A stretch of DNA of 64,000 bases from Lama guanicoe (taxonomy: Eukaryota): assembly GCA_013239625.1 (NCBI GenBank), contig MU053431.1:1638485-1702484 (forward strand), written 5' to 3'. This document shows positions 1 to 64,000 of this stretch, one piece after another. Positions within the stretch are counted from its first letter, which is position 1; each line of letters starts with the position of its first letter. Position numbers and translations under genes: made by a program. The notes below the pieces were generated by a model. That model made no database searches. It saw only the letters and a program-made list of their open reading frames with translations, and had not been told where the DNA came from.

Positions 1-1175
1 TGCAGGGTCTTGGGTGGGAAGCCCTCTTCCCATGGCCCCAGGTCTGCCCTGGCTAGGGGTGGCCACCTGGACCCTGGAGGGCGGGCAGTGGGCGCCCCCT
101 AGTGGCCGCATGGGAGCAGGAGTGTCGCGGAGAGACGGGAGCACCTCCAGCCCAGGGCTTCAGGGCCTCCAGCCTCAGTGCAAGTATGAGACCGAATCTC
201 GTCGCCCAGCACCCGAACCCACAGAGATGCAGTTTCTTCTTCAAACGTGTTCAGAAAATGGACGGGCCGTTAATTCTCATTTCTTGGAGCCTAATTAAAT
301 CCAGGCAAAACCGCAGCGTGCTCAGACACAGACGTCCGTTTATTTCACGGGCGACGGGGAGGAGAGACTGTGGACGCAGCCGCCCCCGTGGAGGTGTGGG
401 CGTGAGGCCTTGGGGGAGGTCTGAGCTGCCCCGGCTGCCTCGCTCACCTCGAGATGGGGCTAGCGCTGGGTCACGGCTCTGCCCTCCTTCTGTCTCCCGC
501 CGCCTGGGGAGGTAGGGACAGGGCCCAGGTCCCGGGCTTCACCCCGCTGTGACAGCACTTTGGGGTTTGCTGTGGAGCCACCAGCCCAGCACCAGTTCCC
601 CAAAGCCTCTCTGAGTCCCCGCCACCGAGGTGGCTGCAGCGTCAGGCCCCGGGGACAGGTTGGGGCCGTTGCCCTGTGTGAGCTGCTGCCCCCATGGCTG
701 GGGGTGGGGGTGTGGTTCAAGGAGAAAGATCTTATAGGACTGAACTCCTGGGAGCCGGCCTGCCGGAGAACAGAACTTACCCAAAGTCACACCACTGAAA
801 CACTTCAGTATAAAATCAGAGGCTCAGCGGAATGGAAAGGAGAGCCCCCAGTCTCTCCCCAGCACAGGAGGGGCTTGAGTTTACGGGAACGGTGGGATTT
901 CAGGGACATGCTATGTGTAAATCAAAGTACACGGGAAGTACACCGCCCCCCTCCGGGGCTCGTCACGTCACCCTTGGTGTCGCTGTCCTGAAATACCAGC
1001 CTGGGGTCGGTCCCTGAGGTGGAGCCCCAGCCCCCAGCTCCTGGCAGGCAGCACTGACCGAGGGTGGAGGGGACCCTGGAGCCTCCCTGGAGGCTGTGTG
1101 GCTGAGGTGGCCAGCACCCCACATAGATGTGATGATTAAAATGCCACATAGACTCATTAACATAAATATGTGATT

Positions 1176-1300
1176 CTTTAAAGTTACTTATTTTGAAGGA
1201 ACTGCAGATTCACAGGAAGATGCGGGGACAGTACAGAGGGCCCCACGTGCCCCCGCTCAGCCTCCCCCGGCGGTCACGGCCTCCAGTGGAGCAGAATCAC
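1176..1300 (-). mobile_element. short old L1M 3'-end fragment
   Basis: TTATTTTGAAGGAACTGCAGATTCACAGGAAGATGC...AGTACAGAGGGGCCCCACGTGCCC resembles L1MC/MD 3' termini. Confidence 0.5.
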
Positions 1301-2078
1301 CACTGCCTGGGCCTCAGCGCAGGAACCCCAAGACTGAGCCCGGCTCTGGGGTGCGTGAGGCCTGGGGGCAGGCCCCCGCCCCCTGCACATCAGGGAAAGC
1401 CATTGGGCGCTGCTCGGGGCCGCAGGGGACGTTGCAGTGCTTGACCATGGGTCTGAGAGGCAGCTGTGTCTTTCTCCCACTGTAGGGGCTGGGAGGTGAC
1501 AGTGTTTGTGGGCTGGCCCCTGCTCTGTTACCTTGGACAAGGGACCTGCGGGCAGAGCTGTGACATCCTGCACTAAGGCTGGACAAGGCCTGAGGTCAGC
1601 GAGTCCCCCCGGGGTGGGGCTGTGCACCCTGTCCCCCAGAGTGCTCAGGGCCTGCAAGGTGTTGCCCAGCCCTCAGCCCGATTCCCAGAGCCAGAAGGCC
1701 CAGGTGACAGGCCAGGCGGGGATGGGCCTGTGTGGCCTCAGAGCCCGTGCCTTTCAGTCTCCACCCAGTTCCCTGGGGGTGGGGCGAGGTGGACCCTCCG
1801 CCTGGGCTGTTAGGGATTCCCAGGGGGCCCAGGCCTAAGACTCTGAGTCCAGTGGGAGCTGTGTATATGAAGTGGTGGCTCAGGGGTCACCGTGGCCGCT
1901 TTCCCAGGGGTCAGCCTCTCCTGGACAATCTCTGCATGGCCTTGGGCAAGGCCTCAGTGTTCTCATCCACAGAATGGGGAGACCGTCGGGATAGCTGGGT
2001 CACACGTGGTCCCTGCACTCCAGGGAAAGGAGTCGCGGGGCTGTGATCACAGTGACAGGAGGATGGCTCGCGCCATTG

Positions 2079-2390
2079 TTCATTCATTTATGATTCATTC
2101 ATTCATTCACTCCAGACGCATTTCCTGAGGCTGCACAATGAAGAGCACAAGGGCCAGGCCTTGGACATCACGGCCATCTGTCCAGTGGGCCCAACGCAGC
2201 CCAGTGGTCAGGACAACGCTCTTGAGACAGTGACACACACGCACGTCTGTCTCTCCAGGATGAGCTCTGAGGGCAGGAGACTGGGTCTCTGGGCTGATGC
2301 AGGAGTGAGTGGGGAGAGGAGGAACAGCATCGGGGCAGAGGGAACAGCATGTGAGCGGCTCAGAGCAGCTCACGCAGGGTCCAGCAGCAA
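2079..2390 (-). mobile_element. L2 LINE 3' fragment
   Basis: (CATT)n-type tail TTCATTCATTTATGATTCATTCATTCATTCA, followed by L2-like GAGGAACAGCAT...GCAGAGGGAACAGCATGTG. Confidence 0.55.
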
Positions 2391-4629
2391 GGGTCCTTCC
2401 CCCACTGGCCTGGGGCTGGTCACGCTCTGAGTGTCCCTTCGCTGTCCCCCTCGCCTGGGAGGGCTGACCCTCCGCCAGCCTGGCCCCAGCTTTCCTCATG
2501 CTCCTCGCGCCAGTCCTTCCAAGACACATTCGGGAGACGCTGGAGGAAGAATAATTTTTTTTCAGCAAAATATTTTTGTGGAATAAATAAATTTATCTTA
2601 CGGCGAGAGCCAGGAGAAAACACAGTGTGGGGACGCGGGGCAGGGAGAAGACGTCTTGTTTTATTTGTGCAAATGTCCGGGGACATCAGGGGCTCTGGGA
2701 GCAGGCCAGGTGCAGAGCTGGGGCGCAGTGGCGCCCCCCGCAGCGTGTAACCCGACTCTAGGGCCGCGTCTGACGTCTGATCAGGGAGGCAGCCCGCCCT
2801 GTCGTCTGGTGGAGAAAACGGCCCTGGACGACAGACTCTTCTCCGCTGGGATGGGGTGTATTGTGAGGCTTCACCACTAGGGGGAGCCCCGAGGTCTTGC
2901 CTCGGATGGGGGCGGTCAAGCGTCTGCACACGAGTGTGTGTACGTGTGTCTCTGTGAGTGCAGGAGTGTCCTACAGGGTAAGCGTGTGACAGTGCATCTG
3001 TGCATGAAGGTCTTGTCCACATGTGACGTGTGAGCTGGCGTCTGCATGCACAGCGGCGGGTTCGGAGCCGCGACTCCCTTGCAAGACCAGAAGCTCTGGC
3101 TCTCTGAGTAGCTGGCGTGTCACGAGGCATCTTGGCTTCTTATGCTGCAAAGTGGGAACCCCCATCCCGATCTGGGTGGGAACCAGCCTTGAGCAGTGGA
3201 CACAGCTGCCCGCCTGCTGGCTGCTGGCCCCAGGACCAGAATCTCCTCTCTGACTCTGTGCGACCCCAGCACCCTTTGGACACCCCCAGAGGTTTGTGAG
3301 CAGCAACCTGGGTGGGGGTCTTGGGTGCAAGGGGTGGGTTGCAGGGTGTCTGACCAAGAGTAGCCCAGCAGGCCCTGCCCTCCTGGTCTGGGGCTCTGGA
3401 ACCCTCAGCTGCTGGCCTGTGAGGCCCCGAGGGCAGATCGCAGGGTCTGCTGTGGTGGGAGCCCCACCCTCCTGGGGAGCAGGCGGCCCCGGCCAGTCGG
3501 CTCAGCCCATGGCCACGCCACACTTGGCGGGGACTTCTGTCGGTGCGCCACCAGCTCTCCCGCTGTGTGCACTGGAGCCCCGGACACTGGGCGCAGCTGC
3601 CCCGCTGCCCTCCTGGCTGGAAGGCCCTTGCAGATGGAGAGGATCTGCACAGCGAGGACCCCGCTGGCCACCAACCCCACGCCGACTTCACAGCCTTGCC
3701 CTGGCACGCCCGCCCTGACTGGTCCTCCAGGTTCCTGGGCTCTCTGCCACGGTCCCTCTACCTCCCAGAGCGCGTGTGGAGCAGCGGGACGCACACCCGG
3801 GGTCTGAGCACAGGTCGGGTGGGGACGCTGCCGGATGGCGGCCCAGCACAGCCTCCCGGTGGGCACGCATCCCCCGTGTGTGTGGAGCTGGGACACAGAG
3901 GGGTGGCCTGCGTGAGCCTCAGCCCTGCGTGCAGGGAGGAGGGAGGAGCCTGTCCTCCTGCTGGGGCCGTGTGCTCAGAGCCTGGATGCAGCAGGCCCTT
4001 GGTAAAGACCTGGCTGCGCGACTGGGGCCGAGCCCCGCGGCGGGGAGGCTGCGACTCGCGGCAGGTCACTTGGTGGGCCCTCTAGGCGCTGTGGCCACGT
4101 GGCCCAGTGCTTGGGGCCAGGCCGCCTCTGGTCAACTCCAGATCCTGGTGTGTGAAGTGAAGTAATAATCGCCTGGGGGGAGGCAGGTCGGTCAGGTAGG
4201 TGGGCCCTCAGTGACCCTCAAGTCCCCTGCCACTCGCCCCAAAGAACCCCCCTGTCCGGCTCAGCCTTGCCTGCTGCCCCTTCCCCAGCACACCAAGCTG
4301 GATGCCCCTGGGGCCCTCGGAGGAGCCCAGGACAGACCCTGGGTAGGTGAGATGGACAAGTTCCTGTCATGGATGCGTGTTTCTTAGAGGACTTTCTGAT
4401 GGGAATATTTTTAAGCTAAAAATATCCAAACCCACCAGGCTCTCCACGCTATGGAGGGTGATTTGCACATTCACCTCCAGGTGCTGCCAAAATCCTGGAG
4501 GATGCCCAGCTGGGGTGCCCCAGCTGCCTCCCCCAGCTCCCAACAACCCCCAGGGCCACCAGCCTTGGTGGGTGACCCCCTCAGCAGACGTGGGTGCACT
4601 GCATCCTGGATGCCACTGCAGGGCTGCCA

Positions 4630-4745
4630 CCAAGCTTGTTCCTGCTCCAGGGCCTTTGCACCTGCTCTTCCCTCCATCTGGAATGTTTGATACCCAGATG
4701 TCCTGGTTCTCCTCTCAGTGTCTCCTCATCAGAGACCTCACAAAC
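4630..4745 (+). mobile_element. L2 fragment
   Basis: CCTGCTCCAGGGCCTTTGCACCTGCTCTTCCCTCCATCTGGAATG is an L2 hallmark. Confidence 0.55.
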
Positions 4746-7700
4746 CCTGGATGGGGCAGTGACCTCAGGGTGCCGTGGGGGCAGCCTCTGTCAGCAGGCT
4801 CCTTGGCCTCTGGGTCTCTCGCCCCTCTGATAACAAAGGAGTCAGGCAGGCGACACAGAGGCAGGAGCCACTCTGTGGCTTGATGGGCTGAGCGTCCTCT
4901 CCGTGGAGGTGGGAGAGTGCTGTGGGAAAGGGGCCTGAGCCACCTTTCTCACTCCTGGGTGGCCTGGGCACGCACAGGGGCCCAGGCATACCTGGGATGC
5001 CGGGTGGACATGGGTGCGAGGAGCTGCTGGCTCCCTGAGGGTCTGGGAAAGAGGTTCCTGGCCTCCCAATCAGGTTTGTGTCACGGGGGCCAAAGAGGCC
5101 CTTTCTCGGCCCCATGAGACTTGCTGTCTGCGTCCCGTGAAGGGGAGAGGGGACACCTGCCCTCCTCACTGCCAGCCTTAGTCCCACGCCCGCCCTTTGG
5201 AGGTCCCAGAGCTGCCCACCTGCCCCCTAGCCCACCAACCTGCCTGGCGACTTTGGTGTCCTCTGGGCTCGGGGCGAAGACAGGCTCTTCCTCCAGGTCA
5301 GTCTCAGCTCCCTACCTGAGAGGGCCCCCAAATGACCTCATGCAGCAGAGGGACACAGGCTGGGGAGAAGGGACCTGCCCTGGTCTCTCAGGGCCTCTTT
5401 CGAACAGGTACTGGGCACACCCAAATACCCGCTGTGCCTGCTCCACCCACCCCGAGGTGGGTCAGGCCTGGGGAGGGTGTCACAGGCAATGCCGGGGGGC
5501 CACGTGCCCCTCATCAGTCCTCAGGTTTCCTGAGTCCTCACCCGGGACTGGCGGGGTGGGGCTACAGCCCCCTGTATATTTTGGGCAGAGAGGTGGGGTC
5601 ATGGCCCCCCGATCAGATAGGCATCATTCCCAGCCGAGCTGCAGGGTGGTAACCCCCTCTTTCTCCAGGACCTACTCAGAGTGATGCCAGGGGCAGTGCT
5701 GGGCTGCCCCTCGAGGGGCAGGGGGGACCATGAGCTCTGCCCTGGGGCACCCAGTAAAGGCCCAGAGGCTGCTCTCGGCCGAGGGTTCCCAGAGTCCTCT
5801 GAAGCGGGGGCTTGGCCTGAGCGCCCCCCACCTCCCCGGGGAGCGGGTGAGGCCCTCGGAGCGCTGGGCGAGCGCTGGGCCCCGCTGCACCTCCAGGGGA
5901 CGCCCGGCCACAGGGCTTGCTGGCGGCAGCTCCGGACACGGCCCTGCCAGGCTGGACGAGGACTTCTTGACACAGCGATTCCCAGGCCAAGCCCGCGTCT
6001 GCGTCTGCGGCTCCACACAGACCGGCCGCAGCTCCTGTCATCAGCAAACCGCCCGAGGGTGGAGGTGCTGCCGGTGAGGGTCACCTCCGCGGCCCCGGGG
6101 TGTTAGATTCCCCCGGGAACGGGCTGGCGCCCACGCCCTGCAGAGCTGGGCTGTAAATGGGCCGGCTGCGCGTGGTCTCCTGGCCCCACGTGCCCCGGAC
6201 AGGCCTGGAGACGAGACCAGGGCTCACCCCGGGGGCAGACGCAGGACGGGGGGCTCAGCTGCTGGCCTGCTGCTCCGCCTGGCCTGGCTGTGTGGGGCCG
6301 CCCGGCAGGGAGGCCTCCTGGGCCCTGAGCCGGCTCTGACAGTCCCCTCCGCCTCGCCCATTTCACGTGGGTTTGGCCTCGGGGGAGACAAGCCAGGGAT
6401 ACTCCGCTTCAGAAAACACTGCCCTAACAGCCGGTTCCCAGGGTCACCAAATAGCACCCCTGGGAGTCTAGCCCCAGAGTGGCCCAAGGAGGTGCCTGGA
6501 CTCGTGCAGACTGACCTCCCCTCCCTTGGCCCAGGGGGCGCCTGGCGCCTGCAGACGCGAGTGTCTCAGGGTCGGGCCTTCTGGCCTGAACCCTTGGACC
6601 GCCTGCGCGCTCTGACCGCCTGTGTCCTCTGTTGCCCCACTCGGAAACAGACCTACTGCTGCGGTTAGAGCAGCGTGATGGTTCTCCGGGGACCACAGAG
6701 GTGAGTGCGCTTCTCAGCCCATCATGTCCCTGTGGTCAACGGGGCCCATCCCCGGGGACGCCGACCTTGGCCCCCACCCCGCCCCCACCCAACTGAAGTC
6801 CTGGTTGTTGGACGTCTCCACCACCAAGTCCCTTCCCCCTCCTTCCAAGCAGCACCGTGAGGCGGAGGCTGCCCTGCTCTGCCCTCGCTGTGGGAGCTCT
6901 GCACCTTGGAAGGTGGGAGTACGACCAAGTAGGCGGGGGTCCTGGGCCTTCTCTCCTCCCTGCCAGTTTCAACCCCACTTTACGTTTGGTGTGTTGTTTT
7001 TGTAAAAACACCGACGGAAGTTCGCAAGCCGTGGGAAATGGGGGCCAAGGGCGTGCTCTGGCGCTGGGGTTCCGTCTGGTCGCTGCATTGGCTGGGCCCT
7101 GGGCGCATTCTGGTGGCCTCTTGGGAAGCACTGAGATCTGACCATAGGAGTGGGACCACATTGATGGGGAAAACATTAAGCTGATGGACTGGTTCTCAGC
7201 CAATCAGTGGAGAAGCGGGTGTCTAAATGGAAGAGGAAGGGGTCCAGTGGGTGTGTGTGACCCCAAAAGAAATGAAGACAGGGCTACCGCAGGCCAAGGA
7301 TGCTGCCTGTCCGAGGAAGGGGGCCTCCGTCTCCTATGCTTTAGACCGAAGGCAGAGGAAAAGCCCTCTGCTCCAGGACCCTGCTAACGCTTGCTCAGCT
7401 CAAGTTCAATTCGGGAATAAAGGACCTGTTAGTGTGGAGATGGTGGATGCCAGCACTCATGCCCCAGTGCTCCTCCTGTGCCCCTGTCAGACATCACTAA
7501 TCAATCACTGCCCTCTATGGCTGAGCCCAGATGCAGCCTCAGAATCCTTCTGGACACAGCCGTCCAGCAAGCCACTAGAAGTCACAGTGGGGAGCGGGCT
7601 TGCCCCCGAGGGGGGTCCCAGCCACTGCTAAGGAGAGACCCACCCTGACTCCTTCCACCAGCCCCTCAGCTCTGCGTTTCCCGCACATGTGTCTCCTGAA

Positions 7701-9524
7701 AGAAGTCTGGGGACATCAAGGGGTATCTTCTGACTGGGGCCTCCCTCTTCCTGGCCGAGCCGGCCCCCTCCCCCGTTCCCCACCAGCCGTGAAGCTGGTG
7801 GCCTCCCATGATCCGGGCCCCATCCACCCAGTGACCTTGGGCACATCTTTCCCCCCCTTGCTGGGCTGCGCCTCCTGTGAAACCTGGGGGCTCCCTGGCC
7901 CACCTTAGCTGCTTATGGGCTGTTCTTGGGCCGAGAGTGGTGGGCACATGGCTGTGTGGCCTGGTGATGCTGGCTGAGCTGCGCGCCTGCCCTGGGCATC
8001 CCGGCGCTTTAATTACACTGCGGAGGAGCAGGCTGGCACCCACCCACGGCCGCCACCTGGGGTGCCCGCCCTTATTGTCCCCTGTCCTCCCCACGTGCTC
8101 CCAATTCCGAGATGCTGCCGTCCCTTCCCTCCCCCTACCTCTCCTCTCCCCCCGTCTCTGTGTCCCCCCTGCTCCTTTCTCCAAACACTGCCTCCTGCAC
8201 CCTCCGTGGAAACAGCTGAGCCCTCACCTCCCTCAGGGGTCCCTGCTCCCCGTGAATGAGCCACCTCCTTTGGCGGACTGGCTGACCGTACCCCTCAGAG
8301 CTCCACGGTGATGGGGGCAGCTTCTCAGGGCTGACAGGGCTCAGGGAGCCCCAGAGTCACCTGCTCTCCCCACTTACCCTGTCCTGTCCCCCCGGCCAGC
8401 TGGTCTGCAGGTCCAGCCCGCAGCACATGCGTCCCCGACTGGCCTTAGACTGCCGACAGCGGAAGCGGCGGTGCAGGTGCGGCTGGAGCTGCAAGGAGGG
8501 CAGGGGCTTGGACGCTCTGAGGGCTCCCGGAGGGCACACGGAGGCTGCAGCGGCCGCCCCCTAGGGCCATGGGACCAGCCGGCCTCAGGACCTCAGGGCT
8601 CTCCTGGGCCCCCCAAAACAGCTGGGACACGGCCCTGAGGAGGGGGTGGGGGTGCTGCCAAGACCCTTGTGCTGCCCTCTTGCCCGCGGGGACCCTGCCT
8701 GGTGAGGAGTGTGGATGTGACTTAATGGTTGTGGTTTCTGGGGATGGGGCCTGGGGAGTGGGGCCACATCTCTGAGGGGCCAGCATTTCAGTAACATGAA
8801 TGATGTGGAGGCCAAACCCCTCCCCTGCCCGTTACACATCCATGGGGTCTGGTGGCCTTTGGATGCCAGCCTGGGCCCTCCATTCAATGAGCGCAGAAAT
8901 GGGGCCAATGGGGCCAGAGGCACGAGGCAACTTCCTCTTTGCAGAGGGAGCCAACTGCAAACACGGGCATGCCCCTAGCTGTCCAGCATGAGCCCGGGAG
9001 ACGCTGCCAGCCTGGCCAGCTTGCTCTGAGCCCCCCACCTCCTGGAGGAGCCCCACGGGGCAAGGGTGCTCTTGGAGCCTCCTCCCTGGCTGCAGGATGA
9101 AACCTCATCAGCGGACGCTCTGGAGCCCAGCTGTGCTGTCACCACCACTGAGTCAACGTGCCGAGCACCCTGGGTGGGGGTCCCGGGGTGGGACCCTCAG
9201 CCTATTCTGCTGCTCCAGCCAGACCAGGCCCGAGTCAGGCTAGAGTGGGTCTGGGGAGCCCGATAGGGCGAGTGAGGGCTGGGCGAGACCCACAGTGCCC
9301 GGGCAGAGTCCCTCCCTTTAACCTCTCTGTTCTCCCTTCCCCTGGGAGCCCTTTCCAGAGAGTGGGATTGTAGCAGTCATTAACACTTTAGTGAGACTTA
9401 AGTCAGCCTGCTCTGTCTTCCCAGGGGCTTTGCGGTGGCCACTGTTTACAGTGTGCCTGTTGGATTTTGGCCCTGGGCTGCCTGCTGGGTGTGCCATGCC
9501 TCCCTGAGGCAGGCAGGGGTGCCC

Positions 9525-9640
9525 CCACCCTTCCATTTTAAAGACGAGAAAACTGAGGCTCAGATAAATGAACTCACCCAGAGTCTTACTGCACGTGTGG
9601 TGGGAACACGCCTGACCCGGGAGGGTCTGAGTCGACCTCT
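9525..9640 (-). mobile_element. MIR SINE
   Basis: CCATTTTAAAGACGAGAAAACTGAGGCTCAGA...AACTCACCCAGAGTC is the MIR core. Confidence 0.75.
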
Positions 9641-10559
9641 GGCCATCACGATGATAACGATGATTTAGTGGGGAGGCAAGAATCCCAGTAGGAATGACAG
9701 AAGAGGCTTTGTTCCGGCTCCATACATTCCCAGTGTGGGGAGCAAGGGTTCCAGCCTGCTGGGGGTCATGTAAACTGCCTCTGGACTCCAGATCAGCCGG
9801 GGCCAGCTCACGCTGCAGGCCTGATCCAGCTGCCTGTTCGGGTGCTGACTGGGGAAGGGACAGGCTGCGGAGCATGGGTCACCTCCAGCCCTGTCCTGAC
9901 CCAGCGGGGGGCATTCTCACGGGCGGGCACTGACGTTTCCCCCTTCTCGCCTCAGCAGTGGGACTATGGGGGACATGCAAGGTGTGCCCAGGAGCCCCGG
10001 GGGGGCTCCTGCCTCAGGTGGGGGAGCCTCGTGAGCCAGCCCCTCCCCCACACCCAGCACAGATCCCCCTCCGTCCCTGCACCTGTCCGTTCCTGGCCTT
10101 TAAATAGCTGTGACTAGGCCCTTGCCCCACCCTCCCCTGCTGGGGCCAGCACACAGAACACGGGCTTCCCAAAAAAGCTGCCCCTTCCCACTGCCCATGG
10201 GCAGGCTGGCCTGCCCTGAGCGCAGCAGGAAGGTGGCCAGAGGACACCCCGGGTTGGGTGGCTGGAGAGCCAGGACGCCCGGGTTCCCACTTGCTGCGAT
10301 CGTGAGGTGGGACCAGAGGCCGGGTGAGGGGGCTGGCTTCTGCAGCCGCCAGGTGGCCCGTCTGCAAGGCCTGGGAGGGGTCCCTGCGTGGCCACCCTTA
10401 CCCTTCTGGGCCCGTGTGCTGCCTTCTCCCAAAGGCTGTGGTCACTTCGGCCCCTTCTGTGCCCGGCCGGTCTGGGCGCGGCCGGGCGGGGGCCTATTGG
10501 GGTGGTTGTCCCCGAGCCGAGCGGAGCCATGAGAGCCCCTCTCCGGCGGCACCTCGGTG

Positions 10560-10840
10560 CTCTGGCTCGAGGCTATTTTTAACCTGCGTGTGGTAAGTGC
10601 ATTTCTTCAGGAAAACCACTCTCCTGATCAATCCCGCAGCTGCCGGCGTGGACACGCACTGGCCGGGCCGCCCAGGCTGTAACCGGAACCCAGCAGCTGA
10701 CCGGGGCAGGATAAATCCGGCTCCTTCGACAACTGTGTCCTGCTGGTCTTATCTAGTTACGGACACTCGTCCCCAGACCGCTGTGGCTCCTTAATATAAC
10801 TCTGAAATCACGCCTGGTGCCGGGGCAACAGCTGGGGCAG
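10560..10840. promoter_or_regulatory. candidate distal muscle enhancer
   Basis: Perfect MEF2 CTATTTTTAA (10573-10582). E-boxes CAGCTG (10637, 10694), CAACTG (10730) and AACAGCTG (10827-10834). GATA site TTATCT (10749-10754). Non-repetitive context. Confidence 0.45.
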
Positions 10841-13406
10841 AGGGCTTGGGGACCGGGTCCCCCAGTGAGCACGGCAGAGTGATGGTGGCCTGAGAGGCCC
10901 GCCCTCTGGAGGGTGAAGCCAGGACTTGCTCTTGGTGGTGAGGGCTGCCCTGGTCGCTGGCCCCATGGGGCTTCGGGGGCTGGGGGGCGGGGCTGGGGCT
11001 GGGCTTGCGGGGGGCCGAGATCCCCTCGAGCTTTCCAGGCGCGCGAGGGACCTGGCTCTGGGGAGACTCGCCCACTCTGACATCACCCTTCTTAGCACGC
11101 CCTGAGCCACCCCAAGCCCGGGGTTCCTGAGCAGCGGCGGGTGTGGCTCCCAGGGACAGAAAGCACGGAGGAAGGGACCCGTCTGCTCTGGGTGCAGCAC
11201 GGGGGAGGCTGAGCGGCAGGGCCGTGGGGGCTGAGAGGGACAGTCGCTTCTGCAGCATAGCCTTCGCCCTGTTAGTTAAAACAAAACACATGCATATCGT
11301 CTTGGAAGAAGATGAAAATAAAAACCTAGCAAGAGCAATGATGGCCTTAATGATGGTAACACAGCTCCAGGCACGGGTGGAGGGCCAGCGCCCACCCTGC
11401 CTGGGCCAGACTCTCCCAGGGCTGGGGTCCCCCGCACCTCCCCAGGCCTCTCCTGGTGCCCCGTTGTTACCAGACCCCCCACTCCAGCTCTCCCTTCACT
11501 GGGGGGCCTCGGGCCGCCCCTGCGTTGTGACACACCCGCACCCTGTGCCTCCGGCTGGAGTTCTCAGGCCACGGAGAGCAGCGGGCGCTCCTGGGGGCAG
11601 GGCAGGTGGCACCGCGTCTACTGCCCCCTCCCAGGGTCCTGAGCACCAGCGGGGACTTGAAGCCCAGCCACCTGCTTGTGGCGCTGTCTCCAGTGAGAAC
11701 CAGACAAGGATAAATGGCACAGTCTAGGACCATCTGTTAAACAGTAAACTCCATGAACGCCGGGATTTCTTGTGCTACGGGCCCAGCCATTTACTCCAGA
11801 GGTGCTACGTTAATGTCACATGCAGTATGAAATTTTTAGTGGGCATTCATTGAGCCAATGATATAATTACAGCCGTAAGTTGAGAATTCCTCTAGTCCCC
11901 GAGGTCAAGAGTGAATCTGTAAGTATTTACCTTCTCCCTGCAAAGGGAAAAAGCGTTCCGAATGAGTTCACAGGGAATCCCAAATTTGCCCCGTCCGGGA
12001 GCCAGGTCCCCCTGCAGACTGGCAGGCCCTGGTGTCTTCCCGGCGTGGGCTTGTGAACATGTAAGTGATGCCCACCGGGCAGAGGCCAAGCACGGCCGCT
12101 CAGGGAGCAGGGTGTCGGTAACCAGATCTTGCAGCAGGACCGTGTCCCCAGCACTGATGTACGGAGCCTGCCTCCAAGCCCCCGCCGCTGGCCAGACCAC
12201 GGGGCCTGTCCCACCCCAAACCAGGCCCCCTGACCCCACCACACCCCAGGCCCTGGGCTGGGCCCTGGAGCCGGCGCTGCAGATGCCGAAGTCCAAAGAG
12301 CCGGCAGGGCGTCTACAAATGAGCCGGCTGGTGCGAGGCGTCAGAGCGCAGGGGGCCTGTGGAGGACTGGGAGCGCCCGCCCCCTGGGTGGACAAGGCCC
12401 CCGTTCCTGTGCACGGTGCCTATCGGGAGGTCCCAGGAGCTCAGGGCTGCTGGCTCGCGTGGGCCGGAGCAGGCCACCGACGGAGTGGCTTCGGCCAGGG
12501 GCATCAGGCCTGTCAGACTGGACTTGCCTGTGGACATGACAGCCCGCCCCGCACAGGGCTGGGCGTGAAGCAGGCGCTCGCCACGTTTGTGGAGTGACTG
12601 AGCGAACTGCAGATGAAGTGAGAGAGAGTGCAGGGAGCGGCTGGTGGGTGGACAAGAGAGTGGGAGCCGGGGCCGCTAGGGAGGGGTCGTGGTGAGGACA
12701 GGACGCCGGCCTTCTCTGGTCTGGCCCCTCCTCCACCGTCAGCTCCGAGCAGGTGGAAGTGGGGTCGGTGATGAGAGCCCCTCCCCAGGGCTCAGTGCTC
12801 AGCGGGCCCGGCCAGTCTGACCAGTGGGGAGGGAAGGTTTGAGAAGTGGGGAGGGGACTCTGTCCTCCTGGGGCACATCGCCTGGTGAAGGAGGCCACGC
12901 AGGACAGATGACCGCACGGAGAATGCAGTGTAACAAGCCTCAGAAACACTCAACAGAAGAGCGGGATGCTGATGGTCATCAAACAGGAGGGCAGCTGAGT
13001 CTGGGGTGACAGAGGCTTCTCGGGGGAGGAACCATTAACCTGGGGCAGGTCACCAGGGAGAAGAAGGGGCACGCTGACCCCAGCCCTGGCCCCTCCGGAG
13101 CTGCTGCCCCCCATGCCGGGCGGGGTCTGCAGCCCCTGGAGCTATGCTGGGCCCCCCGGCCTTGCTCGCGGCTCCCTGGGCCCCCGTCCCCGGCAGGAAC
13201 CTGCCGAGACCGCTGGCTCTGGCTTTCCCGTCAGGTGCGGTGAAGCGGCGGTCACCCCGGGTTCAGGAACGTCCGGGCTTCTCCATCACGCTTCAGCTTC
13301 TTATTCACACTGTGGCTTTCTGGGTTCCAAACCATGTGTCCATGATGATCTCAAGTATGTGCAGTATTTTCAATATAGAGGAGGCTATGAATTGCTATAG
13401 TAGTAA

Positions 13407-14745
13407 TTTTTTTATTTTTTAATAAAATTAATGGACAGTTTTTGGGAGAAGTTTTAGGCTTACAGGAAAGTTGAGTGTAAAGTATAGAAAATTCTCACGT
13501 ATCCCTTCCCTCTTACTGGAGATTCGTGCTGGCGTGCTCGTCTGCTGTGATGACGAGCCAGTGCGGCGGACTGTTGTTAGCTGAAGTCCTCGGCCTCGCC
13601 AGGGCTCGCTCTGCGCGGTGCGTGTTCTGCGTGTTTGGATGCATGGAGGATGACACGTGTCCCTCTCACAGCGTCACACAGGGCAGCTTCGCGGCCCTAA
13701 AGCCTCTGTGCTCCATCTGTTCTTCCTTCCCTCCCCCCAACCCCTGGCAACCGCTCAGCTTTTTACTGTCTCCATAGTTTTTCCTTTTCCAAAATATCAT
13801 ACAGTTGGAGTCACACGTTTTCAGAATGGCTCCTTTCACTTAGTTAAGTGCATTTAAGGTTCGTCCATGTCCCTTCATGGCTTGATAGCTCATTTCTTTT
13901 TATCACTGAGTAATATTCCGCTGTCTGGATGGACCCCAGTGTATTCACCTGTTCACCTGCTGAAGGACACCTTGGCTGCTTCTGAGCTCCGGCAGCTATG
14001 AGCACAGCTGCGGTAAGCATCTGTGTGCAGGTGTCCGTGTGGGCGTGGGTTCTCATACACCAAGGCGCGCAACTGCCGGATCGCGTGGTGAGCGTGTGTT
14101 CACGCCTTCCAGAGTGGCTGCGCTGCTCCGCCTTCCCACCAGCTGCGACGGAGGGCGCCTGCTGCTCCGCAGCCTCGCCAGCACCTGACGTGCTGCTGCT
14201 CTGGGGTTCGCTTGTTCTAAGAGGAAGGTGGTGGAACCTCGTCGTTCTGACCTGCGTCTCTGAAGACGTGTGATGGCAAGCGTCTCCTCACGTGCTTGCT
14301 CTCACCTGCAGCTCAGCTCTGGTGCGGAGTCTCTCGGGGTCATCAGCCTGCTTCTACTTCTGGTTGTGTTTTTCCTTATGAGGTGTAAAGAGTTCTTCGT
14401 AAATACTGGGTAACGGATATGTGTTTATCCTTTATCACATTTTTTTTGAGGGGGAAGGTAATTAGGTTCATGTTTTAATTATTCATTTGATGGAGGTGCT
14501 GGGGGTTGAACCCGGGACCTCGTGCCTGCTAAGCATGCGCTCTACCGGTTGAGCTATACCCTCCCCCATCACGTGTGCTTTGAAAATACTTCCTCCCAAC
14601 CGTGACTCGTCCTTCCTTCTCTTAACAGCGCCTTTTGCAGAGCAGAACTTGAAATTTCGGTGCCACCAAGTCATCAGTCTTTTCTGTCACGGGTCGTGCT
14701 TTTGGTTGGTGTTGTATCTAAAAAGCCACCCCCCAAACCAAGTTC
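13407..14745 (-). mobile_element. old L1 (L1MC-like) 3' end, interrupted by the SINE
   Basis: T-rich tail, then TTTTAGGCTTACAGGAAAGTTGAGTGTAAAGTATAGA and CTGAGTAATATTCC...TATTCACCTGTTCACCTGCTGAAGGACAC, typical of L1M 3' UTR/ORF2-end. ORF 13844..14056 (-) gives the L1-like peptide KQPRCPSAGEQVNTLGSIQTAEYYSVIKRNEL. Confidence 0.8.
14441..14567 (-). mobile_element. tRNA-Ala-derived SINE (camelid Vic-1-like)
   Basis: The minus strand reads GGGGAGGGTATAGCTCAACCGGTAGAGCGCATGCTTAGCAGGCACGAGGTCCCGGGTTCAACCCCCAGCACCTCC...AACCTAATTACCTTCCCCC followed by an A-tail. It has pol III A and B boxes and an AGC anticodon-like loop. Flanked by ATCACAT / ATCACGT (TSD with 1 mismatch). Confidence 0.88.
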
Positions 14746-15369
14746 CCTTCGTTGGAGCTGGTGTCCCTTTCAGAGGCAGAAGGGCTGAGTGCTTTTGCAG
14801 GCTTTTTGCTCCTGGTTTTATTTAGATTTATTTTTTTTGGTAAGCTGCAGTGCTCTCCGCTAAATCGCCAAGGGGAAAGCCAAGTACACACTGAACTGGG
14901 CAAGACATGTTGAGTAAAAGTGAAGTTTCTCTCTGGCAACTTCCAACCAAAGTTGCTCTGGGACAGGAGAGGGAAACCCCCTTAGCAGGATGACGCTCTT
15001 CGCCTGACGTCAGGGTGGTGAGCTGCCCCGCCCCGTGTGCACCACAAGCCCGGGAACTCAGCGGAGTCGGCTCAGCCGCTGCTGGGGTGGGGCTGGGTGC
15101 CCTCAGCCCTGGTGGGCGCCCTTATAAAGAAGGGGCCGCAGAGAACAGGTCTCATTAAGGCACGATCTGATGCAAACAGAGTGCGCACCACTCCCCCACC
15201 CCCCCGGCTGGCTTGGGCAGGGGACGGCAGCCAGATGGGTCCGAGCTCGCCTGGAGCAGCCTTGGGGGCTGCTGGCGACGGGCAGACTGGCCCCTGCGCT
15301 GACCAGAGAGGTCTGTGGCTGCACTTCCTTACCCGTGCCATGGACCCAGCCCACCCAGGTCCAGGGGAC

Positions 15370-15690
15370 TGCTAAGGCCTGAATGTGTGTGTCACCCCAA
15401 ATTCCTGTGTTGAAACCCCAATCCCCAAGGTGATGTATCAGGAGGCGGGGCCTCTGGGAGGTGATGGGGTCGTGAGGGCAGAGCCCTCCCTCAATGGAAT
15501 TAGTGCCCCTTCCTCCAAGAGACGATGCAACAAGAAATCCGAAACCCGGAAGATGGCCCTCACCTGACCACGCTGGCACCCTCATCTCAGACTCCAAGTC
15601 TCCAGATGGGGAGAAATAAATGTCTGCCGCGGATAGGCCCTCCCCCACCCCCCAGGTCTGCGGTCGTCATTCACAGCCTGGGTGAACGTG
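15370..15690 (+). mobile_element. MaLR solo LTR (MLT1A-like)
   Basis: TGCTAAGGCCTGAATGTGTGTGTCACCCCAAATTCCTGTGTTGAAACCCCAATCCCCAAGGTGATG...GCTGGCACCCTCATCTCAGACTCCAAGTCTCCAGA...AGAAATAAATGTCTG. Confidence 0.8.
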
Positions 15691-16060
15691 TGGGGAAGGG
15701 AGGGCCAGCTTGGTACCAGCCCAGGTGGAGACGAACAGGAGGGTGAAGGAGGCAGGCTGTGCCGGTGCGCCCCTGTGCCCCCACCTGGGTGTGAGCTGGC
15801 GCCGGGGCCCCACTGCGGCACCTGTGCCGCCAGTGATACGACCGACGGGGCCGGGGCCAGGGATGCCTCCCCCAGCGCTGGCCTGTGGTGAGAGCAAGAA
15901 GGCCTCGCAGAAGCAGAAATACCATCCCTGCGGGCAGCCACTGGGGCACACTGGCTGCCCGGCGTCCCTCTGTCCACTGCGGAGGGGACGGTGGCCCCTG
16001 TGGCCCCTGATCAGGCAGGACAGCACTTGTTGGCGCCAAACCCAATGATTAATGTACAGG

Positions 16061-16521
16061 CTGCACCAGCCTCCTGTTGCTGCCGGAGCAAATCCCCATA
16101 AATCCAGTGGCTGAGAACAGCACGGATCTGTCACCTCATAGTTCTAGAGGTCAGAAGTCCAACACGGGTCTCCTGGGCTAGTATCAAGGGATCTGCAGGG
16201 CTGGTGCTCCTGGAGACGCCGGGGAGAGTCCGTTCCTGCGTCCGGAGGCCACCTGTGAACCGGCTCCCCCCCATCCTCGAAGCCAGCAGCTGGCACCTTC
16301 CAGTGTCTCCTGCCTCCTCATCACACTTCCTTCTCTCTGTTTCAAGGACCTTTGTCATCCTGTGTTCAGGCCACCAAGCTGATCCAGAATAACCTCCCCA
16401 CTGAGGTCCTGAACTGCATCATGTCTGCGAAGGCCCTGTTGTCCTGGGAGGTGCCATGTTCACCAGCCGTGGGGTCAGGACAGGGGCTGTGTCCCTGGGG
16501 GCTGTGGCTCTGCCTCCTACA
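16061..16521 (-). mobile_element. MaLR solo LTR (MLT1D/E-like)
   Basis: CTCATAGTTCTAGAGGTCAGAAGTCCAAC...ATCAAGG...GCAGGGCTG...AGGACCTTTGT...ATCCAGAATAACCTCCCC...CTGCCTCCTACA. Confidence 0.7.
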
Positions 16522-17231
16522 TGGGGACGTGGTGACGTGCGATGTGCAGGTGGACCAGCCAGGAAGAGGACGCTTTCTCGCTGGAGCGCGGCCCGAACCG
16601 CACCTCGCTGTGACTTTCTGAGCTGCAACCTGGCTTTCAGGAAAACTGGACAAGTCTTGGTGTCAGTCCTCCCAGGGGACAGAGTAGTGGCCCGTCCCTT
16701 CTGCATGTCATCTAATCCGATTGCCTTGCTTCAGCCAAAGGTCACCGCGGGGCTGGATTTCTGCCCTGAAGGAACTGCTGTCGTCGAGAACCAGGCAGAG
16801 AGGGGCTGCTGGGGGCCGGGGGCCGGCGGGGTGAGCGGGCTGCCCCGGAGCAAGGGGCCCCCCTGGCCCGCACGCCGGGAGGAGATGCAGGCGAGAAGGG
16901 CTGCGGGGGAGCCGCCCCGAGTCCCGCAAACGATCACCCTCAGCCACCCAGCCGCCTTCCCCCCTCCCTGCCTTTCCCCCAGCACTCCCGGCGGTGGTGT
17001 CAGCCTGGGCTCCTCTCCTGGGGCAACCGCTGACCACGCCTGTGTCCCCGTCCCACCCTCGCCTGGCGGTGGCGCCCAGCTCCGGCTCCGCTCACGGTGG
17101 GTCCCCCAGGTCGGCGGAGCACGGCTCCTGGGGGACGGGGGGGCGCCCTGTCACCCTGACTACAGGTCAGAGGCAGGGCGGGCACAGTTGGGAGCAGACG
17201 TGGTCCTGTTTCCAGGGTCCCTCTGGTGAAC

Positions 17232-17880
17232 TATTTTTTTTTAAACAGCAGTTTTAGTTCTACAGAAAATTGCGCAGTGAGTACAGAGATTTCCCACGTG
17301 GCCCCGGTTCCCACACATTCACAGCCTCCCCCGTCACCCACATGCCCCACCGGATGGGAGGTTTGTCACGACCGATGACCCTGCACCGGCTCGTCATCAC
17401 CACCCGGAGTCCACAGTGACGTCAGGGCTCACTCCCGTGCGGTACCGTCCAGGGGCTTGGACAACTGTGCGATGACATGTATCCTTTGTTGCAGCGTCAC
17501 ACGGAGCAGCTTCGCTGCCCTGAAGGTCCCCTGGGCTCTGCCTGGCCTTGCCTCCTCGCCCCTAACCCTGGCAGCCCCGATCCTTCACTGTCTATGGTTT
17601 TGTCTTTCCCAGAACGTCACTTAGATGGGCTCACACCGTCGCAGCTTTCTCGCACTGGCTTCTTCCCCTTAGTTAAACGCATTTCAGTCTCCTCCGTGTC
17701 TTTTCACGGCTTGACAGCTCATTTCAGTTAGGGCTGAGTAACGTGCCTCTGTCTGGACACATCCCGTTTACGTCTCCGTTCTCCTGCGAAGGACACCCAG
17801 GCTCACTCCAAGTTTGGCAGCTGTGGATGAAGCTGCTGTGACACCCGTGTGCGAGTTTCCGTGGGGCAGCGCCTTTCAGG
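17232..17880 (-). mobile_element. old L1 (L1MC-like) 3' end
   Basis: TTTTAGTTCTACAGAAAATTGCGCAGTGAGTACAGAGATTTCCCA...GGACAACTGTGCGATGACATGTATCC...; colinear with the element at 13.4 kb. Confidence 0.75.
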
Positions 17881-17884
17881 CCTG

Positions 17885-18281
17885 GTGCTGGGCGGCGGCC
17901 CGTGTCCCCTGAGAATCTGTATGTGGAAGTCCTCGCCCTCAGGACCTCAGAGTGCGACCTTATTTGGACAAAGGGTGGTTGCAGAATTAATCAGCTAAGT
18001 TCAGGTCGCACTGGGGTAGCGTGGCCCCTAATCCAGCACAAGCGGCGTCCTTATGGAAGGGGCTCCAGGACAGGCGCACTCACGGGAGAGCATCATGTGA
18101 AGGCGAAGGCCGAGGCCCGGATGGCGCATCTACAAGCCGGGCGCCAACGACGCCAGCAACCGGCATTGCTGGAGGGAGGCCTGGGGCAGAGCCCCCCACA
18201 CCTTCAGGGCCGGCTTCCGGGCCTGGGGCCTGAGAGGGTCTGCGGGGGCTCGGTTGCAGTGGCCCCGGAACAGCTACACAC
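17885..18281 (+). mobile_element. MaLR solo LTR (MLT1B/C-like)
   Basis: TATGTGGAAGTCCTCGCCCTCAGGACCTCAGAGTGCGACCTTATTTGGACAAAGGGTGGTTGCAG...CCCTAATCCAG...GTCCTTAT...CATCTACAAGCC. Confidence 0.75.
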
Positions 18282-19654
18282 CCAGTGAGCACACACTTGG
18301 GCTACACATTCTCTCACTGGCCTCAGACGCCAGCGATGTTGCGGTGGTGTCACCCGTCTGCAGCTGGGGACAGGGGGCTGCTCTCACCTTGCTCTCGCCG
18401 GCTCCTAGTGGGCTGAGGTCAGCTTGCCTGGGGTGGGGGGAGTTCCTTCCCAAAGAACAGGACCGTGAGCAGGCGGCCAGAGCAGCCCCCTGCTTGCACC
18501 CCTGTGGCCCTTCCGGGGACTTGGAGAGGGAGCAGCACCGCCCGGCCCTCTCCTGGCCGCTGGCAGCTGCCGAGGCAGCAGCGGCTATTTCTGCAGGAAA
18601 AGCAGACTCGGCTTCTCCTCACTCCTTCACGGTGCGCCCAGGGCTCTGGAACCCCATTCGTCAAAGCCTCGGGCTAAGGAGGGCAGAGAGGGCAGAGAGG
18701 CAGTGGCCAGCCCTGGGATGACCTTGGCCGCGGGAAATGCCCTTTGTGATGTCAAAGTTAATTATTCCTGGGAGAATTGTCAGCGGGGCCCTAATGAATT
18801 GGAGATGCGCAGGCGGGGCTGCTCCCTGGCAAACTGGGCACGGGGAGCAGGGGCTGGGGGGCGCTGGGCACAGCCCCGTGTTTGGACCCGGCACCTCTGT
18901 GGGGCACGTGGGGGTTTGAAGCTCCCGCTCCAGGCCTTGGTGGCCTTGGTGAGTGGGGGACGGTGGCAGACGGTGAGGTCACCGTGGAGTGCAAAGGGTC
19001 ACAGGCCCAGAAGTGATGCGCTGCGAAGGCTTCCCTGCCTGCCCACCTCCCTCCCCGCAGCTGCAGCTCAGCCCCTGCTCTGGCCTCCCCTTGGCTCCGC
19101 TCTGGTCCTCTGGAAACCCCCAGGGGGTTCTGGTGTCCTTAGAATAAAATCAGAGTTCTTATCCTGTCCTGCAACCTTGCAGGAGGCTCTCCCAGCCTCA
19201 CTCCCGCTCGTCTTGCGCTGCCTCAGCCTCCGGGGTCTTGCACATTGCTTTCCTGTTTGTACAGTTCTTTGTAGCCCCCCACCCCTCCCAGGGCTGCCTA
19301 CCTCGTACTGGGGGCACTCAGCACATTTGGAATTATTTAGAATTGCAGAAAATGTCTGCTCTGATCTATTAGGAGCGTGGCAAGGGGGCTGAAGCCCTCC
19401 AACGTGGAAGGATGACCGCATGCATCAGACGTGCACGTGTTCCTGTAAGAGAACCCACCCCGCAGGCTGGTGTCCTGTCTCTCAACACGGCTAGCCGAAC
19501 ATGAGGAGCGCATTCTGAAAAGCTTCTGTGAATTTTGTAGGAGGTTCACATTCAAAGTGATGGCTGTCTTTAACTGAACACCCTCCGAAGCCAGAAGCTC
19601 CTCCAGGGGATGCCCGCATTGGCGCAGTCAGGGAGCGTCATCTGCGGTCGGAAT

Positions 19655-19750
19655 TTTATTTTACAGACGAGGAATCGGAGGCACAGACAGCCTAACGGAT
19701 TCACCTAGGCGACACGGCAGAGCCAGGAGCAAACACTAGGATTCAGAGCT
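19655..19750 (-). mobile_element. MIR SINE
   Basis: ATTTTACAGACGAGGAATCGGAGGCACAGA...TCACCTAGGCGACACGGC...AGGATTC. Confidence 0.65.
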
Positions 19751-22700
19751 GGTACCACTTCCTGCAGCTGCCTCACAGACGTGTCCCAGGCCATCTTCCC
19801 TGATCAGGGGCCCAGGAGGCCTGGTCTCAGGAGGAGGGGCCTCCCGCCGGGCCCTGCACAGAGTGGGAGGCAGGGGCCGCCCACCGGGCCAGCCCTGCAG
19901 CTGTGCGTGGATTAAAGCCCCCATGCCCCTCCCCACTCCATGCCCCCTAGTTTCCTGGGCGGTGACCGGAGATTAGCTGCCTAAACAACTAAAAGTCCTG
20001 TTTACTGGCAATGGGACTATTTCAGGTTTCACCTTTCAGCCAATCAATGCCCAGTCTGCACTCAGTCAATACCAGGCTCTCTGGTGCTCAGGAAGCCAGC
20101 AGGAGGGCCCACCTGGGGGCCCTGAGAGGGGGCAGCGGGGGTACGTCCAGAGGGTGGCAGGGGTGGTGAGCCTGGGGGCCCTGGTGGGGACCCCCTCAGT
20201 CCTCACCAGGAGTCAGCAATCGGCCCTGTCCACTGGGCCTCGGCCTCCATGCCACCCTCTCTGGACCTAAAACCAGAACCGGTTCACAAGCGTGTAAAGA
20301 TGCAGTGTGGAGAGTGTAACGTGCAGGTATACAGCAAGTGCTCAATGGATGTTGGCTGCACCAGCAGTGAGAGCCGCCACCTTCTTCCACATCTGCTCGC
20401 GTTCCGCCTGCTTCTGCCAGGGCATCAGAGGGGAGCGAGGTCCGGGTGCCCTAGTGGGTGCAGGGGCGGGGAGGGGGCTTTCCTGCCGCCTGCGGTCCCC
20501 TCAGCTCCGCTCAGGGCGTGTGGCCTCCTCTGCCTTGTTCTCCTCCTCATCTGGGAGATGCTCTGGAGGAGCGGAGGGCAGGTGGAGAAGGTCCCCGCCT
20601 GAACACAGGCCCGCCCAGGGCGAGTCACGACCTCCTCACACGTTCTTCCCTTCCCAGGGCCACGCTGAGCCCCTGCGCTACCCTGCACTTGGGAGACCTG
20701 GGCTTCGAGCAGCCTCCTCCATGGAGGCACTTGCTGGGGCCACCTGGAGAGGGTTCGGGGACACCCACTGGACTGGGGCTCAGCACCAGGCGAGATGGTG
20801 GGCAGATCGGGGGGTCTGGAACCTCCCAGGAGATAGAGAGGGCTCCGGAAATTATCCCTAACCCGGGACAGGGAGGCTCAAAGTCAAACAGCCTCCCTGC
20901 CCACCCCACCCCCCTTCACCCAGGCAGCGGGAAGACCAGGATTAACATGGTCATGCTCTGAATGTGAACTTCTGTGTCTTGTCTTCTCTCTGACCCCCTG
21001 TGACTGGTGCCCACTGACAGTGGGGGCTGGAGAGATGTGTGCAAAGGTATAGACCCCAAGACGGCAAGCGTCTTTGGAGAGAGGACCCTCCCCCCAAGAC
21101 ACCAGGATGTCCCCTAGGAGGTGGGTGGAGGCTGAGGGGCCCAAACACCTGCTGCCTGGCCAGAGTTGGGCTCTGCTGCCTTGTGCCCACCTTCTGGGCC
21201 CAGATGGGGCTAGGCCTGGGCTGCTGCGGAAACTGCCAGCCTACCAGCCACAGCCCTCTGTTTCCCGGTCGTCCCGAGGTCACGGGCCTTGTGTCACGGG
21301 CCTGGCGGGGCTGAGCACTCAGACCCTGGGCGGGCCACGGTCTCCTCCGTTCCCAGGCGGGACCGCTGATGTAGGGAGCTCGTGGTGATGGTGTCTGGTC
21401 TCTAAGTCCCTGCTTACTCTGCCCCTCACTGGCCCTGGGGGACAGACACGTTTCTAAGGGGCACATCTGACATATTTATTGGTGAGGCTGATGAAAAGGC
21501 CCGACTGATCTTGGGGGCGGGGGAGGCAGTGTGGTCGTCACGTTTAACTGCACCTCTGGAAATCACAAGCTGGTGATTAGAAGTTACTAGAGAAGTGGGG
21601 CTGCCACCCGGGGAGGCGGGGACTCCGGGCGGGGGTGGTGGCACTTGGGTGAATCCCAGGTCCCAGTCCTCCGAGGGGCGACAGGCCTCCTCAGCCTTCT
21701 GGGAAGGCTCCGTCCTCATTTCTGTCTCCAGCCCAGTGAGGGGCCCTAAGGGGGCTGCTGGGGCCAGGCAGGGGAGGGGGTCTGAGGGGAAGGTGGTGGT
21801 GGCGAGAAAAGCCCCTGCAGGGGAACGGGCCGGGAGCTGGTGTCCGAGGCATCCTTGACTCTGCTCCCCCAGCATCTGCTGTGCGGCCTGTGAAGATTAA
21901 CTGACCACCCACTGTGCACCGGGGGCGCATGGGGCCCATCCTTGGGGAGGCTGGGAATGCCAGGACCCAGCCAGGGGGCTCCAGGCTCTGGGGGACGGCC
22001 ACCAGAGGACCCGTAGTGATGGAGGGGACTCAGGGCATCCCACATCCCATGCCTTTCCAAGTGGGGTCCTGCTTTTCTGCTGGAGACTTGCTACTCAGTC
22101 GTGGGAGGAGTGGCCGGACTGAGCAGGATGGCAGGCCCCCTTGGCCTAAAGGGGAAAATGACCACTGTGGCCACTCTCCAGCCATGACTCACCCCAACTT
22201 GGCTTCTTGTAAAGGGCTATTCTGGATCTGCCCAACAGGTGCAGGGGTGAAGCTTGAGTCCGTGCTGATGTCAGCCTCCCAAAGGGTCCTGCTTGGGCGT
22301 CTCTGCCACCTCTGCTCCCCACCAGACAAGCACCCCAAGGCTGGCTCTGCAGGGAGGGCTCCAGGCTGCGTCCTGATGGACTCACCCCAGAGCTAGAGAG
22401 AGGGTGTGAACCCCTAACATGGGGACGGATACCGCCTCTTCCAGGAAGCCCTCCTTGCCCCCTTCCCACCCTGGTACCGCGTCACGTCCGGCTCTAAGTT
22501 GGGCTTTCTGGCTGGGAGGCCTGGGCGCGTCTGAGCTGGCATTTAGGTCCAGCTCTGCACCATTCCCTGTGCTAGGCCCCTCCCCAGGGGCTGGGTGCAG
22601 TGCCCACCCGGCTTGCACCAGAGGGTCAGAGCTCCAGCACTCACAGAGCGGGGCACCCGCTGTGGGCCCAGCAAACGTCTTCTGAATGAAGGGGTGAGCG

Positions 22701-23999
22701 GTGTGCACCCCTCCTCAGCGGTGACCCGTGTGAAGGGGGCACGAAGACCTGTTTCAAGGGGGTTGGTGCTGCTTCTGGGAGGCCCTGGTTCCTGGGGAGG
22801 GGGCCCCCGGCTCCAGTGGGCACAGCCTTCAACCTGGGGCCCTCCCCTGGGCCCACACCCTCGGTCTGAGGGACCAGAGTCAGAAGAATGGCCTGCAGGC
22901 GGCTTCCCCATTCCGGAGCTGAGACTCCCCACAGCACCCCCAGCCCCCGCCCCTCCTCCCACCTCCAGAAAGGAGCCCTTGGGCCTGGAAGCAGCCTGGC
23001 ACAGCCGCCGCTAATTAATGAGAGCACAGGGAAAGAGCCAGAACCGAGGCCGGCGTGGAGGCGGAGGGGTCAGCGGTGGACGGAAGAAAATTTATATTTT
23101 TTGGCACCCGCCTGCCTCTGCAATGACATAATCAGAAGGTTTTTTTTCTACTGACTGGGCAATAAAATAGCTCATAACTGTGGATGCACGGTGCTTCAGC
23201 AGAGCTGGCTGCAGGCTTTGCAGCCTTGGCGAAGGTCACTCCTGGGGCTCAGCTAGGTTGCCTCAGGGTGGCGGCCCCCACAACAGGCAAGCCCCAGAGG
23301 GGGCTGCAGCTAGTCCTGGCTGGGAGCACTGCAGAGACCAGACCCCCTCTCTGCGGAAGAGCGTGCGGCCCCTCTGGGCTGCAGGGCCCCCGGGGCGGAC
23401 CCTGCCTCACCCTCTGTGGCTGTGGGGATGCTACCCCATCAGCAACTGCCCTGAGGACCAGCACGAGTTAGGTGGTCGACAGTTTTGAAAATCTAGGTGA
23501 GATTAGCTTAGTGGGGGGCTGGGGTGATGGAGGATCTTGGGGGAGGAGAGGCAGGGGACCTCAGGACCTGCATTAAGTCTTGAGGCCTGTGGGCACCAGA
23601 GGAGGGGGAGAGGAGGGTAATGGGGGCCCTGGATGGGACCACCGGCAGCTGGGAGTCCCAGGTCTGCAGCCTGGAGCAGGACGCAGGACCGGCTACCCCG
23701 CATCTCAGTGAGAAGGCGGGGCCCCGCGAAGCTCAGGGTCCGTTACTCTCTTCTCGTCCTGGGTGCGGGGGCTGGAGAGGGAGCGCCTGTCAGGGAACCT
23801 CCCCAGCAGACTCTCGCCAACCCCTCAGACCGTGCTGAACCTATGGCCCACGTGCCACCACGCATGCTCAGCGTCCTTCCCAACACGGCCCAGCAGCCAC
23901 ACAAAGGCGGGAGGGGGCCGGGGACGTGGGAAGCCGCTGCCCGGGGTGGGCAGAGGTGCCAGTGGACGCAGCTTGAACAGTTTACAGTTTGAGATTTGG

Positions 24000-24480
24000 T
24001 TGTGGGTTAGCTTCCTGTGCTGTGGGACGAATCACCACCCAGTTACTCCCTCCCGGTGTCCGTGGCTCAGAAGTCACGCACGGCGTGGCTGGCTCCTCTG
24101 CTCAGGGTCTCCCTGGGCTGAAGCCAGGTGTGGCCGGGGGCTAAGATCGCTTCCACGCTTGTGGAGGTGGGCGGCGGGACTCATTCGTGCAGTTCTGTGT
24201 TGTCTGTGGCTGTGGGCTGGGGGCCGCTGGCAGATCCTTGCCACAGGGTCCCTGTGGGCAGGTCAAACCTGGCGGTCGGTTCCTTCTCTGAGGCCAGCAG
24301 GACACCATCCTTCCGATGATTTTCCTTTTAAAGAGCTCACCTGGTTGGGCCCGGCCCACACCTCGTGATTAACTCGTGGTCGGCAGATTGCCATCCCTGA
24401 CCTCAGGGGCGATCCCCGTCCCCGTTGCTGGTCCTGCCCACACTCAGAGGGAGGGGCGGTGGGGCAGGGATTCTGACCCC
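24000..24480 (-). mobile_element. diverged MaLR LTR (MLT1E-G-like)
   Basis: GCTGGCTCCTCTGCTCAGGGTCTC...GGCTGAAGCCAGGTGTGGCC...CTTTTAAAGAGCTCACCTGGTTGGGCCCGGCCCAC...GGTCCTGCCCACACTCAGAGGGAGGGG. Confidence 0.55.
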
Positions 24481-27400
24481 ACAGGTTTGTTTTCAAAGGA
24501 AGCTGGGGGACTCTGAGCCCCTTGAGGGTGCTGTCAGGAGGCCTGCCCAGCAAAATGCCCGAGGTCCTGGGCTGTGGGGGACAGAGGTCCCAAAGGCCAC
24601 CCTGGGACCTCTCAGGCTTTGCTGCCCTCTGACCTCGGGAAAGCCGCCCTCAGAGTCTGGATTTCCAGCCCAAGTTCCCAGAAGAGCATGAGGGACTCAC
24701 GCACGGCAGGCAAGTCCCCAGACCCACAGGCCTCACGGTGTCACAGACCCGCTGCCGTCCTGTGGAAGATACACGCCAGGACTCAGATTCAATCATTTAT
24801 TAGGTCACATAATAAATTCAAGGAATATCTCCGAGGTTTGGAGAACCCGGATTTGGCGTCCTCCGGAGTCTTACGATCCGGCAAAGCCATCCATCAGGCC
24901 TGAGCAGAGTCCCATCTGTCAAGTGGGACGGCTCCCTTCAGGGCCCGAAGGCTCTCAGCCTCTGCAAACTCGCTGTCAGGGAATCCGTGTTGTCAGGAAG
25001 GCAAAATGTCCTCCGGGGGCCCTGAGTGTGGCCCCCGCTCCCTGCCCCCCACCCCTGCCCCCAGCCTGGGATCATCTGTTGCTTCAGATGCTTAGAAACG
25101 TCACCAGGGCTCCCGGGGGACGGGGGGGTCAGCCACAGCCACATGCAGGTCTGGCGTCTGACACGCAGGGTGCAGAGAGAGAGAGGAGTCCTCTCGTTGA
25201 ACTCTCGGCCAGATGCAGCTGCCCAGGTCACACTCAGGGCAGTCCACGTGGCTCCACGTTCGCCAGGTCCTCTTCTGGGGGGACCTGGCCAGTGGGCGCC
25301 CTGGCCAGGATGGTATGAGCGGGGCACCCTCGCCCCTCTCTAGGCCAGGCGGTGGGCTGTGCCCGCCCCAGGAATTGGGGGTTAGATCATAACGCAACAG
25401 CTGCGGGCGCCCTCACCCACTCCTCACATCCCGGGGCTGGCGGGAAGGCCTGTCACCGTGTGGCTGCCAGCCAGGCCGAGAAGCCAACCAGGGGGCTGAG
25501 GCCAGTTACTGGGGTGTCTGGTGAGACAGGTTCTGAGTGACGGGGGGGCTGGGCCAGAACCCCTCTCCCAGTGGCCCCTGCGTGAGTGTGACAGGCCACC
25601 CCCCAAGAAATAATCATGGCGGTCAACGTTACTCACAGGAAAGGGTAAAGCACCGAGGGAACTGTCCCTCTGGGGCTCTGGGAGGGTTCCACGGGGGTTC
25701 CCGCAGGCACCCCTGGGACTTTTCCCCAGACGGGTTTTAGGGGTCTCAGCTGTCCAGCCCTGTGACGGCCCCCAGTTCTTGACACCCCCTGGTGCCTGGG
25801 GTCCCGGGTCGGGTGGGGGTGCAGCCGCCTCGAGTTCACATGAGGAGGCTGCCTGAGGCCCCCCGGGACTGGGAGGAGGGCGAGGAGAGGGGCCCCTCCC
25901 CAGCTGGTGTCTGAGCCCAGGCCGTCAGGCGACTTCACAACCATCACTCCAGACTCTCTCCCGCAGTGACAGCGCTGGGACCTTGAGGAGCTCATTGGAA
26001 TGAAGACTCCTGGGCAGAACCCCAGACCCCTGATCCTGGTGGGGGTGCTCTGGCGTGGGGTGGAGAATTTGTCTGGAGACGCCTCTTGCCCAGGACTCGG
26101 GGGCCGCCACCAGGAGCCCTGTGCTGGGACTGGGACTTTGCGCTGGACACGCACCAGCAGGTCACCTCCGCCAGTACTGCCTTGATGGCCACCGGGGGGC
26201 CAGGTATGGGGGCAGGCTTCCTCGTGGCTTTGCTCGCGGGGGACGCACCCCCTGGCCCGGCACTTCCCTGCCACGCTGTGACATTTATAAATGTTTTGTG
26301 CAGAGAACAAAGAAAACTGTCCCAAATTAAGCAAAACCCCAGAGAGCGCCCACGTGGCCCTGAGAGGCCACCCGGGAGGCGACTGTGTCATACCGTCCAC
26401 GTGGGACTGGTGTGGCGGCCTGCGTGCTGGCAGCTCTGCAGTTCCTGACGCTACAGACTTTTGCTTTTCTGTTCTTTTTTCTAAAGCACCTTTATAACAC
26501 TCCCAGAATGAATATTTATAGGGCAGGGATGAGAACATGGGCTAATTGTGGCTGAGGTCCTGGTGGGTCCACCCTCCTTGGCTCCCTAGGAGGTGACGCC
26601 GCCCCCGTGTCCCAGGGCTCCTGGCGGAGGGAAGCAGGGCCCAGGGAGGAGCCTTTGCCAAGCGGATTGCACCGTGGTGCCAAGGATCAAGGAGAATCAG
26701 GGTGCTGAGGTGTTCTCAGGAGCCGGCCCTTTGGGGAGGCCGTGGGGGCCCGGTGTGCCTGTGCAAGGCAAAGGCCAGGGCTCTGGGCCCCCCAGGACCC
26801 GCGGGCAACCACCAGGACAGCCCCAGACCCCAAGGGCAGCCTCAGGGGGGAGATGTCCTCTGAGCCCCAGGGAGGGGTGCAGGCAGGGAGCAGGTGCCCC
26901 TCAGCCATCTCCCTGGCATTGCTCTTAGCCCGGGGGAGGGCTGACCTGCACGGAGCATCTCGGCGTTGGCCCCGAGGAGCGGGCTTTACCAAGGGCATGC
27001 TCTGCACACCCTCTCCGGAGCCTGCGCACAGGTAAAGGGACGCTGGCTCACCTGGGTGGAGATCCTGTCCCCACTTCCAACAATATCCAGGGGAAACGTT
27101 TTGGGGGCTGAATGGCTTTGCAGGTCAGTGGTCTAGATGCCTGCGTTTCTGTCAATTCCTCGCACCCGCCCTCTGTCACACGGAGGGCGGGGCGCTCTGC
27201 TTGGCTCAGAACGAAGAGGGAGGTGTGAACTGTAGGAAGAAGGGCTTCCCGCCAGAGAGCCAGACGGACAGCTTCCGCCCAGCCAACTCTGCTTCCACAC
27301 CTGGCCCCTCGGGGCCCCCTGCTCTGCCCTTCCAGATGCCTGGGTGGGGGCAGGGGCTGGAAACTGAGTGGACTCTGCTGGCAAACGCAGGACGACGGCA

Positions 27401-28500
27401 GACGCCGTTGTCTGAAGCCCTCCATCTCCTCCCAGCGCAGCTGCGGCGCGAGACCAGCCCTCCCACCGGCGCCGCCTCCTGGGTCCCCTGGACCCTGAAG
27501 CCATGTCCTTCTCGCTCTGAGCGCCCCCAGACTCCCGGGAGAACGGATCAGGCCCCTGCCGGGCACCCCCAGCCCTGAAGTGACTGGGACAAGCGACGAT
27601 GACTGTGATGAGGCGGGAGCCCTCAGAACCGGCAGGCAGCCCACCGGACGGGGCCACCAGCTCCCCAGACCCCTGGCTCTGCTGGGCGCCAGGACCTGCC
27701 TGTCTCACAGCTTGTCCTGCATCGCTGCAGGAGCCAGGAAAGCTTTCTGCTGTGATGAGTTTCTGCATGTCAGGCAGGATTTCTTAAAATGCAGCCAGAA
27801 GCGGCCCTGAACCTCCCCACCCCTGCCTGTCTCCAGCTCTTCATACTCAGGTGCTTCCTTCTCCCTGGAAATGGGAATCTGTCTCTCAACCCAGAAAAAT
27901 ACTTCCCCAAGGGCCACTGGACCCAGAGGGTGAGGGGCCAGACCCCTCCTCGCCTTCCTGCCTCTTGCTTCCTGTAGGACCAGCCGTGGGCGAGGCAGAG
28001 GCACAGGCCTTGTCCCAGGGGCGATGCCGAGGGCAGTGGGGTGCTGAGGGCCCCTCCGCGGGTGCGTCTGCGGGGAAGGGGCCGGGGCACAGGGGTGGGC
28101 TTGGAGCAGCCCAGCTGGCTCCGTCTTCCCCGATTTCTCCTGGCAGTTCGTTTTCTTCTGAGGGGAGTCTGTGTGAGTCTCCCACAGGGGCGAGGCTTCT
28201 GCAGGTGGAGAAGCCCCCGCTACCCCGGCGCACACTGAGACAGGGGGCCGGGAGGAGACGGAGGCGGGGAAGAGGCTGGCCAGTCTCCGCCCTCAGCCCG
28301 GGCGAGCCCGTGGGCTTGGGGCTCGGCCTGGAGCCCCAGCACCCCGCTCCAGTGCCCCCTTCCCTCCAGGGCCCTCCTCTACTTCCCCCAGGAGCTCTGG
28401 GTTGGTGGGGGCTCATCTTGAGGCCGCTCTGCTGGCCCAAAACTGCACTGATCCTCACGGGGGCCCTAAGTGGTGCCACGTGGCCAAGCCCTTAAAGCAC

Positions 28501-28560
28501 CCCGAGTCTCCATGACGGTACAGCTGCCCCCCTGAGTCTCCATGGCGGTACAGCTGCCCC
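28501..28560. repeat. 30-bp tandem duplication (2 copies, 2 mismatches)
   Basis: CCCGAGTCTCCATGACGGTACAGCTGCCCC / CCTGAGTCTCCATGGCGGTACAGCTGCCCC. Confidence 0.95.
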
Positions 28561-29129
28561 CATTCTGGGTGGGGTGTCTCCGGAAACAAACTGCTCTCTG
28601 CTGACATCACGGCAATGAAATGTAACTTTCTTTACGAGCTGTCAGGGAGGTTTCCCCATGGCCATCGCGCTAATGTGTGCACATTTGTTTTGCTGCGTGT
28701 GTGCGCGCACATGGGCGGGTGAGCGTGTGCCTGTGTGCACATGTGCATTTGGGGGTGTGGGCACTGAGATCTGGCAGCAGGCGACCTTCCAGGCACAGCA
28801 TAGCAGGGAAGTCATAGTCCTCCTGCCTTGTTCCATGGGCATGCCACCCTGGGCTCGGCTCCGCGGGCACCCACCGTGCCTCACCTCCTCTGAGCTCCCC
28901 CAGGTGTCACGTGTCTGCGTGTGCTGGGGTGGCGAGGGTGTCTGGTGAGCAGGGGTGGTCAGCTGAGCCTGGGCTGCTGGGGACTCGAAATGCACACTGC
29001 CACTGGCCTCGGAAAGGCTATGAGAAGCCCTGCAGGCCGATGTGCACGCCCCCTGCTGAGGGCAGCCCCCCCCCCCCAAGAGGATGTTGCCTTCGGAGCC
29101 TCTGGGTTTGTGGTCCTGCCATCCAGGCA

Positions 29130-29225
29130 GAAGAGAAGCTGCATTCAGAGAAGGTGATGCACTCACAGGTTTTGGGGATCAGGATGTGGACCTCTTTGTG
29201 GGGCATTATCCTGTCCACCCCACAG
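29130..29225 (-). mobile_element. MLT1 LTR 5'-end fragment
   Basis: ACTCACAGGTTTTGGGGATCAGGATGTGGACCTCTTTGTGGGGCATTATCCTGTCCACCCCACA. Confidence 0.5.
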
Positions 29226-29564
29226 GGAATATTCCAGCAGCAGACGGGGCTTGGCAGGGTGGTATCTCTTACAGCCCCCCAAAAATCTATGGCTGTGGTC
29301 CTTAGATGGCTGTCCTTAGCCAAGAGGGGCAGCAGCCACCTCCACCTCCCTGGCCAATCTCCCTCCCTCCTGCCCTCATCTGTGGGGGAGCCAGGTGTCG
29401 GGGTATTGGGAGAGGTGAAGCTGGGGTCCCCCCCATTCAGGTCCCAGGAGAGCAGGAGCCTGGCCTTCACAGTCAGGTGCCTGTGCTGCAGTCCAGGTGG
29501 CCCTGTGTCCAGGTCACAAGGGTCAATGGGGAGAGGGCGTGGGGCTGGACCCTGAGCTCCACTT

Positions 29565-30200
29565 CTGTTTTCTTGTTGTTTTTTAATTGAGGTGAAATTC
29601 TCATAACATAAAATTCATTGTTTTAAAGTGAACAGTTCAGCTGCATTTAGCACAGTCACAGTGTTGAGCAAGCACCACCTCCCTCTGGTTCCAGAGCGTT
29701 CCTCCCCCGGAGGAGGCCTGCTTTCCACCAAGTGGCCTGCCTCCCCCTCCCCCAGGCCCCGACAAACCCCGTCTGCTCTGTGTCTGTGGACTCCAGGCCT
29801 GACCCCGCACTCAGCACTGGGCCTTCCAGGTCCGCCCGCACCACAGCCGGCGAGGCGCCGGCCTGGGCCCCGCGGGCTGCTGTGAGCGCGCACGGGGTCT
29901 CTGTTTGGGTCCTTGTCTCACTCTGGGGCACGGAGTGCGGGGTGGAATTGCTGCGTGCGCCGTTTCCCCTTCTGAGGAGCTGCCGGCCGTTCTCCACAGC
30001 GGCTGCACAATTTCCCGTTCTCAGCAGCAACTTGTGAGGTTCAGATTTCGCCACATCCTCGCCAACACTTGTCATTTTCCAGTCTGGGGCTTTTGTGTCT
30101 TACAGCCGTCCCGGGGTGTCGGGGCGGTGCCCCCGCGGCCATTTCCCTGGTGACGGGTGGCGGTGAGCGTCTTCCGTGGCCCCCGGAGAGATGCCCCCAG
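29565..30200 (-). mobile_element. old L1 (L1MB-like) 3' end
   Basis: TTTTAATTGAGGTGAAATTCTCATAACATAAAATTCATTGTTTTAAAGTGAACAGTTCAG... and further on CCACAGCGGCTGCACAATTTCCCGTTCTCAGCAGCAAC...CCACATCCTCGCCAACACTTGTCATTTTCC. Confidence 0.75.
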
Positions 30201-32399
30201 GTGCTCCGCACCTGCTCCGTAGGGTAGCCTGGGCGCATCGGAACAGAGAGGCCGCTGCCGGGAGGGTGTCACCTGTTGTCTGAAACTACAAGTGAAATTT
30301 AAAAATAAAGCATAGGTTTCATTTTATTTTGCTTAAAGATTCTTGGAAGAGCAGTCTTGTCGGAGGGGACGGCCGCTGACTGACTGGGGAATAACGCTCC
30401 AAATGGCTCTGGACGCCTCGTGGTGGGGGTGTGCCCAGGCAGGGGTGAGGGGCTTCCTCCTTCTGACCGGGCCTGGCCCTCCAAGGGCACTGGCCCTGCC
30501 TTACTACCATCCTCTACCAATAAGACCCCAGCCTCATTCCCCCTACCTCCAAAGCTGAACACACACTGACATGGGTCCAGCCGCACTCCGCCAGCCCCAC
30601 CACGTGCTCCCCACCGCCACAGCTGCCCAGTGGTGGAGGGACAGATGGAGCCATTGATTGAGTAGTTCATTCATTCATTCATCCATCTACTCATTAGATC
30701 CTCTGGCGTGTGAGACAGTGATCCTGTCTCGGGGCCCTCCTGGTCTGAGGCCTCGATCAGGGGCCCTGTCCACACCTCGGCCTCCTCTCCACCCAGAGGT
30801 CAGAGGGGCTGTCACTGCCCCTGCAGCACTCAGGCCCCTGAGGGCCTCGGTGAGGCTGGAGCCTGGCTCTGCTGGGGCCCCGCGGGCACTGCCTGCACCC
30901 CTCCCTCTTCCCAGGCTGGTAGATGTGCTGGATGCCCGTGAGGCCTGCCTGCCCAGCCCCCGCCCCCACCCTGTGCCCCCAGGGACGGAGCTTCAGGAAA
31001 TGCTCTCAGGCAGAAGCCACTGCTCCTGGGGGCCCTCCCGGCTCCATTACTGTCCTCCGTGCTTCCAGGAAATCACTGCTCTCCAGCAACGCTCCCCCTC
31101 CCCTCGGCTCAGGGGGTGAGGGGTCCTGTGACCCAGAAATGCACCTGCCTCAGGTTATCCAAATTCTGGAGGCTTCCCACCAGGAGCTGCTCCCCAGGCC
31201 GATCCCCAGGGACCCCCTCTGAGATTTGCAGCAGGTTCTGAGTAGGGAGACCCCTCAGTAGCCGGGCAGCTTCCTCCTGCTCCATAGAGGGCAGGCCAGT
31301 TTCCAAGCCATCGGGCAGAGCCTCTCCCCCCAGGCAAAGGTCCCACCTGCCCTTTCCCCCTCCTCCTCCAACCCCTTCATAGGAGAGGCACCCTGTTCCC
31401 CTGGGGGACCACGCACCAGAACCCCCTCTTTCTCTGTGAACACCTCTGCTTGGTCAGCGGATCTCGTGCGCGAACTCTCAAGGGCTGGCCAGAGCCTCAG
31501 TGCCTCCCCCCACCACATCTGGGCCTCACTGGACTGGCATCGGCCCTAGTGGCCCCGGTACTCTGGCCAGCCAGCTCCCCGGACCCCCTCGCCCCTGCAG
31601 CATCTGCACCTGAGCAGCCTCACCCCAGTCGGCCCCGGCCCTGGCCGTGGGCGAGTCCACCCTCACTGCTGCCCTGCCCTCCCGCCCCCTTGCTGTCCCA
31701 GCACAGCCAGATGCTCCTGCCCCGGCCTGTGTGCCCCCGGTGCCCTCTGCCCGGGTGTTCCTCCCTAGACATTTGCCCACTGCACTCTGACATCCCTTGG
31801 GCCCCCGTCCACCTCCCATAGAGGCCTCCCTTGACCTCTGACCTACAAGCCCATGCCTTCCCCTGACTGCGCCCTCCCTGCTCCCCACTGCGGGCGTCTG
31901 GACCTCCGTGACACTCGCCGTGCTCTGTCTCCCACTGCCCAGCACAGTAGGAGTCGCTCACAGGTGGCGACAGAAACTAACAAAATCACATCAAATTGAA
32001 CATTTGAGTCAGCAGCTACGCCAGCCCCAGCTCGGGATCTCAGCAGCCTGGGGCGGCGCCGTGGCCCTGGGGGTGAGTGCAACACATCTGGCCACGGCGG
32101 AACCTTCCACTGGGCACGCGCGGCTGGCCCCACGTGGCCGCGAGCAGGAGTGAGCAAGGAGGCAGGCTGGCTCTCCGGCTGCTGCTTCATCCACCCTCGC
32201 TTGGGAAACGCCATCGTGCCACCCGCCACACTCCTGAGGAGCTGGGGGACAGGCCCAGGGGGGCCATGGCTGCCGTCCACGCTTCTACAACACTCAGCGT
32301 CCAAGACAGCTGACACTGGGTCCATCTTTACTGCATCCACGAGGGGGCCTGGGAGGCAGCTGGGCGGGAGCAGCGGCTGGACTGCCCCGACATGATGCT

Positions 32400-32550
32400 G
32401 CCTAGCTCTGCCCTCAGCTGTGTGACCTCAGCCCAGTCAGCTCCCCCTCTGAGCCCCGCTCCTCCCCAGTACAGTGAGGACAGCAGGGTACCCACCTCTC
32501 AGGGGTGCTTTGAAGATCAAGAGATAATCCACAGAAAAGCTCCTGGAGTC
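32400..32550 (+). mobile_element. MIR SINE
   Basis: CCTAGCTCTGCC...AGCTGTGTGACCTCAGCCCAGTCA...CCTCTGAGCC...GTACCCACCTCTCAGGGGTGCTTTGAAGATCAAGAGATAAT. Confidence 0.65.
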
Positions 32551-34189
32551 CCCTCGATGCCGGTGGTGTGGGTGAATGAACGCACGTCCTGTCATCTGGC
32601 TTTGTCCTGGGGATCTCGGGGACCGCTGGGACCAGCCACCCACACCAGCCCTTCTCCTGGGAAGAGGGCCCTGTACCCCACCAGGGTCTGTGAGGGCTGC
32701 GCTGCCCCCGTGAGAGAGGGTGATTCTGGGGCTGATTTACGGCTGAGCCCACGCTGCACCCCTCCCCCACTGCCAGGAGCATCACTTACAGGGTGGGCTG
32801 GCCCCGACCTCAGGCCCAGCCAAGGGTCCTTGGCTGCCCTGACCCTCCCTCCCTGCCCAACCTTTGTGGGTCCTCCCTCCTGAGCCCACCTGCTGCCCGG
32901 AGAGAGAGGCAGGGAGGAGAGGATGTGGGGCAGGCGGAGAACGAGGCGGTGGGGGGCGGTTGTGGTGAGCACGTGCAGGGCTGCCCCTCATACTGGCTGC
33001 CCTCCCACTGTCAGCAGGAGGCTAAGTGGCTTTTGGTTTCCCAGAAATGCATTTGAACAAGGGCAGCTTGAAACCTCCCAGGGTTCCTGCTTCTCTCGGG
33101 GTGAACCAAGGACCCCTTGGCTGGGCCTGTGGTTCTGGGAGCAAAGTCTGCCCGTCTGGGCCTCCCAGCCACTTACAGCTTCCCAAGGGTGCTGGCCCAC
33201 CGGGCTCCGGCCTGGCCCCACCTCCCCCAGCCCACTACCATCCCCCGGCCCACTCTTGCCCCAGGGCCCCTCCACTGCCCTGCCCCTCCTCCGGGCCTTA
33301 AAGGACAAGGCTGGGATGTGCGGCCCTCCCTTCTCTGCCCTGTGCTGCTGTAGGGAAGGGCTAGGTCCAGAGGGTGAGCCACAAAGCATCCCCACCACAC
33401 CCAGGTCCCCAGGCTGGGACCCTGTGCTCCAGGGCCTGGCCCGGCATGTCCTGGGGGGTCAGGCACAGGGGAACCTCCTCCGAAAGGCACAGACACCCCC
33501 CACCGAACAGGTCCCTGGCTGGGCCAGGCCTGCAGTGTTTGGGAAATGAAGGGTGTGGAATGGCCTTCCGGAGCAATAGGCCTCTCCAGGGCAAAACTCC
33601 AGGATCAGGGATGCCAACTGCTCCCCGCCTCTCCCCGTGTAAACTCTGCACCTGGATTTCGGGGAAATGGGTCCATCCTGTCATTACAGTCCCCCATCCT
33701 GGTCCTGGGGGGCCCCAGAGAGGCAAAGAGACCTGCCCACACATTAGGGGGGACGATTGCTCTCTGCGTCCTGGCCTTGCAAGGATGGTTCCCGCAGGCT
33801 ACGCTCGGCACGCAACCATCACATCATGCCGGCGTGAGCCCGGGGTGGGGGTGCCCGAGCTCAACCAGTGCGTGGACTCGGGGTGTCCCACGCACATGCA
33901 GCCCCAGCTGCAGGCCTGGGTGGGGGCAGCAAGCACTCTGTCCAAGGTGACCTGTCCTTATTACCTGGGGGGCCTGGGGCCTCTGGAAACCCAGCGGCTC
34001 CCTCACCACCTGATTTGGGCCCCAAGTCTGGGCAAAGGGACAAAGCCCAGGAGGCACTGGTGGCATCCAGCCGGCTGGAGGCCCAGGATATGGGGGGGCC
34101 ACTTGGGTCCCCCTGGAGCACCCCTAGGAACAGTCTGCCTGGCCAGAGAGGTTGCTGCCTGGCTGTGCGAGGCGCCTCTGTACTGGGCT

Positions 34190-34470
34190 GGACTAAAAAT
34201 AGCAGGGGGACGGCAGGGCAGGGACAGCCGGTGGGAGGCCCGTGGGGAGGGGCCGGGAGGGGCAGCGGACGGACGGCAGCCGGGGCCCAGGACCGGCCGT
34301 CAATGGCGCTGGCGCACCCACCCTGTTCCCGGTGGCCGGCCAGCCGCGGCCCAGCTGACAGGCTATTTTTTCCCCTGCTTGACTAAATATGGTCAGGGAG
34401 CACAGCCCGAGGGGGCCGCTTGGCCAGGGCGCGTGTTTGGGATGCTTGGCCGGGTATATAAGGACTGCAA
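34190..34470 (+). promoter_or_regulatory. muscle-type promoter/proximal enhancer of the miR-1-1/133a-2 cluster
   Basis: Perfect MEF2 site CTAAAAATAG (34193-34202). E-box CAGCTG (34352-34357) overlapping TGACAG (MEIS-type). MEF2-like CTATTTTTTC (34363-34372). CArG-like CTAAATATGG (34383-34392, 1 mismatch). TATATAA (34455-34461). SRF, MEF2 and MyoD are the known regulators of this cluster. Confidence 0.75.
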
Positions 34471-34762
34471 AGGTGAGGCCGGCCCCTGATCCGAGGGGGG
34501 GCCCACGCCCGCGCTGGCCTCTCAGGTCGGCCCTTCCCTCCCTCCCCTCCCCCGGCCCGTGTGGGTCTCGCGTGCGGTCAGCCGTTTGCCTGTGTGAGCC
34601 TGCAGCCCACGGGACCTTCCCCTTTTGTTCACCTGACCTCTACCTTGTGCTGACCCCAGCGGGGTGCAGAAGCGTCCTGCAGACACAGCCCAGGCAGGGA
34701 GCGCTCAAGGTGTGCGGCGGAAAGGTCGCTCTCCTGAACTCCGCATAGCCTGCCGCCCCTGC

Positions 34763-34800
<38 letters not shown>

Positions 34801-35450
34801 ATCTCCCTCCCTGCTAAGTCTTTGCTGCTGCAGGAGGGCTGGGGGAAGGGCAAGGGTGCGGAGAGGGGGTGCCTGGTGTCTTCTTTCTCTCTGCTCCCCC
34901 CCGCCCCCCAAGTGCGGACGCATCGGGAGCTCCGGCCTCCCCCACCTCTGCATTCACGATTGGCTCCGGGAGAAGGTGGATGGTGCTGCCACGGCTGCAG
35001 CATCTCCCTGGGAGCCGCACGGGGCGCATCGTACCCAAGAGCCGCGACCCTGCACCCGCGGCCGCTGTCGCCAGCCCGGCTGGAGGGGCTCCGCGGTGAG
35101 TCCCGTTCAGCCCGCCTGGGCGGCCCCCGCAAACTTGCCGGCTGCTGCGGTGGGGGTGTGCCCGCCGGCGAGGTGGGAGCTGTCGTGCTGGCGCCGCGTG
35201 GCTCCAGCCGGGGGTGCTTTGGAGTTTTCTCTTGGCTCGCGGCATCGTCCGCATTTGGAAAACTGCAGAGCCAGCAGCCAACAGGGCCGGGAGGGCGCGT
35301 CCAACCGGGATGCACGAACTTTGACATGCGGGCATTTTGCAAGGAAGCAGTAGCTCCGGACGCCCTGAGGGTGCCTGGGGGTCGGGTGCCGGGTTGGGGT
35401 CCTCGGCGGGGAGGGCGTGATTAACCTGCAACAAAGCGCAGAGCAGATGC
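34200..35450. other. CpG island-like region over the promoter
   Basis: Visibly dense CpG (GCCGCGGC, CCGCGG, GGCGCC, CGCG) across ~1.2 kb. The observed/expected ratio was not computed. Confidence 0.6.
34765..34797. repeat. (CT)16 microsatellite
   Basis: Uninterrupted CT run of 33 nt. Confidence 0.95.
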
Positions 35451-38081
35451 AAGTGTGGCGAAACTTACCCTGGAACTTGCAGCAATAATGGTGGGGGTGC
35501 TGGGGGCAAGGGTCCTGGAGCAGAGGACATGGCGAGGCTCCCCCAGGTGGGGACTCTGGACTTCTGCGGCTCTCACAGCCAGGGTCAGAGTAGGGAGCTT
35601 CCCTGTGCTGGGCGTGCACAGCGGGGGCACATGTGGGCGGAGACTGGGGGCTGGAGGGGAAGCAGCCTGGTGGTCTTGGCGAGAGATCGCGACCTCCGCG
35701 GGGCTGGGGGCTGAGAGCTGGGAGCATTCACAGCTGGAGAGCCCCGGCCCGGGGCCTGGGGTCAGCTCACTGTGCCTCACAGGGTGCCCTTAGAGGTGAC
35801 TGGGTCCTCCTTTTCCATCAAGCAGGGAAACTTTTTCAAAAGTGGCTGTGGTTCATTTTTGAGTGGACAGAAGCTCGTGGGGGCTCTGGCTGGAACTGGG
35901 GTGACTCTCCTGCCCTTGGGGGCTCCCAACTTCCCTCTGACCTCCAGACACCATCCATATGAACGCCTGGGGGTGGGGGCGAGGGGGGTGTCCCAGGCCT
36001 GAGTCTTGGCCACTCTTCCCAGACTCCGAGGCCTCATTTGTCAGAGGGTAGAGAGGAAACTTAGACTTCATTCAAGGCTCTCTAGGGGCACCTCGAGGGG
36101 CCTGAGGAGAAGTGGGGGGCCCAGAGCTGTCTCAGTTTCCCTTTGTTATCCCTGGCTCCATGAAGATGACAAACAGCACAGTCACACAGAGATGGGACGT
36201 TGTGCCTCCATGTCCTGCTGGTGGCTCTTTCCTGTTAGTGGGGGTGCCCCCGGAGCCCTGACCACGCCCCGCCCCCATGTAAATGCCAGCCCGGCGGTGC
36301 CCGGTGCAGCTGCCAAGACCAGGGACTTGAGAAATTGCTCAGTTGCCTCTGTGTGATGCAGGCTCTGCAGACACTGCCCTGCCCAGGGTGGTGGCTGCAT
36401 CTGGACACCCTTCTGGCCCATCCACAGGGACCAGTGGGCTGCTCAGTGCGGAGGGGTGGGCAGGGTCACCCCGGATCTCATCTTGCTGATGGAGGAAGAA
36501 TTGGAAGTCCACTCTGGCCCAGGGCCTCGTCCTCAGGCCAGGGTCAGCTCCCAGCCACACAAGACCTGGGCCCAGAGTGCAGACCCTCTGTGTTTGCACC
36601 TGGCCTGGCTCCTGGCCCCCAGGTGTGTCCTGCAGTCAGTGACACCCTCCTTCCAGGTCCCACCACTCACCTGTGGGTCCTACCTGGGCCACGGCAAGGC
36701 CTCCCCATCCCATGCTGCTCCTGACACCCCGAGGGCTCCTCTGGCTTCCCGGGCCAGCTCAGGCTGGGGCGGTGCCCCTTCCTGCGGTGGGGACCTGACC
36801 AAGGTCCCGTTGTTGCTCTCCTTCAGGTCTCCGTGGTCTTCAACCTCCTGGCTTCGTGGTGGCCATAGAAAGTGAGGGGGCCGAGGGGCCTCTCCTGCTC
36901 CATCACAGGGAAATTTTGAAATGCAGTGGAAAACAATATCGATACAATTAAATATTCCAAAGTGCTTAGTTTGCCGCTTGCTAAGTTTACTTAAACCCTC
37001 TTTAACGGGTTCATTAGAAGCAGTGAGCTCAGGGGAAACTCATTAACAGGAAGGCGGCCCCTGCGTTTGACTGTAAATTGGTATTGATCAGGCCCGGCAG
37101 AGGCTGGGCGCAGGCCACAAAGAGCCAGGTGAGGTCCGGCCGCCTGGGTGCCTGGGCCACCCCGGATGCCCGAGCAAGCCGCCCGCTGGCGCAAGCATCG
37201 TTTCAGGTGGTGATGCACCAGGAGTGAAGGGGAGAGAAAGGGTGAAGAAGAGAGAGAGGGAGGGAGGGAGTCAGAGGAGGCGGCGGCCAGAGTGGGGGAG
37301 CCAAGCCGGCACCAGTCCCTCGCCGGCTGGGCGTCTGCTCCATGGTCAGGCCAAGGCGCGGAGAAGCTGGCTGCAGCACAGGCCACTTCTCAGTAACTCC
37401 CAGCCGCCCTCCAGGGACACAAGGTCCACCTGCAACTGCCCTTCTCAGCACATCTTCAAAGACAGAGGCATAAGCCCCGCCCTCAGGGGAGCTGGCTCTT
37501 GGGAGACTGAAGCACCAGGGACCTGCCCGGGAAGCCACCCAGCTGCCCAGGTAAGGCCTGTCCACCTCTCAATCGTCTGCACTTATGGGGAGGGGGGCCA
37601 GGCTCCCTGCTGGCTCTGGCCGCCTGTTCCCTGACCGCTTGTGGCCAGGTCCTCCTGAGCGGCTGGACAGGGGTGCCCCGGTGGAGAGGAAGGGTGCTGG
37701 TGGAGGCCCGGGCACCGCCTCGGGGAGGGAATGTCACACCCTTCTCGGCGCGAGGGTGGGAGGGGGCAGCCTGACTCCTTTCTTGTGTCATTGATGCAAA
37801 ACTAAATGACTGTGGGGGTGATCGGAGGGACGCGTGAGTCTTTCTGGAGCGCACGGTCTCTCTGCCCTTCTGAACTGGGTGTGTGCCTGTGGGAGGGGGA
37901 CAGAGGGACGAGGAGGTCAGAGAGGGGCAGGGGGCCGTGGAGCCTGGGTGATGACCAGGGCTGCAGCGGCGGGTGTGCGGGCTCCACGCACCGGGAGGCT
38001 CCAGGGCTTGGATCCCCTGGGAACCCACAGCCTTCTTTCTCCCCCGTGGCCCCCCAGCCCACAAACTCTGCCCATTGAACT

Positions 38082-38162
38082 ACCTGCTTGGGAAACATAC
38101 TTCTTTATGTGCCCATATGGACCTGCTAAGTTATGGAATGTAAAGAAGTGTGTATTCCAGGT
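38082..38162 (+). ncRNA. MIR1-1: microRNA miR-1-1 precursor hairpin (5p 38095-38116; mature 3p 38134-38155)
   Basis: Sequence TGGGAAACATACTTCTTTATGTGCCCATATGGACCTGCTAAGTTATGGAATGTAAAGAAGTGTGTATTCCAG. The arms base-pair into a hairpin. The 3p arm TGGAATGTAAAGAAGTGTGTAT carries the miR-1/206 seed GGAATGT. The loop TGGACCTGCTAAG and the 5' flank TGGGAAAC match the miR-1-1 paralogue rather than miR-1-2 or miR-206. Confidence 0.97.
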
Positions 38163-41100
38163 CAGGACCCTCTCGCCGGAGGCAGGGGCCGCCCGGGGCA
38201 GGCAGGCGGCGGCTGTGGCGGGTGAGGCCTTGGTGGCAGGCCGCCTGAGTGTCGGTGGCCGGCCTGTCCCCGCCGGTATTGTTCTGTCACTTTGCCTGTG
38301 TCAGCAGGTGGAAGCGTTCATCAGACATTAAATATTCAGCGTGCTGACTGCGGCGGAGGGAAGGCGGCCTGTGGCAGGCGTGGGGTCCGCCGGGGGGGAA
38401 CATGCCGGGGCTGGGGGTGCGAGGCCTTGGCTGAGGAACGTGGGGTGGCAGTGGCCCTGGGGTGTCACTTGGTGCCACCCCAGAAGGGGTCACTTTCCAG
38501 CAGAAAGGGCCGTCTGCATGATGGGGGCTGAAAACCACTCAGAGGCCAAGCAAAGCAGCTTGTCCCCCATCGGCTGGGCGGCCGCAGGGAGGGAAGGGAC
38601 TCACGGGCGCATGCGAGAGGCTTTTTGAGGGAAAGACACTTGGTCTTTGCTCTCAGGCCGCCTGCAAGGCACAGTGTCTCGTAGTTTGGCCTCCTGGGGG
38701 CTTAGAGGCACCTGCAGCCCTCAGCCCGGCCCCTGCTCTGAAATCCCCCAGACCAGCATTTTGAGGCACCTCAGGTGCCTGTGAAGCTTCAGACAAGAAA
38801 CCAAAGGGGCTGTGTGTCTCTCACCTCGGCCTGCCTCCCGCCCCACCCCTGTCAAAGCCCCACACTGCTCTCCTCTGTTTTTAGCAACTCTGGTTGGAAG
38901 CGCTTTGTGGTAGGAAGGACAGCTGGGTCACACGGGCTGGCATCGTGCAGACCAGGACCACCCACCTGCCCTGCCACCAGCCAGGTCTCAGTCAGGACGG
39001 GGGCAGGGTGATGTCCTGAAGGTCCCACGGCTGGACCAGGACTGCCAGGGGACAAGGTCAGGTGCTGTGACTGGTCTCTGAAGCCTGTCTCCGCAGTGCC
39101 AGCCCTTCTCTGGGGAGGCAAAGGGCAGGGGTCCTGGGCAGCTGGCGGGGGCTGGGCATCTGTGGGAGGGGGTCCCTGTCCCATCTGGCTGCTGGAGCGG
39201 TGGCACCTGCAGCCTGGGGTGAGTCCCCCGTGGGCCGCAGGGCTGTTTTCCCAGAGTGTGTGTCAGCTCTGCCTTTCCCGGCACTGATGCCCAGACCCAC
39301 GGCAGGTGCCCCAGCCCTTCCTGCACCCTGACCTTTGGCAGGAATTTGGCTCTTGGGTGGAGTGTGGGCTGGGGGAGGAGGGGGTGAGCAGGTCTGGGGG
39401 GCAGCCAGGTTCCCTGAGCCACTCAGGCCCCTCCAAGGAGCCAGGGCACAAGCAGGTGTGGGCAGTTCCAAGCTTGCATGTGGCTCCCACCTTCCAAGGA
39501 GTTGATGGTAATTGAGGGTCCAGGAGGGCTGGGTGGCCTGGGGCCGCTGCCCAGTTTTCAGGTCTCACCACCTCTGGCTCCGCTGACACCCACAGCGGGG
39601 AGGTAGGCCTGTCCTCGGGCACCGCCTTCCTTCCGGCCCCTGGGCCCAGAGCTCAGCATGCCCGGGAAGGTCATCTCTGCCCTGCCCGCTTCCAGCTCCG
39701 GCCGCAGGGAGGGAAGTAGCCAGGTGCAGCCACGGAGGCCGGCCGCAGACACGCGCTCTCTCCCCCTCGATGCGTCCCGCTGCACATTAAGGCTTTATGG
39801 CAGGATGTGGTGTTTAAATAAAAGCATTAGTGTTTTGGAATTAGGTTTGGCTGAGCAGTAAAACTGGAGAGTTTGCAGAGAGAAGAGGCATGGCCCTCTG
39901 AGCCGTAAGTCACCGCGGGTCTCTCATCTGCCGAGTTAAAAGTGGGCAGCCCTCGGACGCCTCCCTGCAGCAGGCAGAGCCCCTTCCTGGCGTGCGCCCC
40001 TTGCACAGAGGTCTTGCTGCCTCTCTGTGACACTGACCCCGCTGGGATGTTCTGTACTCAAAGCTGCAGCTCTTGGCTCTCCAGGGGGGCAGCTGGCGAG
40101 GACCCCGCTAGCAAGGGTGGGTTCCTCCGAGTAGGGTCTTGGGCCTTTCTGTGTCCAGGAGTGCAGAGGCAGGAGGGAACGGTGTCTGTGCTCTGCCTGG
40201 AGGGCTTCTGCTGGACAGGTACCCTTCCAGACACGCTGCCCTCTGGGCTCTAGGACTCCAGCAGAGGGAAAAGAAGCTGGCTGTGCCGGGCAGGGTGCAA
40301 GCGGGATGGCCCCACATTCAGGGGGCTTGCCTGACGTCGTGGGGCCCCAGGGGGGTTTTGTGCGGCTGTGGGGAGAAACCCAGGTTGGGCGAGGGGGTCA
40401 GTGCCCCTTTCTCTGTGCTCTGAGAGAGGGGTGGCTCCTGAATTTTCTGAAAACACTCTGGGGACTTGGTGTGGGGCAGCAGGCCCCCGCTCCTGCAGGT
40501 GGAAACAGTCGAAGAGTGGTGGGGCCATCAATTCGGGGCCAAATCAGTGAGATTCTCCTGCGCTGCTGCCCACAGACTCCAGCCTCGCTCCAAGCGAGAC
40601 TCCCGCCCTGGAGGACGGCCAGCTCCGGGTCGGGGGAGGGTCGAGGCGTGCGCAGCTGTGTCGTGCACAGAGGGCCAGGTGGCCTCGCACAGCGTGGCTC
40701 TGCTTCTGAAGGGCGGCCGGTGGCTCCTGCTGGATGGCGCGTCAGGTGCGAGGAAGCACTTCGTTGCCGAGGCTTCCCAGCTGGGTGGGGGCGGCCGGTG
40801 GTGGCATCTTGGGGTGCGAATTAGCGGTCTCTTCTGAAACTGGCAGCCTCCTGTGGAAAACGTCCTGTTGGAGAACAAACTGCTTGAGATGATTAGACTG
40901 ACCCGCAGCCCACGTCAATCAAAGCGAACACGGCTTGAATTGCAAATCCCTTGCCCTAAAGTGCCCTAAATGAAAAATAAGGGAACCTGAGTAATTTTAG
41001 GGCCAGGGTGCGGCGGGGACGATGGGGCCTGGAGCCGTTTGGGGGCTGGGAAGGTGGAGTGGGCGGGGCCAGGGCAGTGGGCGGGGCCAGAGTTTGCATT

Positions 41101-42294
41101 AATCGCTGCCACCTTAGCGGAAAGGGTAACGGAGGCCCTCAGTCTGAGAGCTTTGTGCTGACTCAGCCTCGCTCGGCTGCTGCACGTCCGATTGCAGAGG
41201 GCCCTCCTGCCTCACTGCAGCTCCGCTCCCGGCCTTTGAGGTCCGCTGCTCCTTGGGGTGACCTGCCTGGAGCCCCTGGGGGTTTCTGAGGGACCCCAGC
41301 CTTGCCCAGTGTCCCTGACCCCCCAGGAGCCGGACTCCCAGATGGGAAGAGGCGGACAGGCCTTTTGGGAAGGGAGGGGGCCACCAGCAGCTCCGGGGAG
41401 GTCCAGCCTGTGTCTTGCTCTGGGCCTCTCTCAGCTGGCCCAGGATCCGGCCAGGCAGAGCTTGGGCCACCCCAGGGCTGTGATCCTGGCTGCCCAGTGG
41501 CAACTGCTTTTAGTGCTCAGAGTTCCAGGCTGGCCCTGACCCTGGGAAGGCCGGCCGCCAGCAGGGAGGGGCTGGGGGCGGAGCAGTGCGGAGGCGCAGC
41601 TGTGGGCTGGGCTGGCAGGCAGGCTGTGGGCTGGCGGGCAGGCTGTGTTCAGGCTGTGCATCTCAAGGGCAGGCCACCTCTGACAGCCGACAGCCCCGCT
41701 CCGCTCCTTAGGTGGAAAGACTCGGGGCAGCAGACCTTGCAAAGGTGCCAGATTCCTCAAACGACCCACCCAGGGCATCAGAGGCCTCGCTAAGTCTCAG
41801 GCCAGGTGTGCTTCCTGGGCCAAGGGAGGTGGTCCGACTGGGTGCGGGCAACAGTGAGGGCCAGGCACGCTGGGTGCAGAGGCACCTCCAGACCCCTCGT
41901 GTCCAGCCCAGGCAGAGAACAAAGCAAGAAGGCCCCACTATACACGCACGGGGTGGGGAGGTCACTGGCTTTTCCTTGTTCAGGGCGACACCCAAAGGAC
42001 CTGGTGGTTGAGAGGCTGGGGTCCCCCATGGGGTCAAACCTCTAGCTTGGGGTGGGAGCCAGTGAGGACGGTTGGGGCCAGAGGCACGTGTATGCATGTG
42101 CCAGTGGGTGGAGGACAGTGTGGGGTGGGAGGGACAGTGACCCAGAATATTTTTAACAGCAGGGAGGGGAGAGGGCAGCTGTGTCCAGGGCCTATCATGG
42201 GTGCCCAGTGGGGCCTCTGGAGGTTGAAGGACACCCAGGACAGACACGCTGTTCTGGGCCCTGGCCCCCTGGCAGGCCTGCGCCCCGTTGTTCA

Positions 42295-42372
42295 TGACCA
42301 CATATGGCGACTGGGCTGTGCGCCCCTCCAGCCGCCGCGGCCGGTATAAATAGTCCACATTCTCAGCTGTCC
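42295..42372 (+). promoter_or_regulatory. intragenic muscle enhancer / possible internal promoter between miR-1-1 and miR-133a-2
   Basis: Within ~75 bp: CArG-like CCACATATGG (42298-42307), MEF2/TATA hybrid GTATAAATAG (42344-42353), MCAT/TEAD-like ACATTCT (42357-42363) and E-box CAGCTG (42364-42369). Confidence 0.6.
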
Positions 42373-45300
42373 TGTTGGAGAGGCTGAACTCGGGTGACTC
42401 CGGGCCGGGGGAGGCTAGGGTGGCCCCTCGCACCCCGCCTGCCACCGGAGTGCCTGATGGCAGCTGCAGTGGCAGAGACAGGGAGGGCGGTGAGGATCCA
42501 AGCCCCCACCCCCGGCTCCGTCCGTGTGTGCCCTCCTCCTCCCCTGCCCGGTGTGGGCATCAAACCCAGCCAGACCTGGGGACGCCTGTGGTCTTTGTCC
42601 CAGAGCATGGCATGGCCTTTGCCTACCGAAGGGTGGGAGAGGGCCAGGACTCCCGCCAGGGGCTGGGGCTTTGTGTACGTGGTGTGGCGAGGCAGGGGGA
42701 CCCGCCTGGTCCTCTTCCCACAGGCTCATTCCTGCAGCAGGTAGACGCTGTCACTGGGTTCCTTGAGCCCCCGCTCCCTGAACCTGTCCCTGGTCATTCC
42801 CTCCTGCGTTGGATGCAGCCACATGCCCCAGGGGCCTCACAGCCATGGGCCAGCAGCTTGTCACTCTCCTTTCCAGGGGAGCTTGCTTTCCCTCCATCTA
42901 TAACCCAAGAAGTGACTCTCTTAACAGTGGAATTTCAAACCACCCTCTAAGGCCTGTGAAGTGGAATGGATGACCTTGAGTGAGGGAATTTAGGCCTGCT
43001 GGGTCCCCCTCAAAGTGTAGGAAGCAGTCCCGGGGCCCGGAGACAGGCAGCCACACGTCCATGTCTCTCCACCCTGACGGCCTCACCAGGCTGGGGGAGG
43101 GCAGGGAACTCTGGCAGAGCTTGGGGGCAGGTACACTCTGTCTATTTGTATGTGCGGCTCGGATCTTCCACAGCGCCCCAGCCTGTGGGTGGCTGGACAG
43201 GACCCTCCTGCTGGTGTGCCTGGCGCAGTGACACGGCCGTCCCTGTGCCCTGAGCCCTATGGGCCCAGAACCCCCTCTGCCGTGGGTGGGATGCCGTGTG
43301 GTCCTGTGAGGCCCAGTAGTGCCAAGTGGCTTTTTTGTTATCTCTGGACCATCGGCCACTGATTTGCAGCGGATCCACCACCCCCTCCCCATCCTCAGGG
43401 TGCTCCCATCTGGCTCTCAGCTGAGTGGCCTGATTTCCTCAAGTTACACCAGCTTTGACCTCGGCCCTATCTTTGAGGTAATAAGACACAAAAACCTATC
43501 TTGCCGTTTTGCAAAGAACAGCAAAACAACCGTGCGTCCCCCCATGCCCCTGTCCCCCCACCGGCCTGTCCCCAGCTCGGGCTCTTTGGGTCTATTTAAG
43601 GCAAAATTTATCTCTAGGAGGGGCCCATCAATGTGCCCTGCTCTTTTGTTGACAAGTTTATTAAAGACCAGGGCAACTCTGTATTAAACTTTTATCAGGG
43701 TTGAGAAATAATATTTTATTTTGGAATGAAAAAGTTAGTGCTGGGCAGAGTGGGTGTCTGGCTGGGGCAGCGCTGGTGATAATAAGAAACAGGCTGTTTG
43801 GGGGGTGCGGGGCTTCCTTTGGCCTTTAACTGTGAGTCTCCCTCGAGACTCGCCGTCCGGCCCCCACAGCCGGATCAGAGCCCCCGGGAAGGCTCCTTCG
43901 GTGCAGCCAGGGCTGCTCACACTCTCAGGAATAATCGTAATTCTTTGCTATTTATTTTAATAATTAACCAAAATCTGGAATTAAAAATTAATTTAGTGGT
44001 GAATCTGAGTGTTAATAGGTAGTGTTGCTGCCGAAGAAATATTAGGTTATGGATGTTTAAATTTTAAAAACTCCTTAGTGGAAAACGCAAAATGGATCCA
44101 GATAGTAGTTGGTCACACCCCCTGGGTCGGGAGGGGAGGGGCCCTGGCACCACGCGGGGAGGCACCGTGGCTGGGAGCTGCCCCCTGCCCCGGGGGTGCG
44201 GGCGGGGCCGGAGAGGAGAGGGAAGGTCCTCCGTCCTGGGGCCTGGGTCTCTGTGATGACTGGGTGGGGTGCAGCTTTGCCCCCGCCCTGTGGCCCCCAG
44301 GGCAGTGTCTTCCGCTGCAGGTGTGTCTGGGCTGTCTGTCACCGCTGAGCAGTACTTGGTGCCAACCTTCACTAGGCACACTGGCCGTAGTGCGTGCTCT
44401 GTAGACAGTGACATCTTCGCCTGGGGGGTGTCCTGTGCGGTTTCCACCCAAAGTGGCTGCTGTCCTCTGAGGTCCTGGGTCACCAGGGCTTGTGAAGAAC
44501 AGCCTGGCTGCCCTTGAGGAGCAAGTGGCCAGGGGACTCCACTGAGCTGACAGAGGTGACAGGGCACAGAGTGGCAGAGACTAGGGGCTGCATGGCACTC
44601 GCACTCCTGTGGAGGGAAACTGAGGCTCAGAGGGCCGAGGAAGACCCCCAGTTCCATGCATAGTGCCCGTGAGCCCAAGGTCACCCTCTGCGCCACGGAG
44701 GGCAGGCCCGCGGACAGCCGGGGTGCCGGGGCGGCGTTCGCCTGGGGAGGTTGTGCTCAGTTTCGAGCCTGCTCGTTGAGTCTGCACCGGGTGTGGGGCC
44801 TTCTCAAATGCAGGAGGGCTTCCTGGACGAGGCGGTGGCCGCTGCTCGGGGCCTGGTGGTGCGCAGGGGCAGCGCCAGTGGCACCACTACCCTATGGCTC
44901 CGGTGTCGGTGTGTCAGCGCCCACCGCGGACCTCTCTGGCTGGCGTGGCCCAGAGCCTCCTGCAGGTGGGAGTCTCGGCGAACACATGGAGCTCCGGCCT
45001 TTGTCCACATCACTGTTTGCTCCGATTATAACTAATTGGACACATTGCATTTTCATAGCAGCTAATTTTCTATTGATCTCAGCGGGGCTGCTGGTGTTTT
45101 CAGCACCGATTCCCCACACCTCGTGTCAGTTGCTGCTTAAAAATGCTGAGTGTACCTCCCCGTGTGGGGTGACTCCATCAGCAGATGTTTTAAAACCTAT
45201 TTAATTGTTTGGTTCGTAAAATGCACAAACTGTATTAGCTGCAGCCTCGTCCTTTCACACCCTAGTGAGAAGAGAGGCAGGAGCCAGGGGTGGGGGGGCG

Positions 45301-48094
45301 CGTGTTCCAGCGGAACCCTGGCCAGTTCCAGCCGCAGCCTCACTCCTCCGGCAAGTGGCACACTCACCAGGACACGGCCGTCTCTGCCAGGCCCGGCAGC
45401 CCAGGCCCGGGTGCAGGCCCTGACCTGGGCAAGCCTGCTTTCTGGCAGGGGCGGGGGGGTGCTCACGTAAATGCAGTTTGCATGTGACTGCAGTCACGAG
45501 GGCTTGGTAGCGGCCCCACCTTCTTCCTGTGGAGTCCGCGGGGCTCGGCCGCTTGTGCCTCCTTCTGGTCCTGGGGGCAGGGGCCCTGGAGCTGGCAGGG
45601 GCGGCCGTGTGGCAGGGGCTGCAGGCTGCCTGCAGGTGGGGGGCAGGGCTTCCCCGGGGTCCTTCGGGGGAGGTGAGCACAGGGCCTGAGGAGGCAGGGC
45701 GGAGGGCTCGAGGGACACCCGGCGCCTCCGAGCCAGAGCCTGCTCAGAAGCCTGGGGCTTGTGGGACTTCAGCATCTTGGCCTTTTTCAGAGAGGAAAGA
45801 ATAGCACTGCAAGGAAGCTGGGGGCCCTGGAGGGTAAGTGAGGCCCCAGGAGGCAGAGGGGATGGGACGCAGAAACACCTACCAAAGTGAGTGGAAACAA
45901 CCAACTGGGGCGGCTACTGCGAGAAGCAGGGCAGCCGGGCGCCGGGCGGCGGGGCTCTTCACAGGGTCCCCGCGGTGGACACAGCCCCGAGTGCGCTTCA
46001 AACCCTCACTTAAGTGTGGACATCGCTCATTCACCGCAGAGCAGCTGACACAGTCCCTGGACAGGGCGTGGGGTGGCGCGGGGAGGGAGGGGCTGGCCCT
46101 CCCCTGCCCCTGGGGGGCCGCCTGGTGGCAGATGGGCGGCGGTGTCGGCGGAGCACAGTGTCCGCTAGGCCGAGACCACACGGGGCTGGGGAGCCGGCAC
46201 CCCGGGTGTGCACACGAGTGCAGGCACTGGGGCTCATGGCAAGCGTGCCAAGACAGCCGCAGCGCCAGGCCGTCGGCCGTCACCCGGGGTCGCACTGGGT
46301 TTTACAGCCAACAGACTCGGCCTGGTGTCCGTAAGTGAGACGTTAGCTGTGCTCATTGGCAGATGCAGAATCTCCCAGCTCCTGGTAGAGAAGAATGGGA
46401 CTCTGGACCAAGCCCCTGGCCTGGTGCTCTGCCTTCTCCTGCTTTGGTGTCCCAGTGGCTTTCAGCAGGGCCCCTGCCAGGCCGGAGGTGGACAGAAATG
46501 CGCAAGGGGCACGTGGGGTCAGCTCCATGGGAGAGTGGAGGGTGTGACGCAGAAGCAACGGTCTGTCGTTTAGGGACTTCCCTCCAGAAGCGGTGACGTG
46601 TGGGTAGAAATCAGAGAGGGGCAGTGGGGGCGCAACCGCGCAGGCGCGGGGGCCATGAGCCCAGGTGGGTGCCAGGGCCTGGCTCCGGCCTGAGACTGGA
46701 CCAGGAATGACATACCGCAGCGTGATGACATGGGGCACAGCCGCCTGGCCCTCTGCTTGGTCCCCTCCTGGTGGCCAGGCGTGGCGCCAGCAGGAGGCAG
46801 TTCCGTAGCTTGTCAGATCTTCCACTTCATCAGGAATATGGACAGTGTGGGTGAACGGGACCCCGCTGCCCGGGCTGCCCCGGGGGCTGGGGAGCGGCCG
46901 CTCTGGGGAGCCTCGGTCTGCCCCCACCCTCTGTGCTCCCAGAGTGAAATGAAGAGAGCTGTTTGCAGAGCTGGGGTCCAGCCAGCCCCTCTGTCCTCCA
47001 GGGCTGAGTTCTGCCGAGGGCCGTCCGTCTGGTCATGGATGTGAGGTACCCACCCCTGGGCTCCCAGCAAACGTCGGGGAGCTGGAAGTGAGGCGCAAGG
47101 CCATGGCCACCACAGAGGGGGCCCTGTGGCACAGTCCAGCTCAGCCCTGCGGAGGGGGCGCTGCAGCCTCGAGGGTCCTGCCCTGACCCCGGAGGGTGGG
47201 CGCGGTGCCGTGCAGCCGGCCCCCACCGCCTGAGCATCTGTGGCTGCCATGTCAGGACGGAGGACAGAGAGCGGGCCCCGGGAAGAGGCAGCAGAGATGA
47301 GGCCGGGCCGGGCAGGGGCACACGTGGCCGCCCTTGCTGGCTGGGTGGGCTGTAGTCAGAGGGAAGCCCATGCACCGGACGGCGCGTCCCCTGCACAGCC
47401 AGAGCCGCAGTGCCCCTGCGCGCCTGACGAGTCGAGTGTTGGCAGGAAACTAGTTTTCTCAAAAGGAGTTTGCTCCCTCTGAGTCACTGAGGGTGACCAG
47501 GCAGATGTGGCCTGGGCTGGCCCCGTGCCGTCCTCACACTGGCCCTGGGGCCGCCCCTGGGAGCTGAGGGGACAGCCCCAAGGTCCCGACAGGCTGCAGG
47601 TTCTCAGGCAGGGCCCGGGTCCCCTGTCTTGTCCCACAGCCACCCGGGGTGGCTTCCTGGGAGTGTGTGCATCCCTGCCCACCCAGTGCCGCCGCGGAGG
47701 GTCAGAGCCCACCCGCCCCTCCCGAGCCGGGCTGGACGGAGGCCACCGCTGGCTGGGCTCACTGCCAGCCAGGGCCCAAGGCGGGACTCGGGTGCTGTCC
47801 TGCCTTGGCTCTGGCTCTGGAGGTGACCTGGGCAGGGGGCGGGGGATGAGGGCTCCAAGCTGCAGGGCCAGGCCCCCAGGATGCACGCCCACCAGGGCAG
47901 GTCCTGACGGTTGTGGCTGTGCCAGGACGGAGGCTCGGGCGAGGCACTGGGCACTGGACGGAAGGCAGGGCTGCTGAAGAGTCAGTGAGCGCACCGGGGA
48001 GGCAGGGGCGAGGGGCCAGGCGCCGCAGGGCGGGGGAGTCGGCGCGGGGAGCAAGGCCCCCCCACCTTCCCAGCATCCAGTGGTCCCGGCGGGT

Positions 48095-48205
48095 GAGTGT
48101 GCGAATGTGAGTGGGTATGAATGGTGTGCGAAGACAGGTTTGTGGGCGTGTGTGTGTCTGTGTGTTTGGGGTATGTCTGTCTATCTGTGTGTCCGGGGTG
48201 TGCAT
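48095..48205. repeat. degenerate (TG)n low-complexity tract upstream of miR-133a-2
   Basis: GAGTGTGCGAATGTGAGTGGGTATG...GTGTGTGTGTCTGTGTGTTTGGGGTATGTCTGTCTATCTGTGTGT. Confidence 0.7.
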
Positions 48206-48387
48206 GCCCCTCACGCCCCTGCCCTCTCCAGCCCCGTCCCGACAGACCTTGGGGCCCCTCCGCCAACATGGGTGGGCTGCAGGGGAGGCTGGGGGCGCAG
48301 AGCCTGGACACCCCGTGTGCCCGCATCTCGCCCGGATGTCCCATGGAAGCCACCTTTGTCGTCGACGTCGCTGTTTCCCGCGGATCC

Positions 48388-48489
48388 GGGACACAAATGC
48401 TTTGCTAAAGCTGGTAAAATGGAACCAAATCAACTGTTCAATGGATTTGGTCCCCTTCAACCAGCTGTAGCTGCGCATTGATGGCGCCG
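48388..48489 (+). ncRNA. MIR133A2: microRNA miR-133a-2 precursor hairpin (5p 48409-48430; mature 3p 48446-48467)
   Basis: The 5p arm AGCTGGTAAAATGGAACCAAAT and the 3p arm TTTGGTCCCCTTCAACCAGCTG are the canonical miR-133a arms. The 3' flank TAGCTGCGCATTGATGGCGCCG and the position ~10 kb downstream of miR-1-1 identify the 133a-2 copy. Confidence 0.97.
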
Positions 48490-48759
48490 TCGGCCCGGCT
48501 GAAGGACACGGCAGCCACGCGGAGGCCACGCGGAGGCCCAGCACGGCCCGGCCAGCTCCAAGTACGCGAAGCCCTGCCCGCCCGGCCCCGACCAGCCTGG
48601 GGTGGGATCTGGCCCACCCCGCCTGACGCGGCTCGGGGCGTCTGCGGGAGCCAGGCCGCCCGGCAAGTGTGAGTTCCGCAGAGACGCCTGCCCCTCGCGG
48701 GCGAGGTGGCAGCAGAGCTGTGGCTGCCCCGCCCCCAGCTCTCGCCAGTTTACTGTGAA

Positions 48760-48810
48760 AATAAATGTTCGTTTTTCACACCAGAGCCTTGCTTGAGAGT
48801 GTGTGTCCCT
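48760..48810 (+). terminator. candidate polyadenylation site of the pri-miRNA
   Basis: AATAAA at 48760-48765, then T-rich sequence and CA dinucleotides at ~48777-48780, then GT-rich GAGTGTGTGT at ~48798-48807. Confidence 0.5.
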
Positions 48811-51696
48811 AGCCTGTGCCGTGTGGGTCCCTGCCCATTCAAACGAGGCAGAACCCCGCCGGCCCTGCTCTGCCCTCTCCTTCAGAGCAACCTCGGCCCA
48901 GGCAGCCGTCCACAGTGCTGGCCACTGATGGCCCGAGGGACCGGGAGGGTGGTGGCTGGGGAGGCCCTCTGCATCCCTGTGTCTGTGTGTCCTGGCATCA
49001 CTACGGCCACCCCAGCTCCTGGGATGGCCTGTTGGAGGGCCGCCGGGCTCCTGATGGGGATCCGGGAAGGGTGGGAGAAGCAGGGCCTGGCGCACTCTGG
49101 TGAGCCGCTTTGAAGGTCCCCCAGACAAAGGGGCTTGGGGTCTCACCTCCCTGCCGCCTTCTCGGTCCCATGTGGAAGGTGCACCCACACAGGACCCCAG
49201 GCCCCATCCCGGTCCTCGGGAAAGGAAAAGCCGGGCCCACGCCGCAGTCTGCCGCCCCCGTCCCCGCCCCATGCTGGCTGCTGCCCTAGAAGCTGATCAG
49301 TTAGCCTTCGATTGATTAGATATGGTTCCTCTCCAGCTCCTGTGGCGGCCGGAGCCGTCAGCAGCCCAGGAAGGGAGCACCTGTCCAAGTGGGAGGCTTT
49401 TGTGCAAAAACTGCCCAGACCAAGGGCCAGTTTCCTGGCTGGGCACCCACACAGGACGCCCCGCACTGGCAGAGGCCCTCTGAATGTCAGCTGTGGTTCG
49501 AGTCAGGACACGGCCGTGGCCGAGGGTGGGGAGGCCTAATCCCACCTTGGGCTCAGCCCCTCCCTTCCTTCCTGTCCACGCCCCATGCTGCCCAACTCCT
49601 GGTTCTGATTCTGACCCACGTGGGCCCTGCCAGTGGTGATGGCACTGCAGCCAAAAGCACTGGCACAGAGGGTCCCTACCCCGGGGACCTCAGGGCCTCC
49701 ATGATGCTTAGGGCAGGACGAAGGTCATCCCAGTCCCAGCCCAGCCCCGCTGGCGGGGTGCCCGAGCCCCGGGCCCCTCCCTGCTCCTGGCCTCAGCTCT
49801 CCTGTAAACACAAGGATGACCCGACCTCCACCCGTGGCTGGGACATCAGGTCCTAGATCCCTGGGGAGGGGGTGCTGCTGGTCCCCACCCTCCCACCTGG
49901 GCAGCCCAGGGTCTGGTCCCCAAGACGCATCGCACAGGCCCATTGCACTTCTGCTTTACTCAGCACGGGTGACCACACAGGTGCTGTGCAGCAAACAAGC
50001 AGGCCGTGCCCGGCAGGGCCTGGCTGGGCGCCGGACAGCCCCACGAGCAGCCGCAGCAGCTCCCAGCCCGCGGGCGTGGGTGGGTGGACACCGGCGTCTG
50101 GACTCCAGATTATTTTTACTGGTCACAATTGTTATTATTCCTTTGATTTTTATCCCTTCTTGATCTTTAAAAACGTTAGCGCCATTCCCAGCTTTCAGTC
50201 AGCGGAAAAGCAGTGGCTAGGACCCCGCCCTGCGCGGCAGCGGGCACCCGGGCAGGCTGAGCGGACAGCCGAGCAGCGAGCACCAGTGCTCCTCACGGCG
50301 GCCTGTCGCTGTGATCAGCTGCTGAGCAGGCATTTGGTAGGTGGACAATGGGAGGCCCAGGAAGGCCCTCTGCCCGCTGCTGCCCGGGCCTGCTTTCACG
50401 GTCCTGGGAGCAGCACCAGGAGGCCCGGCCCACTTGGGTGAGCAGAGGAGGGGGAGCCCAGCGGCCGCCACAGGGCCGGGCCCGGGACGGCTGCAGCTGC
50501 CTGGCGTGGGCTCCGCTTTCCCCGCGGCGTGGACAGGCTCCGTCCTGGGCCCTGGCTGAGGTCTGGGCCCTGAGGGTTCGGGTGGGCGTCTCCAAACCCC
50601 CACCACCAGGCAGCCCCTGTGGCTCAAGCCAGAGACGTCTCCAGACGAGCCCCCGTTTCTGGCGCAGGTGTCTCTGGGGAACCAGGGCCCAGGAAGCGGG
50701 GCACGGTGCAGGGACACGGGCTCGTCTGGGAGCCCACACCGCCTCCTGCCTCACGCCCCGTCTGCTCGTCATAGTCCCAGCGTCACCCCTGGCTGGGTGT
50801 GGCCGCCGGCTGTGAGCCAGCGGTTCCAGCAGACAAATATCTGTGCTGGGGTGGGGCTTGGGCCTCAGTGGCTGAGGGTCTGTGGCTTTGGGGTGGGAAG
50901 CCCGGTCCTCAATCCTGCCCCGATCATTTCTTTCCTACAAGATGGCCCCGAAGTGTCCACTGCATTTTAGTAAAGAAAAGAAAATTCTCGTTTAAAAGGG
51001 GTTCATCTTTCTCTCCCTTTGTGACAACACGGTTGCTCCACTGCAGCCCCCGAGGCCTGGGGTCCTGTCTCCTCTCCCTCCGATCTGCTTTCTGTCCCCG
51101 GAGATCAGCTCCGTCTCTTCTGGAAGTTAAGCGCAGGGCCTGTCAGTACGTGCTGACGCGCTCGGCATCTCCCCTGTCCCCCATTGTCCTTGTGACTCGT
51201 CCTGGTGCCGCATCCGCACCTGTGTCGTCCCACCGCTGAACTTCCTGGGGTGGACACCGCCGTTCGAGGAGGTCTGGGAGCCGCAGCCCCCAGGAGGAGG
51301 GGCCCAAGGTATGGCTGCAGGCACAGGGGGCACGGCTGCCTTCACTCTCACGTGGTCCAAACTGGCAATGTGCTGGCTGGGGATGTAAAGTCAACTCAGA
51401 AGGGGAATTTACTGGCTCTTATGGCCAATAGGGCCAAATACAGGGCTGGATCCAGAACCTCACACTGTGCCATCAGAAGTCTGTCTCCTCCACATCTCAG
51501 CTCCTTTCCTCTGGGCGGGCTTCACTCCGGGGCTTCATTCCACTCTGTCCAGGTGGGGACACAGGGTCCCTGGCAACTCCGGGCTCGTCGATCCAACCAG
51601 GGCAGCAGCCCACCTGAGGAGGGGGAGGGGGAGGAAGGAGGGAGGGAGGGACGGAGGGGTGACATCCAGGGGAGGCCCAGATGCAAGTGGCTCATT

Positions 51697-51738
51697 GGCC
51701 AGGCCAGGGACATTGACGGCCAGGCCAGGGACACTGAC
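51697..51738. repeat. 21-bp tandem duplication
   Basis: GGCCAGGCCAGGGACATTGAC / GGCCAGGCCAGGGACACTGAC. Confidence 0.9.
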
Positions 51739-54700
51739 TGCCCGGGGGTGGGAGGAGGCCACCCACCACAACCCCCAGGCTCCCCAGAAAACACCAGGGC
51801 GCTGTTGCCAACAGGGAAGGACGGGGGGCAGAGACAGGCTCCCTGCAGGGAGCCACCCTTAGTGGCCGACAGCAACATCCACGTGCAGGCTGGCCACTGG
51901 TCAGCGGTCACTTCCACAGCTCAGCCCTCTTGGCACAGTGGTGGGCGGGTGTTGAGCTGCTTTCCTGTGCTTTGACCTTGCCTTATTTCTAAAAATAAAT
52001 AAAAGTAGAAATATCAGAACAGGATGGCAGCGACGAGAAGCAGGTGCTTTGTAAGCTTCATGTAGCTGAGGCCGGTGTGCGCGGACAACATCGGGCGGCC
52101 GGGGGCTCGCTTCAGCAGATTTTAGTATGTTTTCCAGGATGCGACATGTCCGCAGTGAGAGACCCACAGGTGGATACCCTGAGACTGGCCCCCGGTGGCA
52201 CGTGCCACCCCCCTGGGGGCTCCAGCGTCTGAGACACCGGGCACGTTCTGGGGGGGGGCGTGGAAACGCGGGGCCCTGATAGGCACCTGAGGGGGACTTT
52301 CTCCCACTAGTGAGCGACGTCCGTCGCTCGGTTCGCTGGGAGGCGGCAGGGTCGTGTGTTCCCGGTCAAGGGCGGGGTGAAAAGCAAAGGGCAGGCGAGT
52401 CAGACGTTTCCCACCCTGCAGCGTCCGTATTTCTCAGCTCTGTCACCGGAAGTGGGTTTCTTGGGGGAGCGAGGCTAGACCCCACAGAAGCTTCTAGAGG
52501 AAGAGTTGCTGTGCCTCCACCGGGCACCACTGGGGCACCCAGTGACTGATGGGGTAGTTGGCGTCTTGTCAGCGGAAGCCTGACATCGCTGCGAGGTGCT
52601 GACGGCGACGTGGCTAAGTCTGCCAGTCCCTGTGTTTTGCTAAGTGCCCCCGTCCTGCGCAAAAATACCAGGTCCACAGCCACACGCTCTTCCGTGAGGC
52701 GAACTGCAGCTTCCACAAATGGCTTCTCGCTGGGTCTTCTGCTTCGTCTGACCTGCCTTCCTGCTGGTGTTGGGGGCTGCTCGGGGGGGCTGGCCACAGC
52801 AGCTCCCTGGAGTCCCCCCTCGGCCAGCCCTTCTGGGGTCTCTCTGGGGGGCCCCAGGGGCTGGGCTGGTGAGGAGGGTGTTCTGTGTCTCCCAGCACTT
52901 GGCAGATCCCTGGGGAGCAGCTCTGGGGGCTCTGAACTTTCCTGAGGGAGTTTGGGGTTACCCCTGCCCTGGGCCTCCTTACCCCGCCCCTCCATGTGGG
53001 GTGCTCGGCCAAGAGGGTCTGCCTGGGCGGGGGCTCGGCTCACGTGAATCCCTTGACAGCTTCTGGGCGCCCACGGCCCCAGCTTGGCCTCTGGTTTGCA
53101 GCCAGGGCAGCCCTGCGAGGGTCTGCCTGAGGCGAGGAGCAGGGGTGGGGGCCGTCATCCCAGGAGGCACAGGCTCCCAGGGCTGCCTTCAGACAAGGTT
53201 TCCTGGGGAGGTTTCTGAGGAAGTTTTTCCAACCTGACATCACTTTTCCAGGGCCCCCCTCTTCCTCCTGAAGGCGGCGGAGGGGTCGGAGGGCAGGCAG
53301 AAGACCGTGTTCCCCTGGATGGTTGGGTGCCCAGGAGAAGGGAGCAAGGCAGGGGGATGGCAGCTCTGCTTACAGACGCGTCAGGGATGGGGCAGGCGTC
53401 CCTCAGGGGCTGGAAACTTCCTTCCATCAGGGAGGGAGAGGAGTGCGGACCAGCACAGGGGAGAAGAGGGGCCCGGTGGGGACTCCAGGTCTGGCTCGGA
53501 CCCTCTTTCGCCCCTGTATTCCTGGGCATACCAAAGATGCAAAGAGGGGCTGGAGTTGCTGGCAGGGGCGAGCGGGAGGGCAGGCCAGCTGGTGTCTGCT
53601 GAGAAAGACACGGGCCACGCGCATCTGAGCTTCGTCACAAAACTGAAGGGCACTGGGTCCTTGGCTAAGTTTTTGTCAGAGAAGCTTCTCTGTCCATGGG
53701 GCTGCCCAGGCAGCAGAGCCCAGCGTCTCCTCAGAGAGCTAAGTCCTGGAACCGAGAACGAGGGAAATTGCCCCAAAGAGCGCGTTTCTCCTCATTTGTT
53801 GATGCTACCATTGGGCTCCGATACTGGCGCCGTCATGAATCGGACAAATTGGAGCCTGAGAGCCGAGCGAGCTCATGCTGGGGTGGGGAGGGGCTGCGGC
53901 CCTCTCCGGCCTCCTCCGCTCTGGGAGCTGCAGGCTGGACCCCGGCACATGGCTGCTCTCCCGCTGGAGGGAGGGTGGGGGCCAAGCCCACCGGGAGATA
54001 GGAGAGGCCTCGCATGAGGATCTAAATGCAGAGTCAGCCCCTTCGCTCAAGAGCAGAGCCACGAGGGCCACAGCCCTCGAGGGTGGCCGTGCGCTGCCCT
54101 GAAGCTGCCTGGGCTAGCGAGCGCAGACATTGGCGAGGTCCTGGGTGGGGGCCTTGAGGAAGGTCCCTGAGCCCGATCTGGTCTGCAAGCCGGGGCTGCC
54201 TTGCAGCCCTCCTTACAGAGGTGTGGAGAGACAGAGACACAGAGCTCGGGGTGCCCAGCCCGCCAGGGGCCCACCGCCAGCCCCATCCCTGCTCTGCCTC
54301 ACACCATCTGCAGCAATCGTCGGCAGGGCATCTGGGGGCGGAGGGGTTAGGGGAGCCCCTGGGGATGCAGGGCGTGCTCCTTTGCACCTCCAACCCACCC
54401 TGGGACCTAAGTCCCATGGGGCTGGAAGGGGCTGTGGTCTCCTCGTGCACCTTGCTCCCGCCTTGCCTGGAGGCCACCCACGCTATAAGGTCAGAAGAGT
54501 CCCCCTCTGAGAGACCCTCCCCCAAATCTTTATTCATCCTAAGAGGGCCCTTCCCCACCCACAGCACTGGCCACTGTCAACGAAGGTCATGTCACTCTTG
54601 ATTTGGCACAGCTTCCAATCAGTCATGCCATAATAACACGTAATAAAAATAATACCACAATAATAAAAATAGCAGCTGCGTCTGCACGCCACGTGCGTCC

Positions 54701-57700
54701 CCACCCCCGAACAGAGTCCTCCCGCCCCTGAGCAGGAGTTCCCCATGTGGGGATAGGCTGCTCAGGGACTGGACGGGGCACTGAAGAAGCCCGGGGACGG
54801 GAAGGCTGGCCAGGTTTTGTTCCAGGACTGGCCAGTGGTTCTTGGAGGGACCCTGGGTACTAATTTGCCTTCTGCACCCGAGCACACCTTGCCCGGGAAG
54901 GCCAGCCGCGTCAGGCCAGGGGATGTGGGCACGGCGCTTCATTAAACAGTAGAAAAGCTCCGTAGCATCGAGCACCTTTTCAGTACCTAACCGCGGACAG
55001 CTCCTCACGGCCGCCCTCACGGCCGCCCCAGGCAGTCCGCAGGCGGGGGAGGCGCCGGGACCCTTGTGGGCGCACCCTGGGAGGCAGGCTTGCGGGAGCC
55101 CGGCCCCACTCCCCTCCATGGGCCCCCAAGCCCCAGGCTTTGATGCTCTGTCCAGAGGAGGACAGGCTCAGCTCTATCCGACCCTCAAGCTGGAAGATGA
55201 GGACCATTAATTTGAGTCTCAGCAAGTTAATTAAAATGCTTGCTCGCTAATGGTTCTGGGCACAACTTGGGATGAGGGAGTTAACACAGAGACTCAATAT
55301 ATTTGGGGACTCCTTGGCCCGAAAGCAGGCCTGCCAAGCTTCTAATACGCCCTCCATAGGCGAGCGCCGACGTGTGAATTATTCATGTGGCGCTGCGTTA
55401 ATTGTATTGATATATTAATAATTAATAATGGCACGCTAATAACCGCCGTTGTGGCCAGCCTGTGCTGCTGGCTCACGCCCTCTCTGTGATGTCCTCCCTG
55501 GGGTGAGAGTGGACAGCTCCGTGGGGCCGCTGGCTTGCAGAAGGGCAGTGGAGGTGATCAGTGGATATCTCACCAGACAGCACCCCATTCTGCTGGAAGG
55601 GATGCAGAAAAAGCACACCAAGTGGCGCCGTGACACAGGCCCCCTCCAGGTGTGCCCAGCAGGGAGCCCAAGGGCACCGCTGGGCATGTTCCTGAGCTGA
55701 CTGTTTGCACAGGTGTCCCCAGCTGTCAGCTGCAGCTCCAGCTCCTGGAGCGGGCCCTTGGGGGCAGGGTGAGGGCATGAGCTGCAGGACAGCCTGGGTT
55801 CCAGTCCCAGCTCCTCTCCTAGTCACCAGGCCCCGTGCAGGTCTCCGCATCCCTCCGAGTCTCCGTGGTGCTGTCTGCAGAATGGACACAGCATCGGGTC
55901 ACCTTGCAGAGGGTCCAGACCAGGCAGGAGTGCAGCACCTGGTAAAAGCAGGTGCCTGGACAAGCTTTACTGTTCCCCTGACTTCTCTCCTTGGAAAGCA
56001 CTGGAGTAGATTCTAGAAATTGCTGTGTTCCCCAGCATCGTCCTCCTCCCGGCACAGAAAGTGGGCGAGGGCCACGGCCCAGGCTTGTTCCAAAGTGGAG
56101 AGCTGGAGGGCTGGAGTGTGGAGAACGCTGGAAGCTGGTGCTGGGAGCCCTCCTGACTTGTGTGAGCATGGTGTCTCTTCATGATGACACTGCTGCCCAG
56201 GTCACTGTCATTAGCCCCATGTTACAGCCCTCTCCAAAGGGAGACTCTGGCAAGTTAAGTATCTCGCCCAAGGTCAGTGACCATGGAATGGCCAAGCTGG
56301 GCTTCAGTGCAGGCAGAAGTTCCAGAACCAGAGAGCGTAGCCCTGGGTGCCGCACCTCCCATCCGACAGCTGGAGGGGCTGGGACCACGGGCCTTCCATA
56401 CGACACCTCCCCTGCCCCGAGGCGCGGCACCGCCAGGGACATCTGCTGCCCCGAGGCTCACAGTCCATGGGGACCAAGTCACTAGGGGGTTGGTGGCAGG
56501 CTCTTCTTTTCTGCTTCGGGTGAGTGGTCAAGGAAAACTTCCTGGAGGCAGGGACATGTCAAATGAGACCCAGATGATGGGTAGGGGTTCTGAGCAGGTG
56601 AATTCTCTGGTTGTCCCCAGACATGCTGGTTACTTGGGATTTGGGGTTACTTGGCATAGGGTAGGTAGGTACAGTGTGCTCCAGGAACGCACCCCCGCAG
56701 GTCTCGGCCACACCACCACAAGGCATGGTCCTGCAGTGACTGCAGACTTGCCCGCCTTCCCCGGGCTCACCTGCACACACATGGCCGAACTGAACAAACG
56801 ACGTGCAAGTGGCGCCCTCCCAGGCCCAACCGCAGTGCAGACACGATGGTGTACCAGTCACATTCTGAGAGACCTGGTCACCGTGGTTTTGTTGTGCACC
56901 TACTGTGTGGGGGACATGCGGACAGGCTCGGTCCCTTTGAGGAGAGGTGGGTGGGTGGGGAGGGGGGCTCTGGGGCACGTGGCACTTTCAAGGGCTCCAA
57001 TGGGTGGGGAGCTTTTAAACCAGAGAGGGGAGGGGAGGGGATGGGAGGGGAGAAGAGGAGAGCGGAGGCTGCTGGAGGGGCGGTCAGCTGAGCCCACACT
57101 TCCTGAGCACAGGACTGGGGAGTGAGGCCCACCTGGGCCATGGGTCAGGTGTGACGCAGACGCACACACACACCAACATACCACAAAATACAGATGCCCC
57201 ACACACACCACACGTGTTGCCCATAGGTGACAGGTCACCACACTGACAAGGTGACAAGCTCTCCAGTCAGGGTGGGCTGTGGACACATCCAGGGCAGTGT
57301 ACCCATGACTACAGCTGGCGGCATCCAGAATGTTCCTGGCCGAGGTGGCAGCAGGTGGCCCTGCCAGAGCTGTGTCCCCTGCAGGCCACGCTCCTTGGCC
57401 CAGCTCAGCTGGATTCTCAGAGGCAGAGCAGGGGGAGGGCAGGGGCTGCAGGCCCACACGAGCTGGGTGAGCTGCTTCCTCTGGGCCTCGGTTGTGCATC
57501 TGTAAAGTAGGGGGACAGAGAACCAGTGGGGCCCATTGCAGGGGAGGGCGCTCAGGCCCAGACCTGGGTTGGAGAGGCCACCCCACCTGCCCAGGTCTGT
57601 CCCTCTGCGGGACCCATGTCACACACAGCTTATCCTTGCTGCCGACACATTCTGGGTTGCTGGGGCTCTGCCCTGTGGCTCTGGAAACACACCCAGGGTG

Positions 57701-58894
57701 CCAGGTTCCTGCTGCTCTGGGATTTCACAGACATGTGAACCACGTGTTCCTGAGGCCAAGCATGGAAATCTAATTTGGTGGCTTCACACTATTTAAACGC
57801 TTTAAGGAAACCCAGTCTGAGGGCGTCTGATGCATCCTTCCGTGAGCTGAGAGTGACTAGGAAACTTGAGTTCAGGAGACAGTTGCAGGTGTCAGCAGAA
57901 CTCCTGGGGGTCCACCGGAAGGCCCTGGCCCCGAAGTCTCACAGCCCCTCGCGCCGGCTGCAGGCCGTGTGAGCCCCGCCATGGGCCAAGGCTCCGGCCA
58001 CAGGGCTTGCGGAGAGCTGGCTGGGCAGAGCGTCTGGGGGACTCAGTCTGGGAAGAGCTGCTTCCCCCAGACTTACCCCCAGGACTGTGGGGTTGTGCCC
58101 TCACTGGCACTGCCTGCAGAGCCGTGGGGCCTGTGAGGTTGGGGGGGCAGAGGTAGGGATCCTCTCTCAAGAAAAACTCAGTGACACCCTCTCCAGAGCC
58201 AACCGCTGGTCTGGGCATCAAGGTCGCCACAAATGGGGAGAACTTTGTCCTTGTTTGGGTCCCTGGAGCAGACTCTGGGATGAAAGTTTTGGTCACAGTT
58301 TGGAGGTGATGTGGGCAACACAGCAAGGAGCCAGGAGGAGGGATGGGAGGGGAAGAGAGACGGTAATGGGTGAGTTGAGAGAGGGGAGCCAGGCTCGGTT
58401 CCGCTGAGGACCCTCTGATGCTGCCCTAAGTGGGAGACCCTGGAGTCGGGGACGCTGGGTTCTACCCACCAACTCCCATTCCTCTCGGCTGGGGTCTTTC
58501 CTAGAGGCTCTCTGCCTGCCCCACATATGACCCCCTCAGGCCAGAGATGTTCTCGGGTGAGTGGGAGATGCTGGAACTGTCCAAGGTTGTCCACGGGGAT
58601 GTCCACGGCCACCCCCTCCTGCTGTGACTCACTTTCAGCACCAAGGAGAGCGGAGGCCGTGCCGGTGCTGCTCCGCACCGGCATGTGCTTCTCCCAGAAG
58701 CTGCACCCCGCCCCGCGTCTCAGGCAAGAGGCAGGCTCCGCTCGGGCTTGTAAATCACTTTAGAGTCGGAGCTTTCTGCCACCGGCCTGCTGAGGCAGCT
58801 GCCAAGGGTAACTCGGGCAGGGGCTTATGTGGGGGCAAGATTTACTCTTTCATTTGGGGCATGAATAATCGATTTCCTACACATCCGTCATCAT

Positions 58895-59565
58895 CATTAT
58901 TATTACACAAGTTTCAGGTGTATGGGATTATGGCGCAACATCTGTGCTCACGTCCAGTTGTCGTCCGTCCCCACCCTTCCCCCACCCCTCAATCCCCGCC
59001 TCTGGTAACTACTAATCTCTTCTCTGTATCTATGAGTTTTTGTTTTTGTTTCATTTTGTTTGTTTGTTTTTGTGTTTTTAGATTCCACATGTGAATGAAA
59101 TCATAAGGTATTTGTCTTTCTCTGTCTCACTTCACTCAGTGTAATACCTTCAAGATCCATCCATGTCCCAAATGGCAGGATTTCGTTCTTTTCTTATGAC
59201 TGAGTAATATTCCATTGTATATCTGTGCCAAGTCTTCTTTACCTATTCATCCACTGACAAACCCTTAGATTGTTTCCATGCCTTGGCTATTGTAAGTAAT
59301 GCTACAATGAACACAGGGGTGCACATATCATTTTGAATTAATGCTTTCCTTTCTTTGGATAAATACCCAGAAGTAGAATCATTGAGTCATATGGTAGTTC
59401 TGTCTTTAATTTTTGAGGGGCCTCTGTACTGTTTTCCGTAGTTGCTGCACCAATTTACATTCCCACCCACACTGTAGGAGGGTTCCCTTTTCTCCACACC
59501 CTCGACAACACTTGTTTTTTCTTATCTTTTTGAGAACAGCCATTCTGACAGGTATGGATGAAGTA
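58895..59565 (-). mobile_element. 5'-truncated L1 (ORF2 C-terminus + 3' UTR), less diverged than the other L1s
   Basis: AT-rich block. The minus-strand frame encodes [48 protein letters not shown], the L1 ORF2 cysteine-rich C-terminal region. Possible TSD ATCATCAT (58890-58897 / 59565-59572). Confidence 0.9.
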
Positions 59566-59719
59566 TCATCATGGCTGTGATATGTCTGTTGTGGGGGGTC
59601 TGGATAAATCAGCGGGAAATGGCATGTGGAGATAAGCTCTGAAACCAGATACCGGGGTGCGGGTCTGACCAGGCCTGAGGCACACGGGCCTGAGCTCCAA
59701 GCCCTGCCTGGCCAGAAAC

Positions 59720-59880
59720 TTTGCACATGTGTGTGTGCATGTGTACAAATGCACGCACATGAACACAGGGGAGCCAGAGGGCAATGGAAGCTATGCTGAG
59801 TGCAAAGTGTTGTACACGTGGCACATGTGTACATGCTCACACCCAAGCACACACACATATGTGCACACATGCACACCCCA
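59720..59880. repeat. degenerate CA/TG low-complexity tract
   Basis: TGCACATGTGTGTGTGCATGTGTACA...ACACGTGGCACATGTGTACATG...CACACACACATATGTGCACACATGCACAC. Confidence 0.65.
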
Positions 59881-61269
59881 AAGCAAACCCACAACTGCCC
59901 TTTCCATGCCCCGGGAAGCACTTCTGGTGAAACTGTGCACTCTCCCAGTCCTGGGAGTCTTGAGGCCGTTCTCGGCCCGAGTCCTTGCCTGCTTGGCAGC
60001 AGAGGGTGGGGGTCAGCGCGGTGGCTGGTCAGAGCCTATGCCTTGCATGGTGACCAGGGGCCTGGCAGGCATTGGAGGAGGGCTCAGGTCAGCCTGCGGC
60101 CAGGTGCAGAGAGACGGGCTGCAGGGAGCGGGGGGGGGGCAGCCGGGCTGCGGCGGCCCGTGGGGGAGGCGGCCTGTGCTGCGGGTCCATTAACGGATGG
60201 AGGCTCCAAGCTGGAGCCAGAGATGACTTAAGAGAGCACCAGAGGGATGGGATGTGGTCCAGGGGAACGCTCCCCTGCCTCGTCTGGCCTAGGCCAGCCC
60301 CGTGCTGAGTGAATAATTCAGCAGGACGGCAGAGACGGGAGGCAGGGTGGCTCTGCGTGGCCAGGGAAAGGCAGGCAGGCTGGAGCGGGAGGCGTACGTG
60401 CTCCGTGGGTTCCATGTCATCCCTATGGCCCTGGAGAGAGCTGTGACTACTTGGAACTGGGGAGGCTGAGGTCTAGAGAGGGCTCACTGACCGGGCCCTG
60501 GGCTGACTCCTCTGCACCCCAGGGCCTGTTCCCGCAGAGCTCAGCAGAGGCCTGGGCTCCATGACAGATGTGGCCGCTGTGACATCAGGACCCCGGGGCC
60601 TCCAGGAGCAGAATGCACCTCCCGGGGGAAGCAGCAAGGCTGCCAGCCCAGGACGCCGTAAACTGAGCTGTCCCGTTCAGTAAGGATGCTGCTGGGTCGT
60701 CTCCAGTCCCCAGCACCTGACTGGCCCGGGGCTGCTGAGTCCCCGGAGATCTGGATGTCACCTGGGGGTAGCCTCCCGGGCCCTCTCTAGGGCCAGGCAA
60801 GCCACGCTTCCTCGTGCGGCCTCACAGAGGGAGCAGTGGGGCCGGGAGGGCCGCCTCCTGGGGGCTGGCCTGGGGGCTGGGCTGGGTGGCAGGTGGGCAA
60901 GCCTGGTCGGTCACTCAGGCATCCCAGCTGGTAGGGACAACACTCTTGGCTCCAGCCCTCTTTCCTGGGAGGCCCTGCCCCACCCAGCAGGAGCGCTGTG
61001 GGCTCCTGGCAGCTGCCTGGAACCTTTCCAGGCTGGACGTGGACCCCGCAGCAGCAGCCTCCCCTCAGGACCACCGTCCTGCCGGGGCACTGCCGGAGCG
61101 TGGCAGGGTGCCCTCGCGAGCCTGTGCACAGGCAGCCATGAGCATAACCTCTCTCCTGCCCAAGACCGCATAAGGCCGTGGCCCCCATGGCTGGGTCCAG
61201 GCCCTGCTCCACCCCTCACTGCTGTGTGCCTCAGTTTCTCCATCTAAACAACAGGCAGCACTGATCCGG

Positions 61270-62140
61270 GAGGACTCAGTGAACAAGACAGACAGAGGAG
61301 GCCGCTGCCCCCAGGGGCCCAGATTCTAGTGGGAGGAGTCTGGGTTCTGCTCCTGCAAAGAACAGCTGAGATCCTGTCAGGCTTCTTTAAAGAGACAGGC
61401 AGATGGGGGATGGCAGGCCAAGGACCCCTCCCGGAAGGAATGTCTGATTCGTGCCTGAGCCACCACACAACATGTGGGGGAGAGCACTGCAGGTGGCAGG
61501 AGCAGCAGGTGCAAAGGCCCTGAGGCAGACGGGACTGGGGGGTGGTCCCTGCCCAGAAGGGAGGCCCACGTGGCTGGAGCCCAGACAGAGGGCCACTGAC
61601 AGGTCTTGGCGGGGGAGCGCTGTGGACCCCACTAAGGAGCTGGGTTTTGTTCTGAGTGAGGTGGGGGCAGAGATGGCAGGATCTAATCCAATCCACATTT
61701 TCACAAGGGCCCTTTGGCTGCTGAGGGGAGGGGCGGGAGGGGTGGATCCTGAAGGCAGCTGGGGCGGCTGGAGTCTCGCTGTGATCCCCCAGGTGGGTGG
61801 TGGGCCAGGAGGGGGATTTGAGATTTATTTGGGAGCTGGAGCGACAAACCACAGCCTGGATGAGGCCCGGGGGTGAGCGAGCTGAGTTGGAGTGCACCCA
61901 GAGTTTGGGGTGTTAGGGGGCAGAGGCTTGGGACAGCCTGGGCCTGCCTGGGTGGGAGGGGGTGCTGCCTGGCCACACTGAGCCTGAGGCTCCCACTGGA
62001 CTTCCACAGGGGTGAGTGGGCAATCGAGGGCTAAGGCCAGCTCAGGGGAAAGGTCTGCACCTGGGCATGAATTTGGGGTCATCAATGTCCGGGTGATCTT
62101 TGAAGCCTCAGGACTGGCTGAGGTCATGGAGGGTGTGGAC
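61270..62140 (-). mobile_element. L2 LINE fragment
   Basis: GAACAAGACAGAC...TTCTAGTGGGAGG...CAGCAGGTGCAAAGGCCCTGAGGCAG...AAGGAGCTGGGTTTTGTTCTGAGTG...GAATTTGGGGTCATCAATG...TTTGAAGCC. Confidence 0.7.
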
Positions 62141-62890
62141 AGCTGGCAGGGGAGGCCTGAACCATGCGGGCCCCAGAACCTGAGAGCAGGGAAAGAGGAG
62201 GCAGGAGGGGGTGGGCGTTATGCAGGGAGGCCGGGCACACAGTACGTGCTCAATAAACGTGAATCAGTAAGTTATTGGCACAAAGTTCCCTGGTGAAGAG
62301 ACCCTCTCCTCAGCCACAGAGGGGACGTGAGCCTTGGGATCACACGGGCTGCCAGGGTGGCACAGGGCCTCCCCGGACCCAAGCAGGTCGTCGCTGCCTT
62401 CCCGTGCCCTCGCCCCTTGAGGCCCAGGGGGTCCTAAAGCTCCTCGCCTCACCCACAAACGGGACGCTTGGGTTCCTGAGATTTCCAAGCTGCAGCTGCC
62501 TCGAGAGGAACCAGAGTTAGGTTAGCAAAGTGCAGAGAGGAGCTCTGTGATGAGAGGGTGAGAAGAGCGCGGGGGACTGGCCTGTGCCAGCCCACGCCTG
62601 CCCCCACCCACCCGCCTGCTGTTCCCCTGTCTTCTGGGGCCGCGTAAGTTTCCACAAATGCCCGATTAGCAGGGTTCCAGGGATCAAAAGAGGCCGGACC
62701 ACAGGGATGCCTCGCTGCCCCCAAGAATGCTTCCCCGCTGGAAGCTGGGGGTGTGTGTGTGCGCGCGCGCACGTGTGCACACAGTATCCTGACCCTCGAT
62801 GGCTCAGAGGGGCACGGCCGGGACCACAAGCCCCCTTGAGGCTGTGGACCTGTGGGCTGGGGTTTTGCCCAGCTAGCTGCCCTGGGAGGG

Positions 62891-63040
62891 AGGTGGTTCT
62901 TAAACTTGGAGTGCCTCTGGAAGGCTTCTCAAAACCCAGAGTGCTGGGGCCCCCCATTTCTGGCTCAGCAGGTCTGGGGCATTGAGAAAATGCCTTTCCA
63001 GGGTGCTTCTGGCCTGGGGACCCCGCCTTGAGAACCACTG
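62891..63040. mobile_element. MER5A-like hAT-Charlie MITE (followed by a MER5-like fragment to ~63140)
   Basis: Terminal inverted repeats GTGGTTCTTAA...TTGAGAACCACTG with a MER5-like interior (AGAGTGCTGGGGCCCC...TTTCTGGCTCAGCAGGTCTGGGG). Confidence 0.75.
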
Positions 63041-64000
63041 ATGTGGGGGTTCCCACCCTCCTGCCTCCAGATTAAATCACCTGGAGAGCTTTAAAAACCA
63101 AGCCTGGCCCCTCTCAGACACATTATGTCAGAACCTGGGGGAGGGAAGAGAGATGGGGAGCCGGATGGTGAGTCTTTGAAGTTCTCTGGACGACTCCATC
63201 ATGGGCGGGGGGCGTGGGGGAGAACAGGTGAAACAGATATGGTCCTGCACGTGGTCCAACACCACGCAGCCACGCAGCCACGCAGAGGGAGGGGCTGGGC
63301 GGGCAGTGCGGCCGGTGAGCGTGGACACGCTGGCCCCCCGGAGGCGGGGGGGGCCTGAGGTCAGGGCTGTGGGCAGGATTGTCGGGGGTCCTGGATTCAG
63401 CGGAGGCAGCCCTGTGGGATAATCTCCAGACCCGCCGAGCGGAGCGAACGACGGCATTGTGCAAAGGTCCAGAGGCCAAACACCAGGACACACACACACT
63501 CACACGCTCCTTGTCTCCAGAGACGCCTGCCTACCTGCGTGTCCTGCGCTGGGCCCAGGGCGAGCCGCTCTCATGGCCCGTGTGACCGCCTTGTGGCCAG
63601 CAGCACACTGCCTGGGGCACCGCTGGGCAGAGGGCGGTGTTTTCTCATTGCTTTACTCAGAGTCGCCTCTCTGGGGATCTTGAAAAGCAGACTGGGTTTT
63701 ATTTGGGTTTATTCATGTTTTTAAAGCCTCTGCAGACAACATTGCCCACCTGGGGTGACCAGGCCCGTTTCCTCCTCCAGGCCCAGCCCAGGCTCTGGTC
63801 ATTAATGATCAGTTAAAGCCGAGTGGAGGGAGAGGGGGGGAGGGGAGGGAGGAGAGGCTGGAGGCGGCGGCAATGGAGCTTCTGGGTCCAGGCGGGCTCC
63901 TGGGCCTCTCTGGGCGGGAGGCTCCGGTCCCAAGTCAAGGGGTCCAGCCGCCCCTTGGGCCCTGCTCCCCAGGACAATGACCTGAACCATCTATTTGTCC

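What the first reader, a model, noticed from the sequence alone, without database searches (positions are those of the whole stretch)
38134..38155. Non-canonical mature miR-1: G at position 17, shared with miR-206
Seen: the 3p arm is UGGAAUGUAAAGAAGUGUGUAU (G at 38150). Known: the usual mammalian miR-1 is UGGAAUGUAAAGAAGUAUGUAU, and miR-206 (UGGAAUGUAAGGAAGUGUGUGG) has G17. From memory, rat miR-1 is also annotated with G17, which would make this a convergent change. The seed is intact and the change only turns an A-U pair into a G:U wobble with U38098. Inference: if miR-1-2 keeps A17, this species makes two distinguishable miR-1 products, giving a natural barcode for locus-specific output and possibly altered 3' pairing or stability.
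Basis: partly seen in the sequence, partly recalled or inferred. Interest (0 to 1): 0.7.

Follow-up and report, generated by a model that had tools for sequence, protein, structure and literature searches.

The report
Camelid miR-1-1 with rat-like 3′ change
One of this camelid's two genes for the muscle microRNA miR-1 differs from the other by one letter near its tail, the same letter already known from the opposite gene copy in rats, and the change is likely harmless, though it would let reads from the two genes be counted apart.

Summary
Confirmed. G38150 is position 17 of the 3p arm of a genuine mir-1 hairpin and pairs G:U with T38098. Synteny makes it miR-1-1: GATA5-like exon upstream, miR-133a 10.3 kb downstream. 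The genome's miR-1-2 keeps A17 and differs only there. Sheep has A17 at both loci, so G17 is not the artiodactyl norm.

The mature sequence is already known. It equals rno-miR-1-3p and a guinea-pig miR-1-3p, and rat A17/G17 products are already counted separately. Rat's G17 hairpin carries a miR-1-2-type 5p arm, so the camelid change arose independently in the other paralog. I found no paper reporting it in camelids.

The simplest mechanism is structural tolerance. Position 17 faces an invariant U: A→G costs 0.0 kcal/mol, C or U about 4. It also lies outside positions 12–15, which drive miR-1's modest 3′ pairing. The change is likely near-neutral.

No read-level view of the base was obtained. 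Sampled-word shares in other genomes fit a shared allele but do not prove it. Expression is untested.

The parts
38083..38166 (+). pri-miR-1-1 hairpin including the basal stem
   Evidence: Pair table; Rfam RF00103 at 38086-38162, 72.6 bits; fold z -4.10
38134..38155 (+). Mature miR-1-3p arm (ends inferred from homology), G17 form
   Evidence: same letters as rno-miR-1-3p printed in PMC9253985 and PMC5557765 supplement
38150..38150 (+). G at mature position 17 (A in miR-1-2, G in miR-206)
38095..38117 (+). Predicted 5p (star) arm; T38098 is the wobble partner of G17
   Evidence: Pair table with a 2-nt overhang assumed; ends not measured
38131..38131 (+). Loop T three bases before the mature arm, where miR-1-2, miR-206 and the Rfam consensus have C
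   Evidence: unpaired in the MFE structure
48402..48473 (+). miR-133a-2 hairpin, cluster partner 10.3 kb downstream
   Evidence: Rfam RF00446, 87.6 bits; 3p arm identical to the miR-133a-1 copy
34193..34392 (+). Likely muscle regulatory element about 3.9 kb upstream: a perfect MEF2 consensus at 34193-34202, with an E-box and a CArG-like word within 200 bases
   Evidence: MEF2 pattern 4 matches in the window against 0.03 expected; neighbouring words read by eye; motifs recalled; function untested

Best explanation
This is the camelid miR-1-1 gene, whose predicted mature product carries G where miR-1-2 carries A at position 17, likely a real germline change shared among related camelids and likely near-neutral because the hairpin tolerates it. 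Shown: the base, the G:U pair, the paralog identity by synteny and 5p arm, A17 in miR-1-2, and identity with the rat G17 product, which comes from the other paralog. Computed: position 17 faces a U in all three family hairpins, so A and G are energetically interchangeable (0.0 kcal/mol) while C or U cost about 4. Inferred: A-to-G is the one change at this site that processing does not see. The seed is untouched and position 17 is peripheral to miR-1's weak 3' pairing, and a second A17 locus buffers the change, so it can drift to fixation and recur in separate lineages. The locus would be transcribed with miR-133a-2 in striated muscle and would give a G17 product that represses essentially the same targets as the A17 product.
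For: Synteny: a GATA-N exon 53 kb upstream on the same contig (its N-terminus reads as GATA5 by recall) and miR-133a 10.3 kb downstream. The A17 copy lies antisense beside MIB_HERC2 exons with miR-133a 3.3 kb downstream. Folding: -39.6 kcal/mol with either A or G, -35.3 with C and -35.7 with U, the same pattern in all 3 of 3 hairpins; duplex and end stabilities unchanged. Recurrence: rat and guinea pig. The rat 5p arm matches the miR-1-2 type. In PMC8940178 passages, miR-1 3' pairing is 'more modest' and mismatches matter most at 12-15. In primates 15 of 188 ortholog groups vary in the mature arm, mostly at 9-12 and 17-23 (PMC5480830 passages). Rat miR-1-3p and miR-1b move together (log2FC -2.10 and -2.56; -4.46 and -3.97). 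16 of 24 listed runs, from 5 coded organisms, hold 0.94-0.98 of 86 sampled words over 37700-38500.
Against: No run reaches 1.00. The 13 best all sit at 0.98, which is 84 of 86 words. One base difference removes 3.5 words on average and two or fewer with probability 0.31, so a private difference at 38150 is not excluded. 11 of those 13 runs are flagged as possible sources; only 5 of the 16 runs, in 4 studies, are not. No camelid small-RNA read of miR-1 was seen. Nearest-neighbour energies overrate wobbles in miRNA-target 3' pairing and say nothing about Drosha or Dicer kinetics. PMC8940178 also reports that pairing to miRNA G residues is favoured. The A17/A17 state in mouse and sheep shows some constraint. 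Only one other artiodactyl was seen.
Confidence: 0.78

Rival explanations
1. G17 is functionally distinct. It extends a UG run in the 3' half (from one to two repeats; miR-206 has three) and would bring a miR-206-like tail into the heart, where miR-206 is not expressed. That could change binding by UG-reading proteins such as TDP-43, turnover, or 3'-supplementary pairing, and could be favoured by selection.
For: UG-run lengths. [quoted passage not shown] The same change has arisen at least twice independently. TDP-43's preference for UG repeats is recalled.
Against: In that paper A17 miR-1 and G17 miR-206 compete for the same complex, and the sections read map no binding site. G17 creates no GG, CG or GC dinucleotide, the feature linked to strong 3' pairing. 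Recurrence is expected at the only free substitution. Rat A17 and G17 products co-vary.
Confidence: 0.09
2. G17 is a private or segregating allele of the sequenced animal, not a lineage trait.
For: All 13 best runs lack two sampled words, which one private base could explain.
Against: That base could be any of 801. A lineage change at this site has precedents in rat and guinea pig. Four coded organisms sit at the same share.
Confidence: 0.08
3. Assembly or consensus error at 38150.
For: No read-level view was obtained, and the assembly is fragmented (55,231 contigs).
Against: No N in the window. No homopolymer at the site. No discordance in 8 of 8 control paralog loci. The change is the one substitution that keeps pairing and reproduces a known natural sequence.
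Confidence: 0.03
4. G17 was copied from miR-206 by non-allelic gene conversion.
For: The three hairpins share 56 of 94 alignment columns and miR-206 has G17.
Against: Positions 11 and 21 keep the miR-1 state, so a tract would be at most 9 nt. The loci lie on different contigs. A single transition explains the change.
Confidence: 0.02

Closest known systems
Rat rno-miR-1-3p (G17) and rno-miR-1b (A17)
   Same: Identical 22-nt G17 product beside an A17 product with the same seed; counted as separate features in arrays and sequencing.
   Different: The rat G17 hairpin has a miR-1-2-type 5p arm. Here G17 is in miR-1-1 and miR-1-2 keeps A17, so the pattern is mirrored and the origin independent.
Guinea-pig miR-1-3p (cavPor3 scaffold 119 entry, PMC6945544 table)
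   Same: Same G17 mature sequence printed from small-RNA data.
   Different: Which paralog it comes from, and whether an A17 copy remains, could not be read from the table or the supplement.
Mouse and sheep miR-1-1/miR-133a-2 cluster
   Same: Same cluster anatomy; sheep shows the same 10-kb spacing to miR-133a.
   Different: Both loci give identical A17 products there.
miR-206 (same family)
   Same: Same seed, and G17 in a G:U wobble against the same 5p U.
   Different: Differs at 11, 21 and 22; separate locus clustered with a miR-133b-like hairpin about 4.2 kb downstream.

Membership tests
MIR-1 family (Rfam RF00103) | Covariance-model score above the gathering threshold | tested here: met
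   72.6 bits against 45.6
MIR-1 family (Rfam RF00103) | Intact seed on the 3p arm of a stable hairpin | tested here: met
   Positions 1-10 identical in all three family hairpins; z -4.10
MIR-1 family (Rfam RF00103) | Expressed and processed, with homogeneous 5' ends and star reads | not testable with these tools
   No camelid muscle small-RNA data were reached
miR-1-1 ortholog | GATA5-linked locus with miR-133a about 10 kb downstream | tested here: met
   the GATA5 name and the GATA5 linkage are recalled; the 10-kb spacing is seen in the sheep table
miR-1-2 ortholog | Antisense to MIB1 with miR-133a about 3 kb downstream, and a miR-1-2-type 5p arm | tested here: not met
   These features belong to the other locus, L002; the MIB1 linkage is recalled
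miR-206 | G11, a GG 3' end and linkage to miR-133b | tested here: not met
   The window has A11, A21 and T22; L003 is the miR-206 locus
Rat-type A17/G17 miR-1 pair | Two miR-1 loci whose products differ only at position 17 | tested here: met
   (genomic level only)
Rat-type A17/G17 miR-1 pair | G17 carried by the miR-1-2 paralog, as in rat | tested here: not met
   Here it is on miR-1-1
Camelidae (host genome) | Germline VHH genes with the framework-2 hallmark | tested here: met
   A recalled degenerate motif has 6 exact matches and 0 in the reversed control; species not determined

The most novel reading that the evidence does not exclude
Position 17 of miR-1 is a recurrent, selected toggle. 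Camelids (miR-1-1), rat (miR-1-2) and perhaps guinea pig have each converted one of two copies to a miR-206-like, UG-rich tail, giving the heart a second miR-1 species with different TDP-43 binding, turnover or 3' targeting. Camelids and rat would then be mirror-image natural experiments on what each locus contributes.
Probability: 0.07. Interest if true: 0.55.

Novelty: new member of a known kind. Interest (0 to 1): 0.22.

Why it matters
The value is mostly practical. In camelid muscle or heart data, exact matching to human or bovine miR-1 would likely drop or under-read the miR-1-1 product. In sheep heart, which makes only A17, the G17 array probe read 9.74 against 14.67 for the A17 probe, about 30-fold if those values are log2. 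Counting A17 and G17 reads would give miR-1-1 against miR-1-2 output on the guide strand without knockouts. Rat already offers this for the opposite paralog, and mouse knockouts already give about half for miR-1-2 in heart, so no long-standing question is newly opened. As evolution, it is a clear case of convergence at the one structurally free site in a deeply conserved miRNA.

Tried and rejected
Read-level check: none obtained, so error or polymorphism at 38150 stays open.

Camelid miR-1 in print: searches and the exact-sequence search (17 papers, none camelid by title) found none. The alpaca skin paper has no miR-1 row in its main text or in 4 readable supplements; its file 4 is an unreadable scan. 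The camel kidney paper's 2 supplements have none. MirMachine passages give no sequence; its supplements were listed but not read. bioRxiv supplements were closed.

Papers not held: three ids recalled from memory. The per-position substitution profile of MirGeneDB and the reported direct miR-1 binding to Kir2.1 are therefore recalled only and not used as evidence; one search did not find the latter.

Other hits dropped: five further matches to the 16-nt family pattern (L006, L008-L011) form no miRNA hairpin. The top 30 V-set loci held no heavy-chain motif, so a direct motif search was used. The strict CArG scan was at chance level (1 match against 1.18 expected).

Ideas considered: CpG decay is rejected, because the site is not a CpG. 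GC-biased gene conversion is possible in 66%-GC flanks but untested, and the loop change runs the other way. A-to-I editing is not needed, because the G is genomic.

Full report
Observation. The 22 bases at 38134-38155 are the 3p arm of a mir-1 hairpin, and 38150, position 17, is G. Rfam scores the hairpin at 72.6 bits against a gathering score of 45.6. It folds at -40.1 kcal/mol with z = -4.10 and 0 of 200 shuffles as stable.

Which gene. A DNA search of the own genome found three family hairpins. A 16-nt pattern found these three and five more matches that form no miRNA hairpin and were dropped. The window's copy has a GATA-N exon 53 kb upstream, whose N-terminus I recognise from memory as GATA5, and miR-133a 10.3 kb downstream. 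It is miR-1-1. The second copy (L002) lies antisense beside MIB_HERC2 exons with miR-133a 3.3 kb downstream. It is miR-1-2 and has A17. The third (L003) is miR-206, with a miR-133b-like hairpin about 4.2 kb downstream. The two miR-1 arms differ only at 17; miR-1-1 differs from miR-206 at 11, 21 and 22. The genome is camelid: a recalled VHH framework-2 motif has 6 exact matches and 0 in the reversed control. I did not determine the species.

Is the base real? No read-level view was obtained. Of 24 listed runs, 16 hold at least half of 86 sampled words over 37700-38500: 13 at 0.98 and 3 at 0.94, from five coded organisms. Eleven are flagged as possible sources; the other five come from four studies. 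A share of 0.98 is 84 of 86 words, and one base difference removes 3.5 words on average, two or fewer with probability 0.31. These runs therefore differ from the assembly at about one base at most, and that base could be 38150. My inference is that it probably is not: it is one of 801 positions, the site is not error-prone on its face, and lineage changes at this site are on record. Eight of eight control loci (3 miR-9, 3 miR-124, 2 miR-133a) show no discordance among paralogs. I put error plus private allele at about 11%.

What is known. The G17 sequence is printed in 17 papers, mostly on rat (search listing). PMC9253985 lists rno-miR-1-3p with G17 and rno-miR-1b with A17 side by side (passage). 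PMC13706966 states that they differ at one nucleotide, share a seed, are separate array features and changed in the same direction (passages). PMC9798022 found both up-regulated and blocked both (passages). The rat 5p arm printed in the PMC5557765 supplement has the miR-1-2-type base, matching mmu-miR-1a-2-5p and L002, not the window (compared by eye). Rat G17 is therefore in miR-1-2 and camelid G17 in miR-1-1: independent origins. A guinea-pig table also prints G17, paralog unknown (PMC6945544 passage and supplement search). Sheep has A17 at both loci (PMC5557765 table), and mouse makes identical products from both (PMC3833424 passage). My searches found no camelid miR-1 sequence in print; a scanned alpaca supplement and the bioRxiv supplements could not be seen.

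How it most likely works. In all three hairpins position 17 faces a U. Swapping A and G changes neither the hairpin energy (-39.6 in miR-1-1), the duplex energy nor the end stabilities, while C or U cost about 4 kcal/mol and open the pair. A-to-G is thus the only change at this site that the structure does not see, which explains both the recurrence and the match to miR-206. On the target side the seed is intact. For miR-1, 3' pairing is modest and most sensitive at 12-15 (PMC8940178 passages), and G17 creates no GG, CG or GC dinucleotide. Across primates 15 of 188 ortholog groups vary in the mature arm, mostly at 9-12 and 17-23 (PMC5480830 passages). A second A17 locus buffers any small loss. 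A MEF2 consensus with neighbouring muscle-type motifs lies 3.9 kb upstream, consistent with an active locus, but expression is untested. Shown: base, pairing, orthology and identity with the rat product. Computed: energetic neutrality. Inferred: fixation, expression and near-neutrality.

Against this reading. Energy models overrate wobbles in target pairing, and pairing to miRNA G residues is favoured. G17 lengthens a UG run and makes the tail more miR-206-like. TDP-43 binds this family and limits RISC loading, though both A17 miR-1 and G17 miR-206 compete for it and the sections read map no site (PMC4022891, abstract and sections 20 and 25). Since miR-206 is skeletal-muscle-specific, the heart is where a G17 product would be new. 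Gene conversion from miR-206 would need a tract of at most 9 nt and is unlikely.

Verdict. The kind of thing is known from rat, the barcode is already in routine use there, and the evidence points to a tolerated change. It is a new member of a known kind with a useful practical warning: probes and exact matching discriminate this base (9.74 against 14.67 on a sheep-heart array). Interest 0.22.

Noticed in passing
window 38131: A second difference in the same hairpin: T in the loop, three bases before the mature arm, where miR-1-2, miR-206 and the Rfam consensus have C. It is unpaired in the fold but close to the predicted Dicer cut.
   Followed up: partly
window 34193-34392: A perfect MEF2 consensus with an E-box, a second MEF2-like word and a CArG-like word, about 3.9 kb upstream of miR-1-1; likely the muscle promoter or enhancer. 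Three more MEF2-pattern matches lie at 10573, 30299 and 51989.
   Followed up: partly
window 14491-14563 (-): A tRNA-like head with an A-rich tail, single in the window. By recall it resembles the camelid tRNA-Ala-derived SINE Vic-1; probably not a tRNA gene.
   Followed up: no
L003 (G000:C5730, about 23436835-23436892): The miR-206 5p arm is identical to both miR-1 5p arms over 14 consecutive columns and pairs almost perfectly (-48 kcal/mol). By recall the human arm has one more wobble there, so this may be a second camelid change.
   Followed up: no
window 37700-38500: Thirteen runs from four coded organisms all stop at a share of 0.98 and none reaches 1.00, which suggests one assembly-private base or an index ceiling somewhere in this stretch.
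   Followed up: partly
L059 (G000:C866:2093820-2093891): A miR-124 paralog lies on the same contig, about 0.42 Mb beyond miR-1-1, in line with the recalled human 20q13.33 gene order.
   Followed up: no
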